Below are positions 1 to 64,000 of a stretch of DNA of 64,000 nucleotides, one piece after another; position 1 is the stretch's first letter; each line of letters begins with the position of its first letter. The position numbers and the translations under genes are program-made. The notes under the pieces are model-generated. The model did no database searches. It was not told where the DNA came from and was given only the letters and a program-made list of their open reading frames with translations. Source of the DNA: Eledone cirrhosa (Eukaryota); NCBI GenBank assembly GCA_964016885.1, contig OZ024741.1, positions 284,642,001 through 284,706,000 of the forward strand, read 5' to 3'.

Positions 1-3000
1 TAATAGAGCCAAACAAGGCATTTAGTCTTGGCTGCTGGAACGTACGGACGCTGCTTGACAGGGATTTCTTGGAGCGTCCTGAACGAAGGACAGCTCTTGT
101 TGCAAAGGAGCTTCGACGTTACGATCTTGACATCGTGGCCTTATCTGAGACGAGGTTAGCTGGAGATGGTCATCTTACAGAATTTTGTGGAGAATATACA
201 TTCTTCTGGAAAGGAAGAGATGAAGGAACCAGAAGAGAGGCTAGGGTAGGATTTGCTGTTAAGACTGTACTTGTGAATAAATTAGAAGAATTCCCAGTAG
301 GGATTAGTGAACGTCTTATGTCCATGAGAATTCCGCTGGACAAAGGAAGATATGCGACCCTGGTGAGTGTGTATGCTCCAACTATGAATTCTGTCAATGA
401 AGAAAAAGTGTTTTAAGAAATATCCCTCAGGCAGACAAAGTCATCGTGCTTGGTGACTTTAATGCTAGAGTGGGTAGGGATTTTAACACATGGAATGTAA
501 TCGGAAGGCATGGGGTGGGAAAGTGTAACAACAATGGTATGCTCCTGCTGCAGATGTGTGAGGAGCTGGATCTGTGTGTTACCAACACCATGTTCCAACA
601 AAAGAACAAATTCAAGACCACATGGATGCATCCTGCATCTAAGGAATGGCATCTTTTGGACTACGTCCTAGTCAGGATGCGTGACAGACAGGATGTGCAG
701 TGTGTTCGTGTTCTTCGTGGAGCTGAGTGCTGGACGGACCACCGCCTGGTACGCGCAAAAGTGAAACTAATCAATAAACGTAAAATCCGGGCTCCTGGTG
801 TTGCCCTGCCCAAAAGATTGAATGCTGCTCGTCTTAAGGATAAAAATGTGAAGAGGACATTGGAAGAAGAGATGCAGGCTGCAGATCTTGGTGAGGATTG
901 GCCGACCCTTAAAAAGTCGGTTTATGATGTAGGCAGGCGTGTTCTGGGATTGATGCAGAGAAAACATCAGGACTGGTTTAATGAGAATAATGTACATATA
1001 GAAGACTTGTTGGCTGATAAGAGGCGTGCTCTGTCATGCTACTTGACGGCAAAACCACAGGAGAGGAATACGTTGCATGAGGAACTCAAGGATGTAAAAT
1101 CACGTGTTAGGCGGAGTCTTTCTCAGATGAAGGATCAGTGGTGGAGTGAGAAGGCTGGTGAGATACAAACTGCGTCAGATTCCAATAACACAAAGCTGTT
1201 GTACAATCTCTTGCGTGAGGTTTATGGACCGTCTTCTTCTCTGGTGACACCGCTTCGCAGCAAGGATGGCAAAGAACTTCTTCGTGACTCACAAGGAATT
1301 CTACGAAGGTGGCGAGAGCACTTTGATGATCTTTTGAATCAGCCGTCTGTCGTCAGTGAAGATTTCCTCAATCTCATTCCAGAAAGTCCTGTGAAAGTAG
1401 CTCTCGCAGAACCTCCGACGCTTGTGGAGGTTGCAGTAGCTATTTCGAAGCTGAACAGTGGAAGATCTCCAGGTATGGATGGCATACATGCTGAGCTCCT
1501 ACAATATGGTGGTGAGAGACTCCTGCAACATCTTCACTCTTTGTTTGGCAGGATATGGGCTAATGAATCCGTACCTGAGGACTGGAGAGATGCAGTAATG
1601 GTGGTCTTGTACACGGGAAAGGGTAACAGGAATGATTGTGGGAACTACAGAGGTATATCATTGCTTTCTGTCGTAGGGAAAGTTTTATGTAGGGTGCTTC
1701 TGGACCGTCTGCTGACACACATTGCAGATTGTGTTATTCCTGAAAGTCAATCTGGTTTTCGTGCTGGACGCGGAACTACTGATATGATCTTCTCAGCTAG
1801 ACAGCTCCAGAAGAAGTGCATGGAACAAGGCATGGAACTGTAGCAGGTCTTTGTCGATCTGACAAAAGCTTTCGATACTGTTAACAGAGATGCATTATGG
1901 AAGGTTGTCCAGAAACTTGGTTGCCCTGATAAGTTCCTTGCTTTAGTTAGGTCTTTCCATGACGACATGAAGGCTTGGGTTAATGTCGGAGGTAACATGT
2001 CGGAGCCTATCTCAGTAAAAGATGGAGTGAAACAGGGGGATATTCCAGCACCGACTCTGTTTGCCATATACTTTGCAATGGTTTTCTGTATTGCATTCAG
2101 GAATTGCGAGCATGGTGTTTACATCCAATATCGAACCTCAGGCAGCATATTTAACATCAGGCGCTTTGCTGCAAAGACAAAAGTATTTACATCAATCATA
2201 AGAGACCTCTTGTATGCAGATGATTGCGATCTTGTAGCGCACACAGAGAGTGATATGCAGCACATTTTGAATGCATTTTCTGACGCTTGCACTGCCCTAG
2301 GATTGACTGTCAGTCTCAAGAAAACCGTCGTCATGTACCAACCTGCCCCTGGTAAGCAGTACACTGAACCAAATATCTATGTGTATGGTAAAAGACTTGG
2401 AGTGGTTGATCAGTTTGTCTACCTGGGAAGCACTGTCAATCTATACGGCAACCTTGACAGTGAAATCTCACTTAGGATTAGGAAAGCAAGTGATGCTTTC
2501 GGAAAGCTAGAAAGGCGACTCTGGGGTCGGCGAGACATATGCAAGAGGACAAAGGTAAAGGTGTACAAGGCATGTGTGCTCTCTTGTCTTCTTTATGCCT
2601 GCGAGACCTGGGTCACATATCGACACCACCTTAAGCAATTGGAGCGTTTCCATCAGATGTGTCTCAGACAGATCCATGGCGTTCACTGGAGGGACCACAT
2701 CAGTGATGTCGAGATTTTGGAAAGCTCTATGTGTGAAAGTATAGAAGCTCTTGTGTTTAAGCAACGACTCCGTTGGAGTGGTCACCTTGCCAGGATGAAG
2801 GATTCTAGAATACCAAAACAACTCTTTTATGGAGAGTTGGTTAAAGGAAAACGACCGCCACATAAACCAGAAAAGAGGTATAAGGATTCCTTGAAAGCCT
2901 CTCTGAAAGACGCTAACATCTCTGCTGATACATGGGAAAATATTGCTGCTGATCGTAATAAATGGAGAATGAGGGAAAAGTTGCCTTTGAGGCATCTTGA

Positions 3001-3250
3001 ATCGCATACGAGAAAGTAAAGCGGGATGTGAGGAAGGGCATTGCTGTTGCACTTCCAGACGGCGAGGGTCCTCCTATGGTGCTGACATGCAGCATCTGTG
3101 CGAGACTCTGCCTAAGCAAAGCTGGACTCGAAAGTCATCTTCGCAGTCATAAAGTAAGACCAGTGCCTGACTACCAGGCTGCTGTTGGAGATGCTACTCA
3201 TCATGCTTGCCAAACATGTGGTAGAGAATGTAAATCAGCAGGAGGGCACT
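1..3250 (+). mobile_element. RTE-clade LINE (APE endonuclease + RT + C2H2 zinc fingers), near full length but disrupted
   Basis: Motifs WNVRTL, ALSETR, LGDFNARVG, LDYVL, TDHRLV (APE); PGMDGI, YRGISLL, QSGFR, DLTKAFD, GVKQG, LYADD, YLGS (RT); CxxC..H...H fingers at 3028-3250. Contains stops and frameshifts; 3' end cut by another insertion. Confidence 0.95.
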
Positions 3251-3293
3251 ACAAAATTCAGTAACACTACCACAGACCCTCCATCTCAACTCA

Positions 3294-3331
3294 CCTTTTG
3301 AAAAGCAGAAGAACTGCGAAACCGGTAAAGG
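3294..3331 (+). ncRNA. Minimal type I hammerhead ribozyme, U3-A8 core variant
   Basis: CCTT-TTGAAAA-GCAG(aagaa)CTGC-GAAA-CCGG-TA-AAGG: stems I and II pair, stem III is the palindrome ACCGGT. Near-identical copy at 51418. Confidence 0.75.
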
Positions 3332-3344
3332 AACCAAATAAATA

Positions 3345-5693
3345 TATTATTAGTTCTTACTTCCATCAAACAAAATCACAACGGGATGCAAACCCTCTAA
3401 ATACCACTGTAGCAAGCAACCATAGCAACGGCAGTAACAATAGAAATAACACTAGTATAAGTAATAACACCAGGGTTGTCAACCCGAACACCCAAAATCC
3501 TATATCCACCACACAGACTTCCGCATTGCATTATAACCAGCGGACTAACGCACATGATAATTGTAACTGTAGAGCTAATAGAACCTGCCCTTTAGATAAA
3601 AAAATGCCTAACCAAGGATGTCATATACTCATGCACAGTCACGACTAATAACGCTTCAGAAACCTATGTAGGCTCCACTTCTAACTGCTTCAAAATCAGA
3701 TATAACTCGCACATCCACTCGTTCAAAAAGCACAGCCTAGCCAACTCCACCTCACTTTCTAGCTACATACACTATCTAAAATCTAAAAATAAACCATACA
3801 CACTCAAATGGGAAGTGATAGGCAGCGCGACCTCGTACAAACCACCTAATAAATTCTGTAACCTCTGTATACTAGAGACACACAATATTATCTTCTCCAA
3901 CCGTGACCTACTTAACAAAAAATCTGAGGTGTTTGCAACTTGCCAGCACCGCCTCAGACATTCCTTCCAAAACTTTAAGCCCTATATATAGCAATGTCGG
4001 ACTGGAACCTAACACCACATCTAGCATCAAACACCAGAGACACACCCTATACTACATACCCAACACTAGCTGATCCTTTATAACACAAACAACGACATCC
4101 CTCCGGAACCCTTCGCAGGGAAAATACCCATTTATACCTCTACGGCAGCTGTGACAACATCCACCCACTTGAACGGCACTACACCGCTCTAAGGGTAATT
4201 TGAGCATGAATTGATCGGTTGGATAGTGTTGGGCAGAGGAAACACCTTCCTTAGACAGATGTAAAATGATTTAATCGAGTAGCGCTGTTGACCAGTAGGA
4301 CCGGGCTGCTGAGCGCAGTGAGTGAATGCAATGCAACTGCCGTGCGGGTTGTACGTATATGGAGGATCTGACGGTCAGAGAGGGGTCGCGAGGACTGCGG
4401 ATTGACCTTTGGCCTGCCTGGGGACGATTATCTTTCGACATCCAATGTAGCAAGCGATGACCCAGATCTTACCAGAGATCATTGGGTCCTGAAGCAATCC
4501 TGCAGTCACCGCGCCTGGTCATATGAGCAGACTACAACCACAGAGATCATTAATTTAGAATCCTCGCTCATCATCTATAATTTCCATTTGTAGCACCTTA
4601 AGATGGGTTAATCCACCATAATAATATGATCACCTTCAGCATAACTTAGTTAAACTACTCTATAGTTAATACACTTTATACTTTAAAAGTCTCTCTTGGA
4701 AGGTGCACTTCACCATAGAATTTAGGGTCTATATTGGGACACATTTTAATGGCTAGATATAGAAACCCCAGAGTTACCTCCCCGCATGCATTAACTCCCC
4801 TTAGCCACACACACACTTCCGGTATTCAATGGCGTTTCTCGAAACGTAACAACCTCCTGTATCGAACTAAAGAACACCAGACTACGATCTCTAACTGGAT
4901 TGTCGTGGATTATGTGAAAGGCATATAATCGAAATATACACTCCCCTGACCATGAAAATGCCGAAGTACATGAAATACTTGACATCCCTGCGCTGTGTAT
5001 CTCCAATACTTATAACACTTTTAACACTTTTAATGCTTGCACTATCTTTAATGCTTATAATATTTCTCCACACACAAACTATATCAATCATATAAAGATT
5101 TTGCCACCAGATCTACCAACCTAACACTCTTATTTACCTACCTAAGTGCCTCTACCACACATATCTCTCTGCCACACTATATAAACAAGACGCACATGCG
5201 TGCCACACATATAACATTTGCACTATATAACCACTTATCTTCATGTTGTACTTTAACCTATATCTTTGATTTTTGATTGTACCTATTAATATAAATGTAA
5301 TCTCGAAGTGTGTACTGCCACTCTAAATTCTGTAATGAATGTTGACCCACAATGTTTGAATATGTATCAATGTTTGAATATGTATTTGGTATGTCTCTCG
5401 GCTGAAAAGGAGGTCATATAACTGTCCATGCATTAATAAATTGCTTCGAAGAATCCAAACCTCGGTTTGGAGGAAACAGCTGTAAGCACAATAATGTTTT
5501 GAGCAGTTCTTTGATTCTTATATTTCATATAACTGCTCTGTAAATCATCTGATGTTTTTACATTGAGCTACTTAACTTACTGGTAATAAGGTAGTAATAC
5601 ATTACTGCCTACCACTATTTAGGGTGTGTGTAAAATACTTACAACTGCTTAAGGTTTTGTATTTGCATAACCATAAATAGTATAACTAATACT
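3345..5693 (+). mobile_element. 5'-truncated Penelope-like element: GIY-YIG endonuclease remnant, long 3' region and terminal repeat with HHR
   Basis: CNC..CPL linker, then after a frameshift YVGSTSNCFKIRYNSHIHSF..STSLS..W..CNLCILE..LN..E..C.H (about 3560-3990). Ends in (TA)n at 5693. 5329-5693 matches the 507-nt array at 56.6-58.8 kb. Confidence 0.8.
5442..5488 (+). ncRNA. Hammerhead ribozyme (variant core) in PLE terminal repeat
   Basis: TGCT-TCGAAGA-aTCCAAACC(tc)GGTTTGGAg-GAAA-CAGCTG-TA-AGCA. Confidence 0.65.
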
Positions 5694-5713
5694 ATATATA
5701 TATATATATATAT

Positions 5714-6340
5714 AATGTAAACTGAGTTGTATTATACAATTATTTATTACGGAAACAAGTTACATGTTTCATTGACTTTGTGAAATTAACTTTGTCAAGT
5801 TTTCAGTCTGGCCATCACGAAATGGTTGTGTTCGATTATTTCTCTTTAATAGAAGGTTTCTAAAAAAAGGGTAAAACTTTGGAGATAGACATCTAGTTAT
5901 GATAGTGTAAAGGAAAGCAATTTCGCTTTGAACTGTTCGTTTTGTGTGAAAAACAGATAAAATGAGATATAGTGAGAGGTTAGTGTTAATACAGGGAGAG
6001 ATGTACCAGAAGAACGAGTCGGAAAAGGTGGCTTACTGGATGACAGTTACTGGATGTTTTTAAAATTGAAGAGTTTCTAGAAGCTGAGTGTTCCTAAAGA
6101 GAGGCGAAATATATTAAGGACTCGCGTCGGTCGACTGTATGTGAAATTATTAGATGTTCCCAGCTTTTTAGGAGATATTTGGAAATTGTAAGCAGTATTT
6201 GAAGAAGTCCGCCCTCGTATTTGGAAGCTATTTAAGAACGTTCCATCTCTCATCTATGCACAAATTTCACGTCTTCCGTCTGTTTAATGGAAAACTCCCG
6301 TGCCGCTATCTTTGGGGGTTCCCATCTGCCTTGCATATTT
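5714..6340 (-). mobile_element. Highly degenerate PLE 3' end with decayed HHR at 5756-5811
   Basis: Minus strand reads *NLCIDERWNVLK near 6230-6270 (GIY-YIG C-terminal CxLCxxE-like) and CTGAAAA-cTTGAC..GTCAAt-GAAA-CATG-TA. Confidence 0.4.
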
Positions 6341-8050
6341 CGTGGCAGATCACTTACCCGGGTGCCTAAAGGTCATTTCATGGTTAAGAAAATTGTTTTA
6401 TGACCCTACCAATCTACCTCCCAGTTTTTGCAATTTTATCTCAGATCGCTGGATTCCGAATCTTGAGAGTTCAATATTTCACCTTAGAGCCTCACAGAAA
6501 GGAGCAGATATTACAAATTAATTGTTGCATGTAAAACTGTAACGTTTAGCTATCTTTTTTTGTATAAATGTATAAAGAAAATCAAAAAATAAATAAAATT
6601 TAAATATAAATAAAATTTAAATATAAATAAAATTTAAATATAAATAAACCTTTAATGTATAATTTTGATCAAACTTGCAGTGAAGGGCGCTGAATAAATA
6701 TATTCTGTAAACAGTGGGTGGTAGTTAAAAATGTTTGGAAAGAGTGACATGTTTGTTTCTACGAAACTAAATCTAGAATAAGCAACTAAATAGCTAAAAT
6801 GACACAATCCCCAGGCAATATAAACCGATTCTTGTATCACTACACATAAAAGAAATAAAATAAAATTATACAAAGAAAACCGTTTTTAAAAACATGCAAA
6901 AATAGAAATCAAAGAAAAGATTCTGGGAATGGCAATATTTTATATCCGCAATTAAACAAAACTGGTGGTAGAAGACCATTTGCAACATGGATGTATTTGA
7001 ACAACTTTATTGAGGTCATAATCATATTTCATGACACAGTAACAACAAATGATATATTCACATTTATGCAATAAATTCTTTTGTTTTTATTAAATGTTTG
7101 TAAAATCACCCACCATAAACAATAATCAATTGACTAATCGATAAAATGCAACACATTATACTATAACGTAGAAAGAGTCGAACGTCATTAGAACCAGCAA
7201 TATATTATAGAATCCTCATTAATGCCTAAAATGGTTCTTCGTCAGTACCAATGACCAATGTTCCAGTTGTTCGAACAATGAAACAACCTGCTCGTGAAAT
7301 TAAAGAGCAAGTAGCTGATCATTCTACTGTCACATTTAACCATAACGTTATTCAGATACAGTCCGTGCAACGGGCCCTCAAATACTTGCTGTCAGCACAA
7401 TTTCACTCACAATGTCAGAATCGATACCAGGTTTGGTGAACGACGTTTGCCTAAAATGCCACACACACATTCAGTTTAAACACAAACCTTATGATTTTGA
7501 TGTGAGCTTCTTAACCTTATGATTACCCACTTATTTAGGTAATCACAATACTGAAATATATTCTACTCTGGTAAGAATAATTCTGATGTTTTGTGTCATA
7601 CACAGACAATAACAGTAGCAACAAAACAAAAGAACAATAGCAACAGCAACAACAGTAATACCAGCAACAAGAGCAACACGATCATCAAGAACAAAATTTC
7701 AACAACAGATTCCGTTATAACAACAAGAAAAAAGATTGTACAGTATTAGAAATAAATAAAAAAAACAACGTGGTATTATAATCCTAACCCACATAATAAA
7801 AACAACAAACAAAAAAGATAGGCCACAATAAAAAAGAAAATGAAATTCTAAGATGAAAAATAATTTAATCTATACAATGATAATAAACATAAGAACTAAG
7901 ATAAGACAACAATGTTATACGGAATAGTTGTTGAAATCTATATTATTCCACAGTAAGAGATTTCGCTAGAATAATTGTTTTACATTTATCTGTATGTACG
8001 CAGTTGTTTGAGAATTTTTTTTGTTATTATCAACTAGAAGACTTTAAATA

Positions 8051-8232
8051 AATAATTGTTTCTACTTTAGGCACAAGGCCAGCAATTACCCAGTGCATTA
8101 CTGGTACTTTATTTTATCGACTCCGTAAGGATGAAAGGCAAAGTCAACCTCGGGGGGATTTGAACTCAGATCGTAAAGGGACGTAACTATGCTGGAAAGC
8201 ATGGCATCCGACCCTCTACCGATACTGCCAAT
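8051..8232 (-). mobile_element. tRNA-derived SINE family A. Other copies approx. 11914-12010(-), 13570-13725(+), 28015-28125(-), 28200-28370(-), 28410-28598(+), 36630-36820(+), 39230-39372(+), 59143-59272(-)
   Basis: Recurrent B-box-like GAGTTCAAATCCC..GAGGTTGACTTTGCCTTTCATCCT..GTCGATAAAATAAAGTACCAG..GGCCTTGTGCC. Confidence 0.8.
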
Positions 8233-8552
8233 AATACTATGACATTTAACACTACTTTTATTTTGAAATAAATGAAAGTTCAATGATTCATTAAGTATTT
8301 TACAAAATGGCAGCATCAGTGTAACAGTAAACTCCATATTCATCTTATCTATCTGGCTAAGGGAGCCTCTATGTCTGATGTTTTCAGCTGTTAAAAATGG
8401 TAATGACATAGCCTTCAGTTTACATCCACCATTTTATAAAAAAAATTTACATTCGATGCCGTCCTCGATTTCTTAAAATAGGGGGTAACAGCTATGGGAC
8501 GAAGGCCTTTGATCATAGAACTGTTCAGTTAGGGTTGACGGAGTGCATTCTA

Positions 8553-8588
8553 TCTTATGATAAAGGACTAGTGTCCGAAACGTTCAGA
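8553..8588 (+). ncRNA. Degenerate hammerhead-like motif
   Basis: TCT..TGATAAA-GGAC(tagt)GTCC-GAAACGTTC-AGA; the core is imperfect. Confidence 0.35.
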
Positions 8589-9114
8589 CGATTTTCTTAT
8601 TATATAAAGCGTTAAACTAATATATTTCTTCATCGTACTGTGTTATTTGCTTAGCTATTTGTTTACGTTTTACACACACACACACACATATATATAAGTA
8701 AGTATGCATATATACACACATATATACACACATACATATCTCTCTCTCTATATATATACACACACACACATATACATATATATATATATATGTACGCATG
8801 ATAATGTTCGATACGTTTGTAAACAAAGAGCATGATTAGAAGCTGTGCCGTGCCAGTGAACGATTGTCACCTGTTTGTTCAACACTCGCTTTGGGGAAAA
8901 ATTAACATGTTGCTGGCTCATTTCCCTTCATTAGGACTGTATACCTCTCTGCCAATGTGTTGAACGGTTGAAAATATATAGTATTTTCTTAAGTACCCAT
9001 TTCCTGAGTAGTCTCATTTACATACCGAGTGAGTTGCAGCCGGCCTTGCCGAATATCAAAATTCAGATAAGAATTCTTATATATATATATATTCTGGGAC
9101 TTGTGATAAGAATT

Positions 9115-9200
<86 letters not shown>

Positions 9201-9203
<3 letters not shown>

Positions 9204-10060
9204 TGGGACTTGTCTCTTTCTTCATCACTTTCTGTTGCTTAAACTATTTTGTTTGTTTACCCTAGCGTCCCCTTTATTTACGTGTCCCAACGACTTTTTT
9301 TAGCCGTTGCTCGCACCAACCTGAGGTTTATGGTCTTTAAAGCGATGAAATGCCTAGGACGGTTGGAAGACCACCGATGAAGGACAAACTTTTTCATATG
9401 AAACCCATTTGCAACGCCGCAGCTCCATTATTATCATATTTACACATATATTTTTTCCTCTGCTGCTACCCGTCTGTTTCGTTCTTTGTATCTTTACCCT
9501 TTCTAGCAGTCTCTCTCTCTCTGTTAGCCTCTTCCTCACCCTTCACTCACTCATTCTCTGTCACTACCTCTCCTCCTCCTCTTTCTTCCCGTTTGACCTG
9601 TCCGTAATTCTTTCCTCGCACGCTCTTGGCCAAGCCGGTATGAATTTTGTTTTTCTCTCTCTCTCTCTCGTCTGCGACTTCGCAGAACTTATGTTTACCG
9701 AATTCGCAGACCAGACCCCTTCTTCCTCCCGTTAGACCTGTGCGAAATTCCTTCCTTGCTCATATTTTAACCAGGTTTGATGGTCTTTATTCTCTCGTTC
9801 ACGATTTCACCGAATTTATATTCATAGAAATCTGGGACTTGTTTCTTTCTTCATCACTTTCTGTTGCTTAAACCATTTTGTTTGTTTACCCTAGCGTCCC
9901 CTTTATTTACGTGTCCCAACGACTTTTTTTAGCCGTTGCTCGCACCAACCTGAGGTATATGGTCTTTAAAGCGATGAAATGCCTAGGACGGTTGGAAGAC
10001 CACTGATGAAGGACAAACCTTTTCATATGTAACCCATTTGCAACGCCGCAGCTCCATTAT
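9201..10060 (+). repeat. Insert of about 1.4 tandem copies of a 629-nt unit within (TA)n; dispersed copy at about 42697-43208 (-)
   Basis: 9202-9434 repeats at 9831-10063; reverse-complement match at 42.7-43.2 kb. Confidence 0.85.
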
Positions 10061-10423
10061 TATATATATATATATATATATAAAATATTAAAAATATTAA
10101 AAATAATATTTTTAATATTTTATCTTGACTCTGTATTCCGTTTATCTTTCACCGAAAGTGATTTTTCATTGCATCTCTTCTTTCCATGATATCCGGATTA
10201 CATTGAGTTCTTCATACGGATTGGACACTACCGTAAACTCTTGGTAGATTTATCTACATATATATATATATATATATATATTAGAATTGGTGCTCTGAAA
10301 TAACGATGTATATATGTGTTCAACAAACAAAGGGAGATAAGTTGACAGATCTCTGTTCCTGATTATTACTGGAATTCTATAAGAATCCAACATTTATAAT
10401 TTTCAACAGGCAAAGGGGAGTGC

Positions 10424-10471
10424 TAAGCTCTGACGAATACCAACAGTATGAAACAGAGATCTGTCAGCTTA
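10424..10471 (+). ncRNA. Canonical type I hammerhead ribozyme
   Basis: TAAGCT-CTGACGA-ATAC(caaca)GTAT-GAAA-CAGA(ga)TCTG-TC-AGCTTA; GUC cleavage predicted after 10465. Confidence 0.9.
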
Positions 10472-10615
10472 TCTCCCTTTGTTTGTTGAAAAAAGAAGTA
10501 AGTGACATAGTCACTACTTTAAAGCAATAGCGTAAGGTCTTCAAAATGCTTTTAATTAAGTATACAGTGTAATGCCAAATACACTATATATACATTCATA
10601 TATATATATACACAT

Positions 10616-10698
10616 ACAGAGTGTACCCCCAAAATGTATACACACTTCAACAAGATTCTAATTAAAGTGTGCATACATTTTTTGGGGATACCTTTTAT
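10616..10698. mobile_element. Tiny Tc1-like palindromic MITE; related single terminal inverted repeat (TIR) at 36571-36610
   Basis: TA-CAGAGTGTACCCCCAAAATGTATACACACTT ... AAGTGTGCATACATTTTTTGGGGATACC inverted pair. Confidence 0.55.
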
Positions 10699-11244
10699 AT
10701 ATGCGTGTTTGTGTGTGTGTGTGTTTGTGTAAACACGCACAAATATTTATTGCTAGCTATAAAGATACCATATTCATATAGACACAGTGAATAGCACACT
10801 GCTAGAAAGACTCTAAACAGTCTGATCGACCAGTAGACTAATAGATATATATGAGGAAAATCTGTTATGAGCAATATTTATGGAATGCTGGACTAATTAC
10901 ACTGAATCACTGTTGGGAAAAAGAAACACAAAAAAGCCCCCCCCCCCCCCCGAAAAAAAAAAACAAAAAAAAAAAAACAGAAAAGAAAAAACGAATTCCA
11001 TTAAACTAAAAACTTTGATAAATATGGATAATTATCAAATATTTTGTTTTCATAAATCAGTTGTTATTTTGGTAGACTTGTAATTGAATATTTGAGAGAA
11101 TGTAAAGTATTTTGTCAGCTGCTGCAAGTTATGTCACCTATTCTGATAGTTATTAATAAGAAAAGTTGCCCTGCTGGCGCTTTTCCACTTAAATCATGAT
11201 ATATATAAAGTATAAGGAAAAGAAATTGAAAATACACTAGGAGT

Positions 11245-11582
11245 CTTTTAAGAATATTTATTTTTTAACTTTACCGGTTTCACAGTTCTTATGAATTTCA
11301 AAATTAGATTTGAGATGGAAGGTTTGTGTTTCTGTTGTGCTTTGTCTTACATCTGGTTTGTATTCTAAAGTTATTTCTGTTTCATGTGGAAAGAGTGACT
11401 CGAATTGGTGACTTTTTTTTATTTTAAAATCTTAAAAAAATACTTTTAACCCCCCCCCCCCCCCCCATCACACACACACAATCGAGTCACTCTTTCCACA
11501 GAAAACAGTAAGAACTTTTGAACACGGTCCAGGTGCGAGAGAAAATACAACAGAAACACAAACCCTCCATCTCAATTTTACT
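11245..11582. mobile_element. Divergent fragments of the PLE terminal-repeat family seen at 3270-3345 and 51390-51470; decayed HHR at 11267-11305 (-)
   Basis: ACACAAACCCTCCATCTCAA motif occurs in both orientations; minus strand reads TTGAAAT..GAAACCGGTA. Confidence 0.6.
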
Positions 11583-11584
11583 TA

Positions 11585-11632
<48 letters not shown>

Positions 11633-11743
11633 TATATATATATATATATATTTGATGAAAACATGTCAAAGGGTTATATAACCACTCTGACACCTTATAA
11701 TAAATAAGCGAGACGGTTTTATTCATACATCTTCATTTTATTA

Positions 11744-11807
11744 CATTATACGTATTTCAAAGGTGTCAGAGTGGTTATATAACCCTCTGACATGTTTTCA
11801 TCAGATG
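11744..11807 (-). ncRNA. Hammerhead ribozyme with extended stem II
   Basis: CAT-CTGATGA-AAAcaTGTCAGAG-GGTT(atat)AACCa-CTCTGACAccTTT-GAAA-TACGTA-TA-ATG. Confidence 0.8.
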
Positions 11808-12087
11808 GTGTTAGATGTATTTTCCTATTCATTGATATATTACTGGTGTCTCGTGGTGTTTACATCGCAAACCAGTACCCATATGATCAGCCAATTTTCA
11901 CTAACTGAACAATAATAATTGCTTCTACTTTTGGCACAAGGCCAGCAATTACCCAGTACATTACTGATACTTTATTTCATCGATCCCCGCAAGGATGAAA
12001 GGCAAAATTAACTGAATAATAATAATAATACACAAACACACACACAGACACACATACATACAGTCATATATATATATATATATATAC

Positions 12088-12124
<37 letters not shown>

Positions 12125-12135
12125 GAGAGAAAGAA

Positions 12136-12221
<86 letters not shown>

Positions 12222-12278
12222 TTCTACAGGACTAGATTCAACTGGGAATAACTTATATATATATATATATGTATACAT

Positions 12279-12490
12279 TGCGAATCCAATTCTTTAACCA
12301 CTCAGTGCCGCGCCTTCACAACCTCACGGTTGTGATTTCGATTCCCGGACTGGGTGATGCGTTATGTTCTTGAACAAGACACTTTATTTCACATTGCTCT
12401 TTCTGTCTTGAGTTGCGACCGATAGATAATATTAGCAATTGGAAAGACCAATGGAAATATTGTTTCTTCGGTCCGACTTGACGAGCTCCA
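12279..12490 (+). mobile_element. tRNA-derived SINE family B, this copy with an inverted 5' head; other copies 38025-38243(-) and 20350-20470(-)
   Basis: TTCGATTCCCGGAC..GCGTTATGTTCTTGAACAAGACACTTTATTTCAC shared with the reverse complement of the 38.1 kb copy. Confidence 0.7.
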
Positions 12491-12535
12491 CCCCACTCCT
12501 TAACTAAATGTGTTCTGGGATCTGGTTGATCGACT

Positions 12536-12603
<68 letters not shown>

Positions 12604-14412
12604 ATATACATCGGCTCCTCGCCTCCGCTTCCCTTCTCCCTTACCCTCTATGATTCAGTACTACCCTGATTCGTGGTCTCCCCGGTTTCGAAACTGCAGA
12701 CTTTCAATATATATATATATATATATATGATGGGTATGTGTATAACTATAGCTATAGGTGGTTCGCCAGTTAAAGTACACAATGGTGTTACGAGAGTCCG
12801 TCACGTGTGGGGTTTATATTTCTATGTACATGTTTACATGTCTGCATATTAAAAAAATCGTATATTAATATACACATTGTTGTAGTCTCTGTTACCCACT
12901 TGTCTTCTTTCCTGCTTACTTGTGTGCGTGCGTATATATTGGCTTCTTTTATCTGAGTGATTGTAGTTTTCAGTATGTCTTTTCTTTATTGAAGGTAGCT
13001 GCGTGTGATGTGAGAAAAATGTTGCTGCTTTTGCTACAAGTCGATTGAATGAGTAGAGGCCTTACCTCGTTAATTCAAAATTAATTTAGTTTATTTTATT
13101 TAGACACAGCTCAGCTCTTAACAAAAATACCTATAGTAGAAATAATTCCAATTGAGATCATCCTTGTACGATATATCAGGGAATTATTTAGCTTGTTTAT
13201 TCATGACAATTAATTGACACATTTGCGAGACTTAGCTTCTGTTTCATTAGATCGAGCGATATCCTTTTGGAAATATGGCACCAGCCAATATATTGACGTT
13301 ACATTACGTGGAGCGGTGATTACTCTCTCCGGATATTTTTAGGAAGTAATGCAGCTGACAGCCTGTACTATACACTTATATGCCACAAAACAATTCTCCC
13401 TTGCTTGCTCATTTAAACCGTTTATTTGATTCCTGTAAGGAAATGGTTGACGTATGAAGCAGCGTGAAGTATGCATTACTTAGGGAGGAAGTGGATACAT
13501 TTCGGCAGGATCAACTAGCACTGTCACGGTTACATATATAGATTTATTTACATTATCTTCAGTATATTAAGGGTTAGGCAGCGAATCGTCAGACTCGTTA
13601 GAACGCCGGATACAACACTTTGCGATATTCATTCCGATTCTCTGAGTTCAAAATCTGTCGACATTCATTTTGATTTTCATCTTTTCGGGTTGATAATAAA
13701 GTACCAGTTCAGTACTGGGATCGAGTCTCCCTCTCTATCTCTTTTTCACTTCTCTCTCTCTCTCTAGAAGCAACCAACTGTATTCCGACCAGGAAAAAGG
13801 ATGTGCTCCGCTAGTTTTAAAAATGCTCAAGAAACGTTATATGCCACTATAATACACGTACGACTCCATCGGAAGTTACGTGTCATTACATACATAATAA
13901 GAATTAATACTGTAGCAGTAATACAACTTCACTGTATGTACATATTTCGTATTGCTTTTAGGTTAGTACAGTATTAAAAACTGGAGTAAAGGGAGTAAAA
14001 GAGACTGCAACAATGTGTATATCAATATACGCATCTTTTAATGTGTAGGCATTTAAACATTCCAGAAAATGCAAATTTCCATGTAAATTGAGAAAATGGT
14101 AAATAGCTTTAATCAATTTTCGCACCTAGATGGATCCTCGTCAGAAAGCGTGTATATAATCTAAACAACCAAAATGTATATATTTATATACATTGTTCGA
14201 GTTTCGCTTACCTACTCTGTATATACACAAATATAACTTTATTGCACACTTCGGCTGCTTAGCTCACCTTTTCATTAATCATTTGCAAATTAGTACGTCT
14301 ATTTCAGAATATAATTAAGATCGAATCGGTATATAAGCTCATCAAATAGGCGTTTCCTAGTGACTGTTTAGATTATATACACACTTTATATATATATATA
14401 TATATATATATA

Positions 14413-14489
<77 letters not shown>

Positions 14490-14493
<4 letters not shown>

Positions 14494-15511
14494 AAAAAAC
14501 GGAGTTAAAGACTGATTAATCCGCTATAATTTAATGAGCTCAAGGAATAGATACCGGGCTCTTTATACGACAGTATACAGTATATAGAGAAAAATACACA
14601 AAGAGGCATGTGTTAAATTATAGGGATATAATACCACCAGAGTGAAAATCATATCTACAAATAGAATGGAAAATTCATAAAAATTAAAAGGATAAATTAA
14701 AATGTGCAGACCATTCTTTATATAATTATATATCCTGGACATGCGGTAAGCATGTTTCGCCACGAATAAAGTGTAGAATAAAACAGCCGAGGGCTTATCA
14801 ACAGGAGGAACAACAGTATGATCCACACTTCTAGTAATATATAAGATAACTAGTTAGAGCGCATAGTGTAAAGAAAAAAAAAACAGGCGCGCTATACAGG
14901 GACAGCTATCCGGGGAAAAAACCAAAAAGACGCAGACAATAACGAAGAGAACAACAAAAAAAAGAAGAAAACGAAAAAGAAAGACATACCGATAGAGAAG
15001 AGGAAACATGACACAGCACTACATGTAATTTGCAGTAACCGGAAGGAGAGAGGGGGAAGTTAATACAGAGACCGAACATAAGTCCTGAACCCGTACTAAC
15101 AGCACGAGGGGGAGCGAAGAAAAAACGTCTGATCATAGCGAGAATAGGCACAAAGTGAAAGAGGCGAAGAAAAACGGAAGTGATTAGGGGGAAGTGGTAA
15201 GGGAGCAGAGAGAGAAGGGGAGAAAGGAAATAGATGGTAAGAGAGAAAGAGAATAAGTGAGTAGAAGAGAGAAGGGAGAGAAAGAAAAAGAAAGAGAGAG
15301 AAAGGAAGAAGGAAAAGAGTTAATCCAAAATGGCTGAACTTAAGTTTCAAATTCCTCCAAATTCCCCGGATAGCTGTCCCTATTAGTTATCATCTCACAG
15401 TGGTGAGATGTACTGTCTTTAATGCGTTCAAGACATCAGTGACCCGCAGAAGACAGCCGATAAGCGGGTATTGTCTTTGTGTTTATGTGTGTGTTTCTCT
15501 TACGTTTTCTA

Positions 15512-15512
<1 letters not shown>
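14490..15512 (-). mobile_element. Non-coding PLE-type terminal segment between (TA)n tracts
   Basis: Bounded by (TA)n on both sides and carries the HHR at 14733-14806. Confidence 0.55.
14733..14806 (-). ncRNA. Hammerhead ribozyme, U3-A8 variant, 30-nt loop II
   Basis: TCCTG-TTGATAA-GCC(..)GGC-GAAA-CATGC(ttacc)GCATG-TC-CAGGA. Confidence 0.8.
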
Positions 15513-15559
<47 letters not shown>

Positions 15560-15561
<2 letters not shown>

Positions 15562-16605
15562 GACGTGCGGAATAACAATTGCACCACCCCGCGTGCTGTG
15601 GGTTGTAATGGTGCTAACGACAGCTGCGGGAGCGTAGGTAACAACGTAGGCAGCAACATTGATAGCCTTACCGTGGGAAATAGATGGAAGCGCGACAGAA
15701 ATTGCAACTGCCGCGACAGAGGACGCTGCCCCCTTAGTGGATACTGCTTGACTGATAGGATTATATATAGATGCAATGTAAATAGCCACAATAGCGTTAA
15801 ACATTATATAGGGGCTACCTCCGGCCCGTTCAAAATTAGGTTTCGAACACATCTCCACTCTTTCACAAATAAAAAACTAAGACACTCCACTTCGCTCGCG
15901 GACTACATCACATCACTAAAGGACTTAAACATCAGCTTCTCCACGCACTGGGATATTGTCGGCAGGGCTGCACCGTACAACTTCAAGAGGAAGTGCGATC
16001 TTTGCCTCATGGAGTTCTACCACATCATAACTGCACCCCACAAGCTCATCAACATCAGAGATGAAACAGCGATAAGTTGTACACATCGTTTAAAAATATC
16101 CTTCTTCAGATGGGTTAAGGATGAGGAGTGAAACCGTGCACCGGATCTCCCTGCAACAAGTTTTAACACCCCGGCGGGCAGGCGCTGCAAAATAACACCC
16201 AGGAAAATAACCAGGCATACCAGACCCAGACTCAAACGACCCAGACAAACAGGTGCGGAAAAACAAACGTCTCAAAATAAACGTTGGTTACATGATCCTG
16301 TGCGTATCGACAATGGTAAGGTTGTAACCTCATCTTGAAACGGATACAAATTTGTCCGGGAAAGACTGCTTTAACACCGGCCAGAGTTACTTCCCTTGAC
16401 ATGCTGCAAAATCAAAACAAGCTATTTTTGCGAGCAATGAACCTTGACGTGAATTTAACCCCAAAAATTCTTTCCGAGCAATGTAAGGAACACTTTTGGT
16501 TATTTATGCCTTGAGAAGCCCAACTGGGCGAAACGTACGTAGGTGATGTTTTAAATAATCATGTTTTAACGGTTTATTCTCCGATTTCTTACTTTTCCAC
16601 GTATA
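15560..16605 (+). mobile_element. 5'-truncated Penelope-like element: open GIY-YIG domain (15565-16131) plus 3' terminal repeat
   Basis: CNCRDRGRCPL..CL..IIY..YIGATSGPFKIRFRTH..STSL..W..CDLC..E..LIN..CTH; HHR at 16507; (TA)n at both ends. Confidence 0.9.
16507..16545 (+). ncRNA. Minimal hammerhead ribozyme, U3-A8 variant
   Basis: TGCC-TTGAGAA-GCCC(aact)GGGC-GAAA-CGTACG-TA-GGTG. Confidence 0.8.
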
Positions 16606-16842
16606 TATATAGTAGCAGTAGCCGATGCCAGTCTATCTGAACCAGAAAAGCTATATGCAAATTACAATCGTCAGCAGTTGTTTTATACGCCAAATATATG
16701 TAAGCTATAGCTTATTCCGTTGATTAATAAAACTGTTAAAACATGAATGCCTGGCGTTTTCATGTATCTACTGAGATAGTTATGATGTATATGTGTTTGT
16801 TATACAGAATATGTATGTATATATATATATGGGAGGGGTGTC

Positions 16843-18407
16843 TACATACATACATACATACATACATACATACATACATACATACATACATACATACATA
16901 CATACATACTTACATGCATACATACATACATACATACATGATGGCTGCCCCCTCGTTATCGAGTATGGCCATTGCACGAGGAGAAAGAAAAAAAAAAAAA
17001 TAATAATAATAAATAAATAAATAAAAAAAAAAATAAATATATATATATATATATATATACATATACATACATATATATACACACACACGCACGCACATAC
17101 TCACACACATATACACACACACATACATTAATAACAATAATAATAATAATAATAACAACAATAATAATAACGACAACAACAATAATAATATACATATACA
17201 TATATATCTACACACACAGACACACACGATAGCAACTAACAGCGCTGCGATCGAATGTGGCTTTTTAGCCCAGCCAATGATCTAAAATGTCTTGCACAGA
17301 GTCGGCATCCAAAACATTCACTGGGAATAGTCGGCTGTGGTTGGAGTTCATGTACTTTTGCATGTCGCTTGAGCCCTCCTGCTGATTTACATTCTCTACC
17401 ACATGTTTGGCAAGCATGATGAGTAGCATCTATAACAGCAGCCTGGTAGTCAACCACTGGTCTTACTTTATGACTGCGAAGATGACTTTCGAGTCCAGCT
17501 TTGCTTAGGCAGAGTCTCGCACATACGCTGCATGTCAGCACCATAGGAGGACCCTCGCCGTCTGGAAGTGCAACAGCAATGCCCTTCCTCACATCCCGCT
17601 TTACTTTCTCGTATGCGATTCAAGATGCCTCAAAAGCAACTTTCCCTCATATACAGTCTTTCTCCATTTATTACGATCAGCAGCAACATTCTCCCATGTA
17701 TAAGCAGAGATGTTAGCGTCTTTCAGAGAGGCTTTCAAGGAATCCTTATACCTCTTTTTTGGTTTATGTGGCGGTCGTTTTCCTTTAACCAACTCTCCAT
17801 AAAAGAGTTGTTTTGGTATTCTAGAATCCTTCATCCTGGCAAGGTGACCACTCCAACGGAGTCGTTGCTTAAGCACAAAAGCTTCTATACTGTCACACAT
17901 AGAGCTTTCCAAAATCTCGACATCACTGATGTGGTCCCTCCAGTGAACGCCATGGATCCGTCTGAGACACATCTGATGGAAACGCTCCAATTGCTTAAGG
18001 TGGTGTCGATATGTGACCCAGGTCTCGCAGGCATAAAGAAGACAAGAGAGCACACATGCCCTGTACACCTTTACTTTTGTCCTCCTGCATATGTCTCGCC
18101 GACCCCAGAGTCGCCTTTCTAGCTTTCCGAAAGCATCACTTGCTTTCCTAATCCTAAGTGAGATTTCACTGTCAAGGTTGTTGTATCGATTGACAGTGCT
18201 TCCCAGGTAGACAAACTGATCAACCACACCAAGTCGTTTGCCATACACATAGATGTTTGGTTCAGTGTACTGCTTACCAGGGGCAGGTTGGTACATGACG
18301 GCGGTTTTCTTGAGACTGACAGTCAGACCTAGGGCAGTGCAAGCGTCTGAAAATGCATTCAAAATGTACTACATATCACTCTCTGTGTGCGCTACAAGAT
18401 CGCAATC
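16843..18407 (-). mobile_element. 5'-truncated RTE LINE of the same family as 1-3250, with three C2H2 fingers; 3' hairpin tail at 16937-16980 separated by microsatellites; (ATGT)n tail
   Basis: ORFs 17601-18362 and 17236-17592 are nearly identical to 1967-3250; tail GGCCATACTCGATAACGAGGGGGCAGCCATC. Confidence 0.93.
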
Positions 18408-18523
18408 ATACATACATACATACATACATACATACATACATACATACATACATACATACATACATACATACATACATACATACATACATACATACATACA
18501 TACATACATACATACATACATAC

Positions 18524-19666
18524 AATGGTGATGTGGATAGGCTATACTTCTCACGCAAGGAAGGTGGCCGGGGTCTAAAATCAATATTAACAACATATGA
18601 GATCCGGATAGTAACACTGAAGCAACATCTTCAACAGAGGAAAAAGGTTGGCAACCATCTTGTCCAGGTTTATGAGCATGAAAAAAAAAATATCATTAGA
18701 ATAGCGACTGATCTGGAGGAGAGATATGGAATAAAGCCTGATATAAATCTCTCACCCAGAGAAGTCGGAAGATCCTATTCAATGTTCAAACAAGATAAAA
18801 AAATTGACCAATTTACAGAAAAAGTTGTGAATGGATACTTGAGGCGTAAAACATAGACCATAGAGGGGATAAACCACTCAAAAAGCCTGGCATGGAGTTC
18901 CGACAAGTTTATGACATCACACCTTGGGGGATATCTCTATGCAATACAGGAACAAGAACTCCCTACCAAATATCTGCTGCACAAAAGAGGAGGGCCAGCA
19001 GCTGACAATAAATGTAGGCTATGTAAAACAAAGATCGAGGATGTAAGCCACATTGTTGCCAGCTTCGAAAGAATGTCATCTCGCTACTACCTCCCCATGA
19101 GACACGATGGGATAGCTAGAACCATCTGGAACGCACTTCGGATAACAAAATTAACAACAAAGGAGGAAGAATATATTGAGACAGATGGCACTAAGGAATA
19201 CTGGTGGAACCTGAAAATAAAAACTGCCACCAAATTAAAGCACAACCGGCCTGATATTGTTGTTTGGGACCACACATTGAAAACGTGTTCTGTTGTGGAG
19301 ATCAGCTGCCCACTTGATGTAAACGTTGTCAGAAAAATAGAGGAGAAGAAGGACATCTACGGACCATTGATGAGGAGTTTACAAATCCAGTATCCAAGAT
19401 ACACCTTTAGCTTCATACCCATCATTATTGGAGCTACGGGTTATATACCAACCCGCTTGGACCAAAGTATGACTGAACTTGGATTTGCGGACAAAAAGCG
19501 CAGCTCCCTAATTCATAGTCTACAAATGGCTCCGATAGCTGGCACCTTCAAAATTTGCAAAACATTCTTGCGATTCATGGGATGACAATTTTTTTTCTTT
19601 TACAACCTTGCCACCAGGAAGGTGGCCGGTCAAAAAAATATACTCGAAATTAAGAGAAAGAGATAA
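18524..19666 (+). mobile_element. 5'-truncated R4/Dong-type non-LTR element (RT C-terminus, CCHC knuckle, restriction-like endonuclease)
   Basis: RLYFSRKEGGRGL, AIQEQ, CRLC..EDVSHI, RHD, HNRPDIVVWD..EISCP; (CATA)n on both flanks. Confidence 0.88.
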
Positions 19667-19790
19667 CATACATACATACATACATATTACTAGGCAACGT
19701 CTTCACGAACCAAAGTATCGTCTTCCAGTTTTCCTTCGGTTGCAACGTTTTTCAAAATATTTACTTCTGCGTTCACAGATTTGTTTTTTT

Positions 19791-19841
19791 AGTTTCAGAA
19801 GATCCCGTTAAGGGCGAAAGGGGTGATTCTTTGCTTAAACT
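19791..19841 (+). ncRNA. Degenerate hammerhead in a ~160-nt TA-adjacent repeat; second copy 63097-63147 within 63097-63260
   Basis: AGTTT-CAGAAGA-tCCC(gttaa)GGG-GAAA..TGC-TT-AAACT; the two copies carry different lesions. Confidence 0.55.
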
Positions 19842-19949
19842 TTAATCTGTTAATTTAATAAATATTTTCTCTACGGTTTTTATATATTTGATATATATAT
19901 TATTGTTATCGAGCCCTCTTCGGAATTTAGTTTTCACATTTATTATTAT

Positions 19950-20021
<72 letters not shown>

Positions 20022-20134
20022 TGGCATACATGTAGATATATATATACATGAATAAATATCTATGCGTGGGGATGTATGTATATATATATATACAGGAATA
20101 CATAGCTTAACAACCACCCACTCGTTGCAACACA

Positions 20135-20267
20135 GAAATAGCCGTCGAAACGGCGTGAGCTCTGCCGTCGGAGTTTTGAAAATTTTCCTATTACCCACTC
20201 TACTACCCTAAGTATTGAGTACTTTGGTGTGTTTTGGTCGACCTGGTTTCTTACCACACTTCCTTCG

Positions 20268-20270
<3 letters not shown>
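20135..20270 (+). mobile_element. Short TA-targeted family carrying the 3' half of a hammerhead; members 25648-25706, 27082-27198, 28925-29117, 37110-37303, 40897-40993
   Basis: TAGCCGTC-GAAA-CGGC(..)GCCG-TC-GGGGTC..ATTACCCACTCTACTACCCTAAGTATTGAGTAC..CCTTCGTT then (TA)n. Confidence 0.8.
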
Positions 20271-20303
<33 letters not shown>

Positions 20304-20307
20304 TTGT

Positions 20308-20346
<39 letters not shown>

Positions 20347-20870
20347 CACTTGTGTACTGGAACAACGTGATATGAAGTATTTGTGTCCAATAACACGACG
20401 CACAACCTGGTCCAAGAATCGAACCCTTGGAATTATGATCTTAATACCAAAACTCTAACCACAAGGCCACACATTTTTGCGATAGGGAAACAAAAATATA
20501 ATAGATGCAAACATTTCAAAGTTTAGTTTTGACCAAGCGAAAGGGCAGTGGATTTAGCCTAGACAATTGATAGCAGCATGTTATTCATAAATAAATTATT
20601 GATCTATCTTAGATGGATGTGGATGAAAGAGCAAAACGAATATTAGCAGGACTCGAACGTGGAACATTAATAAACATAGTGAACAAAAGTATTCATAAAT
20701 GTGTCCTTATAACTCTCGATTATGAAGAAGCTAAGGAAATTAAAGTAAAGATCAACGGGTTGTAACAAGGAAAAGAAATAAAAACTGAAAATATGGTAAA
20801 AGAGAGACGGAAGGAGAGAAAGCGGGAGAAAGGGATATAGATAAATAGATAGTTACTAAAGAGGGAGAAA

Positions 20871-20978
<108 letters not shown>

Positions 20979-21049
20979 GGAGGGAGATAGATAGAGAGAA
21001 CGAGAGAGAGACTGAGGCGGGAAAGGGGGTATAGATAGATAGCTAAAGA

Positions 21050-24000
21050 TATATTTCATAATTTGCCACAAGGGCGCACAAGAAAAGGAGACAATACAAA
21101 GACACATGCCGGGGATTTTACATACAGTCGTGTAAAAATATTGAAACAAACAATTATAACAATCGAAATCCCCAATAGCGGAGAGGCGCCAGAAATGGGT
21201 TTAATACCCCGTCGATAGAAAAACCCTCAACTTCATGAGCGTGTTGTGCAAGTGCCCCCCTTCTTCCTTTTGCTCTCTTCTTTAACCTACAGGCTTATAA
21301 ACAGAGAAGGCCCAATCACTCGGGCCATTTTCGCTTCATTCATCCACCTTTCAGTAAATTTACTGGGGTGCAATGCCTCTCTCTCAACTCTGATTCTCCT
21401 TCTAACGTGATACTTAAAGAAGGGAATCAATTGTTGTTCGGAGAGAAAGACATCTGTTCTCAGTCCTCTCAATCTCGTCCACCATATAACCTCTTTCACC
21501 ATAACCACTGTACAGAGGAAAACTGCCTCTCTTTCGTTTTTGAAAGAGGCTGGCGGTTTGATCCTTACTATGGACTCGGCAGTCAACTGGATGTGTCCCA
21601 TACACAACAGCAGTTGTTATACATAGTTCCACAGGTCGTTTACGCCCGGGCAGTGTAAGACGGTTTCAATGTCCTGCTTGCATCTTGGACACGTCCTCTT
21701 GGAAGGATCCCTGCCGGGGCGCCTGTGCCTGTAGATCTTATCTCGAACGGGTAGAGCTCCTCTGTAGAGCTCCTCGGTAGCACTGCCAGGCCAGGGATCT
21801 CTGGAAGTTGTCCATAGGTCTCGGGCGGAAAGTCCTACCAAACAGACTGGTGAGCTCATCGTCTTCGACGCCTAGAGTCTCCCCGAGCAGGTCGTTGCAC
21901 TTGTAAAGTACTAAACCTCTACAGAATGTCGAAGTGGAGTCTCCACTGATTGCTGTGTCCGCTTGACAGGACTGTGAGTGCCTGGGCGCATTCAGTGTGC
22001 CAGGCGCCCATCTTCTTCGGTCTTCGCTTCACCCAGGACTGCAGCTCCGTCAGCAAGACAAGTTGTGGGAAGGCCTGTCTCACAAACGGTGCCCACACCG
22101 GTTGGTAGGTGAGGAATACCTGGAGATGCCGTAGATACGAATACTTGGAGATGCCATGGCATGCCCAGCCCTCCGTTGGAAGGGTGTTGACAGCAGACGG
22201 ATCTCCTCACTAGTGGAGCCTGCTTCTTCCACAGGAACTGGAAGAGCATGCGTTCCATCTTGGTAAGGTATTCATGGGGACAAGGCACGACAGTCAAGCG
22301 GTAGTAGATGACGGACGCTATGAAAGTGATCTCCACCTCCGCTCGACCTTTCAAGGACAGTTTGCACTCTGCCCATTTCTGGGTGAGCGCAAATACCTTG
22401 GTCATGACCTCGTTCCAGTTTTTTCCACCTGGACGTCTGGACTAAACCAGACCCCGAGCAATTTCACCGGTCCTTCCGTCCAGCGTCGGACGACGCTGTC
22501 GGACGGCATCGGTTTGCCTCTCCACATTCCGAGTTGCAAACCGACAGGTTTGTTCGGGTTCAGCTTTGCTCTTGTGAACTTTTCGTATTCCTGTAGCAGG
22601 TTGCCGATTACCTCGATTTCCGAGGTTTTCGACACCATTACCGTCACGTCGTCGGCATAAGCCGACGCCGCTTTTCGCAGTCCCGGTTCTAAAGGGGTGC
22701 CCTGCAACAGCTCCAACTTCCGCAGTAGTGGCTCTAGAGTCAATGCGTACAGAATGGAGGAGAGAGGGCATCCCTGTCGAAGGGAACGCGTGATTGCGAA
22801 CGGCTCCGATAGGTAACCGTTCACCTTGACCCTCGAGCAGATGCTGGTGTGCATCGCCTTGATCCAGCCCCTGGAAACGGGACCGAAACCGACCGCCTTG
22901 AGAACCGCTTCCAAGTATCGATGGTCGACCTTATCGAATGCCTTAGACTCATCTAAATTGATCAGAGCCGCACCTAAGCCGGGTTTACACCCCACACTCT
23001 CTATGATGTATCGCATGAGGTGGAGGTTGTCGTGCATGGACCTGGTCGGGATTGCACACGTTTGCGCTTTCCCTACAAGGTTTTCGACGACAAGCGCCAG
23101 CATCGTTTCTAGCACCTTGGCCAAAATCTTTAAATCTGTGTTGAGCAGATATATGGGCCTGAAATTGTTTATTTCGTCCCCCTTGTTTTCGTCTTTTCTG
23201 ATCTGCGTTACTACGCCCTTGCCTGCAGAACTGGGAATTGTCCCGTTCTGCTGCCAATTGCAGTAGACGGCATGCCTATGTAAAACTCATAGGGTAGACC
23301 ATCTAGACCGGGTGATTTGCGTTTCCCGCAGCGGCCCAGAGCGTCCCGTATCTCAGTGGCTGTGATCGGTCTTTCGCAAAACTCGGCGTCCATGCTCGAG
23401 AGACGCGGCAGGCCGTCGAGGTATGAACCAAAGTCCATTGCCCCGTTCGTTGCACCGTTGTTCTGCTCAAACAGTCGCGCAAAGTGCCGCCGAAAAGCCG
23501 CGCACATCTTCTTGGCGTCAAGTAGCATGCGTCCGTTTTGGTCTTTGAAAGACCGAATCGTGGACTTGTTGCCATTTTTCGCTTCTGCCAGTCGGGCCCA
23601 GCTAACAGCTTTTGCTCCCTCATTTCCTAGAGCACGTGATTTACTTCTGACCACGCAGCCTTAGTGTTTCGCGTCGAAGAACTGGTCCAGTGCCGTTCTC
23701 GATGCTAGCACTCTAGCTGCGTTGCCACTCCTAAGCGCTTCTTCTACCTTGGCTACTAGTTCTGTTTCTGATTTGTTTTTCTCTAAAGCTAATTCTCTGC
23801 TAAACCCTATCGATTATACTCTAATTGCTCTCTTGAGAGAGTACCACCATCTATTGTTGACCATGGCTCCCGTAAACTCTTGCTTAACTAATCTACTTAT
23901 CCGTTCACTGTAGGCTTTTCCGGCTGGCAACGACACGTTCAGCTTCCAGTATCCGGGTCCTTGTCTATGTATTCTATAACGGTTGACTAAGCAGACGACT

Positions 24001-25450
24001 AGTTTGTGCTCTGAATAGGCAACCATGTGCATTTGCGGACAGCTTAACATCTTCTTGTCCTTTTCTCTAATGAAAAACCTATCTAGATACGATCTAGATG
24101 TCCCTCTGTGATTTGCCCACGTCCACTGTGGGAAATCTAGTCGATATCTATCGGCCAGTTGGAATTGGCCGATTAGATTTTTGAGGCTGTTGCACCCCGC
24201 TCTGATTGGACATGCTTCCACATAGTCCCATCGTGCATCTAAGATACCATTCCAGTCCCCCACTAAAAGCAAGGAGCAAGACGTTCCCAGAAAAGACTCT
24301 AGACGCTTAAAGAAGTCTGGCCGCGATTGTGATTGCCCGGTCGGACATAAACAGCCACCAGTCTGAAGGCTCCACCTCCAATACTGTTCACGTCTAGGAC
24401 TACCAGTCTACCCTCCGGGTCCAAGTGTACTTGCTGTACTTCGAGATCCAGGTTCTTCCGAAACATGACAGTCACTCCCCCTCCACCTCCCGGCTGACAG
24501 AGAGATGCGTAGATCTCAAAGTCATTGAAGATCGGGGTAAGTTGCTGCCTGTTGTGGATTCTGGACTCGGTGATGGCTATTACATCTATATTGTGAGATC
24601 TAAGGTCGTTTAAAAGTTGGCCCTGTTTCCAGGGCATCCCTAGGCCACGCACATTCACGCTTCCAACTCGTAAGTCAGCCATGTTGGTGGAGAAGTGTTG
24701 GAGAAAAGGACGAAAAGGTGCACTTACCTTTTCGTTTCCTGGAGATCGGGTTGTTTAATCTCCATTTCAGTTCTGGTGGGGGTGTTGAGTGGGATGGGGA
24801 AACATTTCAACAGGACACGGTTTATTGGTTTTTGGCAGGGGTTGCTAACGTTCTGTGAAAATTGTTCTTTTAATTTCTGATAGGTTTCTATCGAAACCCT
24901 TATTAGTTTTAGGTGTGGTTGAGAGTCTGCTTTTACAAAAGTTTTCCACTCAGTTTCTACTTTGGGGTCTTGGGAGATGACCTCCATTAGGTTTTTGTTG
25001 TTTGTGTTAATGTATGTGTATTGTTGTGTTTTTGTTGTTGTGTTGTTTTGGTTTGTCGTTCATTTTGTAGTTTTCTTTTTATGTTTGGGGTGGTGTTGGT
25101 GTTTGTTTTGCTGGTAGGGGGAGGGGGGGGGGGTGATTGTCGTGGCGTTTTTGCTGTTGTTTGTGTTGGTGGTTGTGTGTTCGTATTGGTGATTGTTGTT
25201 TTTGTGGCTTTGTGGTGTCTCTTTTTTTGTTTTTTTTTATTTACGAGGCTCTCCTTCATCTTCACTTGGGGATGGAGAAGTAGCCTCGCCTGGTGATGAA
25301 TCGTCATCAGGGGCGTGTGGGAGGGGTATGTTGTGTGGTGATTGTGTGTTTGTGTGTATGATTGTGGTAGTGTTGGATGGACTGGGATGGGGTGGGACTG
25401 TGTTTTTCAGGGGAATTGTTTGTGTTTTTTTGTTTTTGTGTGTTGTTGTT
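21050..25450 (-). mobile_element. L1/Tx1-clade LINE, decayed (ORF1 remnant, APE, RT, C-terminal zinc knuckle)
   Basis: SVNVRGL, ITES, VGDWN, YLDR, SEHK, GPGYWKLN; SPGLDGL, LDESKAFDKVDH, RQGCPLS, AYADD; GGLG; CPRC..ETVLH. Flanked by (GA)n and (AGAT)n. Confidence 0.93.
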
Positions 25451-26914
25451 AGATAGATAAACAGATAGAGAGGAGATAGCTAGATAGATAAATAGGATGG
25501 AGGCGGATTATATAGATAGAGATAGAGATACGTAGGTAGATACCTATATAGATGTATAGATAGGTAGATAGATAGATAGATAGGTAGATAGATAGATAGA
25601 TAGATAGGTAGGTAGATAGGTAGATATATATATATATATATAGATATAGGAACGAGTAGGACCCCGACGGCTGAGCTGAAGCCGTTTCGACGGCTAATTC
25701 TGGACTATATATATATATATATATAGATAGATAGATAGATAGACACATAGGTAGAGATAGATAGATGGATAATGAAAAGCTGGTGAGTATACATAAACAG
25801 AAGCAACACTCTTTTAGCTTACGACTAAGCTAGGACACAGCTTAGAATTTTCAAAGAACTTTCTCCATTATAAAGACCTCAGGACTTATTTTTCAAGTTT
25901 AGAACAATTTTAATAATCTTATTTTTCTAGAATCGCTAAGTAACGGGAGATGGGCAAATAGTTAAACACAGATACGGACACAAACGCACGTGCGCACAGA
26001 TACATATAATGTGTTTTCTGCAACGTTTTCGTTTTCCTAATTTCACTAGCACCCCGAGGCTATAGTAGAAAACTTGCTCATGAATTCACACAACACAACT
26101 TAACTGCATGCCACATGGTTGCGAAGAAAACTCCTTAACTAGACAGCCATCATTCATAAGATATAAAGATAGACAGAACGGCTTAGCTTGTTGCAACCTT
26201 TTATTTATCATGTCTTCTTTCATTAGTATTTCTAACTAAAAATTTGATTGCACTGCATTAAATATATTCTATTGGCACTGAATTGTTGTATTTCATACTA
26301 TCACACTCGTTTTAACATTCCTATGAATAACAAAAAATAAAATCTACTCTAATTACTGGTATGGAGGCAACGGTCATCATCAGGCTGAAGACGCCTTATT
26401 ACATAGTTCCTGTTGTAAGTTGTGTGGCCTTGGGATTAGGGTGTTTGGCACTCGATCAAAGTGCTGAGCATTTATGTAATTTTATCCTAGAAATAAATCA
26501 TTTACATACCATTCTTATTTTTATCCACATTTATGTGTCAGTAGTCAACGGGAACTATAGGGTTTTTAAGCTATTAATACATCAAAACAGAAATTTTCCA
26601 GTTTGTATGACAGTTAATATATCTTGTAACCGTGGTATATATGGAATCCGAATCACGGACTCCAGAAATTAAATGCGTTTAACGCGATTACCGTCATTAT
26701 TGGTTGCATCCACCATACATTACCACACACAACACACAGTAGTTATGTATAAAGTAAGATATAACTATAGATATTCTGTCTTTCTTAGACTGTTGTTACC
26801 TTTCACTGATGTCTCTTTTCATTAGGATATCTAATGAAATAATCGATGGTTTTGCATTAGTTCTCTTCACTAACACTCAACCGTTTTCTTTCATAGTATG
26901 GAGTTAACTAAATA

Positions 26915-27062
26915 AATGGTTGCGTGGTTAAGGTGATAGCTTTGCAGTTACACTGTTTTGAGTTCACCTCCAACGGACGGCACCTTAGGTGAATACCTTC
27001 TATAGTCACACCTTTACCAAAGGAGTGAAATTTGATACATGAGAATTCTGTAGAAGCCCGTG
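26915..27062 (+). mobile_element. Degenerate tRNA-derived SINE family C; related copy about 26010-26150(-)
   Basis: TGGTTGCGTGGTTAAG..GAGTTCA A/B-box-like head and GTAGAAGCCCG tail. Confidence 0.5.
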
Positions 27063-27212
27063 GTATATATATATATATATATAATGGGAAAATGTATGAC
27101 CACGACAGCAAAACTCAAGCCGTTTCGACGGCTATTTCAGTCCAGAAATAGCCGTCGAAACGGCTTGAGCTCTGCCGTCGGGGTCATACATTTTCCTATA
27201 TATATATATATA

Positions 27213-27600
27213 TGGTGATTTCCGGTCGGGATATTACTGACAGGATTCTCTCTCTTCACCAAGTTGTAAAGAAGGTTCGTGAAAAGTACCAGGAACTGTT
27301 CATGGTCTTTGTTAATTCGTCACTTTCAATCACAATGCTCCCTGGAAAATCCTCAAAAGCTTGGCATATGCTGAATCTTATTATGCTTTTCACGAGGGTA
27401 TGAAAGCATAATTACGTCAAATGGTGACTGCCTTGAATCCTTTTGTGTCACAAACCGTACGAAGCAGGGTTGTGTCATGGCTCCTGTTTTGTTTGCTTTG
27501 TTCTCCTCAGTAATGCTCCAGTATGGATTTAGTGACTTAGACACTGGTGTGGAATTTGAATTTCGTACATCTGATGGGTTATAGAACCATCAGACATCCG
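27213..27600 (+). pseudogene. Degenerate RTE-like RT fragment
   Basis: SGRDITDRILSLHQVVKKVREK..LFMVFV; KQGCVMAPVLF. Confidence 0.75.
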
Positions 27601-28736
27601 AGCAAAGAAGGAGGCCTACGAAACTTGGCTAGGCAATAAGTCCTCCTTCGTGCACTTGCAGAACAAATAGGCACAAAATGTCACGACAGAGACAGTAAAG
27701 GTGTCCAAAGTTAAGACATAGGAGGACATTGTGATTTAAGGTGGGATTCAACTTACTTCAGATCAGAGAATAAAGTGTTCTGGCAGACCATCCGCTGACA
27801 TAGTAAGAAGTCCTCCTCCACACCTACTATAGGGAACTCGCCTGGAGATCTTCTCTCTTCGAAGTGGTGTATCCTCAAGAGAATAATTTGCTGATATCCT
27901 AAACCCGGTTACAACAGCATCTTCTGATGTATACGAGATGCATCTGGTAGCGATGATTAATCTCTTGGAGGCTAATGTCACAAGAGCAATTAAAGACCTA
28001 TTAATTTATATAGAGATCCTGAAAGGATGAAAAGCAAAGCTGGTCCCGACAGGATTTGTACTTAGAACGCAGTATGCCAGAATAAATACCGAAGCCTTTT
28101 TAATGAGAAACGCTAAATATTCCATCATAACTAAACACTACTAAACCCTCTACAATGGCTCTCGACAATTTCTACGACTTCCATCGAAAATATCACCGAT
28201 GGTTTCTAGTTTAGACTCCGGACCAGAAAATTAGGTTGAGGGGAAAATGGATTATATCGACCTAGTATTTTAATGGTACTTTATCTTTCGACCACGGAAG
28301 AATGAAAAGCAAAATTGATAATGGCAGGATTTGAACTGCAATGCATTTGTCCGACTATCTAAACATCCGTCCTAATGAGAATCATGATATTAATAATACA
28401 AAAAGGGACGGGGGATTGGTAGTATCGGTAGAGGGTCGGACGCCATGCTTTGCAGCATAGAGTTTGACCCTTTACGTTCTGAGATCAAATCCCGCCGAGG
28501 TTAACTTTGCCTTTCATCCTTACGGTGTCGATAAAATAAAGTACCCGTCACGCACTGGGATAATTGCTAGCCTTGTGCCAAAAGTAGAAACAATTAATAA
28601 TACATTAAATGCTTTATGGATAACGAAAGAGAAAACGAACGATAGACCAAAGTAAAATGGTAGAATACAAACATATACATACACATGCACGCACACAAAT
28701 ACATATCTATATACATATATAAGTACACACACATAC

Positions 28737-28769
<33 letters not shown>

Positions 28770-28839
28770 CACATGTAAATTCACACACACATATACAAAC
28801 ACACACACACACAGACACACATAATATATATATATATAT

Positions 28840-28875
<36 letters not shown>

Positions 28876-29113
28876 TATATGTGTGTGTGAATTTACATGT
28901 GTATATATATATATATATATATATAACGAAGGAAATGTGGTAAGGAACCAGGTGGACCATAACGCACCAAAGTACTCAATACTTTAGGTAGTAGAGTGGG
29001 TAATAGGAACCAGTAAGACCCCGACGGCTGAGCTCAGGCCGTTACGACGGCTAATTCTGGACTAAATTAGCCGTCGAAACGGCTTGAGCTCAGCCGTCGG
29101 GGTCTTACTGGTT

Positions 29114-29193
<80 letters not shown>

Positions 29194-29228
29194 TAACAAT
29201 TCCTTTGTTATATATATATATATATATA

Positions 29229-32200
29229 GGGAGAAAAAAACGATTATTAGGAAGAAAAATCTTTTTTTTTCCTTATTTTTTTCTCTTTTTTTTCTGGGTT
29301 CGAAAATGTTTAAAACAAAATATTTTACTTTGTGTAGAAGGGTTAAGGTATTAGTTAATTTATTTATTAATTAACAATAGCATTGATTTATTTATTTATT
29401 AATTTATTTATTATCAATTACCGGTTTCACCATTTTATGCATTATCAAATCATGAGAGAAAAAAAGGGGAATTTGTATTGGTTAAGGTGATATTGAACAT
29501 GTTATTGAAATGGGAAAGAAAGAATAATATTATTTACAAACAAGGTTTTTGAGTAAAAAAAAGGGTAATGTGGAACATGATAAGGTGATGTGAAAGAAAG
29601 AATAATATTTACAAGCATTGTTTTTTGAGGATAATCAGTTCAAAAAATGTTATTATGGCACAATCGCTTAAAGAAGTTGATCCTTGAATGTCCGTCTGGG
29701 ATTGGATGTGTTTTCCCTTTTTAAAGAATTAATATGCAGGGGGAGGTAATTCAGGGTGGTCAGGTAGGAGAAAGAGAGGAGAGAGGGTAATTCATTTATA
29801 TAAGAAAAAAGATTAGGTAGGGTGTTAGGGAGGTAACTCTTTAGAGAACGTAGGGCTTTAGGACTATGGTTCATTGTTCGTTCCAGTTTTAGTTTAGTCC
29901 GAAGTTTAGTCCATTAAGTAGAGGTTGGAATTTGTTAACGAAGTACGTTTCCTTATTAGTACGATGGATGAAAGAAGCGTTGTCTATGAATTTGTAAATG
30001 GGAAAAATTCTAAAGTTTGGTAGTTGGTTAGGTGCACAATTCGCAATATTTTCACTAAAAGCAATCTTTTTGTATTCCTGTATTTTGATTTGTGATCTAT
30101 GGACGGTCATACGTTGTCGGAGGCTGTTTTTTGTCTGTCCTATGTAGCGTTCTCGACAACCTGAGCTGGTCAAAACATAGATTAGGTTTTCAGATGCACA
30201 TGTAAATTTGTATTTAACTGTGAACTGTTGTCCTTGTTTAAAGTGGAATGTTGAACCTTCTATTAGATTTATGCATATACCATGTATTCTTTTTACAGTG
30301 GGATTCATTGTGAGGGTTGGTTGTATTTTGGCTTGTGTGAGGATGTTTTTCATGAATTTAGGTTGTCTTTTGCTCTTTATGATGTGTGTTTGGAGGATTT
30401 TATTCATTCTTGGGTCTCTTTTTAGTAAAGGAATGTTCTGGAGGATGGTGTCGAATGCCTCATTGTTGAGGGGGTTGTGTGTGGAGCTGTATGGTAGAGT
30501 TTTCTGTTTCGGTTCAATCCTGGGTTCGGGGTGTCTGAGTTCCTGGATGTTGAGTTTTAGGGCACGCTGGAAACCATTGTTGGTTAGGGATGGTGGGTAG
30601 TTTCTGCTGATGAGTGGGTTCTTTAATTCTTCTAGTCATGTGTAGCATGTGTATTTATCTGAAACTATTGTGCAGATCCTTTTGGCTAGGTTAAATGGAA
30701 TTGCCATTTTGGTATGGCGAGAGTGGCACGAGTTAAATGGAAGATAATGTTTGGAGTCTGTGGGTATATGTCTGTTTCTATTTTGTTATTTGTTTTCTCG
30801 ATGAGGATGTCAAGGAAAGGGAGTTGTTCATGGCTGTATTCCATTGTAAATTGTACGTTTGTGTTGAGTCCATTTAGAAGTGTTTTAAATTCAATCAGTC
30901 TTTCTATACGTTCATGCCAGAGGATGAAGCAGTCGTCCAGATATCTCTTCCAGTTTTTTTCTATGTGTAGGTGGAAGTGGTTTCTGTATTTGTCTAGAAC
31001 TTTTCGTTAGAGAGTAGTTTCCAAATATCCCATGACAAGGTTGGCGTATGAGGGGGCTACTTTCGTGCCCATGGCAGTCCCAGATTTCTGTCTGTAGTAT
31101 TTGGCATCGAAATCGAAGAAGTTATTTTCCAAGATGAATTTGAGGCCCTCGATCACAAATTCTTTAGGGATGCGCTGTGGAAGTTCATTAGAGAAGTTTT
31201 CAAGCCAGAATTGTATTGCCTCTTTACCTAGGTTGTGTGGGATATTGGAATTCAGATTGATGACATCAAAGGTTACTAGTAGGGTATGTTCATTATTGAG
31301 TGTTGTTGGGAGGTGGTTGAGCATGTCAAGGTCGGCCCTTATGAAGCTTTTTATGTGTTTTAGGAAAGGTTTAAGCAGAATATTTAGGAAGTTTCTTAGG
31401 CGGTGGGTTTCACATGTGGTACCTGCTATTATGGGTCTTAATTTGAGGTCATCAGGAGGGGGGATATTGATGTAAATGCCTGTGGATTCCTTGCAGGCCC
31501 TGCCTATTACTTCGCTTTTGTGTATCTTTGGGATACCGTAGAAAAGGCTGGTTCTGCTTTTGAAATTGGTGATGTAGTTGTATTCCTTGTCGGTAAGGCC
31601 TTCTTTGTAAAGGGTCGTTAAGGATTTTAGGTTTCTCATTATTTTCTGTTGTGTGTAGTATTGGGCCTTTTCGTATTATGTTTGGTTTTCTAGAGTTGAG
31701 AGTACTAGAGTTGTGTAGTAATCTGTCCTCATAAGGACTACTGCACTCCCTTTATCTGCCTCTTTGACTGTTAGGGTTTTGTCGTTCTTTAGACTGTTAA
31801 GTCCATTCCATTCTTTTTTGCTTAGGTTGGGTTTTTGTTTATCTCTGTGTAGGCGGTGGTATGGGTAATTAGTAATGTGTTCTCAGAATTGATTGAGGAA
31901 TTTGTTCTTGTCTTTTGGTAGGGTGTAGTTGCTTCTATTTCTAGCTATTGAGTCATCCTCATTGTATTTGTCCTATAGTTGCTCGCTGAGTCTTAGTTTT
32001 CTACAGAATTCTGCAATATCTTCCTTCATTTCGGGGTAGTTTGGCCGTTGAGGAGTTGGTGTACATTTCAGACCTTTGGAGAGTATGTTGATTTAGTCTG
32101 TTGTTAATTCTTTAGAGGTTTAATTAACGATTTTTATTACCTTTTGTGTCTCCTGTGTCTTGTGTTATCTTGTTACCCTGTGTCTGTGTGCTGTGTCTAA

Positions 32201-33455
32201 AAAATGACTACGGAAGTTGTGGTGGCTGTTGAAGTTTGGATGTCTCTTATGGTTGTATTGACCGCTGTTGTTGTTGTTAGAGGGTGTGTAGCTGTGGTAG
32301 TTGCTGACGTTAAGTTGTATCGTGTGGTTGTATTGAGTCCTGCTGTTGTTGTAGGGTGTGTAGATTTGGTGGATGTTGTTATAGGGTGTGTAGTTATGGT
32401 GGTTGTTGAAGTTAGGTTGTATCGTATGGTTGTATTGAGCCCTGCTGTTGTTGTTGTAGGGTATGTAGGCTTGGTGGTAGTTGTAGTAGGGTTGTCTCGT
32501 GTGGTTATATTGAGTCCTGCTGTTGTTGTATTTTGTGTAGTTATGGTGGTTGTGGTGGTTAGGTTGTCTCGTGTGGTTGTATTGTCCCCTGCTGGTGTTG
32601 TTGTAGGAGGAGGGTAGATTAGGGCTTCCTTAGAGTTGGTGTGTGGTTGTGAGGCCCTATGTGGTATGTGTGGTAGTTGTGTATTTTGGGTTCTATATTG
32701 AAAGTAATTATGGTTGTGGGTTTGTTGTGTGGGGATGTTAGAGGGGTTGTAAGAGTGGGGGTTTCTATGGTATCTCCTGGTGGGAGAGAAGTTGCAGTGT
32801 CTATCTTTTAGCTGATGTTTCTCTATTACTATATTTGTTGCAGGGGAATCCGTGTGGTAGCTATGTAGTGGGTGTAGGAGGTAGGGGCGAGGTGATACCT
32901 TCTTTTTTGGGGTATGTAGGGAGGTGTTGTCTTTTTTGTTGTTGTTGGTTGTTGTGTGGTGTTTGGGTGGTGATTGGGTTTTCTTGTTATTTGGGTTTTA
33001 ATGAAGGGGTTGTTGGGTGTGTTTTCTATTTGGAAAAGTGTTTCATAGTTAGAGAACCAGGTTACGTTTATTTCCCAACGTTGAAGGGATTCTAATTGTT
33101 CCTTATTACAGTACTCTAATCATAGTTTTGAAATATTTTCTAGGGTGAGGTCTTTGGTTTTATTGATAATTGCTTGATTAATCTCATCGTCGATTGATTT
33201 GATCCTATCTTCATTTGCTTGGGCTCTCAATTTAAGTAGTTTAATTTCGGTTTTCATGTTATCAAGTGCCATTCTTTCCTCGAGACGTCTTTGTGTCTCG
33301 GGTTCGTTTGGGATGGATTTAATTTGTAGTTGCGGGGAAGGATTAATGGGGATGAGTTAATCCATTTTTCATAGATCTCTGCTTTGTTATTATTTTGTAT
33401 CATCTTCCAAAATGAGAATTTCCTGTTTTTAAGAGATGTGTACCATTATGGTATT
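29229..33455 (-). mobile_element. Near full-length but disrupted Penelope-like element (Neptune-like RT + linker + GIY-YIG), with decayed HHR at 29415-29452
   Basis: LSKGLK.TPTP, KEADKG, YGIPKIHK, LRPII, TFDVINL, QKSGTAMGTKVAP, RYLDD, PFLD; FTCASENLIY..C..YIGQT. 3' motif TTGATAA..GAAACCGGTA. (TA)n at both ends. Confidence 0.92.
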
Positions 33456-33467
33456 AATTATATATAC

Positions 33468-33513
<46 letters not shown>

Positions 33514-33549
33514 TATATATAAAAATTGACACACGCATATACACACACA

Positions 33550-33580
<31 letters not shown>

Positions 33581-33704
33581 AAACAAAATTTAATATAGAA
33601 ATGGCTTCTACAGGACTAGAACTGTTTCATACCGGAAATTATATATGCTTATATATGCTTGAAATAACAGGAGGCCGGGCTGGTAATATCCCTTTAAATA
33701 TCGC

Positions 33705-33755
<51 letters not shown>

Positions 33756-34515
33756 TTAATACATTAACAGAGAAAGCATTAAACGATACTCCGACCGACT
33801 CCCATCTCACTTAACAAACATTAGGATATACCTGAGTATAATCCCAATTATATGTTTCTAGTGCTAACTATATTGTATTTTGTGGATAGCCGGTTGTATT
33901 ATTTTATATGAGACATAATTAAATAAATATCTCTTTCCATACGATCGTTTCGTTATAAGTTTTCTACAAATTGGGAAAATAATGTCCAGGTTATGTAGAA
34001 GCTTGCATATAGTCCATAGGTATACATACAAGTGGATACTTATAATTCATCAGTGGATGCCCACATATTTATTTATTTATTTAGTTATTCCTGCTTCCTA
34101 ACTACTGCTCGTATCTGTGTATACATTTTTGAGTGCATATATATCTGTGTATATGTATGTGTATGTATTTATGTTCCTGTAGACGCAAATACGCTTATGT
34201 GAGAAAGTGTACGTCTACGTACTTTTTAGTATATGCGCGTAGTTGAGTGTGTGTATGTTTACGTTCTGGATATTTATATTTTTATATATATATTTTTTAT
34301 TTTTTTCCCCTATTTCCTTTTCGCCCGTTTTTTTCAGCCTTACTTTCATATTTCCTAAATTTTGTTTTCAAATCCATATTTAATAAATACACCATGTTTT
34401 TTTAATTCATTCTGACGACTGAAGACAGACACAACATCTGTCTTCAAGAAACCACTGGTAAATGAAATAATAATCTTATGTTGTTTATTACATAACATAA
34501 TTAATAAATAAATAA

Positions 34516-34555
<40 letters not shown>

Positions 34556-34639
34556 TGCTAACCGTAACGGCTGAGCTCTGATCCTCAACGACCCACGAAA
34601 GGCCTCTCTAGACCTAGTCAGTGTTATAAAGGGGCTACC

Positions 34640-34960
34640 CGCAACTGTAGTGTATGAATGACAACAACCTTTCTGTAGTAACTTGCATTCAAGAACATCA
34701 TTTTGTACAATTTCACTTTGATTCAGAAACAGTTGTTCAGAATCTTGGATCTACAATTCTTTTCACTGCATTTACTGTTCGAAATGACAGTGACGCTTCC
34801 GTTTACGGTGCGGTCGTTTCTATTGACTCAAAGCATCTAAGTATGCTTTTTTCAGACAAGAAGATGGATGAGCGCATCGTTTTTGCTACATTTATGGGAA
34901 ATCTAAAGACAGTGGTGATTCCTCGTTACTTTCACATGGCAGTTGCCTTTCATCATAACA
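34640..34960 (+). pseudogene. Degenerate LINE APE endonuclease fragment
   Basis: VTCIQEHH ... ERIVFATFMGN..TVVI. Confidence 0.55.
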
Positions 34961-35005
34961 GTAACGCAAAGGGTTCGATTGAATCGACCTCCGCCCATAT
35001 ATATA

Positions 35006-36384
35006 TCTATCATCATTCTCTATAAAAGGCAGAATGTTGTTGTTGTGTGTGTGCATGTTCCATGTTTATACATTTGCACAATTTCAAACCGCTTCGACTC
35101 AAAGTCTGTAAGAATGTTGTAAATGGTCTAACTTAGGCCAATGACTATTTATTTATTTCAAAATCACCCACAATTACGGAAATAATCGATAAAACTAAAT
35201 ACAATACAATGGCACACGTTTAGTCGTTAAGTCCTTAGCTCTCAATCTGATTAAGGCCACGATAATCACAGGGTGTGGTTGGGGCAAGATTGTGCTCATA
35301 CCGAGGATGCATCTTTTCCCATCAGGAGCAGACCTACCTTTCACATTTCGGAGGTCCCAGTTCCTGGTTAGGCCATGCTTCGCAATGTCAATTAACAAAG
35401 CGCAGGGGAAAACACTGTCTGTCGCGGGAATACATTTGGGGGAGCCGTGTTTCTCTCATGGTTAGCTTTACGTTGGCTGCTCGCGTGTTGGCAGCAAGAG
35501 TGATGATTTCGCGTTCGTTCCGCAAGGAAAAACAAAAGACATTGTGTACAAGGAGATTTTATAGGATTACCTCGATTCCTAATTTTATAACTTTTTATTT
35601 TTTTTATTTCTGCCTTGTCGTGAGTACTTTCTAAGTAGGTTAACTTTCATTGCAGTGCACTGGACACTCCCCACCACCGGCCGTACAAAGGCTGATTCTC
35701 GCGGCGTTACAAAGCTGCATTGCAACTCCGACCCTACCCAAATATCAGCCGTTGCTCCTCACCAACCCCCGTTTGGTGGGCCTCGGAGGACCGTGGACAG
35801 GTTAGTATTTCACCTCCGTACGACTCTCAAACGGTGAACAATGCTTTAATGACGGGATTTACATTTTTAGGCGGTTCCCTGCAATTACTTTACACTTCAC
35901 CAACACCTGGCCTCCGCTCAGCTCTATTTCCCTCCCTCCGTCGGCACAGCAGCAGGCTCATCTTCTACGTCCGACGTACATGATGCACCAACCATACAAT
36001 GATCCCTCTTCCTCTATTTTGGTTGTCATAATTCGACAATGTTTTTCAGGCCCCTGTTTGCGGTTCCCTCACTCCACCCCCTCCCCGTTAAAACATGTCA
36101 TGCAGAACAACTCCATCGCAGCTCTGTTGTTCGGTTGGCATCGTCTACGCGCTTGTTGCGCAAGTACTGTGGAACAATAAATTTCAACACTTCTTTGCAC
36201 AGAGATAATATCCATAGGCGAAACTACAATTGTCACTGCTGGTGCAGCTCCTGCTTCGGCAGTCCAGGTCTGCAATTCATTCACCCAGTGCCTGGCAGAC
36301 AAAAAAGTGATGCCATAAAATGGGTGGTGCAACCTAACTTTGGTAACTTACTGACCCCGAGCAACGCCGGGCTTTAATGCTAGT
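35006..36384 (+). mobile_element. Internally deleted Helitron retaining the Pif1 helicase C-terminus (about 35205-35565)
   Basis: NGTRLVV..IPRMHLFP..PFTFRRSQF.VR.CFAMSINKAQGKTL..FSHG*LYVGCSRV, read by hand (not in the ORF track). 5' TC start; 3' hairpin CCCG(agcaacgc)CGGG followed by CTAG|T. Confidence 0.88.
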
Positions 36385-36461
36385 ACATATATATAAATCA
36401 TACAAAGTTGGAATTCCTTTTATTAATATAATCTTCTATACACAATCATACACACCCATGT

Positions 36462-36575
<114 letters not shown>

Positions 36576-37048
36576 GGTGTCCCCCCAAAAGGTACACACA
36601 CTTTAACAGCATTCTAATAAATATTTAGAGAGTTGGATGAAATAGTATTTCGTTACGGCCCTCTACATTCTGCTTTCAAATCCCTCCGATATCAATTTTG
36701 CCTTTCATCCTTCCGAGGTTGATAAAACAAAGTAACAATAAAGTTCTGGGGACAGTATAATCGACATTTACTTCCTCTCTCCAAGGTGGTCCCCTTGGGC
36801 CTAAATTAGAAACTATCGTAGCTATTTTTATGACGAAAGGAGAAATTGTTTGCTGAAACTTTTAATCTGTGCTAATAATAAATAATACATTGGTTGAGAA
36901 TATGCCTCTTTATTATATATATATAGAAATAGCTTCTAAATGGCCAGAAATGTTTCATATGAAATATCAATACAACCATTATTGCGTCTTCTCTGCATTT
37001 TAGTCTTTGTATTTAATGGTATTTACTATTATAACTATATGTATGTGA

Positions 37049-37094
<46 letters not shown>

Positions 37095-37299
37095 TCATAT
37101 ATATATATATAGGAAAATGTATGACCCCGACGGCAGAGCTCAAGCCGTTTCGACGGCTATTTCTGGACTGAAATAGCCGTCAAAACGGCTTGTGCTCTGC
37201 CGTCGGGGTCATACATTTTCCCATTACCCACTCTACTACCCTAAGTATTGAGTACTCTGGTGCGTTATGGTCCATCTGGTTCCTTACCACAACTCCTTC

Positions 37300-37388
<89 letters not shown>

Positions 37389-37476
37389 TATATATATATA
37401 TATATATATCATATATATATATATCGGAGTTTAGCTTTGAACTATCTCTGTTATTGTATTAAATATATCATATATA

Positions 37477-37521
<45 letters not shown>

Positions 37522-37654
37522 CACACACACATATATATGTATATATATGTGTGTGTGTGTGTCTCTCTGTGTATCTAATCGTCAAGGTTTGCCCCCTTCT
37601 TTTGGGGTCTCGGGATACGCAATCAAGAAAACAAAGTGCCACGTGAGGTGCATC

Positions 37655-37970
37655 TAGCAGCGAAGCCTAATCTCTCGGAAGCTGAGGTCACTGGGAAGGA
37701 TTAAATCCGGTCCAGATATTAAAAACCTTAAATAGAGAGGCTATTCTGTGGCTGACTCGTGTGTGTCAGGTGGCCTGGATCACTGAAAAGGCACCTAAGT
37801 AATGGCAATTGGGAGCGATAATACCAGTTTTCAAAAGGGGAGACAAGAGAGATTGCTTCAGTTATAGAAGAATTTCCCTGTTAAGCCTGCCCAGTAAAGT
37901 TTATGCTAAGTGTCTGGCAAAGAGATGTAGGGAGATTGTCGAGTCCAATCTAATTGATGAACAGGGTGGT
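37655..37970 (+). pseudogene. Degenerate LINE RT fragment
   Basis: IIPVFKRGDKRDCFSYRRISLLSLPSKVYAK..EQGG. Confidence 0.75.
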
Positions 37971-37985
37971 CCATATATATATATT

Positions 37986-38016
<31 letters not shown>

Positions 38017-38238
38017 TTTTTTATTAGGAACGATCGACTTTCGTCAAATCGGACCGAGGAAACAATGTTTCCGTTGGTCTTTCTAATTGCTAATACTATC
38101 TATCGGTCGCAACTCCAGGTAGAAGAAGCAACGTGAAATAAAGTGTCTTGCTCAAGGACATAACGCATCGCCCGGTCCAGGAATTGAACTCACAACCTTA
38201 CGATTGCGAATCCAATTCTCTAACCACTCAGCCACACG

Positions 38239-38351
<113 letters not shown>

Positions 38352-38451
38352 TATATATACATTATATATATATATTATATTATATATACATTTTATATAT
38401 ATATATATATATACATGTATACATATGCCACTTTATTTATTAAATAGTCAC

Positions 38452-38514
<63 letters not shown>

Positions 38515-38558
38515 CATATACGTGTATATATTAAAAAGTGACTCTTGCGGGAGTAGGT

Positions 38559-38631
38559 GCGCGCATGTATTTAATGAAGAAATCGGAAGAGCCAATTTAG
38601 TTCCGTTTTCTTCATTAAATACATGCGCGCA
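38559..38631. repeat. Inverted repeat (about 25-bp arms); adjacent TA-centred palindrome at 38446-38542
   Basis: TGCGCGCATGTATTTAATGAAGAAA / TTTCTTCATTAAATACATGCGCGCA. Confidence 0.8.
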
Positions 38632-40079
38632 TGCACACATACTCATATAATACTCAAATAAAAAGCCATGCACCCACACAATCTCACGTACCGCCATCAG
38701 GGTATATACACTCTTTCAGATGTAAATATGCAATAAGAGAGTCATACATACACATACATACACACACATTGATACTCATACATTTACAAACACAGGTTAA
38801 CACACAGACAATGTGTCAAGCCCACAATCAACACACACACACACACACACAGATACACACTTATAAATACATATAAACACAAGTAAACAAAAATAGAGAG
38901 TCACGCCTACACACAGAAACTCATTCTCATCCTATCCACATACGCATGACCATGCAAAAACATGACCATGTACACATATCTTCCTATACTGTCCACAGTG
39001 GTTGACTTACACACACACATACATACCATACGCGCATACATATATGCATACATACATTTATACACCACATGCATACATGCGTAGTCTTATTAGTTACACA
39101 TACATGCATACATACAGGAATGTATACATATATCTTCACATGTATATGTTCATACGTATATACATACAAACATGCATAAGTATACACATAAAAACAGCCA
39201 ATAAACAGTCACACATACTACTATACAGCACATGAGTTCAAATCCTGTCGAGGTTAGCTTTGCCTTTCATCTTTACGGGGTCGATAAAATAATGTACCAG
39301 TCACAAACTGCGTCGATTTACTCGACTTTCCTTTCCCCAAAATTGCTGGTGTTATGCTTAAATGAGAAACCGTTATACCATACATACAAACAAATATATG
39401 TACACACCGTTATACACACACAGCCCACAATCAGCACTTTACATGCTAAAACAAAAAAAGGAAACCGAAAAACTTTCGTTGACTTCTCTTTAAAATTAAT
39501 TCAAGTTTCCGTTATCGAACCCTACCTATTTAAATGTGCCCCTTACGTTGAAAAAAATAAGATGTCGGACATACACACATATCAATATATATATATACAT
39601 GCACATATGCATACATAATCGACAATTAGTAAATGAAAAAAAAAATCACTGAATTCTTTTTGAAACAATCTAAAGTTTACGGTACCTAATTATAATCAAA
39701 GATATCGCTTATTTTTTTGAGACGGGAGGGTGTCGTACTTAAATCCATATGCAAATATACATACACACATACACATACAATAAAAAAAATATGTATTAAA
39801 AAAATCGAATTAAATTCACTGACCTCCCTTTGAAATAATTTAAAATTTCCGGTACTGAATCGTAATCAAAGATGTCCTTTAGTTTGAAATGGGGTAAAGT
39901 GTCGTCTGCTAATATAAGAAGTGAGAGAGAGATGCGATGCTTTGGACGTCTGTTGTTTATATGTGCTTCAACTTGTATATTTGTTATAGAGTATCGAGCG
40001 CAGCAGGAAACGTAGCGTCTATATGTAGCATGAGAGTGTTAGAGTGGAATTAGAATAGATAGGAACAGAGCGAGCGAGC

Positions 40080-40152
<73 letters not shown>

Positions 40153-40524
40153 GGTGAGGAAAGGAGAGAAACAGAGGGAGAAAGAGAAGGGAAAAAAGAG
40201 AAAGAAACAGAATGAGAGAGCGGTTTAAAGAGAGAGAAACAGAGTGAGAGAGAGTAAGAGATATGTTGAGTAGCATAATTAGTGGGTGAGTGAATGAATC
40301 AGAGAGAGAGCGAGAGAAAGAGAGAGAGAGAGAGAGAAAGGGAAAGTGAGAGAAAGAGAGACAGAGAGAAAAGGGAGAGATAGTTGGGGAAAGAAAAAGT
40401 GGTAATAGTGTGGTAGATGGATATTATATATATATATTTATACACACATATATACACACACATACACACACACACACACACATATATACACACACATACA
40501 CACACACACACACACATATATACA

Positions 40525-40587
<63 letters not shown>

Positions 40588-40660
40588 AGATCAAAAGATG
40601 GTTAAAGGAGTTCCAAGTATATATATATTCCAAGTATATATATATATATACACCCTGATT

Positions 40661-40691
<31 letters not shown>

Positions 40692-40700
40692 AATAAGGTT

Positions 40701-40747
40701 TTTCCTGATGATTTCCTTCGAATGAAACAGTTCTAGTCATGTAGAAG
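40701..40747 (+). ncRNA. Hammerhead ribozyme, slightly decayed; related fragments at 33600-33640(-) and 45454-45507
   Basis: TTTC-CTGATGA-tTTC(cttc)GAAt-GAAA-CAG(..)aTG-TA-GAAG; the 33.6 kb copy restores CAG/CTG in stem III. Confidence 0.65.
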
Positions 40748-41213
40748 CCATTTGAATATTAAATATTTGTACTCTACTATGTATTGAGTACCTTACTTAC
40801 TGTGGTTAGGCCCCAATTGAACCCGGGATACACACACATACACACACACGCACCCCCCCCCCCCACACACCACACACACACATAGATATATATATGAAAA
40901 GAGTCAGGACCCCGACGGCTGAGCTCCGACCGTTCCGACAGCTAGAGCCGAACTCTTACGGTCCACCTGGTTTCTTACCACACTTTCTTTGTTATATATA
41001 TATATAGACATTTAGAAAAAAAAAAGAGGGGGGGAGGGGTACAAATAAAAATAAAAATAAACTTGAAGATAAACAAGCGGTGAAAGGGTGTAGGGGTGGT
41101 GGCAGGTGGAGTAGGGAGAGGGAAGGTGGTGTTTGTGTATGTGTGTAGGTGTACGTGCGTGTGTATGTGAATGTGAGAGTTGGGGGAAGAACGAGATTCC
41201 ATGTTTAGGAAAA

Positions 41214-41365
41214 GGTGTGTGCGTGGGGTGGATTGTAGATCGGTGTGTGCGTGGGGTGGATTGTAGATCGGTGTGTGCGTGGGGTGGATTGTAGGTCGGT
41301 GTGTGCGTGGGGTGGATTGTAGGTCGGTGTGTGCGTGGGGTGGATTGTAGGTCGGTGTGTGCGTG
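41214..41365. repeat. 28-bp minisatellite, about 5.4 copies, inside a G/T-skewed TA-flanked segment (about 41010-42597)
   Basis: GGTGTGTGCGTGGGGTGGATTGTAG(A/G)TC. Confidence 0.9.
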
Positions 41366-42664
41366 CGTGTGGATGGGGAGGGGTCAGAGGCGTGGGGGAG
41401 GGGGCGTGTAGATTCCGGAGGCTGAGTGTGTATATGTGGGGATACGCACGTGTGCGTTGGTGTTTATAAGTGGTGTGGCTGTGGGTGGCGTGGTTCGAAA
41501 AAACATTGTGAGTGTTTGTTCGTGGGTAAGTTCCTAAGGTAGTTCCGTGGAGTGTGCGATGGGCTGCTGGATATTTTTCATGTTACGGAGTGGATAGCTG
41601 GAACGATGACCGGTCGTGTGGAATCCACAGGTTGTGGTGGTCGGAAGTGGAGAGAGGTGAGGTGCGCACGCAACAGGAAGTGGTCAGAGGGGCAAGGCAT
41701 GGTGAAGTGATAGCAATAGAGGAGGATGACAGGTGGAGAAATGGTCAGTGTGTGGTGTGGACTGTGTCTGTGTGTGCGGAGGTGCGGTGGACAGGGGAGA
41801 AGATGGGTAGGTGTGAAAGGTGGAGGGGGAGAGGGTCATGAAGGGATGGGGTGTGTATTAGTGGAGGTGTTAGTGGGACGTGCATGTGTGAAGGGGTGTG
41901 GATGGAGCGGGGAGAGGGAGAGGGGGAGAAAAGATGTTGCGGAGGGTAGAGGGAGTGAAGTGTACTGGTGTGTGTGTGAGTTTGGATGAGTGTGTGTGTG
42001 TGTTAAAGGGGGTGTTAGTGGGTGTTAGTAGACTGGTGGTGGGGAAAGGGTGGATGCGGGTGTGTAAGTGGGGGTTAGTGGTGGTTAGGTGTATGGAGTG
42101 GGTGGTGTATGTAGGTGTGTGTGTGTGTGTGGTGAAGGTGTGTGTTCGTGTGCGTGGGGTCGGGGGGATGTTAGTGATATTAGTTGTGGGGTGGTAGGAG
42201 TGGATGTGTGGGTGAGGGTTAGTGGTGGTAGTAAGGTGTGTGGATAGTGTGAGTGCGTGTATATATGTACAGGTGGTTGTGTGCGTGATGGGGGGAACGG
42301 TGGGGATGTTAGTATTGTTAGTTGGGGGAGGGGAGCGGGGGGTGTTAGTATTGTTAGTTATGGGGTGGGCCAAGGGGGTGGGGCGGCGAGAAGGAAGAGT
42401 GTGTTAGTGGTGTTAGTGGGGTATGTGTGTGTGATTGTGGGGGGAACAGGGCGGTCGAAGGCTAAAGGAAAGGGGTGGGGAATTCAGGCCGGTGGGTGTG
42501 TGGGTCTGTAGGGTGAAGATGGTGCGTTGTTCGACCGTATTCGGGTGGCGGGTGTTCCGTCACATTGGAGTAGGCCACAGCCTGTGAGGTGGTGGGCATA
42601 TATATATATAATATACAATATATGTATACAATGTATATATAATATGTAATATATAATATATATG

Positions 42665-42695
<31 letters not shown>

Positions 42696-43243
42696 GAATA
42701 AAGTTAGTCCTTCATCAGTGATCTTCCAACCATCATTGGTATTTCATCGCTTTAAAGACCATATACCTCCGGTTGGTGCGAGCAACGGCTAAAAAATGTC
42801 GTTGGGACACGTAAATAAAGGGGACACGAGAGTGTAAACAAACAAAGATGGTGAAGCAACGAAAAGTGAGGAAGAAGGAGTCAAGTCCCAAATTTCCATG
42901 AATATAAGTTCGGTGAAATCGTGAACGAGAGAGAATAAAGACCATCAAACCTGGTTAGAATGTGAGCAAGGAAGGAATTCCGTACAGGTCTAACGGGAGG
43001 AAGAAGGAATCTAGTCTGTGAATTCGGTGAACATAAGTTCTGTGAAATCGTAGACGAGAGAGAGAAAAAAAGGCGAACCAGCCTGACCAAGCGTGCGAAA
43101 GAAAAGAATTACGCACAGGTCAAACGGGAAGAAGGAGGAGGAGGAGAGGTAGTAACAGAGAGTGAGTGAGTGAAGGGTGAGGAAGAGGCTAACAGAGAGA
43201 GTGACTGTTATATATATATATATGTATATATATATGCATATAT

Positions 43244-43752
43244 ATGGTGGCTGCCAACTCGTTTTCGAGTACGGCCACTACTTTACATCCATGTGGGAGA
43301 ACCCCTACCGATGCGCTGAACGAGTGTAGCTTTTTAGTCCAGCCAGCGACTTGAAAACTCTGGTACAAACACTACACCTGTGACAATTATTGACATCTAG
43401 TGCTGGGCCCATGATACCATGTGACCCAAGGTGTCGTGTGAGATCACTACTCGACCCGCATACCTTTCCACAGACATTACATGTCGTCGTCTGATGAACA
43501 CTTATAACTCCACATGTGCCTGCTTCCCTGTTCTTGTCCACTCTCAGGTGACTCTTTAGACCTGCCATGCTCAGATAAAACCCTATTACAGGTCTCACAT
43601 GTCAGGTCAGGCCGTCTGTCAGTACCTTCGGGCAGGACAACACGGATTCCTTTCCGGACATCTCTTTTTAGTGTCGCGTGCCTTCTTCTTGTTTCCGCAA
43701 ATAGACTCTTGCCGCTAGCCAGTGCTTTCCTCCAATGCGATCGGTCGCAGGC
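43244..43752 (-). mobile_element. 3' fragment of a second RTE subfamily with C2H2 fingers and hairpin tail
   Basis: [34 protein letters not shown]; tail GTGGCCGTACTCGAAAACGAGTTGGCAGCCACC. Confidence 0.85.
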
Positions 43753-43778
43753 GCATATATATATATATATAAATATAT

Positions 43779-43916
<138 letters not shown>

Positions 43917-44100
43917 ATGTATAAATATATACATATATATGTATTTGGATTTAATGCTCTGAAATAGCGATATATATGTGAAGATAAACACATTCTAATT
44001 TCTGCCGGACCGGCAACCGCTCTTTCAAACCAGTTCCTGTACACAGCTAAGTATTCTATAAGTCTCTAGCTGTGTCATTCTCGATAAAAGCATTGGATAT

Positions 44101-44143
44101 GTAATCCTGATGATTTCTAATAAGAATGAAACGCGTAGGTTAC
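44101..44143 (+). ncRNA. Minimal hammerhead ribozyme with canonical core
   Basis: GTAATC-CTGATGA-tTTCT(aata)AGAAt-GAAA-CGCG-TA-GGTTAC. Confidence 0.85.
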
Positions 44144-44879
44144 TTCCCTTGCTTTTATCGAGAATCTCAAATTGTAATACGTGACGTATTCTATTCTATA
44201 GCGATTAGGTCTTCAAAATGTTTATTATAAACATACGGAATATTTTCGAATATTCTGTGTTTATCTTCATATATATGTATATATATATATATCCATCCCT
44301 CCCACTATAAACAATTTATTTCTCTTTAACTCACTATAATCTAAATCAACGACATGAAGTCTACGTATCAAAACTGATCAAGGAATCGTTCCACCTCTAC
44401 CCCTCCCTCCATCTCAGTTTGTCACTCTACTTCCTAACTCTTCTCCCTCTTCCTCTCTCTCTATACTATTCCGTTTGTCCCTCCACTTTCTAATTCCTCT
44501 TCTTCTCTCTCTATACTAGTAAATACAATTCCAAAAAAATGTTTTTCTCTATATATTAAAAACTTTTTTAAGAGTAACTTACTCACTATTTGGAAAATTT
44601 GGACGTGAACAACAATTATCATTGAGTGGCTGCTATTTGCAGTATAGCAATATAAGGTTGCACTTACCAATGAAACGGTCGTAAATACCTGGATACAATT
44701 CTTTTATTAATGCTTACCTGTGTTTTCTCTTATATATATATACATACTTATATATATATATGTACATAAGTCGGCAGACCTCACAAACATTCTATATCTC
44801 TGTGATGTAGTGTTTTTGAAGCAGTTGGGTATGATATATCTTATTACTAATTATATCTAATGCTTCTTCTCTCTTCATA

Positions 44880-44957
<78 letters not shown>

Positions 44958-45259
44958 ATATATATATGTGTGTGTATACACACACACACACACATACGCA
45001 TACATATATACCCATATATATTCCTGTAGAGCACGCACATGACCACCGATATATATGAACAGAGTGAGGGGAGGGGAGGGGCAGAATGGGAACGACAGAG
45101 AACGGACACAGTGGGTGAAAGTAAATAAAAGAGTGTGATGGAAAAAAATAAAATGGAAAAAATAAACTAGAAACAAACGAAAATGACAGAGTTGATATAC
45201 GAGAGAAAAAGAGTGAGAGAGAGAGCGTGTGTGTGTGTGTGTGTCTGTCTGTCTGTGTA

Positions 45260-45290
<31 letters not shown>

Positions 45291-45395
45291 TGAGAGAGAG
45301 AGAGAGAGAGAGAGAAAGAGTTATGATACAGTTAAGAGGGCAACATACATAGATGATAAATCGTTGTATCTCACACACACACACACACTTACAAT

Positions 45396-45435
<40 letters not shown>

Positions 45436-45613
45436 TCTCATCTTTAATTTACGAGAACTGTTTCATTCCTGGGGATTTCATACGAATGAAACAGTTCTAG
45501 TCGTGTATAAGTAATTTCTCTATTAAATGGATATGCCTATACTCTACGAGCGTATTGATTACCTTTTGTATCTGTGGTCACCTCATAATATCCATCGGGA
45601 ATCCAGCCATAAT

Positions 45614-45645
<32 letters not shown>

Positions 45646-46070
45646 TGTATGTATGTATGTATGTATGTATGTATGTATTTATGTATGTCACACTTGTTTA
45701 GCGCATCGGTAGGGGTTCTCCTACATGGATATAAAGTAGTGGCCGTACTCGAAAATGAGTTGGCAGCCACCATGTATTTATGTATGTATGCATGTTTGTA
45801 CGATTATATGTATGTATGTTTATATGTATGTATGTTTATATGTATGTATTTATGTATGTATGCATGTTTGTACGATTATATGTATGTATGCATGTTTATA
45901 TGTACGTATGCATGTATGTATGATTATGTGTTATGTATGTATGTATATACGTTTTTATGTATGCATGTATGCATGTATGTATGAATGTGTGTGTGTATAT
46001 TTGTATGTGTATATGTATGTATGTGTGTGTGTGTATGTCTGTGTATCTATGCATGTATGTATGTATGTCA

Positions 46071-46148
46071 GGTCACCAGTTGGTGCTACTGGTAACATGT
46101 ATCCCAGTACAACCTGTCTCATGGCCGGGTCGTTGGCGACTAAACTGG
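46071..46148 (+). ncRNA. Candidate HDV-like ribozyme at the RTE 5' end; more decayed copy from 46769
   Basis: P1 GGTCA/TGGCC, P2 CCAG/CTGG, P1.1 CC/GG, P4 TCG(ttgg)CGA, J4/2 CTAA; P3 imperfect. Confidence 0.5.
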
Positions 46149-46665
46149 CAACCCCACCAAGGTTTCTTGGTGAGGAGGGTGACTTTGAACATCCTGCAGG
46201 ACTAAAAACAAAACCTGTCAAAGGGCAAAGGAGCTCTTAAGAGTCAATGGCCATCCAAAATCACCGGGAGAGATGACCCCTTAGCCTTTGTCAAGGCAGA
46301 ATTCTAGGAGAAGGAAAACTCTGATATAACACCTGCAACCCTGATGGTTTCCAATGATGTTGACTTGTTATTCTTTTTGGTAAATATCATCTTGGTTAAG
46401 AGAGTGGGACTGGGTTTGTGCAGTGCCTTTGCTCACTATAAAAGCTTCACGGCACAGGCATTGCTTATATCTGGAGATCTCTCTGCACTTGTCATTACTT
46501 GGCCCAGTACTATGTGTCAATAATTGTCACAGGTGTAGTGTTTGTACCAGAGTTTTCAAGTCGCTGGCTGGACTAAAAGTCACACTTGTTTAGCGCATCG
46601 GTAGGGGTTCTCCTACATGGATATAAGGTAGTGGCCGTACTCGAAAACGAGTTGGCAGCCACCAT
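46071..46665 (+). mobile_element. Non-autonomous RTE derivative (5'UTR fused to the last ~150 nt); neighbouring pieces at 45688-45772, 46769-46955 and 47090-47390
   Basis: CTAGGAGAAGGAAAACTCTG RTE-type 5'UTR motif; 46516-46665 matches the reverse complement of 43244-43395; (ATGT)n between units. Confidence 0.8.
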
Positions 46666-47710
46666 GTATGCATGTATGTATGATTATATGTATGCATGTA
46701 TATACGCTTTTATGTATGCATGTATGTACGTATGCGTGTATGTATTATGTATGTATGTATGTATGTCGGGTCATTCTTGATTGCTATTGGTAACATGTAA
46801 TCCAGTACAACCTGTCGCATGGTCGGGTCGTCGGCAAGTAAACCGGCAACCCCACCAAGTTTACTTGGTGAGGAGGGTGATATTGGACACCCTGCAGGCC
46901 CCAAAACAAAACTGACAAAGGGCGGAAGAACTCATAAGAGTCAACGGCCATCCGAAAGTGTGTAAATATGTATATACACATGTACATATGTACATATGTA
47001 TGTATACATGGATGCATGTGTATGTATATGCGCGGGGACATAGAAATAGTCGGGCTGGACACCCGATCGCGGGGTTAAACCACTGGGAGTGAAGGACCCC
47101 TAGCCTTTGTCAGGGCTTCTTCCAGGAGGAGGCAACTCAGGAAAGTGGGATAATTCCGATATAAAACATGCGGTTCAGTAGTTACCAATGATATTGATCT
47201 TTTCTTCTTTTCGGGTTATAGCTATTGCCGCTCAGAGAGTGGGATTGGCTCAGTGCACAGTCTTTCCTCACTTTAAAAAATATCTTCACGCACAGGCATT
47301 GCACGATAGAATTAATTAATAATTAATAATTATTAATAATGGTATATCGTGCAATGGTCATACTCGATAACGAGGGGGCAGCCATCATGTATGTATGTAT
47401 ATATGTATGTTCTTCTGGTTTTATAATTTCACAAATTTTGTATGTATGTATGTATGTATGTATGTATGTATGTATGTATGTATGTATACATGTATGAATA
47501 TGTGTATGCATGTATGTGTGTGTATGTATGTATGCATGCATGTATGATTATATGTATGTATATACGTTTTCATGTATGCATGTATATGTGTGTGTATGTT
47601 TGTATGTGTGTGTATGTACGTATGTATGTGTGTGTGTATGCATGTATGTATGTGTGTGTGTATGTATGTATGTATGTGTGTGTGTGTGTATGTATGTATG
47701 TATGCATGTA

Positions 47711-47747
<37 letters not shown>

Positions 47748-47917
47748 ATGTATGTGTGTGTGTGTGTGTATGTATTTATGTATGAATGTATGTTTGTGTG
47801 TGTGTGTATGTATGTGAGTGTGTGTGTGTATGTATGTATGTATGTATGTATGTATGTATGTATGTATGTATGTATGTATGTATGTATGTATGTATGTATG
47901 CATATATGTGACTTAGC

Positions 47918-48500
47918 CCTATCCACAGGTACACAGAAACCTTACTATTAGCCGAATGAAAGACTAAAATATATTCCCAGAGGATCTTGCCATCTGCATG
48001 ACGTTTTTAACAATCTCGCACCTAATATTATCCAAAGATTCTCGGACCTATCATCTAATAGAGAAATATTTGAGAAGGTAGCGCCATATTATATCATGGC
48101 CCTCCGTGATTGTGGATTCAGAGAAGAGGTCAAGTATATACCCTATAGATCATACCCTATAGATCATAAAGAAACAGGAAAATCCTTCCCCCCCACCCAT
48201 TATACTCACTGAATGTGAGGACTAATGTAGGTAAGAAATTCTTAGACCTAATAGATAGGCATCCCCCCCCCCCACATCATAGGTACAGTAAGATCTTTAA
48301 TCGCTGCTCAGTAAGGATATATGATTCTTGCCCACAAACAATGAGATAAAAAATGACCGCAAAGAACAAACCTGATGTAATTCCAGTATGTTCTTGTAGG
48401 CTAAAAGACAACTGTCTATTACAGCAAAACTGTAATGTATAGTTTATTGTGTACAAGACAGAGCTTAGATATATCAACACCAACCAGCCAGAAACCTGTG
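47918..48500 (+). pseudogene. Degenerate PLE RT C-terminus/linker fragment
   Basis: RFSDLSSNREIFEKVAPYY..AL..CGF; RTNVGKKFLDLIDRH; CSCRLKDNC. Confidence 0.7.
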
Positions 48501-48516
48501 AAAATCCCCGAGCACG

Positions 48517-48568
<52 letters not shown>

Positions 48569-48717
48569 CACACAAACGCACACACACACACACATACACA
48601 CACACAAATACACAAAGACACACACACACATATACACACATACGTGCACGCGCGCATACACACACAAACACACACACACACACTACATATACAACATAAC
48701 AAATAACATCGAATATT

Positions 48718-49612
48718 TGAGTGTTCAGGTTTTAATTTTGAGGAAATTTTACAAAACGTTTCTAAAAAGAGGTTTAATATTTACAAAATTACGTTACACA
48801 AATTACATAACTCATGTATTCTTGGGTCATCTTCGCCTTATGAAATAGCGCAGTCTTGTTGGGATATGTACAATCTATTTTGTTCACGCTCTCTATCCAA
48901 AACTTCACAACCCTCTTTCCTCATTCCGTATAGTTAGCAGCATTGGCCCTCAAGCGCCGAGGCATGACACTCCCCTTATTGCTCACGACTCTCAGAATCA
49001 TCATAGTTGACGAAAGCTTTGTGTGCATGGCCATTAAAAGGTTTTTAGGGTTTCTACATAGCCATCTTCGGTTTACCTTTTGGTCCTGGTCAAGGTTTTT
49101 CTCATCAGAAGAAAATCCAAAGCACTTCAGGCTCTTGATGTTTCAACTTTCTCAACAAGCTCTTTGGGCGAATCAAATGGTTATCTTTTGTCATCGCATC
49201 ACATATGACTTGCATCGGATCTCCAGATGCGCAAGTCTGCAGTTAGTCTGCTTTGAAACCGTGAGATCCTTAACAGTGGTGCTAAGTGGCTTTCTGGAGT
49301 TCCTTTCAATAATTGTCTACACTTCCCGTACAACATTGGGTGTTCTGATGGTATTAGGAACATTAGCAAATGTTTTATTACATTTGCTTATTGCTGTAGA
49401 ATCTCCGTCAGTGGCAACCAGGTCTTTGTGAACTTTGACAACAAACGACTGTGCAACATTCGGGAAGCGAGCTCTATGCACTTTCTTTCAGGCAACTATT
49501 ATAGCATGTCTTTTTTCATTTGCTGATGTATTTTGATGTCTGTTATAATTTATCTCAAAAGAAATGATAAAATGCTACAGCTATCTAAAGACGTGTCCTC
49601 AAAGAACTGAGA

Positions 49613-49618
<6 letters not shown>
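48718..49618 (-). mobile_element. Degenerate Tc1/mariner DNA transposon
   Basis: Minus strand SSDEKNLDQDQKVNRRW (first catalytic D region); decayed inverted ends TTTGAGGA/TCCTCAAA. Confidence 0.55.
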
Positions 49619-49667
<49 letters not shown>

Positions 49668-49700
49668 ATGTGTGTGTATGTGCGTGTGTGTGTGTGTGTG

Positions 49701-49734
<34 letters not shown>

Positions 49735-49736
<2 letters not shown>

Positions 49737-50225
49737 CTAACAACTATCGGTGTACATGGCTGAATACAATAAATGTAATCTGAGTCTTTCGAATATTAAT
49801 AATAATATTCGATTCGTTTGCAATTATGCAAACAGCCTCTTTTATAACCCATGTCAGTATAATTAGCCCCTCATTCTCGCTCTTTTGTTGACATGCAAAC
49901 AGAACTGCTGACACTAATGTTTTTGGGTGATTACCCTTCATCAGTGCAGTTTACTGCTTTCCTGCCAACTGTCAGAGGACGTGAAAATATATGATATTTT
50001 CTGAAATATACACTGACTGATCGGCCTGATTTGCATATTAGCAGACTGGGCGATTAGCCATATTTGCATATCAGCCGATAGGCCAGTCAGTTGCATGTAT
50101 ACGAGCGATTGATGCCCGGCTTCGCCATATTCAAATAACTAAAGACTAGTTATCGCTCTACATGGCTGAATACAATAAATGTAATCTACGTCTTTCGAAT
50201 ATTAGCAATAATATTTGATTCGTAT
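49735..50225 (-). repeat. About 1.2 copies of a 406-nt unit with a decayed hammerhead at 49904-49950
   Basis: Direct repeat at 49753 and 50159; ACTGCa-CTGATGA-aGGGT(aatc)ACCCa-aAAA-CA(ttag)TG-TC-aGCAGT. Confidence 0.7.
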
Positions 50226-50257
50226 GGTATCTTAAATGGTATATATATATAAATATA

Positions 50258-50662
50258 TAAAAGAAATAAGATTTCGCTTCAAGCATAGCTTTGTACAAAA
50301 ATGTATAGACATTTCGTATTTCTAAAGAAACACGGTTTTAGGAAGCTGTAGCTATGCAAACACTGGGAGGCTAACGTCCTCTTGTGGTGTCCAGCAGAAG
50401 CAAGGGGGACAACCGTCTATGTATTTCAGGATTGACTGGCCTTCTTCAGGACGGTCCCTCCCACCGCTTGCTACTGCTGGACTTGAAAAAGGTCGAGAAT
50501 ATATACTTTTCTCGTCTGTGTAAATGAGGTGATTAATCTCATTTGCATATGAAGCTGCATAAGTTGGCTCAACTTATAATAGAAAAGAAATAAGATTTCG
50601 CTTCAAGCATAGCTTTATACACAAATGTATAAAAATTTCGTATTTTTAAAGAAACACGGTTA
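50258..50662 (-). repeat. About 1.25 copies of a 324-nt unit with a hammerhead at 50412-50455
   Basis: Direct repeat at 50261 and 50585; ACCGTC-CTGAAGA-AGG(..)CCT-GAAA-TACA-TA-GACGGT; TA flanks. Confidence 0.8.
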
Positions 50663-51417
50663 TATATATATATATATATATACCATTTAAGTTAGTTTGA
50701 TTACCAGTGGGTAGAACTGGTGGTTCTGGTTGGTAAAACATGATGTAACAAATCAGTCAAAGTACTCACGTTATGCAAGTCATCCATCGTACATGTGGTA
50801 CCCAGTGGTTGGTGCAGGAACGGAGTAAAGTATTTATTAAACAACAACAGAAGGCCGGACAGGAACATTTACTTAACGATTTTAATTCCGTGAAATCACT
50901 ATATGTATTTTGATGGTCCAGCTCCATCATCCAAATATGATGCAAAAAAGGCAACTTCCACAGAATTACATAACTGGGTCACGTTGACACCAAGCATATA
51001 ATGGAAAATAGGGGAAAAGAGAATGGAAAATTGAAGATTGAAAAATCGATTCGGGAACTGCCTGTAAAAAAACTCTTGTACTGGTAGGAGGAGACTGCCT
51101 CCTACCAATACCACCAATACAACCAATGAAGAACTAACGTCTAAAACTTTAAGCATCTTTTCCTATTATATCAAGCATTAAACTAATATATATATATTTC
51201 GTTCTGCTGTATCATTTTGCTGCGTTGATTATCCATTTACCTTTCACATAGATACACACATGTATATTTGTATATGTATGTGTGTTTATTATATTACACA
51301 CACACACACATATATATATATATATGTATGTATATATATATATATATATATGTAATATATATATATATATATGTATATATATGTGAGAAAAACCACAAAC
51401 TCTCCATCTAAATTCTA

Positions 51418-51453
51418 CTTTTGAAAAGCAGAAGAACTGCGAAACCGGTAAAG
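51418..51453 (+). ncRNA. Minimal hammerhead, U3-A8 variant (same family as 3294)
   Basis: CTT-TTGAAAA-GCAG(aagaa)CTGC-GAAA-CCGG-TA-AAG. Confidence 0.7.
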
Positions 51454-51614
51454 GAACCAAATAAATATATATTGTTTTAAAAAAAGACTCCAATTGCATT
51501 TTCGATTTCATCATCTTTTTTCCTTATACTTTCACTCGTGTAGGACACCTCGTTTTTTTTCATTTTATAAAATAACAAAAACAAAAAAACAAAAAAAAAC
51601 CCCCTCACTTTCTA

Positions 51615-51667
<53 letters not shown>

Positions 51668-51670
<3 letters not shown>

Positions 51671-52071
51671 GAGGGTAATCCCAAAAGTAAGGTCTCCAAA
51701 GCGATGGGGACGCAGAGAAACTGTTCGTACGGCTGTTGTGATTGGTGCGACTGTTGTGATTGGTGCTTCCTTCACTCATAAACAAGCATGCGCGTGCTTC
51801 GCTGGGATGCTCAATCTTGGCTTGACAGCCGTTGAGAATGGAGCTCCTGTTGAACGCTACCGCCAAGTGCGAATTTCACGCAGTTATTATATACGAGGGC
51901 AATCTCAAAAGTAAGGTCTCCTTCCGAGGAAAACATGCATAAAGATCGGCGGATCACTCTGGATGCTCTCTGCATTTTGGTTTCTGGGGTCTCCCGAAGC
52001 ACCACCCACAGGATTTTAACGGAAAAGTAGCAATATCGGAAGGAGACCTTACTTTTGGGACTGACCTCGTA
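51668..52071. mobile_element. Mariner-type MITE with two left TIRs and one right TIR
   Basis: TACGAGGG(T/C)AATC(C/T)CAAAAGTAAGGTCTCC at 51668 and 51891; reverse complement at 52042-52071. Confidence 0.8.
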
Positions 52072-52299
52072 TGTATGTATGTATGTATGTATGTATGTAT
52101 GTATGTATGTATGTATGTATGTATGTATGTATGTATGTATGTATGTATGTATGTATGTATGTATGTGTGTGTGTTTGTGCGTATTCATATATAAATTAAT
52201 CCGGCTAAGAGTCTACTATTGATTCAAATGGAACGTTTACTTCATATTTGAGTTAAATATTGTAAACAAAAGAGGGTGAGAATTATACAAATATATTGA

Positions 52300-53830
52300 A
52301 AACAAAGCTCTAGGCTCTGCGCTTATAGTAAAAGCAATTTGAAAGACGTACATTTACTATAAATTTAGGTTGCTTTTACTGATTTAAATGGAGCTATGTA
52401 AAACTCCAGGCAACGCTGCGAAAGTTTATGAAGTGTTGTTGCTAGGTTTTAAGAAATTGTACAAAAAAAAGAAGGTAAGAAACATGTCGAAGAAGATGAT
52501 TGCGTTGATTTGCATATATTTAACATCGCCGAAAGGGGTCCTGTTTTAGAAAAAGTGTCAACCTGATCTGTTTATATGTGAAAAGTTTCGACAACGATAC
52601 TAATTCGCCAAAGGTCGATTTGCTTATTTTAGTAAGATGTAACGCAGAAGGAAATTTTAAATTGAAGTATATCCTAGTGTATTGTGCTCAAATTCCTCGG
52701 GTTTATGAGACACTAGTATCTAAAAGGGGGCGAATAATAACTAATTAATAAGCTTTTATGGATCTATGCCTGTTATTTCTCCAGAGATTTGTTTTCCGCA
52801 TGAATTCAGATGCTCCATACATGCATCGAATGTTTACCAGATATTTAGTTCGCACATCTTTGTATATTGTTTGAAATGTATTGTAAGAAAAGTAACCATA
52901 GTTTTAAAACACTCATTACCTTAAATTATGCTGCAGGTTATCCCAATGCTTTGGTAAATTTGAATCAAAATGTCAAATTAGTAGTTATGCCTCCAAATAA
53001 AACGTCCTTATTTCAACTAATAAATCAAGAAAGCATTGCGATATTTAAATTACCTACATCACTATTTTGATCAAGCACTCAAAGCAACATCTGGAGAAAA
53101 TGTAATTTCCTGTGTAAATATTTGGAATAAAATACTATATACAGTCGGTCATTAAAATCATTAAATTTCCTTGAAAAGAGGTTATTGCTTGTAAGATACG
53201 AGCTATATGGAAGTTTTATTTGGCACAGTATAAAAATCTCATTGGTGGTTTCAATCCCACTGACCAAACAGATGACGATATAACTACTGTCAGGAAACGA
53301 CTTGGATTTGAAGAAGTAGATAAACATATTGTGCGAGAATTGATTGATTCAAGTAGAGCAGAATTAAGTAATGAAGTTCTTCAACTCGATGAGAAAATTA
53401 TATGGTAAGCAAAGAAGATGAAAAAGGTTGTAAATTACCAGCGAGAAAAGATTTCATCACAACAATTAAATACTGGAACTTGTTGAATCTACTTAAGAAT
53501 ATGTTTTAAACCTTAATCCAGTCTTGAGCAGAAGTGTGGAAATTGACATGCATCTGAACAAATAGGTTCCTTCGCAAAGTAAATTGTACAATGAAAAAGA
53601 AAAAAAAAAAAAAATGAAATCCGTTCAGTTAATTTTGCGTAAAAGTTTCTCTAAGAAATAATTCCGTTAAGATATAATTATGAAATAATTAAATATTACA
53701 ATAAATTTTATCAAACATAATATAAATGCGTTAAAACGTGTTTTAAAAACGTAATGAATGATCGTATGTGGCATAAGCACATTGAGAATATTCCCATCGA
53801 TTATGTTCAACGCAAACTCGTATTATGTGA
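52300..53830 (+). mobile_element. Degenerate pogo/Tigger transposase (DDE_1)
   Basis: CNAEGNFKLK; LNYAAGYP..NVKLVVMPPNKTSLFQLINQ..IAIFK resembles DNAPGHP..PPNTTSLLQPMDQG. Boundaries approximate. Confidence 0.7.
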
Positions 53831-54689
53831 GATAGAATACATAAGATAGATTGAATGTAGATGTAGATACAGGATTATATGACTCGCTGTGTAAGCACAT
53901 TTTCTACTATTCCCTTTACCCTTAGACAAACAGTTCAGAAATGTTTGTCTCTCCATCAGAAATTACCTTGCCCGATGCTTCCATCTACAAAAATATCTTT
54001 ATAGCAAGCCCTATTTATGCCAAACAGGATGTAGATATAACAACTGAAATGGCCAGTCGTGAGAGAGAGAGAGGAAGAGAGGAAGTGGAGGAAGGGGAGA
54101 ACGAATCCACGAAAAGTATTAAAATAGGGAATACACACATACAAGAAGAGAGAGAGAGAGAGAGAGAGAAAAGGAAAAGAAAAAGAGAGAGAAAAAGAGA
54201 GCTGAGCCCACACATTACTTTAAAGTTTAAAGTATCCCAGTTTTATACAAATTTATATAGTAAATAACAACGCATCTTTGAATCTGTGTTACAGAGAGGG
54301 GCGTATGGTGTTATCACTTGTAATACGATATGGCGTAGACAGGTGTGGACGGTGTAGTAGAAAATGCAGATTTAGAATTTTCGTTAGAGTGATCAGAGTA
54401 AGAAGTAAGTCTGTCAGCTTGTCAAACATATATCAAGCAGTCATTGAATATGGCTGCCAGTATTGAGTGGACAGACTTTATATTCTTAGTCCAATATCCT
54501 TGCACACAATCCAAGCCAGGTGATTTCCAGATGGTTAATTTATTGGCTTGCTTTTTAAGGGTTTTAACTGAGAAACTCAAATCAGGTTAGTGGGCGTGCT
54601 TTTTCATTTATCTCCGTTTTAACAAACTCAATCCACTCTGCCCGAATGTTATGCTCGCCTTATGCGGAATAAGCTCAATATATTTACAA

Positions 54690-54920
54690 AGGGATATTTT
54701 GAGAAATATAGAAGCTTTTGAAATGCGAGCCAAACGCCAAATATTGAAAGTTCCTTGGACTGAGAATATGATGTAAATGGATGGCCAGGTACTACAATGA
54801 GACATCAGGCGACAACAATTGTAATAACTTGGGCATAAATTACATGATACTGTTGAGTTAGGGTTGAAGCGACTTTTCATTATTGAAATGACTGATAAGA
54901 TTGGATGAGATCACAAATAT
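54690..54920 (+). pseudogene. Old RTE-like C-terminal fragment
   Basis: IEAFEMRAKRQILKVPWTE resembles the IDAFEMW..RRMLRI.WT motif. Confidence 0.5.
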
Positions 54921-55925
54921 ATTGCTTGGTTTGATTGCGCAAAAATATTCGGTAACAAATCTATTGAGCTGGAAGGTAAAGGATAAAAGTAAAGGATAAA
55001 AGATGGAGAGAAATTGTTCATCGCATACTTGCTATCCATCAAACATCAAGAGGAATGGTGCTGATGATGCTGAAGCACAAATATCGTTGTGAAGTCGTTA
55101 AGATTAGAACGGTTCAGACGGTGGTACTGACCACAGTTTGGTAATCTCATCTATGTTCTTGTTGTTGTTAGACCTCCGTCATTTCCAACGAGGAGTGCAC
55201 CAGTTGATTCAATCAACAGAACTGCCTATTCAGGAAAATAACGTGTAAGTGGCCTAGCGTTCCACAGGCACGTGCACCACATAGTTCACGGGCGATTAAG
55301 CGTGACACAATGTGTGGTATGTCTTGCCCCTCAAAGTACAGGTACAGCTGATTCTTGCTAGCAGGGTGGATTCTTGCTAGCAATGTGAAATAAAACATCT
55401 TTATTTAAAGGACTGCCTGACCATACGACAGCGAGCTGGACACCATTAACACAATGCCACGGATCTTCCTCCTCAGCTAAGTCGTTACAACCAAAGAAAG
55501 CCATCAAAGAAGATAAATGTGTAAAAAAATCCAGGATGCTAAGATTCAAGTGATTTTGTTGCAGAGAACTTATATTGAATTTCATGAAATATATATTTTT
55601 GTAGACAGCAGGAATTTGTATGTTTATTAGATACGAACATATCATATAAGCCTTCAATTACAAACCAAGCTGTTTTTTCTAGTCCTAGCAGCCACATGAT
55701 GGTAAGCTATTGTGACTGTCATACATAACTTCAACCACCAATATTTGGTAAAAAGGAAAAACCAATCCACACTAGTACATAATGTCACACATACACACAC
55801 AAACACATGCACACGCATACATACAGGCGGACGTACGCACACACAAATACGCGCGCGCGCACTCACACACACGCGCGTGCACATACACACACCCACACAC
55901 GCACACATACACACATACACACACA

Positions 55926-55998
<73 letters not shown>

Positions 55999-56111
55999 GT
56001 ATGTATATACTTCGTTTTTGTATGTTTTGCAAGATTCTTGATGTGAAATCGTGATGTTGAAACAGATATTGTGTCATATTTTAAGAGGGTCATGTTGCCA
56101 GGGTCATGCAT

Positions 56112-56159
<48 letters not shown>

Positions 56160-56589
56160 TTCTGTGTGTGTGTGTGGGGGTGTGTGTGGTATGTGTTTGT
56201 GTGGTGTGTGTGTGTGTGTGTGTGTGTGTGTCTGTGTGTACAAACGATTGAAAAGCGAGCGCAATCTACGTAGAAGTTGAATATATTTGTATTAACAGTT
56301 TGACGAGAGATTTCGTTAGACTTAAATCTGTCTAACTCTTCTGACGCGTCCTAAATAAGACGGGATTTGATACTAACTAGCACATTTCCATTCACAATTC
56401 GCAGAGAAATTCCACGGTAACCGTTGTAGTCAACACAATTTTGACTGAGAGTCCTTGAATCAACTCTGCCCTTCTCTTAAATTTGCTGCCGCTGTGCCTT
56501 GATTACATATCAATATGAAAACATAGTTATAGTCTGTGCTGTGGCCCTCGCAGAGCATTAGGCTTCAATATATATATATATATATATAT

Positions 56590-58757
56590 GAAATATGAAA
56601 TATAAGAATCAAAGAACTGTTCAAAACATTATTGTGCTTACAGCTGTTTCCTCCAAACCGAGGTTTGGATTCTTCGGAGCAATTTATTAATGCATGGACA
56701 GTTATATGACCTCCTTTTCAGCCGAGAGACATACCAAATACATATTCAAACATTGATACATATTCAAACATTGTGGGTCAACATTCATTACAGAAATGAA
56801 TTTACACTGTTGATCAGCAATTTCTCATATGTATTCCTGGATGGTATTGGTATGTTCTTGGTTGACATGGGGAGTTGGTCTTTGATTAGCATATTGGCAA
56901 TATTATATGTCAGCTCAACGATATGGAGCAGTTAATAGTATTAGTTATACTATTTATGGTTATGTAAACACAAAACCTTAAGCAGTTGTAAGTATTTTAC
57001 ACACACCCTAAATAGTGGTAGGCAGTAATGTATTACTACCTTATTACCAGTAAGTTAAGTAGCTCAATGTAAAAACATCAGATGATTTACAGAGCAGTTA
57101 TATGAAATATAAGAATCAAAGAACTGTTCAAAACATTATTGTGCTTACAGCTGTTTCCTCCAAACCGAGGTTTGGATTCTTCGGAGCAATTTATTAATGC
57201 ATGGACAGTTATATGACCTCCTTTTCAGCCGAGAGACATACCAAATACATATTCAAACATTGATACATATTCAAACATTGTGGGTCAACATTCATTACAG
57301 AAATGAATTTACACTGTTGATCAGCAATTTCTCATATGTATTCCTGGATGGTATTGGTATGTTCTTGGTTGACATGGGGAGTTGGTCTTTGATTAGCATA
57401 TTGGCAATATTATATGTCAGCTCAACGATATGGAGCAGTTAATAGTATTAGTTATACTATTTATGGTTATGTAAACACAAAACCTTAAGCAGTTGTAAGT
57501 ATTTTACACACACCCTAAATAGTGGTAGGCAGTAATGTATTACTACCTTATTACCAGTAAGTTAAGTAGCTCAATGTAAAAACATCAGATGATTTACAGA
57601 GCAGTTATATGAAATATAAGAATCAAAGAACTGTTCAAAACATTATTGTGCTTACAGCTGTTTCCTCCAAACCGAGGTTTGGATTCTTCGGAGCAATTTA
57701 TTAATGCATGGACAGTTATATGACCTCCTTTTCAGCCGAGAGACATACCAAATACATATTCAAACATTGATACATATTCAAACATTGTGGGTCAACATTC
57801 ATTACAGAAATGAATTTACACTGTTGATCAGCAATTTCTCATATGTATTCCTGGATGGTATTGGTATGTTCTTGGTTGACATTTCTGTAATGAATGTTGA
57901 CCCACAATGTTTGAATATGTATCAATGTTTGAATATGTATTTGGTATGTCTCTCGGCTGAAAAGGAGGTCATATAACTGTCCATGCATTAATAAATTGCT
58001 CCGAAGAATCCAAACCTCGGTTTGGAGGAAACAGCTGTAAGCACAATAATGTTTTGAACAGTTCTTTGATTCTTATATTTCATATAACTGCTCTGTAAAT
58101 CATCTGATGTTTTTACATTGAGCTACTTAACTTACTGGTAATAAGGTAGTAATACATTACTGCCTACCACTATTTAGGGTGTGTGTAAAATACTTACAAC
58201 TGCTTAAGGTTTTGTGTTTACATAACCATAAATAGTATAACTAATACTATTAACTGCTCCATATCGTTGAGCTGACATATAATATTGCCAATATGCTAAT
58301 CAAAGACCAACTCCCCATGTCAACCAAGAACATACCAATACCATCCAGGAATACATATGAGAAATTGCTGATCAACAGTGTAAATTCATTTCTGTAATGA
58401 ATGTTGACCCACAATGTTTGAATATGTATCAATGTTTGAATATGTATTTGGTATGTCTCTCGGCTGAAAAGGAGGTCATATAACTGTCCATGCATTAATA
58501 AATTGCTCCGAAGAATCCAAACCTCGGTTTGGAGGAAACAGCTGTAAGCACAATAATGTTTTGAACAGTTCTTTGATTCTTATATTTCATATAACTGCTC
58601 TGTAAATCATCTGATGTTTTTACATTGAACTACTTAACTTACTGGTAATAAGGTAGTAATACATTACTGCCTACCACTATTTAGGGTGTGTGTAAAATAC
58701 TTACAACTGCTTAAGGTTTTGTGTTTACATAACCATAAATAGTATAACTAATACTAT
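56590..58757. mobile_element. Divergent tandem array of a 507-nt PLE-derived, HHR-bearing monomer (about 2.5 copies minus, about 1.7 copies plus) inside (TA)n
   Basis: Period 507 (56690/57197/57704); inversion junction at 57881-57882; HHRs at 56635-56681, 57142-57188, 57649-57695 (-) and 57997-58043, 58504-58550 (+). Confidence 0.92.
58293..58397 (+). pseudogene. Truncated N-terminus of a PLE ORF within the 507-nt monomer (34 aa)
   Basis: MLIKDQLPMSTKNIPIPSRNTYEKLLINSVNSFL*; resembles the S.KNIP.P...Y...LI...F start of GIY-YIG PLE proteins (recalled motif, not searched). Confidence 0.6.
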
Positions 58758-59040
58758 ATATATATATATATTTATATATCTGTGTGGGTGTACGTATGAA
58801 GTAAGTAAGTTAGCGAGCATAAGGGACAAATAGGCGCACATTTTCCCAGGTTGATTGGTATAATATGAAGCATTTAATTAGTTGGAGTTGTCACACACAT
58901 TGCATGCATGGTCCCGTAACACCTGAGGGAATCGAAGGAATGCCATATTGACTCACGTTTTTAGGCATTTTAAATTTGGCTAAGCCCATCCCTCTCCAGG
59001 TCTGCTGAATACAGCAGCTTTCTTCCAGAGAAGGATAGAA

Positions 59041-59110
<70 letters not shown>

Positions 59111-60312
59111 AGATATAGAGGAAGAAGCGACATCAGTAATAGACTGGTATTTATCGACCTCAAACGTATGAAAGGCAAAGTTGATTTCAGCGGGATTTGA
59201 ACTCAGAGAGTAGAGAGCAGAGCCGAAATGAATGCGGCATAGCAGTTTGCTCGACATTCTAATGACTCTGCATATTCTTACATATATATTACTTTAATAT
59301 ATTATTTCATCTTAAATAAACTATGGTTATTAATTTTTAATTTGACTTTAAGTTTAACTTAGTTCTATTACAACATTTATGGTATGTTTATTGATTTTAT
59401 AACTACATTTCTCCTTATATCGAACTATTAAATCTATTCTCCATAATCTGTTTTATTTCATTTCTTCAGACTTTTTCTAATTTTAGCAATTAATATAATG
59501 GCTATAAATTTGATAATTTTTGCATTTTTTTCTACACCTCTACGCATATCCATTTTTCTTTTAAGCAAATTTCTCATTTTTATATTTCATAATGTTCATG
59601 TTATAGAACCTATAACCATGATATAATCAATATCCAATAACATTTATATAATTTAATTTTAAATCCATTATAGAATTACTTAATGTGGATAATTAAATGC
59701 CACATTATTCCTAAATGCAAATACAGGTAACTAGGGAAAGCGCTTCCATTTGCGCAACGAATATATTTATTATGCATAAGCATATCTTATATGCCATCAT
59801 TTACACCTTTATTATGAATCACATTCAATTAATGATATCCCTAATTAATCTCCGTCAGTCAAGCACGCAAATGAAATGTTCCAGTATATAAACTATTGCT
59901 TACTTTTATATCAGCAACGCTTCAGTAAACATCATAGATGGTGGATAAAATACTGAAGCTACGGAGATAGTCACAACAAAATCTCTGATTACTAAAAACA
60001 CTCACAGGGAAACACAGTTATATGAATATTTATGCGTCTACCTCTCCATCTGTCTCTCTCTCTCTATCTATATATACATATAAATGAATCTTCCTGATCG
60101 TAATTTTTCGGTCGTATGGGTGATTTTAGACATAATCTTTGTGTGTTGGTATTTTAACGATAGTTATAGCTCTGATTTATCTGAATTATTGAGCCCTCTG
60201 CCACTCATGTCGAATTTGTTTATCGTGAACTCGTGAGCCGATTTTTCGATACTCGATTATTCTACTATACATATATATATATAGTATATGTATGTATATA
60301 TGTATGTATGTT

Positions 60313-60377
<65 letters not shown>

Positions 60378-60460
60378 CCATAGCCATTCAATGGCTATCA
60401 TCGAAATATATATAGCAGTAAATAAAGGATTATGAGTTCATGCAATTGACTTATGTTTCG

Positions 60461-60526
<66 letters not shown>

Positions 60527-60533
<7 letters not shown>

Positions 60534-61192
60534 CCACCTATGTACATATTCTTCTATAGAATATGCATTCGGTATATATACAATATACCGTGTTTCTTAT
60601 ACGATATATGGCTCTTTCTCTCTCTATATATATATACATATATATTTTTCATTTGGTTATTATGACTCTAGATAAAGTCTATTGAGTTGGCTTACTGAAA
60701 AACACAACATTCTAAACATATTTGATGTTTTGACTCATTATTTGTACTTAACGGCTCCAAACCTCTAGCGGAATTAACGTCCACCCTGTTGATATCTATT
60801 TGCCTTGGGTTTGACATAATTTAACCATGTGCTTCTCAGCATGACGGTAGCGTTGGACTTAGCTGTTGATATTGGCAGGTATATTGATTTATTTACCATC
60901 TTCATTTTCTATTTCCCTTAGAATTGTGGGACTAAACCTCTGAAGAGTACCTGAATCTCATGTGGTTTAATCATAATCGATAGTTTGTCTTCGATGATCG
61001 ATTACATAGTTTGGTTTTGAGCTACATTTTCCATGTATGAAATAGCGCTATAAGGTTTCACTTATAATTCCACCCCTGTACATATTCTTCTATAGAATAT
61101 GTATTTGATATATATATACAATATAGCGTGTTTCTTATGCGACATATGGCGCTTTCTCTCTCTCTATATATATACATATATCTTTTTCGTTT

Positions 61193-61197
<5 letters not shown>
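60527..61197 (+). repeat. About 1.25 copies of a 536-nt unit between (TA)n tracts
   Basis: ATTCCACC..GTACATATTCTTCTATAGAATATG at 60531 and 61067. Confidence 0.8.
60934..61058 (+). ncRNA. Hammerhead ribozyme with an 84-nt insertion in loop II
   Basis: AAACCT-CTGAAGA-GTAC(84 nt)GTAT-GAAA-TAGCGCTA-TA-AGGTTT. Confidence 0.8.
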
Positions 61198-61241
<44 letters not shown>

Positions 61242-62169
61242 AAATTCGTTTTCAAATGTAAAAACTGGAAAGATGTAGGTGAAAGAGTTATAGCTTAAAA
61301 TACGAAATTATTACAATAAACAGTACACACGACTACATATCATTAAAAAAAAAATTCATATGAACTCTTATTGCGTTAGATTATTCACACACGTAGGGCA
61401 AGTTATCCATTAAAATATGTTACCGAACTCTTATTTATATCATAATTTAATTTACAATTGTTTCATTCTCGTGGGACTCATGAATCAATCACTACATAAA
61501 TAAATACCTTTAGTTCATCTTTTCGAAGGCACAACAAATTAGGAGAATTTTGTTTACATAAAAAAAAAAACTGCATAGTCATCACAAGATATATTCCTTA
61601 CCACATGCAGCGTGACTTTAATTCACACTGGCAGTCAAGCGAATGTCATACATCAAAATAGTCTTGTAACCATCGGCAATGTCACTTTTTTATACCTAAT
61701 AAATTCTTTATAAATGTCAAAAATTATACAGATGCACACACCCACGCACACACACCCACACAATTACACATCCACCCATATACAAACACACATTCAAACA
61801 CAGGCCCATATCAATCAATATATATATATGTGCATGAATATATGTATAAATTATCAAAATTAATAATAAAATGACAAATTAAGTGGGTTAGTGAATCTAC
61901 AAATACATTTTACCCCAAAAGGAAAACACATACTCTAGTGATCAATTACAGAAAAGAAACTAATTTAAAGTTGGTAGCTCCCCAACCTCATCCCGTATAT
62001 ACACACTCTCTCTCACACACACATACATCTCAACATGCATCCCTCCACACCCACACGATCCAAAAATATGTGTGTCTGGGTTCAGGTAGTTGTATTTGAT
62101 GAACCCATATAGTGGTTCATACACATGCATATCTGCGGATGCATATATACCGTCATACGCACACAAATA

Positions 62170-62385
62170 TATATTTTTGCAGACGACACAGTGTTACTCA
62201 CCTCAACAGACGATGATCTTCGACTTGTACTTGATAAGTTTGGTGCCGAGTGCTGCATGGCTGGAATGAAAATCAGTGCTGCGAAAACTGAGACACTAGT
62301 CCTTTCAAGGAAGCCTGTGCAGTGCACGTTACATGTGAATGGAGTTCCACTGAAGTAGGTAGAGAAGTACAAGTATCTCAGGGCT
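62170..62385 (+). pseudogene. LINE RT fragment
   Basis: FADDTVLL..GMKISAAKTE..VEKYKYL. Confidence 0.75.
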
Positions 62386-62823
62386 GTGAGCAGAACATTG
62401 AACTGAATTTACTTGCGTGTGTATAGGGTTGTGGTTGACCCAATTTCTCCAATTTACATCGTCAAATTGAGATTTGACCAATATAACATTTGTTGTTTTG
62501 TAAACTAACTTTCGGTGAATACTATGTTGGTTTGTATATATATATATTTTTTCTTCGACCTCGCGTCGGTGTGAGTGTGTGTGTACTCACTCACACTAAC
62601 TGTGACCGACTGTAATTCTAAAGATTTGATGTTGAGATTAGACCCGTCCAGCGTCTTTTACAGCTATTGAGAGATAGAGACTTGATAGTTTTATGACCCT
62701 TACTGAGGATGATAGCAGCTGGCGTGTTTAGGCTGCTTAATCTTCATACGGGGGACAAAACTCTAGTGAGTGAACATCGTTAAATTTTCTCCCTCATATC
62801 AAGGATTTGAAGACAATTCATTT

Positions 62824-62897
62824 TCAACTGATGTGATCAGTGATAATCGATCATGGCCGCACGATCGATTTATCACTTATTGAAACATGTGTCGTGA
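62824..62897 (+). ncRNA. Decayed hammerhead with a long stem II
   Basis: TCAa-CTGATGt-GATcAGTGATAATCGATC(..)GATCGAtTTATCACTtATT-GAAA-CATGTG-TC-gTGA. Confidence 0.55.
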
Positions 62898-63257
62898 TTA
62901 AAATGATTGGAAATTTATACCATGCCTTCGGATCTTTATTTTGATACAAATACTCCGTTTTACATCATCTAGCTGTTCCCATAAATGGAATTGGAGATAT
63001 ACAAAAGCGTGGAGAACTTAATATTGATAACAAAAATATATTGGACCGTATGGCACAACCAATAATACACCTTACTATATATATATATATATATATAGTT
63101 TCAGAAGATCCCGTTAAGGGTCAAAGCAGCGATTCTTTGCTTAAACTTTAATCTGTTATTTTAATAAATATTTGCTCTACGGTTCTTATATATTTGATAT
63201 ATATTTATTCTTATCAAGCCCTCTTTGGATTTTAGTCTTCAAATTTATTAATATTAC

Positions 63258-63381
<124 letters not shown>

Positions 63382-63432
63382 TATTATTCAGAATTATAAT
63401 AAATGAAGACATTCACATAAGCAAAATATATG

Positions 63433-63494
63433 TTTTATTATATATATTTCGAAGGTACTGTGCTGTTTGTTCAGTAAGTCCTCGTCAGATAAAA
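63433..63494 (-). ncRNA. Hammerhead ribozyme with canonical core, within a divergent inverted insert at about 63385-63598
   Basis: TTTTAT-CTGACGA-GGActTACTG(..)CAGTAccTTC-GAAA-TATATA-TA-ATAAAA. Confidence 0.85.
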
Positions 63495-63688
63495 TACATG
63501 AATTGATGTACGTACTGAACAAACACCACAGTACCTTCGAAATATATATAATAAAACACATATTTTGATTATGTGAATTTATTATTATTCTGAATAATAA
63601 TAACCCCAGAAAACTTTTTTGTAGAGTGCTTTTAATCTATTGTAAAACTATATTCATTGAGTTATCAATGAACCATAATAATCTTTGG

Positions 63689-63769
<81 letters not shown>

Positions 63770-63911
63770 AAATCAAGGGAGTGTAAACACAGAAAATATC
63801 TTAAAAAATAATAACTTGCTATTGAACCACAGTGGCATACGGACTATACTTGTATCCCTGTATGTATTAATTACATATAGGACACATACTTTTATTATAT
63901 ATATATATTTC

Positions 63912-64000
63912 TCTTACTGGTAATAGGGTAGTAGGAAATTACTGACCTTTCCTGTTTATAGTTGTTTATACTATATACATAACTATAAATAGTATTATTA
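63912..64000 (+). mobile_element. Diverged relative of the PLE terminal-repeat tail seen at 5575-5693 and in the 507-nt unit
   Basis: CTTACTGGTAATAGGGTAGTA..ATTACTG..CATAACTATAAATAGTAT. Confidence 0.6.

Follow-up and report, generated by a model that had tools for sequence, protein, structure and literature searches.

The window analysed here is a 64,000-nt stretch of the Eledone cirrhosa genome assembly. In it we confirmed, as assembled, an array of a 507-nt unit (period 507) organized in two back-to-back arms. The left arm (56593-57882, minus strand) spans 1,290 nt or 2.54 units and the right arm (57880-58757, plus strand) spans 878 nt or 1.73 units, in agreement with the roughly 2.5 leftward and 1.7 rightward units of an initial annotation made from the sequence alone. 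The two arms are unequal in length and out of register. They meet at a head-to-head junction with a 3-nt CAT overlap (57880-57882), which is the ORF start codon on the minus strand; this overlap had been read as a 2-nt AT microhomology at 57881-57882. The five unit copies are letter-identical save for a single G>A at 58629, a base private to the last unit. Short (TA)n runs border the array on both sides and are followed by unique, non-mirrored sequence. The left target remnant (56568-56592) includes a 7-nt TTTCATA duplication that precedes the (TA)n, and the right remnant occupies 58758-58780.

The unit derives from a Penelope-like element (PLE), hereafter the parent, on which positions are given as F numbers of a natural 4,199-nt reference copy (locus L035). 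An internal deletion of 3,692 nt has brought F1-141 next to F3833-4199, with a 2-nt TT overlap at the joint. The first part (58251-58391, plus strand) comprises a 66-nt leader and codons 1-26 of the PLE ORF, after which two stops occur; it translates as MSTKNIPIPSRNTYEKLLINSVNSFL before stopping, which is the start of the 811-aa ORF in full-length copies elsewhere. The second part, the 368-nt 3′ (pLTR) segment F3833-4199 (58390-58757, plus strand), matches the 3′ end of a PLE copy in the same window (5328-5695). The whole unit has a GC content of 33.5% and a longest sense frame of 47 codons.

The deletion joint F141|F3833 is found at 58390-58391 on the plus strand and at 57808-09, 57301-02 and 56794-95 on the minus strand. 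These four complete joints are letter-identical, and all four matches in the 3.0-Gb assembly (1 mismatch allowed) lie at the array locus. Likewise, among 100 of the 136 tandem junctions listed, a same-strand pair closer than one full unit is found only here. The confinement of the joint to one locus speaks against the spreading replicon that had been suggested: rather than replicating independently, the 507-nt unit is an internally deleted form of a young Hydra-type PLE. The family data below support the suggested dependence on a PLE and the youth of the array, more strongly than the sequence alone could. We regard the array as real and young, a non-autonomous derivative of an active PLE that is present at a single locus.

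The PLE copy in the window (3349-5695, plus strand; F1861-4199, 97.5%) belongs to the same family and is 5′-truncated. We rejected it as the donor of the array: F1-141 is missing from it, and it differs at 4 sites in the shared part, one of them in the ribozyme core. We also rejected back-splicing as the source of the deletion, GT/AG being absent from either breakpoint on both strands.

The parent is a 4,199-nt Hydra-type PLE with one ORF of 811 aa. Within this ORF, YRDD at 346 and YVG at 704 mark what we take to be a reverse transcriptase (RT) followed by a C-terminal GIY-YIG-type endonuclease. Compared with the published description of the Hydra clade, the ORF also contains the RWK-like RWR (30), DKT (115), CNCRANRTC (670), CNLC (768) and CQH (796), and a Pfam search of it found no family. 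The parent thus has Hydra-clade motifs, and together with the (TA)n targeting and the hammerhead motif in the pLTR these would make it a Hydra-clade PLE. A TA-rich 10-mer is located next to 149 of the 160 outer ends of the family. Across the genome assembly there are 1,223 exact matches to the motif of one end (A, see below) and 755 to the other end (B) plus TATA, and open frames of at least 800 aa are present at about 99 of 150 scored parent ORF starts (hand count). Judging from its sequences, the parent family is young.

Elsewhere in the window, an endonuclease-end fragment of a different PLE family (15517-16131, plus strand) has a similar CxCx5C motif and adjoins (TA)n. Broken RT and GIY-YIG-like frames at 29889-31675 (minus strand) are presumably another Penelope-like element, and we assume that the broken endonuclease and RT frames at 1-3247, 17373-18409 and 21992-24754 are copies of LINE-type retrotransposons.

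A motif scan with a relaxed descriptor (4-bp stem I, 7-8-bp stem II, palindromic CAGCUG stem III, GUA) predicts five minimal type-I hammerheads in the 4.3 units of the array, in line with the one motif per near-identical unit described initially. Two are on the plus strand (57995-58045, cut after 58039; 58502-58552, cut after 58546) and three on the minus strand (57647-57697, 57140-57190 and 56633-56683). Their core, CCGAAGA, corresponds to U4C and may fail strict descriptors; Rfam reported no hammerhead in the array, either at gathering or at E<=10. A canonical CUGA core as the family norm was rejected, with only 8 matches genome-wide. Two more hammerhead-like motifs in the window, at 34406 and 44101 (plus strand), have canonical CUGANGA cores.

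In the predicted monomer fold of the motif, stem II is formed and the active fold is absent (z -1.6), and stem III of the dimer has a predicted pairing probability of 0.46. The older subfamily has CAGUUG at this position, where G-U would keep the predicted dimer pairing. Shared variant sites amount to 1 of 51 in the ribozyme motif compared to 155 of 1,330 in the upstream UTR, with the ORF leader equally still. The alignments indicate that the hammerhead-like motif is conserved, including in the older subfamily. In published work, U4C considerably lowers hammerhead activity in vitro yet permits viroid infectivity (PMC3088659). The U4C core counts against the circle explanation that we favour below, as does the use of uncleaved RNA by the one purified PLE (PMC11167929). 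The deletion joint does not coincide with the predicted cut, being located 156 nt upstream of it. In one public run (X2), summed contig depth at 58501-58700 is very uneven and peaks over the ribozyme region, a pattern from which we draw no conclusion.

The two arms of the array end at sites that are shared by the whole family. The left arm starts at the ORF ATG (F67) and stops at the fixed end B (F4034/4035), and the right arm starts at the deletion joint and stops at the fixed end A (F4199), 164 nt from B on the parent. The right end is also the end of the PLE copy in the window, as had been noted, the alignment stopping at 5695 rather than 5693. The initial annotation had the outer ends at two different points of the unit, which stands; these points are not arbitrary, as they are the two fixed 3′ ends of the family.

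Both outer ends were visible at 65 loci, and all 65 have one A and one B. These come from 183 loci picked regardless of pairing, of which 118 show one end or none in the stretch examined; the count leaves out 22 loci selected for pairing, and it includes one or more loci that resemble segmental duplicates. In the first 268.6 Mb of contig C1, a divergent A motif is found within 10 kb of 32 of 64 B ends and a convergent one at 0, for a chance expectation of 0.5. Family junction overlaps peak at 1-3 nt (48 of 107). The ends and the junction of the array are thus typical of the family, since A+B pairing and 1-3 nt overlaps are the family norm. Accordingly, different outer ends follow a family rule and are not the mark of rolling on this monomer that they had been taken for. 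The claims of two-ended priming in a (TA)n tract and of microhomology joining are supported: the array ends are the same two sites as at the 65 loci, and its CAT overlap falls in the modal class of the family. The 7-nt duplication at the left end also has counterparts, TTTCATA being repeated one to three times before (TA)n at family B ends, a slippage-like priming signature.

We compared copies within and between loci. The two arms of a locus differ at 74 of 59,399 nt (0.12%, with sufficient overlap at 46 of 52 loci) compared to 0.89% between loci, and upstream and downstream tandem repeats differ at 39 of 20,318 nt (0.19%) compared to 0.97% between loci. Minor alleles shared with other loci are concordant between upstream and downstream repeats in 157 of 160 cases, and in 22 of 22 downstream of the predicted cut. 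Separate inheritance through linear donors would be expected to make upstream and downstream repeats drift apart, and such drift is absent. Among second-pass arms, i.e. arms crossing the tandem junction, 81 of 90 pass the predicted cut, which does not act as a wall (arms with less than 28 nt upstream were left out). Because these arms run beyond it, a cut linear monomer is excluded as the template; a circle, an end-to-end jump and a long uncut multimer remain. The A+B ends, the low arm difference and the 157 of 160 shared alleles make it likely that one template is read from both target ends and past unit length, in the array and in the parent family. The within-locus identity, the allele concordance and the arms passing the cut likewise favour the earlier proposal of copying past one unit length on a circular or multimeric template.

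At family loci the stretch copied by both arms reaches 4,035 nt, and in the array the overlap is complete. A full-size analogue (G000:C23:27743000-27760500; L292, L293) has 1.36 units leftward to B and 2.39 rightward to A; its copies are 1-4 differences apart, and its arm stops are 28 nt apart on the unit. Other data suit linear templates and count against a pure circle. In biased samples, more arms seem to be lost per 100 nt during the second pass than during the first, and the arms of L010, L046, L061, L067, L093, L094, L100 and L104 stop at almost one parent position, those of L100 and L104 having exceeded one unit. Such coincident stops could reflect a shared RNA 5′ end or a trailing enzyme that catches a stalled one. 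Gene conversion between nearby repeats could be an added source of within-locus identity. Fold-back self-priming (Arkhipova 2013) is disfavoured as the source of the second arm, because either arm may be the longer one and neither arm of L076 is contained in the other. F3897-3910 on the parent, at the inner end of a predicted long-range helix (see below), is a hot spot of cDNA stops on both passes.

Next, we considered where the deletion came from. Wherever both arms cover the site of another internal jump, just one of them shows it (L089, L101, L142). The array deletion is present in both arms and at every turn, and was therefore already in the template. Folding of a natural parent stretch predicts a long, imperfect helix between the pLTR side and the ORF start (F3820-3910 with F60-155), and both breakpoints lie opposite one another across an internal loop, just inside this helix. 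The breakpoint neighbourhoods are predicted to form a 95-nt duplex of -51 kcal/mol. None of 377 and none of 381 alternative partners folds as well, and among 600 random pairs one does. The rank falls to 3.4% when 60-nt windows are used, and near F2660 there is an alternative partner for the ORF-start segment that is almost as good (-49.8). In an alignment of 14 sequences including the older subfamily, the outer and inner helix are predicted to be kept and the middle refolds locally; compensatory changes in the helix were absent from the 14 aligned copies (covariation term -0.1). Helix-guided jumping as a general rule was rejected, as 8 other jump rows rank at 15-91%. As the origin of the joint, the predicted helix is suggestive only. 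The 507-mer itself has a fold z of -3.5, which is inherited parent structure and no evidence of selection on the mini unit.

On balance, we think that the array probably represents one recent insertion of a deletion derivative of the active PLE, copied by the parent protein from a single 507-nt circular RNA at both ends of a cut (TA)n. The circle would come from the predicted folded end domain of the parent RNA, with its boundaries facing each other inside the long-range helix. The endonuclease would cut both strands of (TA)n, after which priming would begin from one target end at site A and from the other at site B, two positions of a single RNA that are separated by 164 nt. Two cDNAs would run for 1.7 and 2.5 turns, be joined through CAT and then be filled in. 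We lean towards a circle formed directly at the RNA level, rather than from a deleted donor missing in the assembly. We judge the mechanism put forward in the initial annotation to be largely right, and to apply to the whole parent family. A more general version, which we offer tentatively and regard as open to serious doubt, is that in each transposition of the family a single circular RNA is copied, starting simultaneously at two fixed sites. The locus would then be a retrozyme at birth, a folded cis-acting domain cut out and closed at the RNA level along the helix without a genomic donor, and rolled in from both ends.

Explanations without a circle are less convincing. A deleted copy may have existed earlier elsewhere, with unequal exchange between its 368-nt direct repeats expanding it as DNA; a linear multimer transcribed from it, left uncleaved, would then have been inserted two-endedly. 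In favour of this scenario, the only purified PLE used uncleaved RNA as its main substrate, which was sufficient in vitro (PMC11167929), Li et al. 2026 (10.64898/2026.07.22.740005) propose a route by local tandem amplification, and a donor on another haplotype may be missing from one assembly. We nevertheless consider it unlikely: the assembly contains no donor, three extra events are required, and the resetting of the parent's own repeats at each transposition is left unexplained. Alternatively, the template was a linear RNA of ~509 nt running from F3833 to F141, with the RT jumping at every pass from the 5′ to the 3′ terminus of this RNA, a pseudo-circle. R2 enzymes perform such end-to-end template jumping, the right arm stops at the deletion joint, the sequence a little upstream contains TATAAA (F3795) and an initiator-like motif (F3823), and the predicted helix would hold both RNA ends together. 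End jumps are usually variable, however, and the four complete joints are identical to the letter. Moreover, TATAAA reads TATGAA in 10 of 14 aligned copies, and cDNA stops near F3825 reach only about twice the background, which leaves this reading rather improbable. A transcription start at F3825 acting as a hard wall was rejected, its bin being passed by 51 of 55 second-pass arms.

The near-perfect inverted and tandem identity could also point to an assembly or chimeric-read artefact, of the array or of its unit number, and no bridging read or contig across the joint was found among the pieces listed. In the public runs, the highest share of sequence words is 0.52, and none is listed as RNA. 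Of four runs compared with the locus one gave no reads, and the loose ends at the joint are parent-type (pieces listed), which speaks neither for nor against the array. Such an artefact is very unlikely, because the ends lie at family-fixed sites and the arms differ in length and in register; the unique unmirrored flanks, the family slippage duplication at the left end and the private base in the last unit further argue against it. Finally, an ordinary two-armed insertion may have been rearranged later in place by deletion, unequal exchange and arm-to-arm gene conversion. Nearby inverted and direct repeats are able to recombine. Nonetheless one joint would have to arise and spread to both orientations with one mutation in 2.2 kb, and we regard this course of events as extremely improbable.

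The circle model, the link between retrozymes and PLEs, and inverted copies are already published. Cervera & de la Pena suggested in 2014, and again in 2020 (PMC7229834), that circular templates yield copies longer than one unit, a proposal reviewed in PMC6765202. Li et al. 2026 (bioRxiv 10.64898/2026.07.22.740005) tie retrozymes to PLE pLTRs by homology, in a main text from which the word 'deletion' is absent, and copying from circles by a PLE RT has been proposed for animal non-LTR retrozymes (PMC7229834; 10.64898/2026.07.22.740005). Inverted 5′-truncated copies with an optional tail are described as standard PLE features, including by Arkhipova 2013. We found no report of strict two-site end pairing or allele-level template resetting in PLEs, nor of a retrozyme-like array with breakpoints mapped in its parent, in a literature made up mostly of non-subscription main texts; the supplements of Craig 2021 and Li 2026 may bear on this.

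How PLEs come to insert in tandem and in inverted orientation, and from what source animal retrozymes arise, are matters still to be explained. With a circular template proposed since 2014, the array and its young parent family give countable genomic evidence on each of the two. They also provide a test system: the protein of 811 aa is intact, two priming sites are mapped, and the 507-nt unit is a natural candidate for a minimal substrate. If it was copied from a small RNA circle, the array would show the birth of ribozyme-bearing repeat parasites. Taken alone it is a single event, and nothing indicates that it serves the host or has spread.

The two-armed layout recalls L1 twin priming, in which two target ends prime cDNA and a microhomology join creates an inversion. 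L1 arms copy separate parts of a linear RNA, whereas the arms of the array copy the same stretch and exceed the unit. Among PLEs, Poseidon PAc resembles what we propose for the parent in its AT-rich target, cutting and extension of both strands, two internal initiation sites and a predicted dimer; Frangieh et al. 2024 (PMC11167929) report that in vitro its protein cleaves the two strands, extends each of them and initiates at internal positions. MRC1 and other non-autonomous Chlamys PLEs (PMC8557442) are likewise non-autonomous derivatives with multicopy head-to-tail insertions, but as described they are established green-algal families, mostly without canonical hammerheads. The Hydra-clade C-terminal-endonuclease PLEs of Craig et al. 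2021 (PMC8557442) resemble the parent in RWR, DKT, the CxCx5C linker, CxxC, and CxH in the endonuclease, in the hammerhead motif and (TA)n targeting, and in a partial tandem and an inverted 5′-truncated copy. The parent unit is 4.2 kb long, compared to generally <3 kb in the described members, and its 'tail' offset is 164 nt with strictly one end of each kind per insertion, compared to 30-40 nt (PMC8557442).

With the published animal non-LTR retrozymes the array has in common non-coding AT-rich tandem units, one type-I hammerhead-like motif in each, and kinship to a PLE pLTR. It has at least two consecutive tandem units with a type-I motif (relaxed descriptor), and its non-coding, low-GC unit of a few hundred nt lies, at 507 nt, within the reported 51-972. 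It differs in that its breakpoints can be read exactly in a co-resident intact parent, in keeping the first 26 ORF codons and a divergent two-arm layout, and in its minimal PLE-type U4C motif, theirs being described as canonical. Retrozymes form dispersed multi-locus families, while the joint of the array is found at one locus. By this comparison the array, although it stands outside such a multi-locus membership, would work like a retrozyme insertion.

Follow-up and report, generated by a model that had tools for sequence, protein, structure and literature searches.

How an array of 507-nt units with one hammerhead-like motif per unit came to lie in the genome of Eledone cirrhosa, and whether it represents a retrozyme arising from an autonomous PLE, as an earlier reading of the letters (the sequence-only reading) had claimed, is the question raised by this locus. 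The source is assembly GCA_964016885.1, contig OZ024741.1, positions 284,642,001-284,706,000 of the forward strand; this whole stretch of 64,000 nt is called the window here, and genome searches covered the 3.0-Gb assembly. Positions 56593-58757 of the window form a two-armed, head-to-head array of the 507-nt unit, with a minus arm of 1290 nt and a plus arm of 878 nt. The units are near-identical, with a single substitution in 2168 nt (at 58629, in the right arm). The period is 507. The left arm contains three consecutive hammerhead-like motifs and the right arm two, and this total of five was reached in 0 of 100 shuffles. The following parts could be identified:

56568..56592, no strand: (TA)n target on the left side; the terminal bases of the arm are repeated over 7 nt at 56586-56592
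56593..57882, minus strand: left arm, 1290 nt, made of unit positions 435-507 and two full units and closed by 1-203/204, the short 3' end of the family; no differences from the reference unit
57880..57882, no strand: head-to-head joint of the arms, a 3-nt overlap; on the minus strand the ORF start codon, at which the left arm begins exactly, and on the plus strand the final 3 nt before a junction
57880..58757, plus strand: right arm, 878 nt; it runs through the 3-nt overlap and one full unit to 1-368, the long 3' end of the family; one substitution
57883..58389, plus strand: 507-nt unit (33.5% G+C); terminal repeat 1-368, leader 369-434, ORF start 435-507
58758..58770, no strand: (TA)n target at the right end

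The existence of the array is taken from the assembly. A comparison of the window with Rfam at gathering thresholds gave no match. A sequencing-run index listed no RNA run, and its best run contained 0.74 of the query words; contigs of six runs, aligned to a parent copy, displayed only the full-unit return joint and none from 507 to 1, a result that does not speak for absence, as contigs drop rare variants and two of the runs covered little.

The composition of the unit points to its origin. Unit positions 1-368 (57883-58250) correspond to 5328-5695 of the window at 98.9% identity, with four substitutions, which bears out the match of about 365 nt to 5329-5693 noticed in the sequence-only reading. 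The remainder of the unit consists of a leader and a truncated coding start:

58251..58389, plus strand: 139-nt piece; the parent leader (66 nt) and the first 73 coding bases; absent from the window's other copy
58317..58397, plus strand: 26-aa ORF stub, corresponding to the N-terminus of a PLE protein of the Hydra clade; ATG at 58317, stop at 58395-58397 across the junction

The frame from the ATG at 58317 reads MSTKNIPIPSRNTYEKLLINSVNSFL, terminating at 58395-58397 past the junction, and this 26-aa stub matches a Hydra-type N-terminal profile with an E-value of 1.5e-9. It is the only coding capacity left in the array unit, RT and nuclease being gone. A search of the genome with 58251-58389 gave 481 candidates, and the 40 matches that were scored (40/40) are all 100% identical. 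Thirty loci were fetched for this piece, three of which were the array itself; the others, 27 of 27, all outside the window, run into the parent ORF, and this extension of genome matches of about 58250-58390 into a PLE ORF is what the sequence-only reading had named as the check on its proposal. The monomer can thus be described, as proposed there, as a PLE collapsed by internal deletion, with terminal repeat, hammerhead-like motif and the first 73 coding bases retained and about 3.67 kb lost. Similarly, the extension of the 139-nt piece into the parent ORF supports the view that terminal repeat plus ORF start were fused to the next terminal repeat, with removal of RT and endonuclease.

The parent ORF comprises 811 aa from the same ATG as the stub, is complete in 11 of 14 long loci, and lies in a unit of 4173-4208 bp with a 3' region of 1.3 kb. 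It is a single ORF with RT, including a YRDD motif, plus GIY-YIG at the C-terminus, in which the Hydra motifs RWR, DKT, CNCRANRTC, CNLC and CQH could be read. Comparison of this ORF with Pfam gave neither an RT nor a GIY-YIG match, and comparison with PDB by sequence gave no match; 96 of its 99 homologues at E<=1e-10 contain Y.DD, and one matches Pfam RVT_1. A K[ND][IV]P motif is present within the first 80 residues of 70 of these 99 homologues, and the KNIP-type ORF start named in the sequence-only reading is confirmed by them and by Hydra-1_Obim (Craig 2021 supplement). These motifs, together with a likeness by eye to the start of Hydra-1_Obim, suggest that the parent is a Hydra-clade PLE; Naiad was dropped as parent because the nuclease is C-terminal. 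In 28 of 29 other GIY-YIG loci the same 3' region runs into the terminal repeat, and this boundary has 1441 exact matches, so that 5329-5693 does not behave as an insertion independent of the upstream GIY-YIG, a possibility that had been raised against the proposal.

Parent copies at different loci diverge by about 8 (7.8) substitutions per kb, suggesting that the family is young, and members with intact ORFs are present at 99-100% identity to the array unit. One of these, L068, is more closely related than the window's copy: its ORF is intact, and over 1-204 and 189-507 it does not differ from the unit; since it has no 5' hammerhead, it is more likely a sibling than the donor. Residues ~480-660 of the ORF in L068 form a long asparagine-rich stretch between RT and nuclease, and the protein is about 100 aa longer than most homologues; N-rich inserts have been described in rotifer PLEs (PMC3846280). 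An older sister Hydra family (L088:6057-6828, L104-L133) gave 3127 candidates that are about 96% alike. Its terminal repeat is ~77% identical to that of the parent, with equivalent 3' ends and the same altered hammerhead core, and no short tandem was found in 30 of its loci. A short piece between TA runs at 63910-64000 of the window looks by eye like the 3' portion of a terminal repeat of the sister type that has lost an internal stretch; it was not reported by BLAST.

The window contains a further copy of the parent family, upstream of the array:

3349..5695, plus strand: 5'-truncated sibling copy of the parent family, 98.1% identical to a full copy; ORF end, 1.3-kb 3' region, terminal repeat, then (TA)n
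3560..3991, plus strand: within the sibling copy, the CxCx5C linker and the GIY-YIG nuclease; frameshift near 3600; Pfam GIY-YIG only at E 0.022, below the cut-off
5328..5695, plus strand: the sibling copy's terminal repeat; four substitutions relative to the array unit, one in the hammerhead core

The claim that a parent-type element is present in the same window is correct as to the family, not as to the parent copy itself, as this copy is 5'-truncated, frameshifted and devoid of the 139-nt piece. It was also rejected as the donor: 4 of 368 sites differ, including the first hammerhead core base, it has no leader, and the frameshift precedes the nuclease. A sibling within 53 kb would be expected by chance in about 5% of cases, by hand arithmetic from 65 clusters in 144 Mb among the listed sites.

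The deletion can be placed to the base at the point where unit position 507 is joined to unit position 1, which occurs four times in the array:

58389..58390, plus strand: collapse junction, at which unit position 507 meets unit position 1; 2-nt TT overlap; ~3.67 kb of the parent missing
57809..57810, minus strand: collapse junction, first pass of the left arm; exact match
57302..57303, minus strand: collapse junction, second pass of the left arm; exact match
56795..56796, minus strand: collapse junction, third pass of the left arm; exact match

These four are the only matches to the junction in 3.0 Gb, also with two mismatches allowed, and its restriction to the array locus indicates one event rather than a family. 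The unbroken donor side has 177 exact matches in the genome, and the unbroken acceptor side 1441. The TAAATTC shared between 58381 and 5324 is indeed present at these positions; as the point of rejoining, however, it did not hold, since the crossover sits 5 nt away in the TT overlap and a crossover in the 7-mer would yield a unit of 502 nt. A common word of at least 7 nt is found in two 20-nt windows for 1.8% of random position pairs in the unit, and the 7-mer beside the junction may have helped alignment. Splicing and back-splicing were also rejected as origin of the junction, as no GT follows the donor and no AG precedes the acceptor on either strand. Among the listed read-through copies (100 of 132), and likewise, judged by eye, among the listed copies with the array's allele (100 of 105), the short-period spacing is unique to the array locus, and same-strand neighbours among the listed hammerhead sites (100 of 2148) are about 4.2 kb apart in nine of nine pairs. 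As spacing was read from the listed places, other collapses may exist elsewhere; the array is one of 90 listed loci bearing the leader.

The five hammerhead-like motifs of the array are spaced by 507 nt:

58001..58039, plus strand: type I hammerhead-like motif, with U4->C in its core, a stem II of 7 bp and a helix III that is palindromic; cleavage predicted after 58039 (unit position 157)
58508..58546, plus strand: second copy of the motif in the right arm, found by pattern
57653..57691, minus strand: hammerhead-like motif of the left arm, found by pattern
57146..57184, minus strand: hammerhead-like motif of the left arm, found by pattern
56639..56677, minus strand: hammerhead-like motif of the left arm, found by pattern

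The motif consists of a helix I of 4 bp, a stem II of 7 bp carrying one additional base to either side, and a helix III that is complementary to itself. It departs from the canonical type I core and loop-loop contacts, in that U4 is C and the base of stem II is unpaired, and in an unconstrained fold of the unit helix I is absent and the active shape is not formed. The motif of the sister family has the same core, with the helix III palindrome changed on both sides and stem II preserved by G-U pairing; related motifs with a canonical core have the same stem II. PLE hammerheads of this build are thought to act as dimers (PMC4209133). Those listed for Hydra PLEs in the supplement of Craig et al. 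2021 (PMC8557442) are of the same build, and none of the listed ones has U4->C. Self-cleavage of a transcript of the unit is a prediction, made from the conserved structure.

The mode of insertion of the array is that of the parent family. In a survey of the ends of 34 parent loci, 11 of which displayed one end or none, all 23 loci in which the two outer ends are both visible pair an end near unit 204 with one at 368, and parent insertions are head to head in 26 of 26 opposite-strand neighbour pairs among the listed sites. The array has the identical pair of ends (204, 368), a (TA)n target and a head-to-head joint with a 3-nt overlap. From these parent-type ends, target and joint we infer the action of the enzyme, and the array would thus have been inserted by an autonomous retroelement. 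Segments that recur inside a parent insertion differ by 1.5-2.0 substitutions per kb, compared with 7.8 between loci (14 loci; pairs are not independent), and 21 of 27 parent copies read through the predicted ribozyme cut site with no stop there. The sharing of variants within loci and the read-through fit a circle, and also an uncut tandem transcript. The last 7-8 nt of the short 3' end are repeated before the (TA)n in the array (56586-56599) and in L072, L084, L085, L087, L090 and L103. This repeat is present in five of 11 loci of the array's sub-lineage versus one of 17 others (Fisher p 0.022, post hoc), and its form resembles a telomerase-like realignment at the start of copying.

Any explanation has to account for what the locus displays directly: the descent of the unit from the parent, the junction itself, its restriction to one locus, two arms that end at the two 3' ends fixed in the parent family, and a junction that is identical in both arms. 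As the junction is found in both arms, and three times in one of them, the template must already have borne it and must have been passed repeatedly; a later deletion in one DNA copy cannot produce the array. It is unlikely that an intact template was skipped anew in each pass, as 177 copies run across the site with no skip. We consider it very probable that the unit derives from this PLE and was inserted by PLE machinery from a junction-bearing template. The explanation towards which we lean is a single young insertion of a 507-nt deletion derivative of an abundant PLE, copied repeatedly into a (TA)n site, starting at both ends of the cut, by the parent RT-endonuclease from one short RNA, probably a circle. 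That the template was a circle of 507 nt, most simply derived from a deleted donor copy that is absent in the assembly, is in our estimate somewhat on the probable side. The likelihoods given for this and the other explanations are a matter of judgement and were not computed.

The preferred course of events would begin with a skip of 3.67 kb at the 2-nt overlap, probably a template jump in an earlier round of reverse transcription, giving a copy with two hammerheads 507 nt apart. Such a copy is absent from the assembly, in which no donor with a single junction was found, so this step is unseen. In two of 20 parent loci (L092 and L099) a jump or internal deletion is found near the 5' end of an arm, and these jumps count in favour of a skip of this type. 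The transcript of the donor would subsequently be cut at both hammerheads and closed to a circle of 507 nt, retaining both start sites for reverse transcription, at unit positions 204 and 368. The parent protein, acting in trans, would then prime at both sites and go around the circle about 2.5 and 1.7 times, after which the two cDNA ends would join via the 3-nt overlap. A circle model has been proposed in PMC4209133 and PMC7229834. What counts against a circle is that the right arm ends 3 nt past a junction, a coincidence of about 1-3% if the circle closed at the ribozyme site, and this end is easier to explain if the junction was a physical RNA end. The U4->C core, unlike the listed Hydra hammerheads, and the freely folded unit without helix I also count against it, as does the finding that insertion by the one PLE examined in vitro did not require cleavage (PMC11167929). 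It is quite possible, if short of probable, that one step at the RNA level was sufficient, in which a fragment or circle of active PLE RNA was copied, with no DNA donor, by a precisely realigning telomerase-related RT into a founder array with five ribozymes.

Other explanations differ in the nature of the template. A linear fragment of parent RNA, extending from unit position 1 to about 509, could have been copied into the multimer in a single step by a telomerase-related RT that realigned the 5' end to the 3' end via the 2-nt overlap in each pass, requiring neither a circle nor a DNA donor. This would account for the missing donor, the single locus, the homology at and beside the junction and the end of the right arm just past a junction, and the 7-8-nt end repeats (five of 11 versus one of 17, post hoc) suggest an RT capable of realigning. 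Yet it requires four identical jumps with no base gained or lost, and the 27 parent copies show no preference for unit position 1 as their 5' end, so that the fragment would be an accident; we consider it unlikely. The two-armed anatomy and the identical junctions would equally be expected if the unseen donor was a tandem DNA array, formed by slippage or unequal exchange, of which an uncut read-through transcript was inserted by the parent protein, with no role for the ribozyme. Local DNA amplification is preferred by Li et al. 2026 for retrozyme multimers, and cleavage was not required for PLE insertion in vitro (PMC11167929). The price of this explanation, which seems improbable to us, is a vanished donor with at least three junctions, absent from the assembly, while no other short-period array occurs among the listed read-through copies (100 of 132) or those with the array's allele (100 of 105).

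That a parent insertion with two arms underwent rearrangement of its DNA in place, or that the array is an artefact of assembly, is in our view very improbable. Palindromes are unstable and hard to assemble, and the array is known from the assembly alone. Problems with PLE assembly have also been reported (PMC8557442). A rearrangement, however, would have had to form the identical new junction in both arms, and a fold-back artefact would not give the unequal ends (204/368), unmirrored flanks, private substitution and 7-nt end repeat observed here; moreover, head-to-head pairs are the norm in the parent family (26/26 opposite-strand neighbours among the listed sites). Finally, the unit might belong to an established, amplified retrozyme family, given the ~142,000 matches to a canonical hammerhead pattern in the genome (~11,000 in a reversed control) and its short arrays of 311 and 466-467 bp. 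With the junction at one locus only, and with 311- and 466/467-bp arrays that have neither a remnant of a Hydra ORF start nor similarity to the parent unit (8 loci), this can practically be dismissed.

The canonical hammerhead pattern is found genome-wide (~142,000 matches versus ~11,000 in the reversed control), and short tandem hammerhead arrays of 311 bp and 466/467 bp are present, in which no Hydra ORF-start match or sequence link to the parent was found (8 loci including both kinds of array); the collapse route is thus not shown for successful families. A tandem repeat of 403 bp with 2.6 copies (L135:1957-3017) adjoins a 466-bp hammerhead array. In the window, further hammerhead motif sites lie at 34419-34460, 40705-40732 and 44107-44141. 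A decayed LINE at 1-3247, which we take to be RTE-like, has remnants of AP-endonuclease and RT and a C-terminal zinc finger, and a second partial LINE copy (96%) is found on the opposite strand at 17373-18409.

Compared with Hydra-clade PLEs as described by Craig et al. 2021 (PMC8557442), the parent has in common the C-terminal GIY-YIG, RW(K/R), DKT, the CxCx5C linker, CxxC and CxH beside nuclease E and N, the (TA)n target, the extra bases of stem II and the KNIP-type start, as well as terminal repeats in partial tandems and an inverted 5' arm. It departs from them in its length (4.17-4.21 kb versus under ~3 kb, where 'generally short' makes this a departure rather than an exclusion), its 1.3-kb 3' region and the U4->C core. 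The two 3' ends of the parent, 164 nt apart, also differ from the 30-40-bp tail described for PLEs. A biochemical counterpart is Poseidon of Anolis, PAc (Frangieh et al. 2024, PMC11167929), the protein of which cuts and extends both DNA strands in vitro. As supposed for the array, two internal start sites of reverse transcription mark the genomic ends and both strands are cut and extended, and the RNA that surrounds terminal repeat and ORF start is a sufficient template; unlike the array, PAc belongs to another clade, and its start sites lie inside the ORF at 30-40 nt from each other, whereas both ends of the array are upstream of the ORF, with 164 nt between them. Insertion by PAc in vitro did not depend on cleavage, and none of the reads started from the cut site (PMC11167929). 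By analogy, the two-armed ends of the array would fit the PAc finding of two-strand extension from two internal RNA sites.

Non-autonomous tandem derivatives of PLEs are already known, among them Chlamys PLEs such as MRC1 (PMC8557442, PMC9940879). Unlike the array, these form active families that are already established; they belong to another clade and mostly lack canonical hammerheads, and no birth junction for them is given in the accessible text of these two papers. Internally deleted Penelope copies of Adineta vaga (PMC3846280) share with the array deletions bounded by microhomology and an inverted 5' arm overlapping the direct arm; they are described as disabled single copies and not as short units multimerised in one insertion. 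In the literature covered, no title or abstract start presents a base-resolved birth junction passed repeatedly in one insertion; most subscription papers lie outside this coverage, and the supplements of Li et al. may hold closer cases.

Metazoan retrozymes have been proposed to be moved by PLEs through RNA circles (Cervera and de la Pena 2020, PMC7229834). The case for a PLE origin of retrozymes has been made in a preprint (Li, Clavereau and Pollet 2026, 10.64898/2026.07.22.740005) on the grounds of co-occurrence, homology of the terminal repeats and a tree; there, a homology search and the tree tie 24 of 57 Xenopus retrozyme families to the terminal repeat of a PLE. To this proposal of a PLE origin the present locus adds a genome-unique junction passed four times in one insertion, together with a near-identical parent with an intact ORF. 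The unique junction serves as a tag for repeated copying of one short template, which ordinary tandem PLE copies cannot reveal. The array also defines a minimal mobilisable unit, consisting of terminal repeat, ribozyme and two start sites, and names a candidate enzyme; if its birth was at the RNA level, the intact 811-aa Hydra protein and the 507-nt RNA would form a natural pair, matched to each other, with which rolling reverse transcription of ribozyme circles could be tested. Births of such arrays appear to be rare (one of 90 listed leader-bearing loci) and need not spread.

With the non-LTR retrozymes the array shares a short, low-GC tandem unit, one type I hammerhead-like motif per unit, the lack of a usable ORF and kinship to a PLE terminal repeat. 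It is unlike them in its confinement to one locus, in its 507-nt unit (versus ~170-400 in the account of Cervera and 51-972 in that of Li), and in having a PLE-type motif with altered core, a coding stub, a parent at 99-100% identity and a base-resolved junction. A retrozyme would form a dispersed multicopy family, and the array occupies one locus in 3.0 Gb; because of this and of the non-canonical core it is called a founder here and not a member of the retrozymes. Of the original claim of a retrozyme arising from an autonomous PLE, the founder event thus stands, whereas an established retrozyme does not, the junction being present at one locus and two established families sampled here showing no link to the parent. 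The product is of non-LTR retrozyme build but has no daughter copy in the assembly, and it likely shows a retrozyme at birth rather than an established family.
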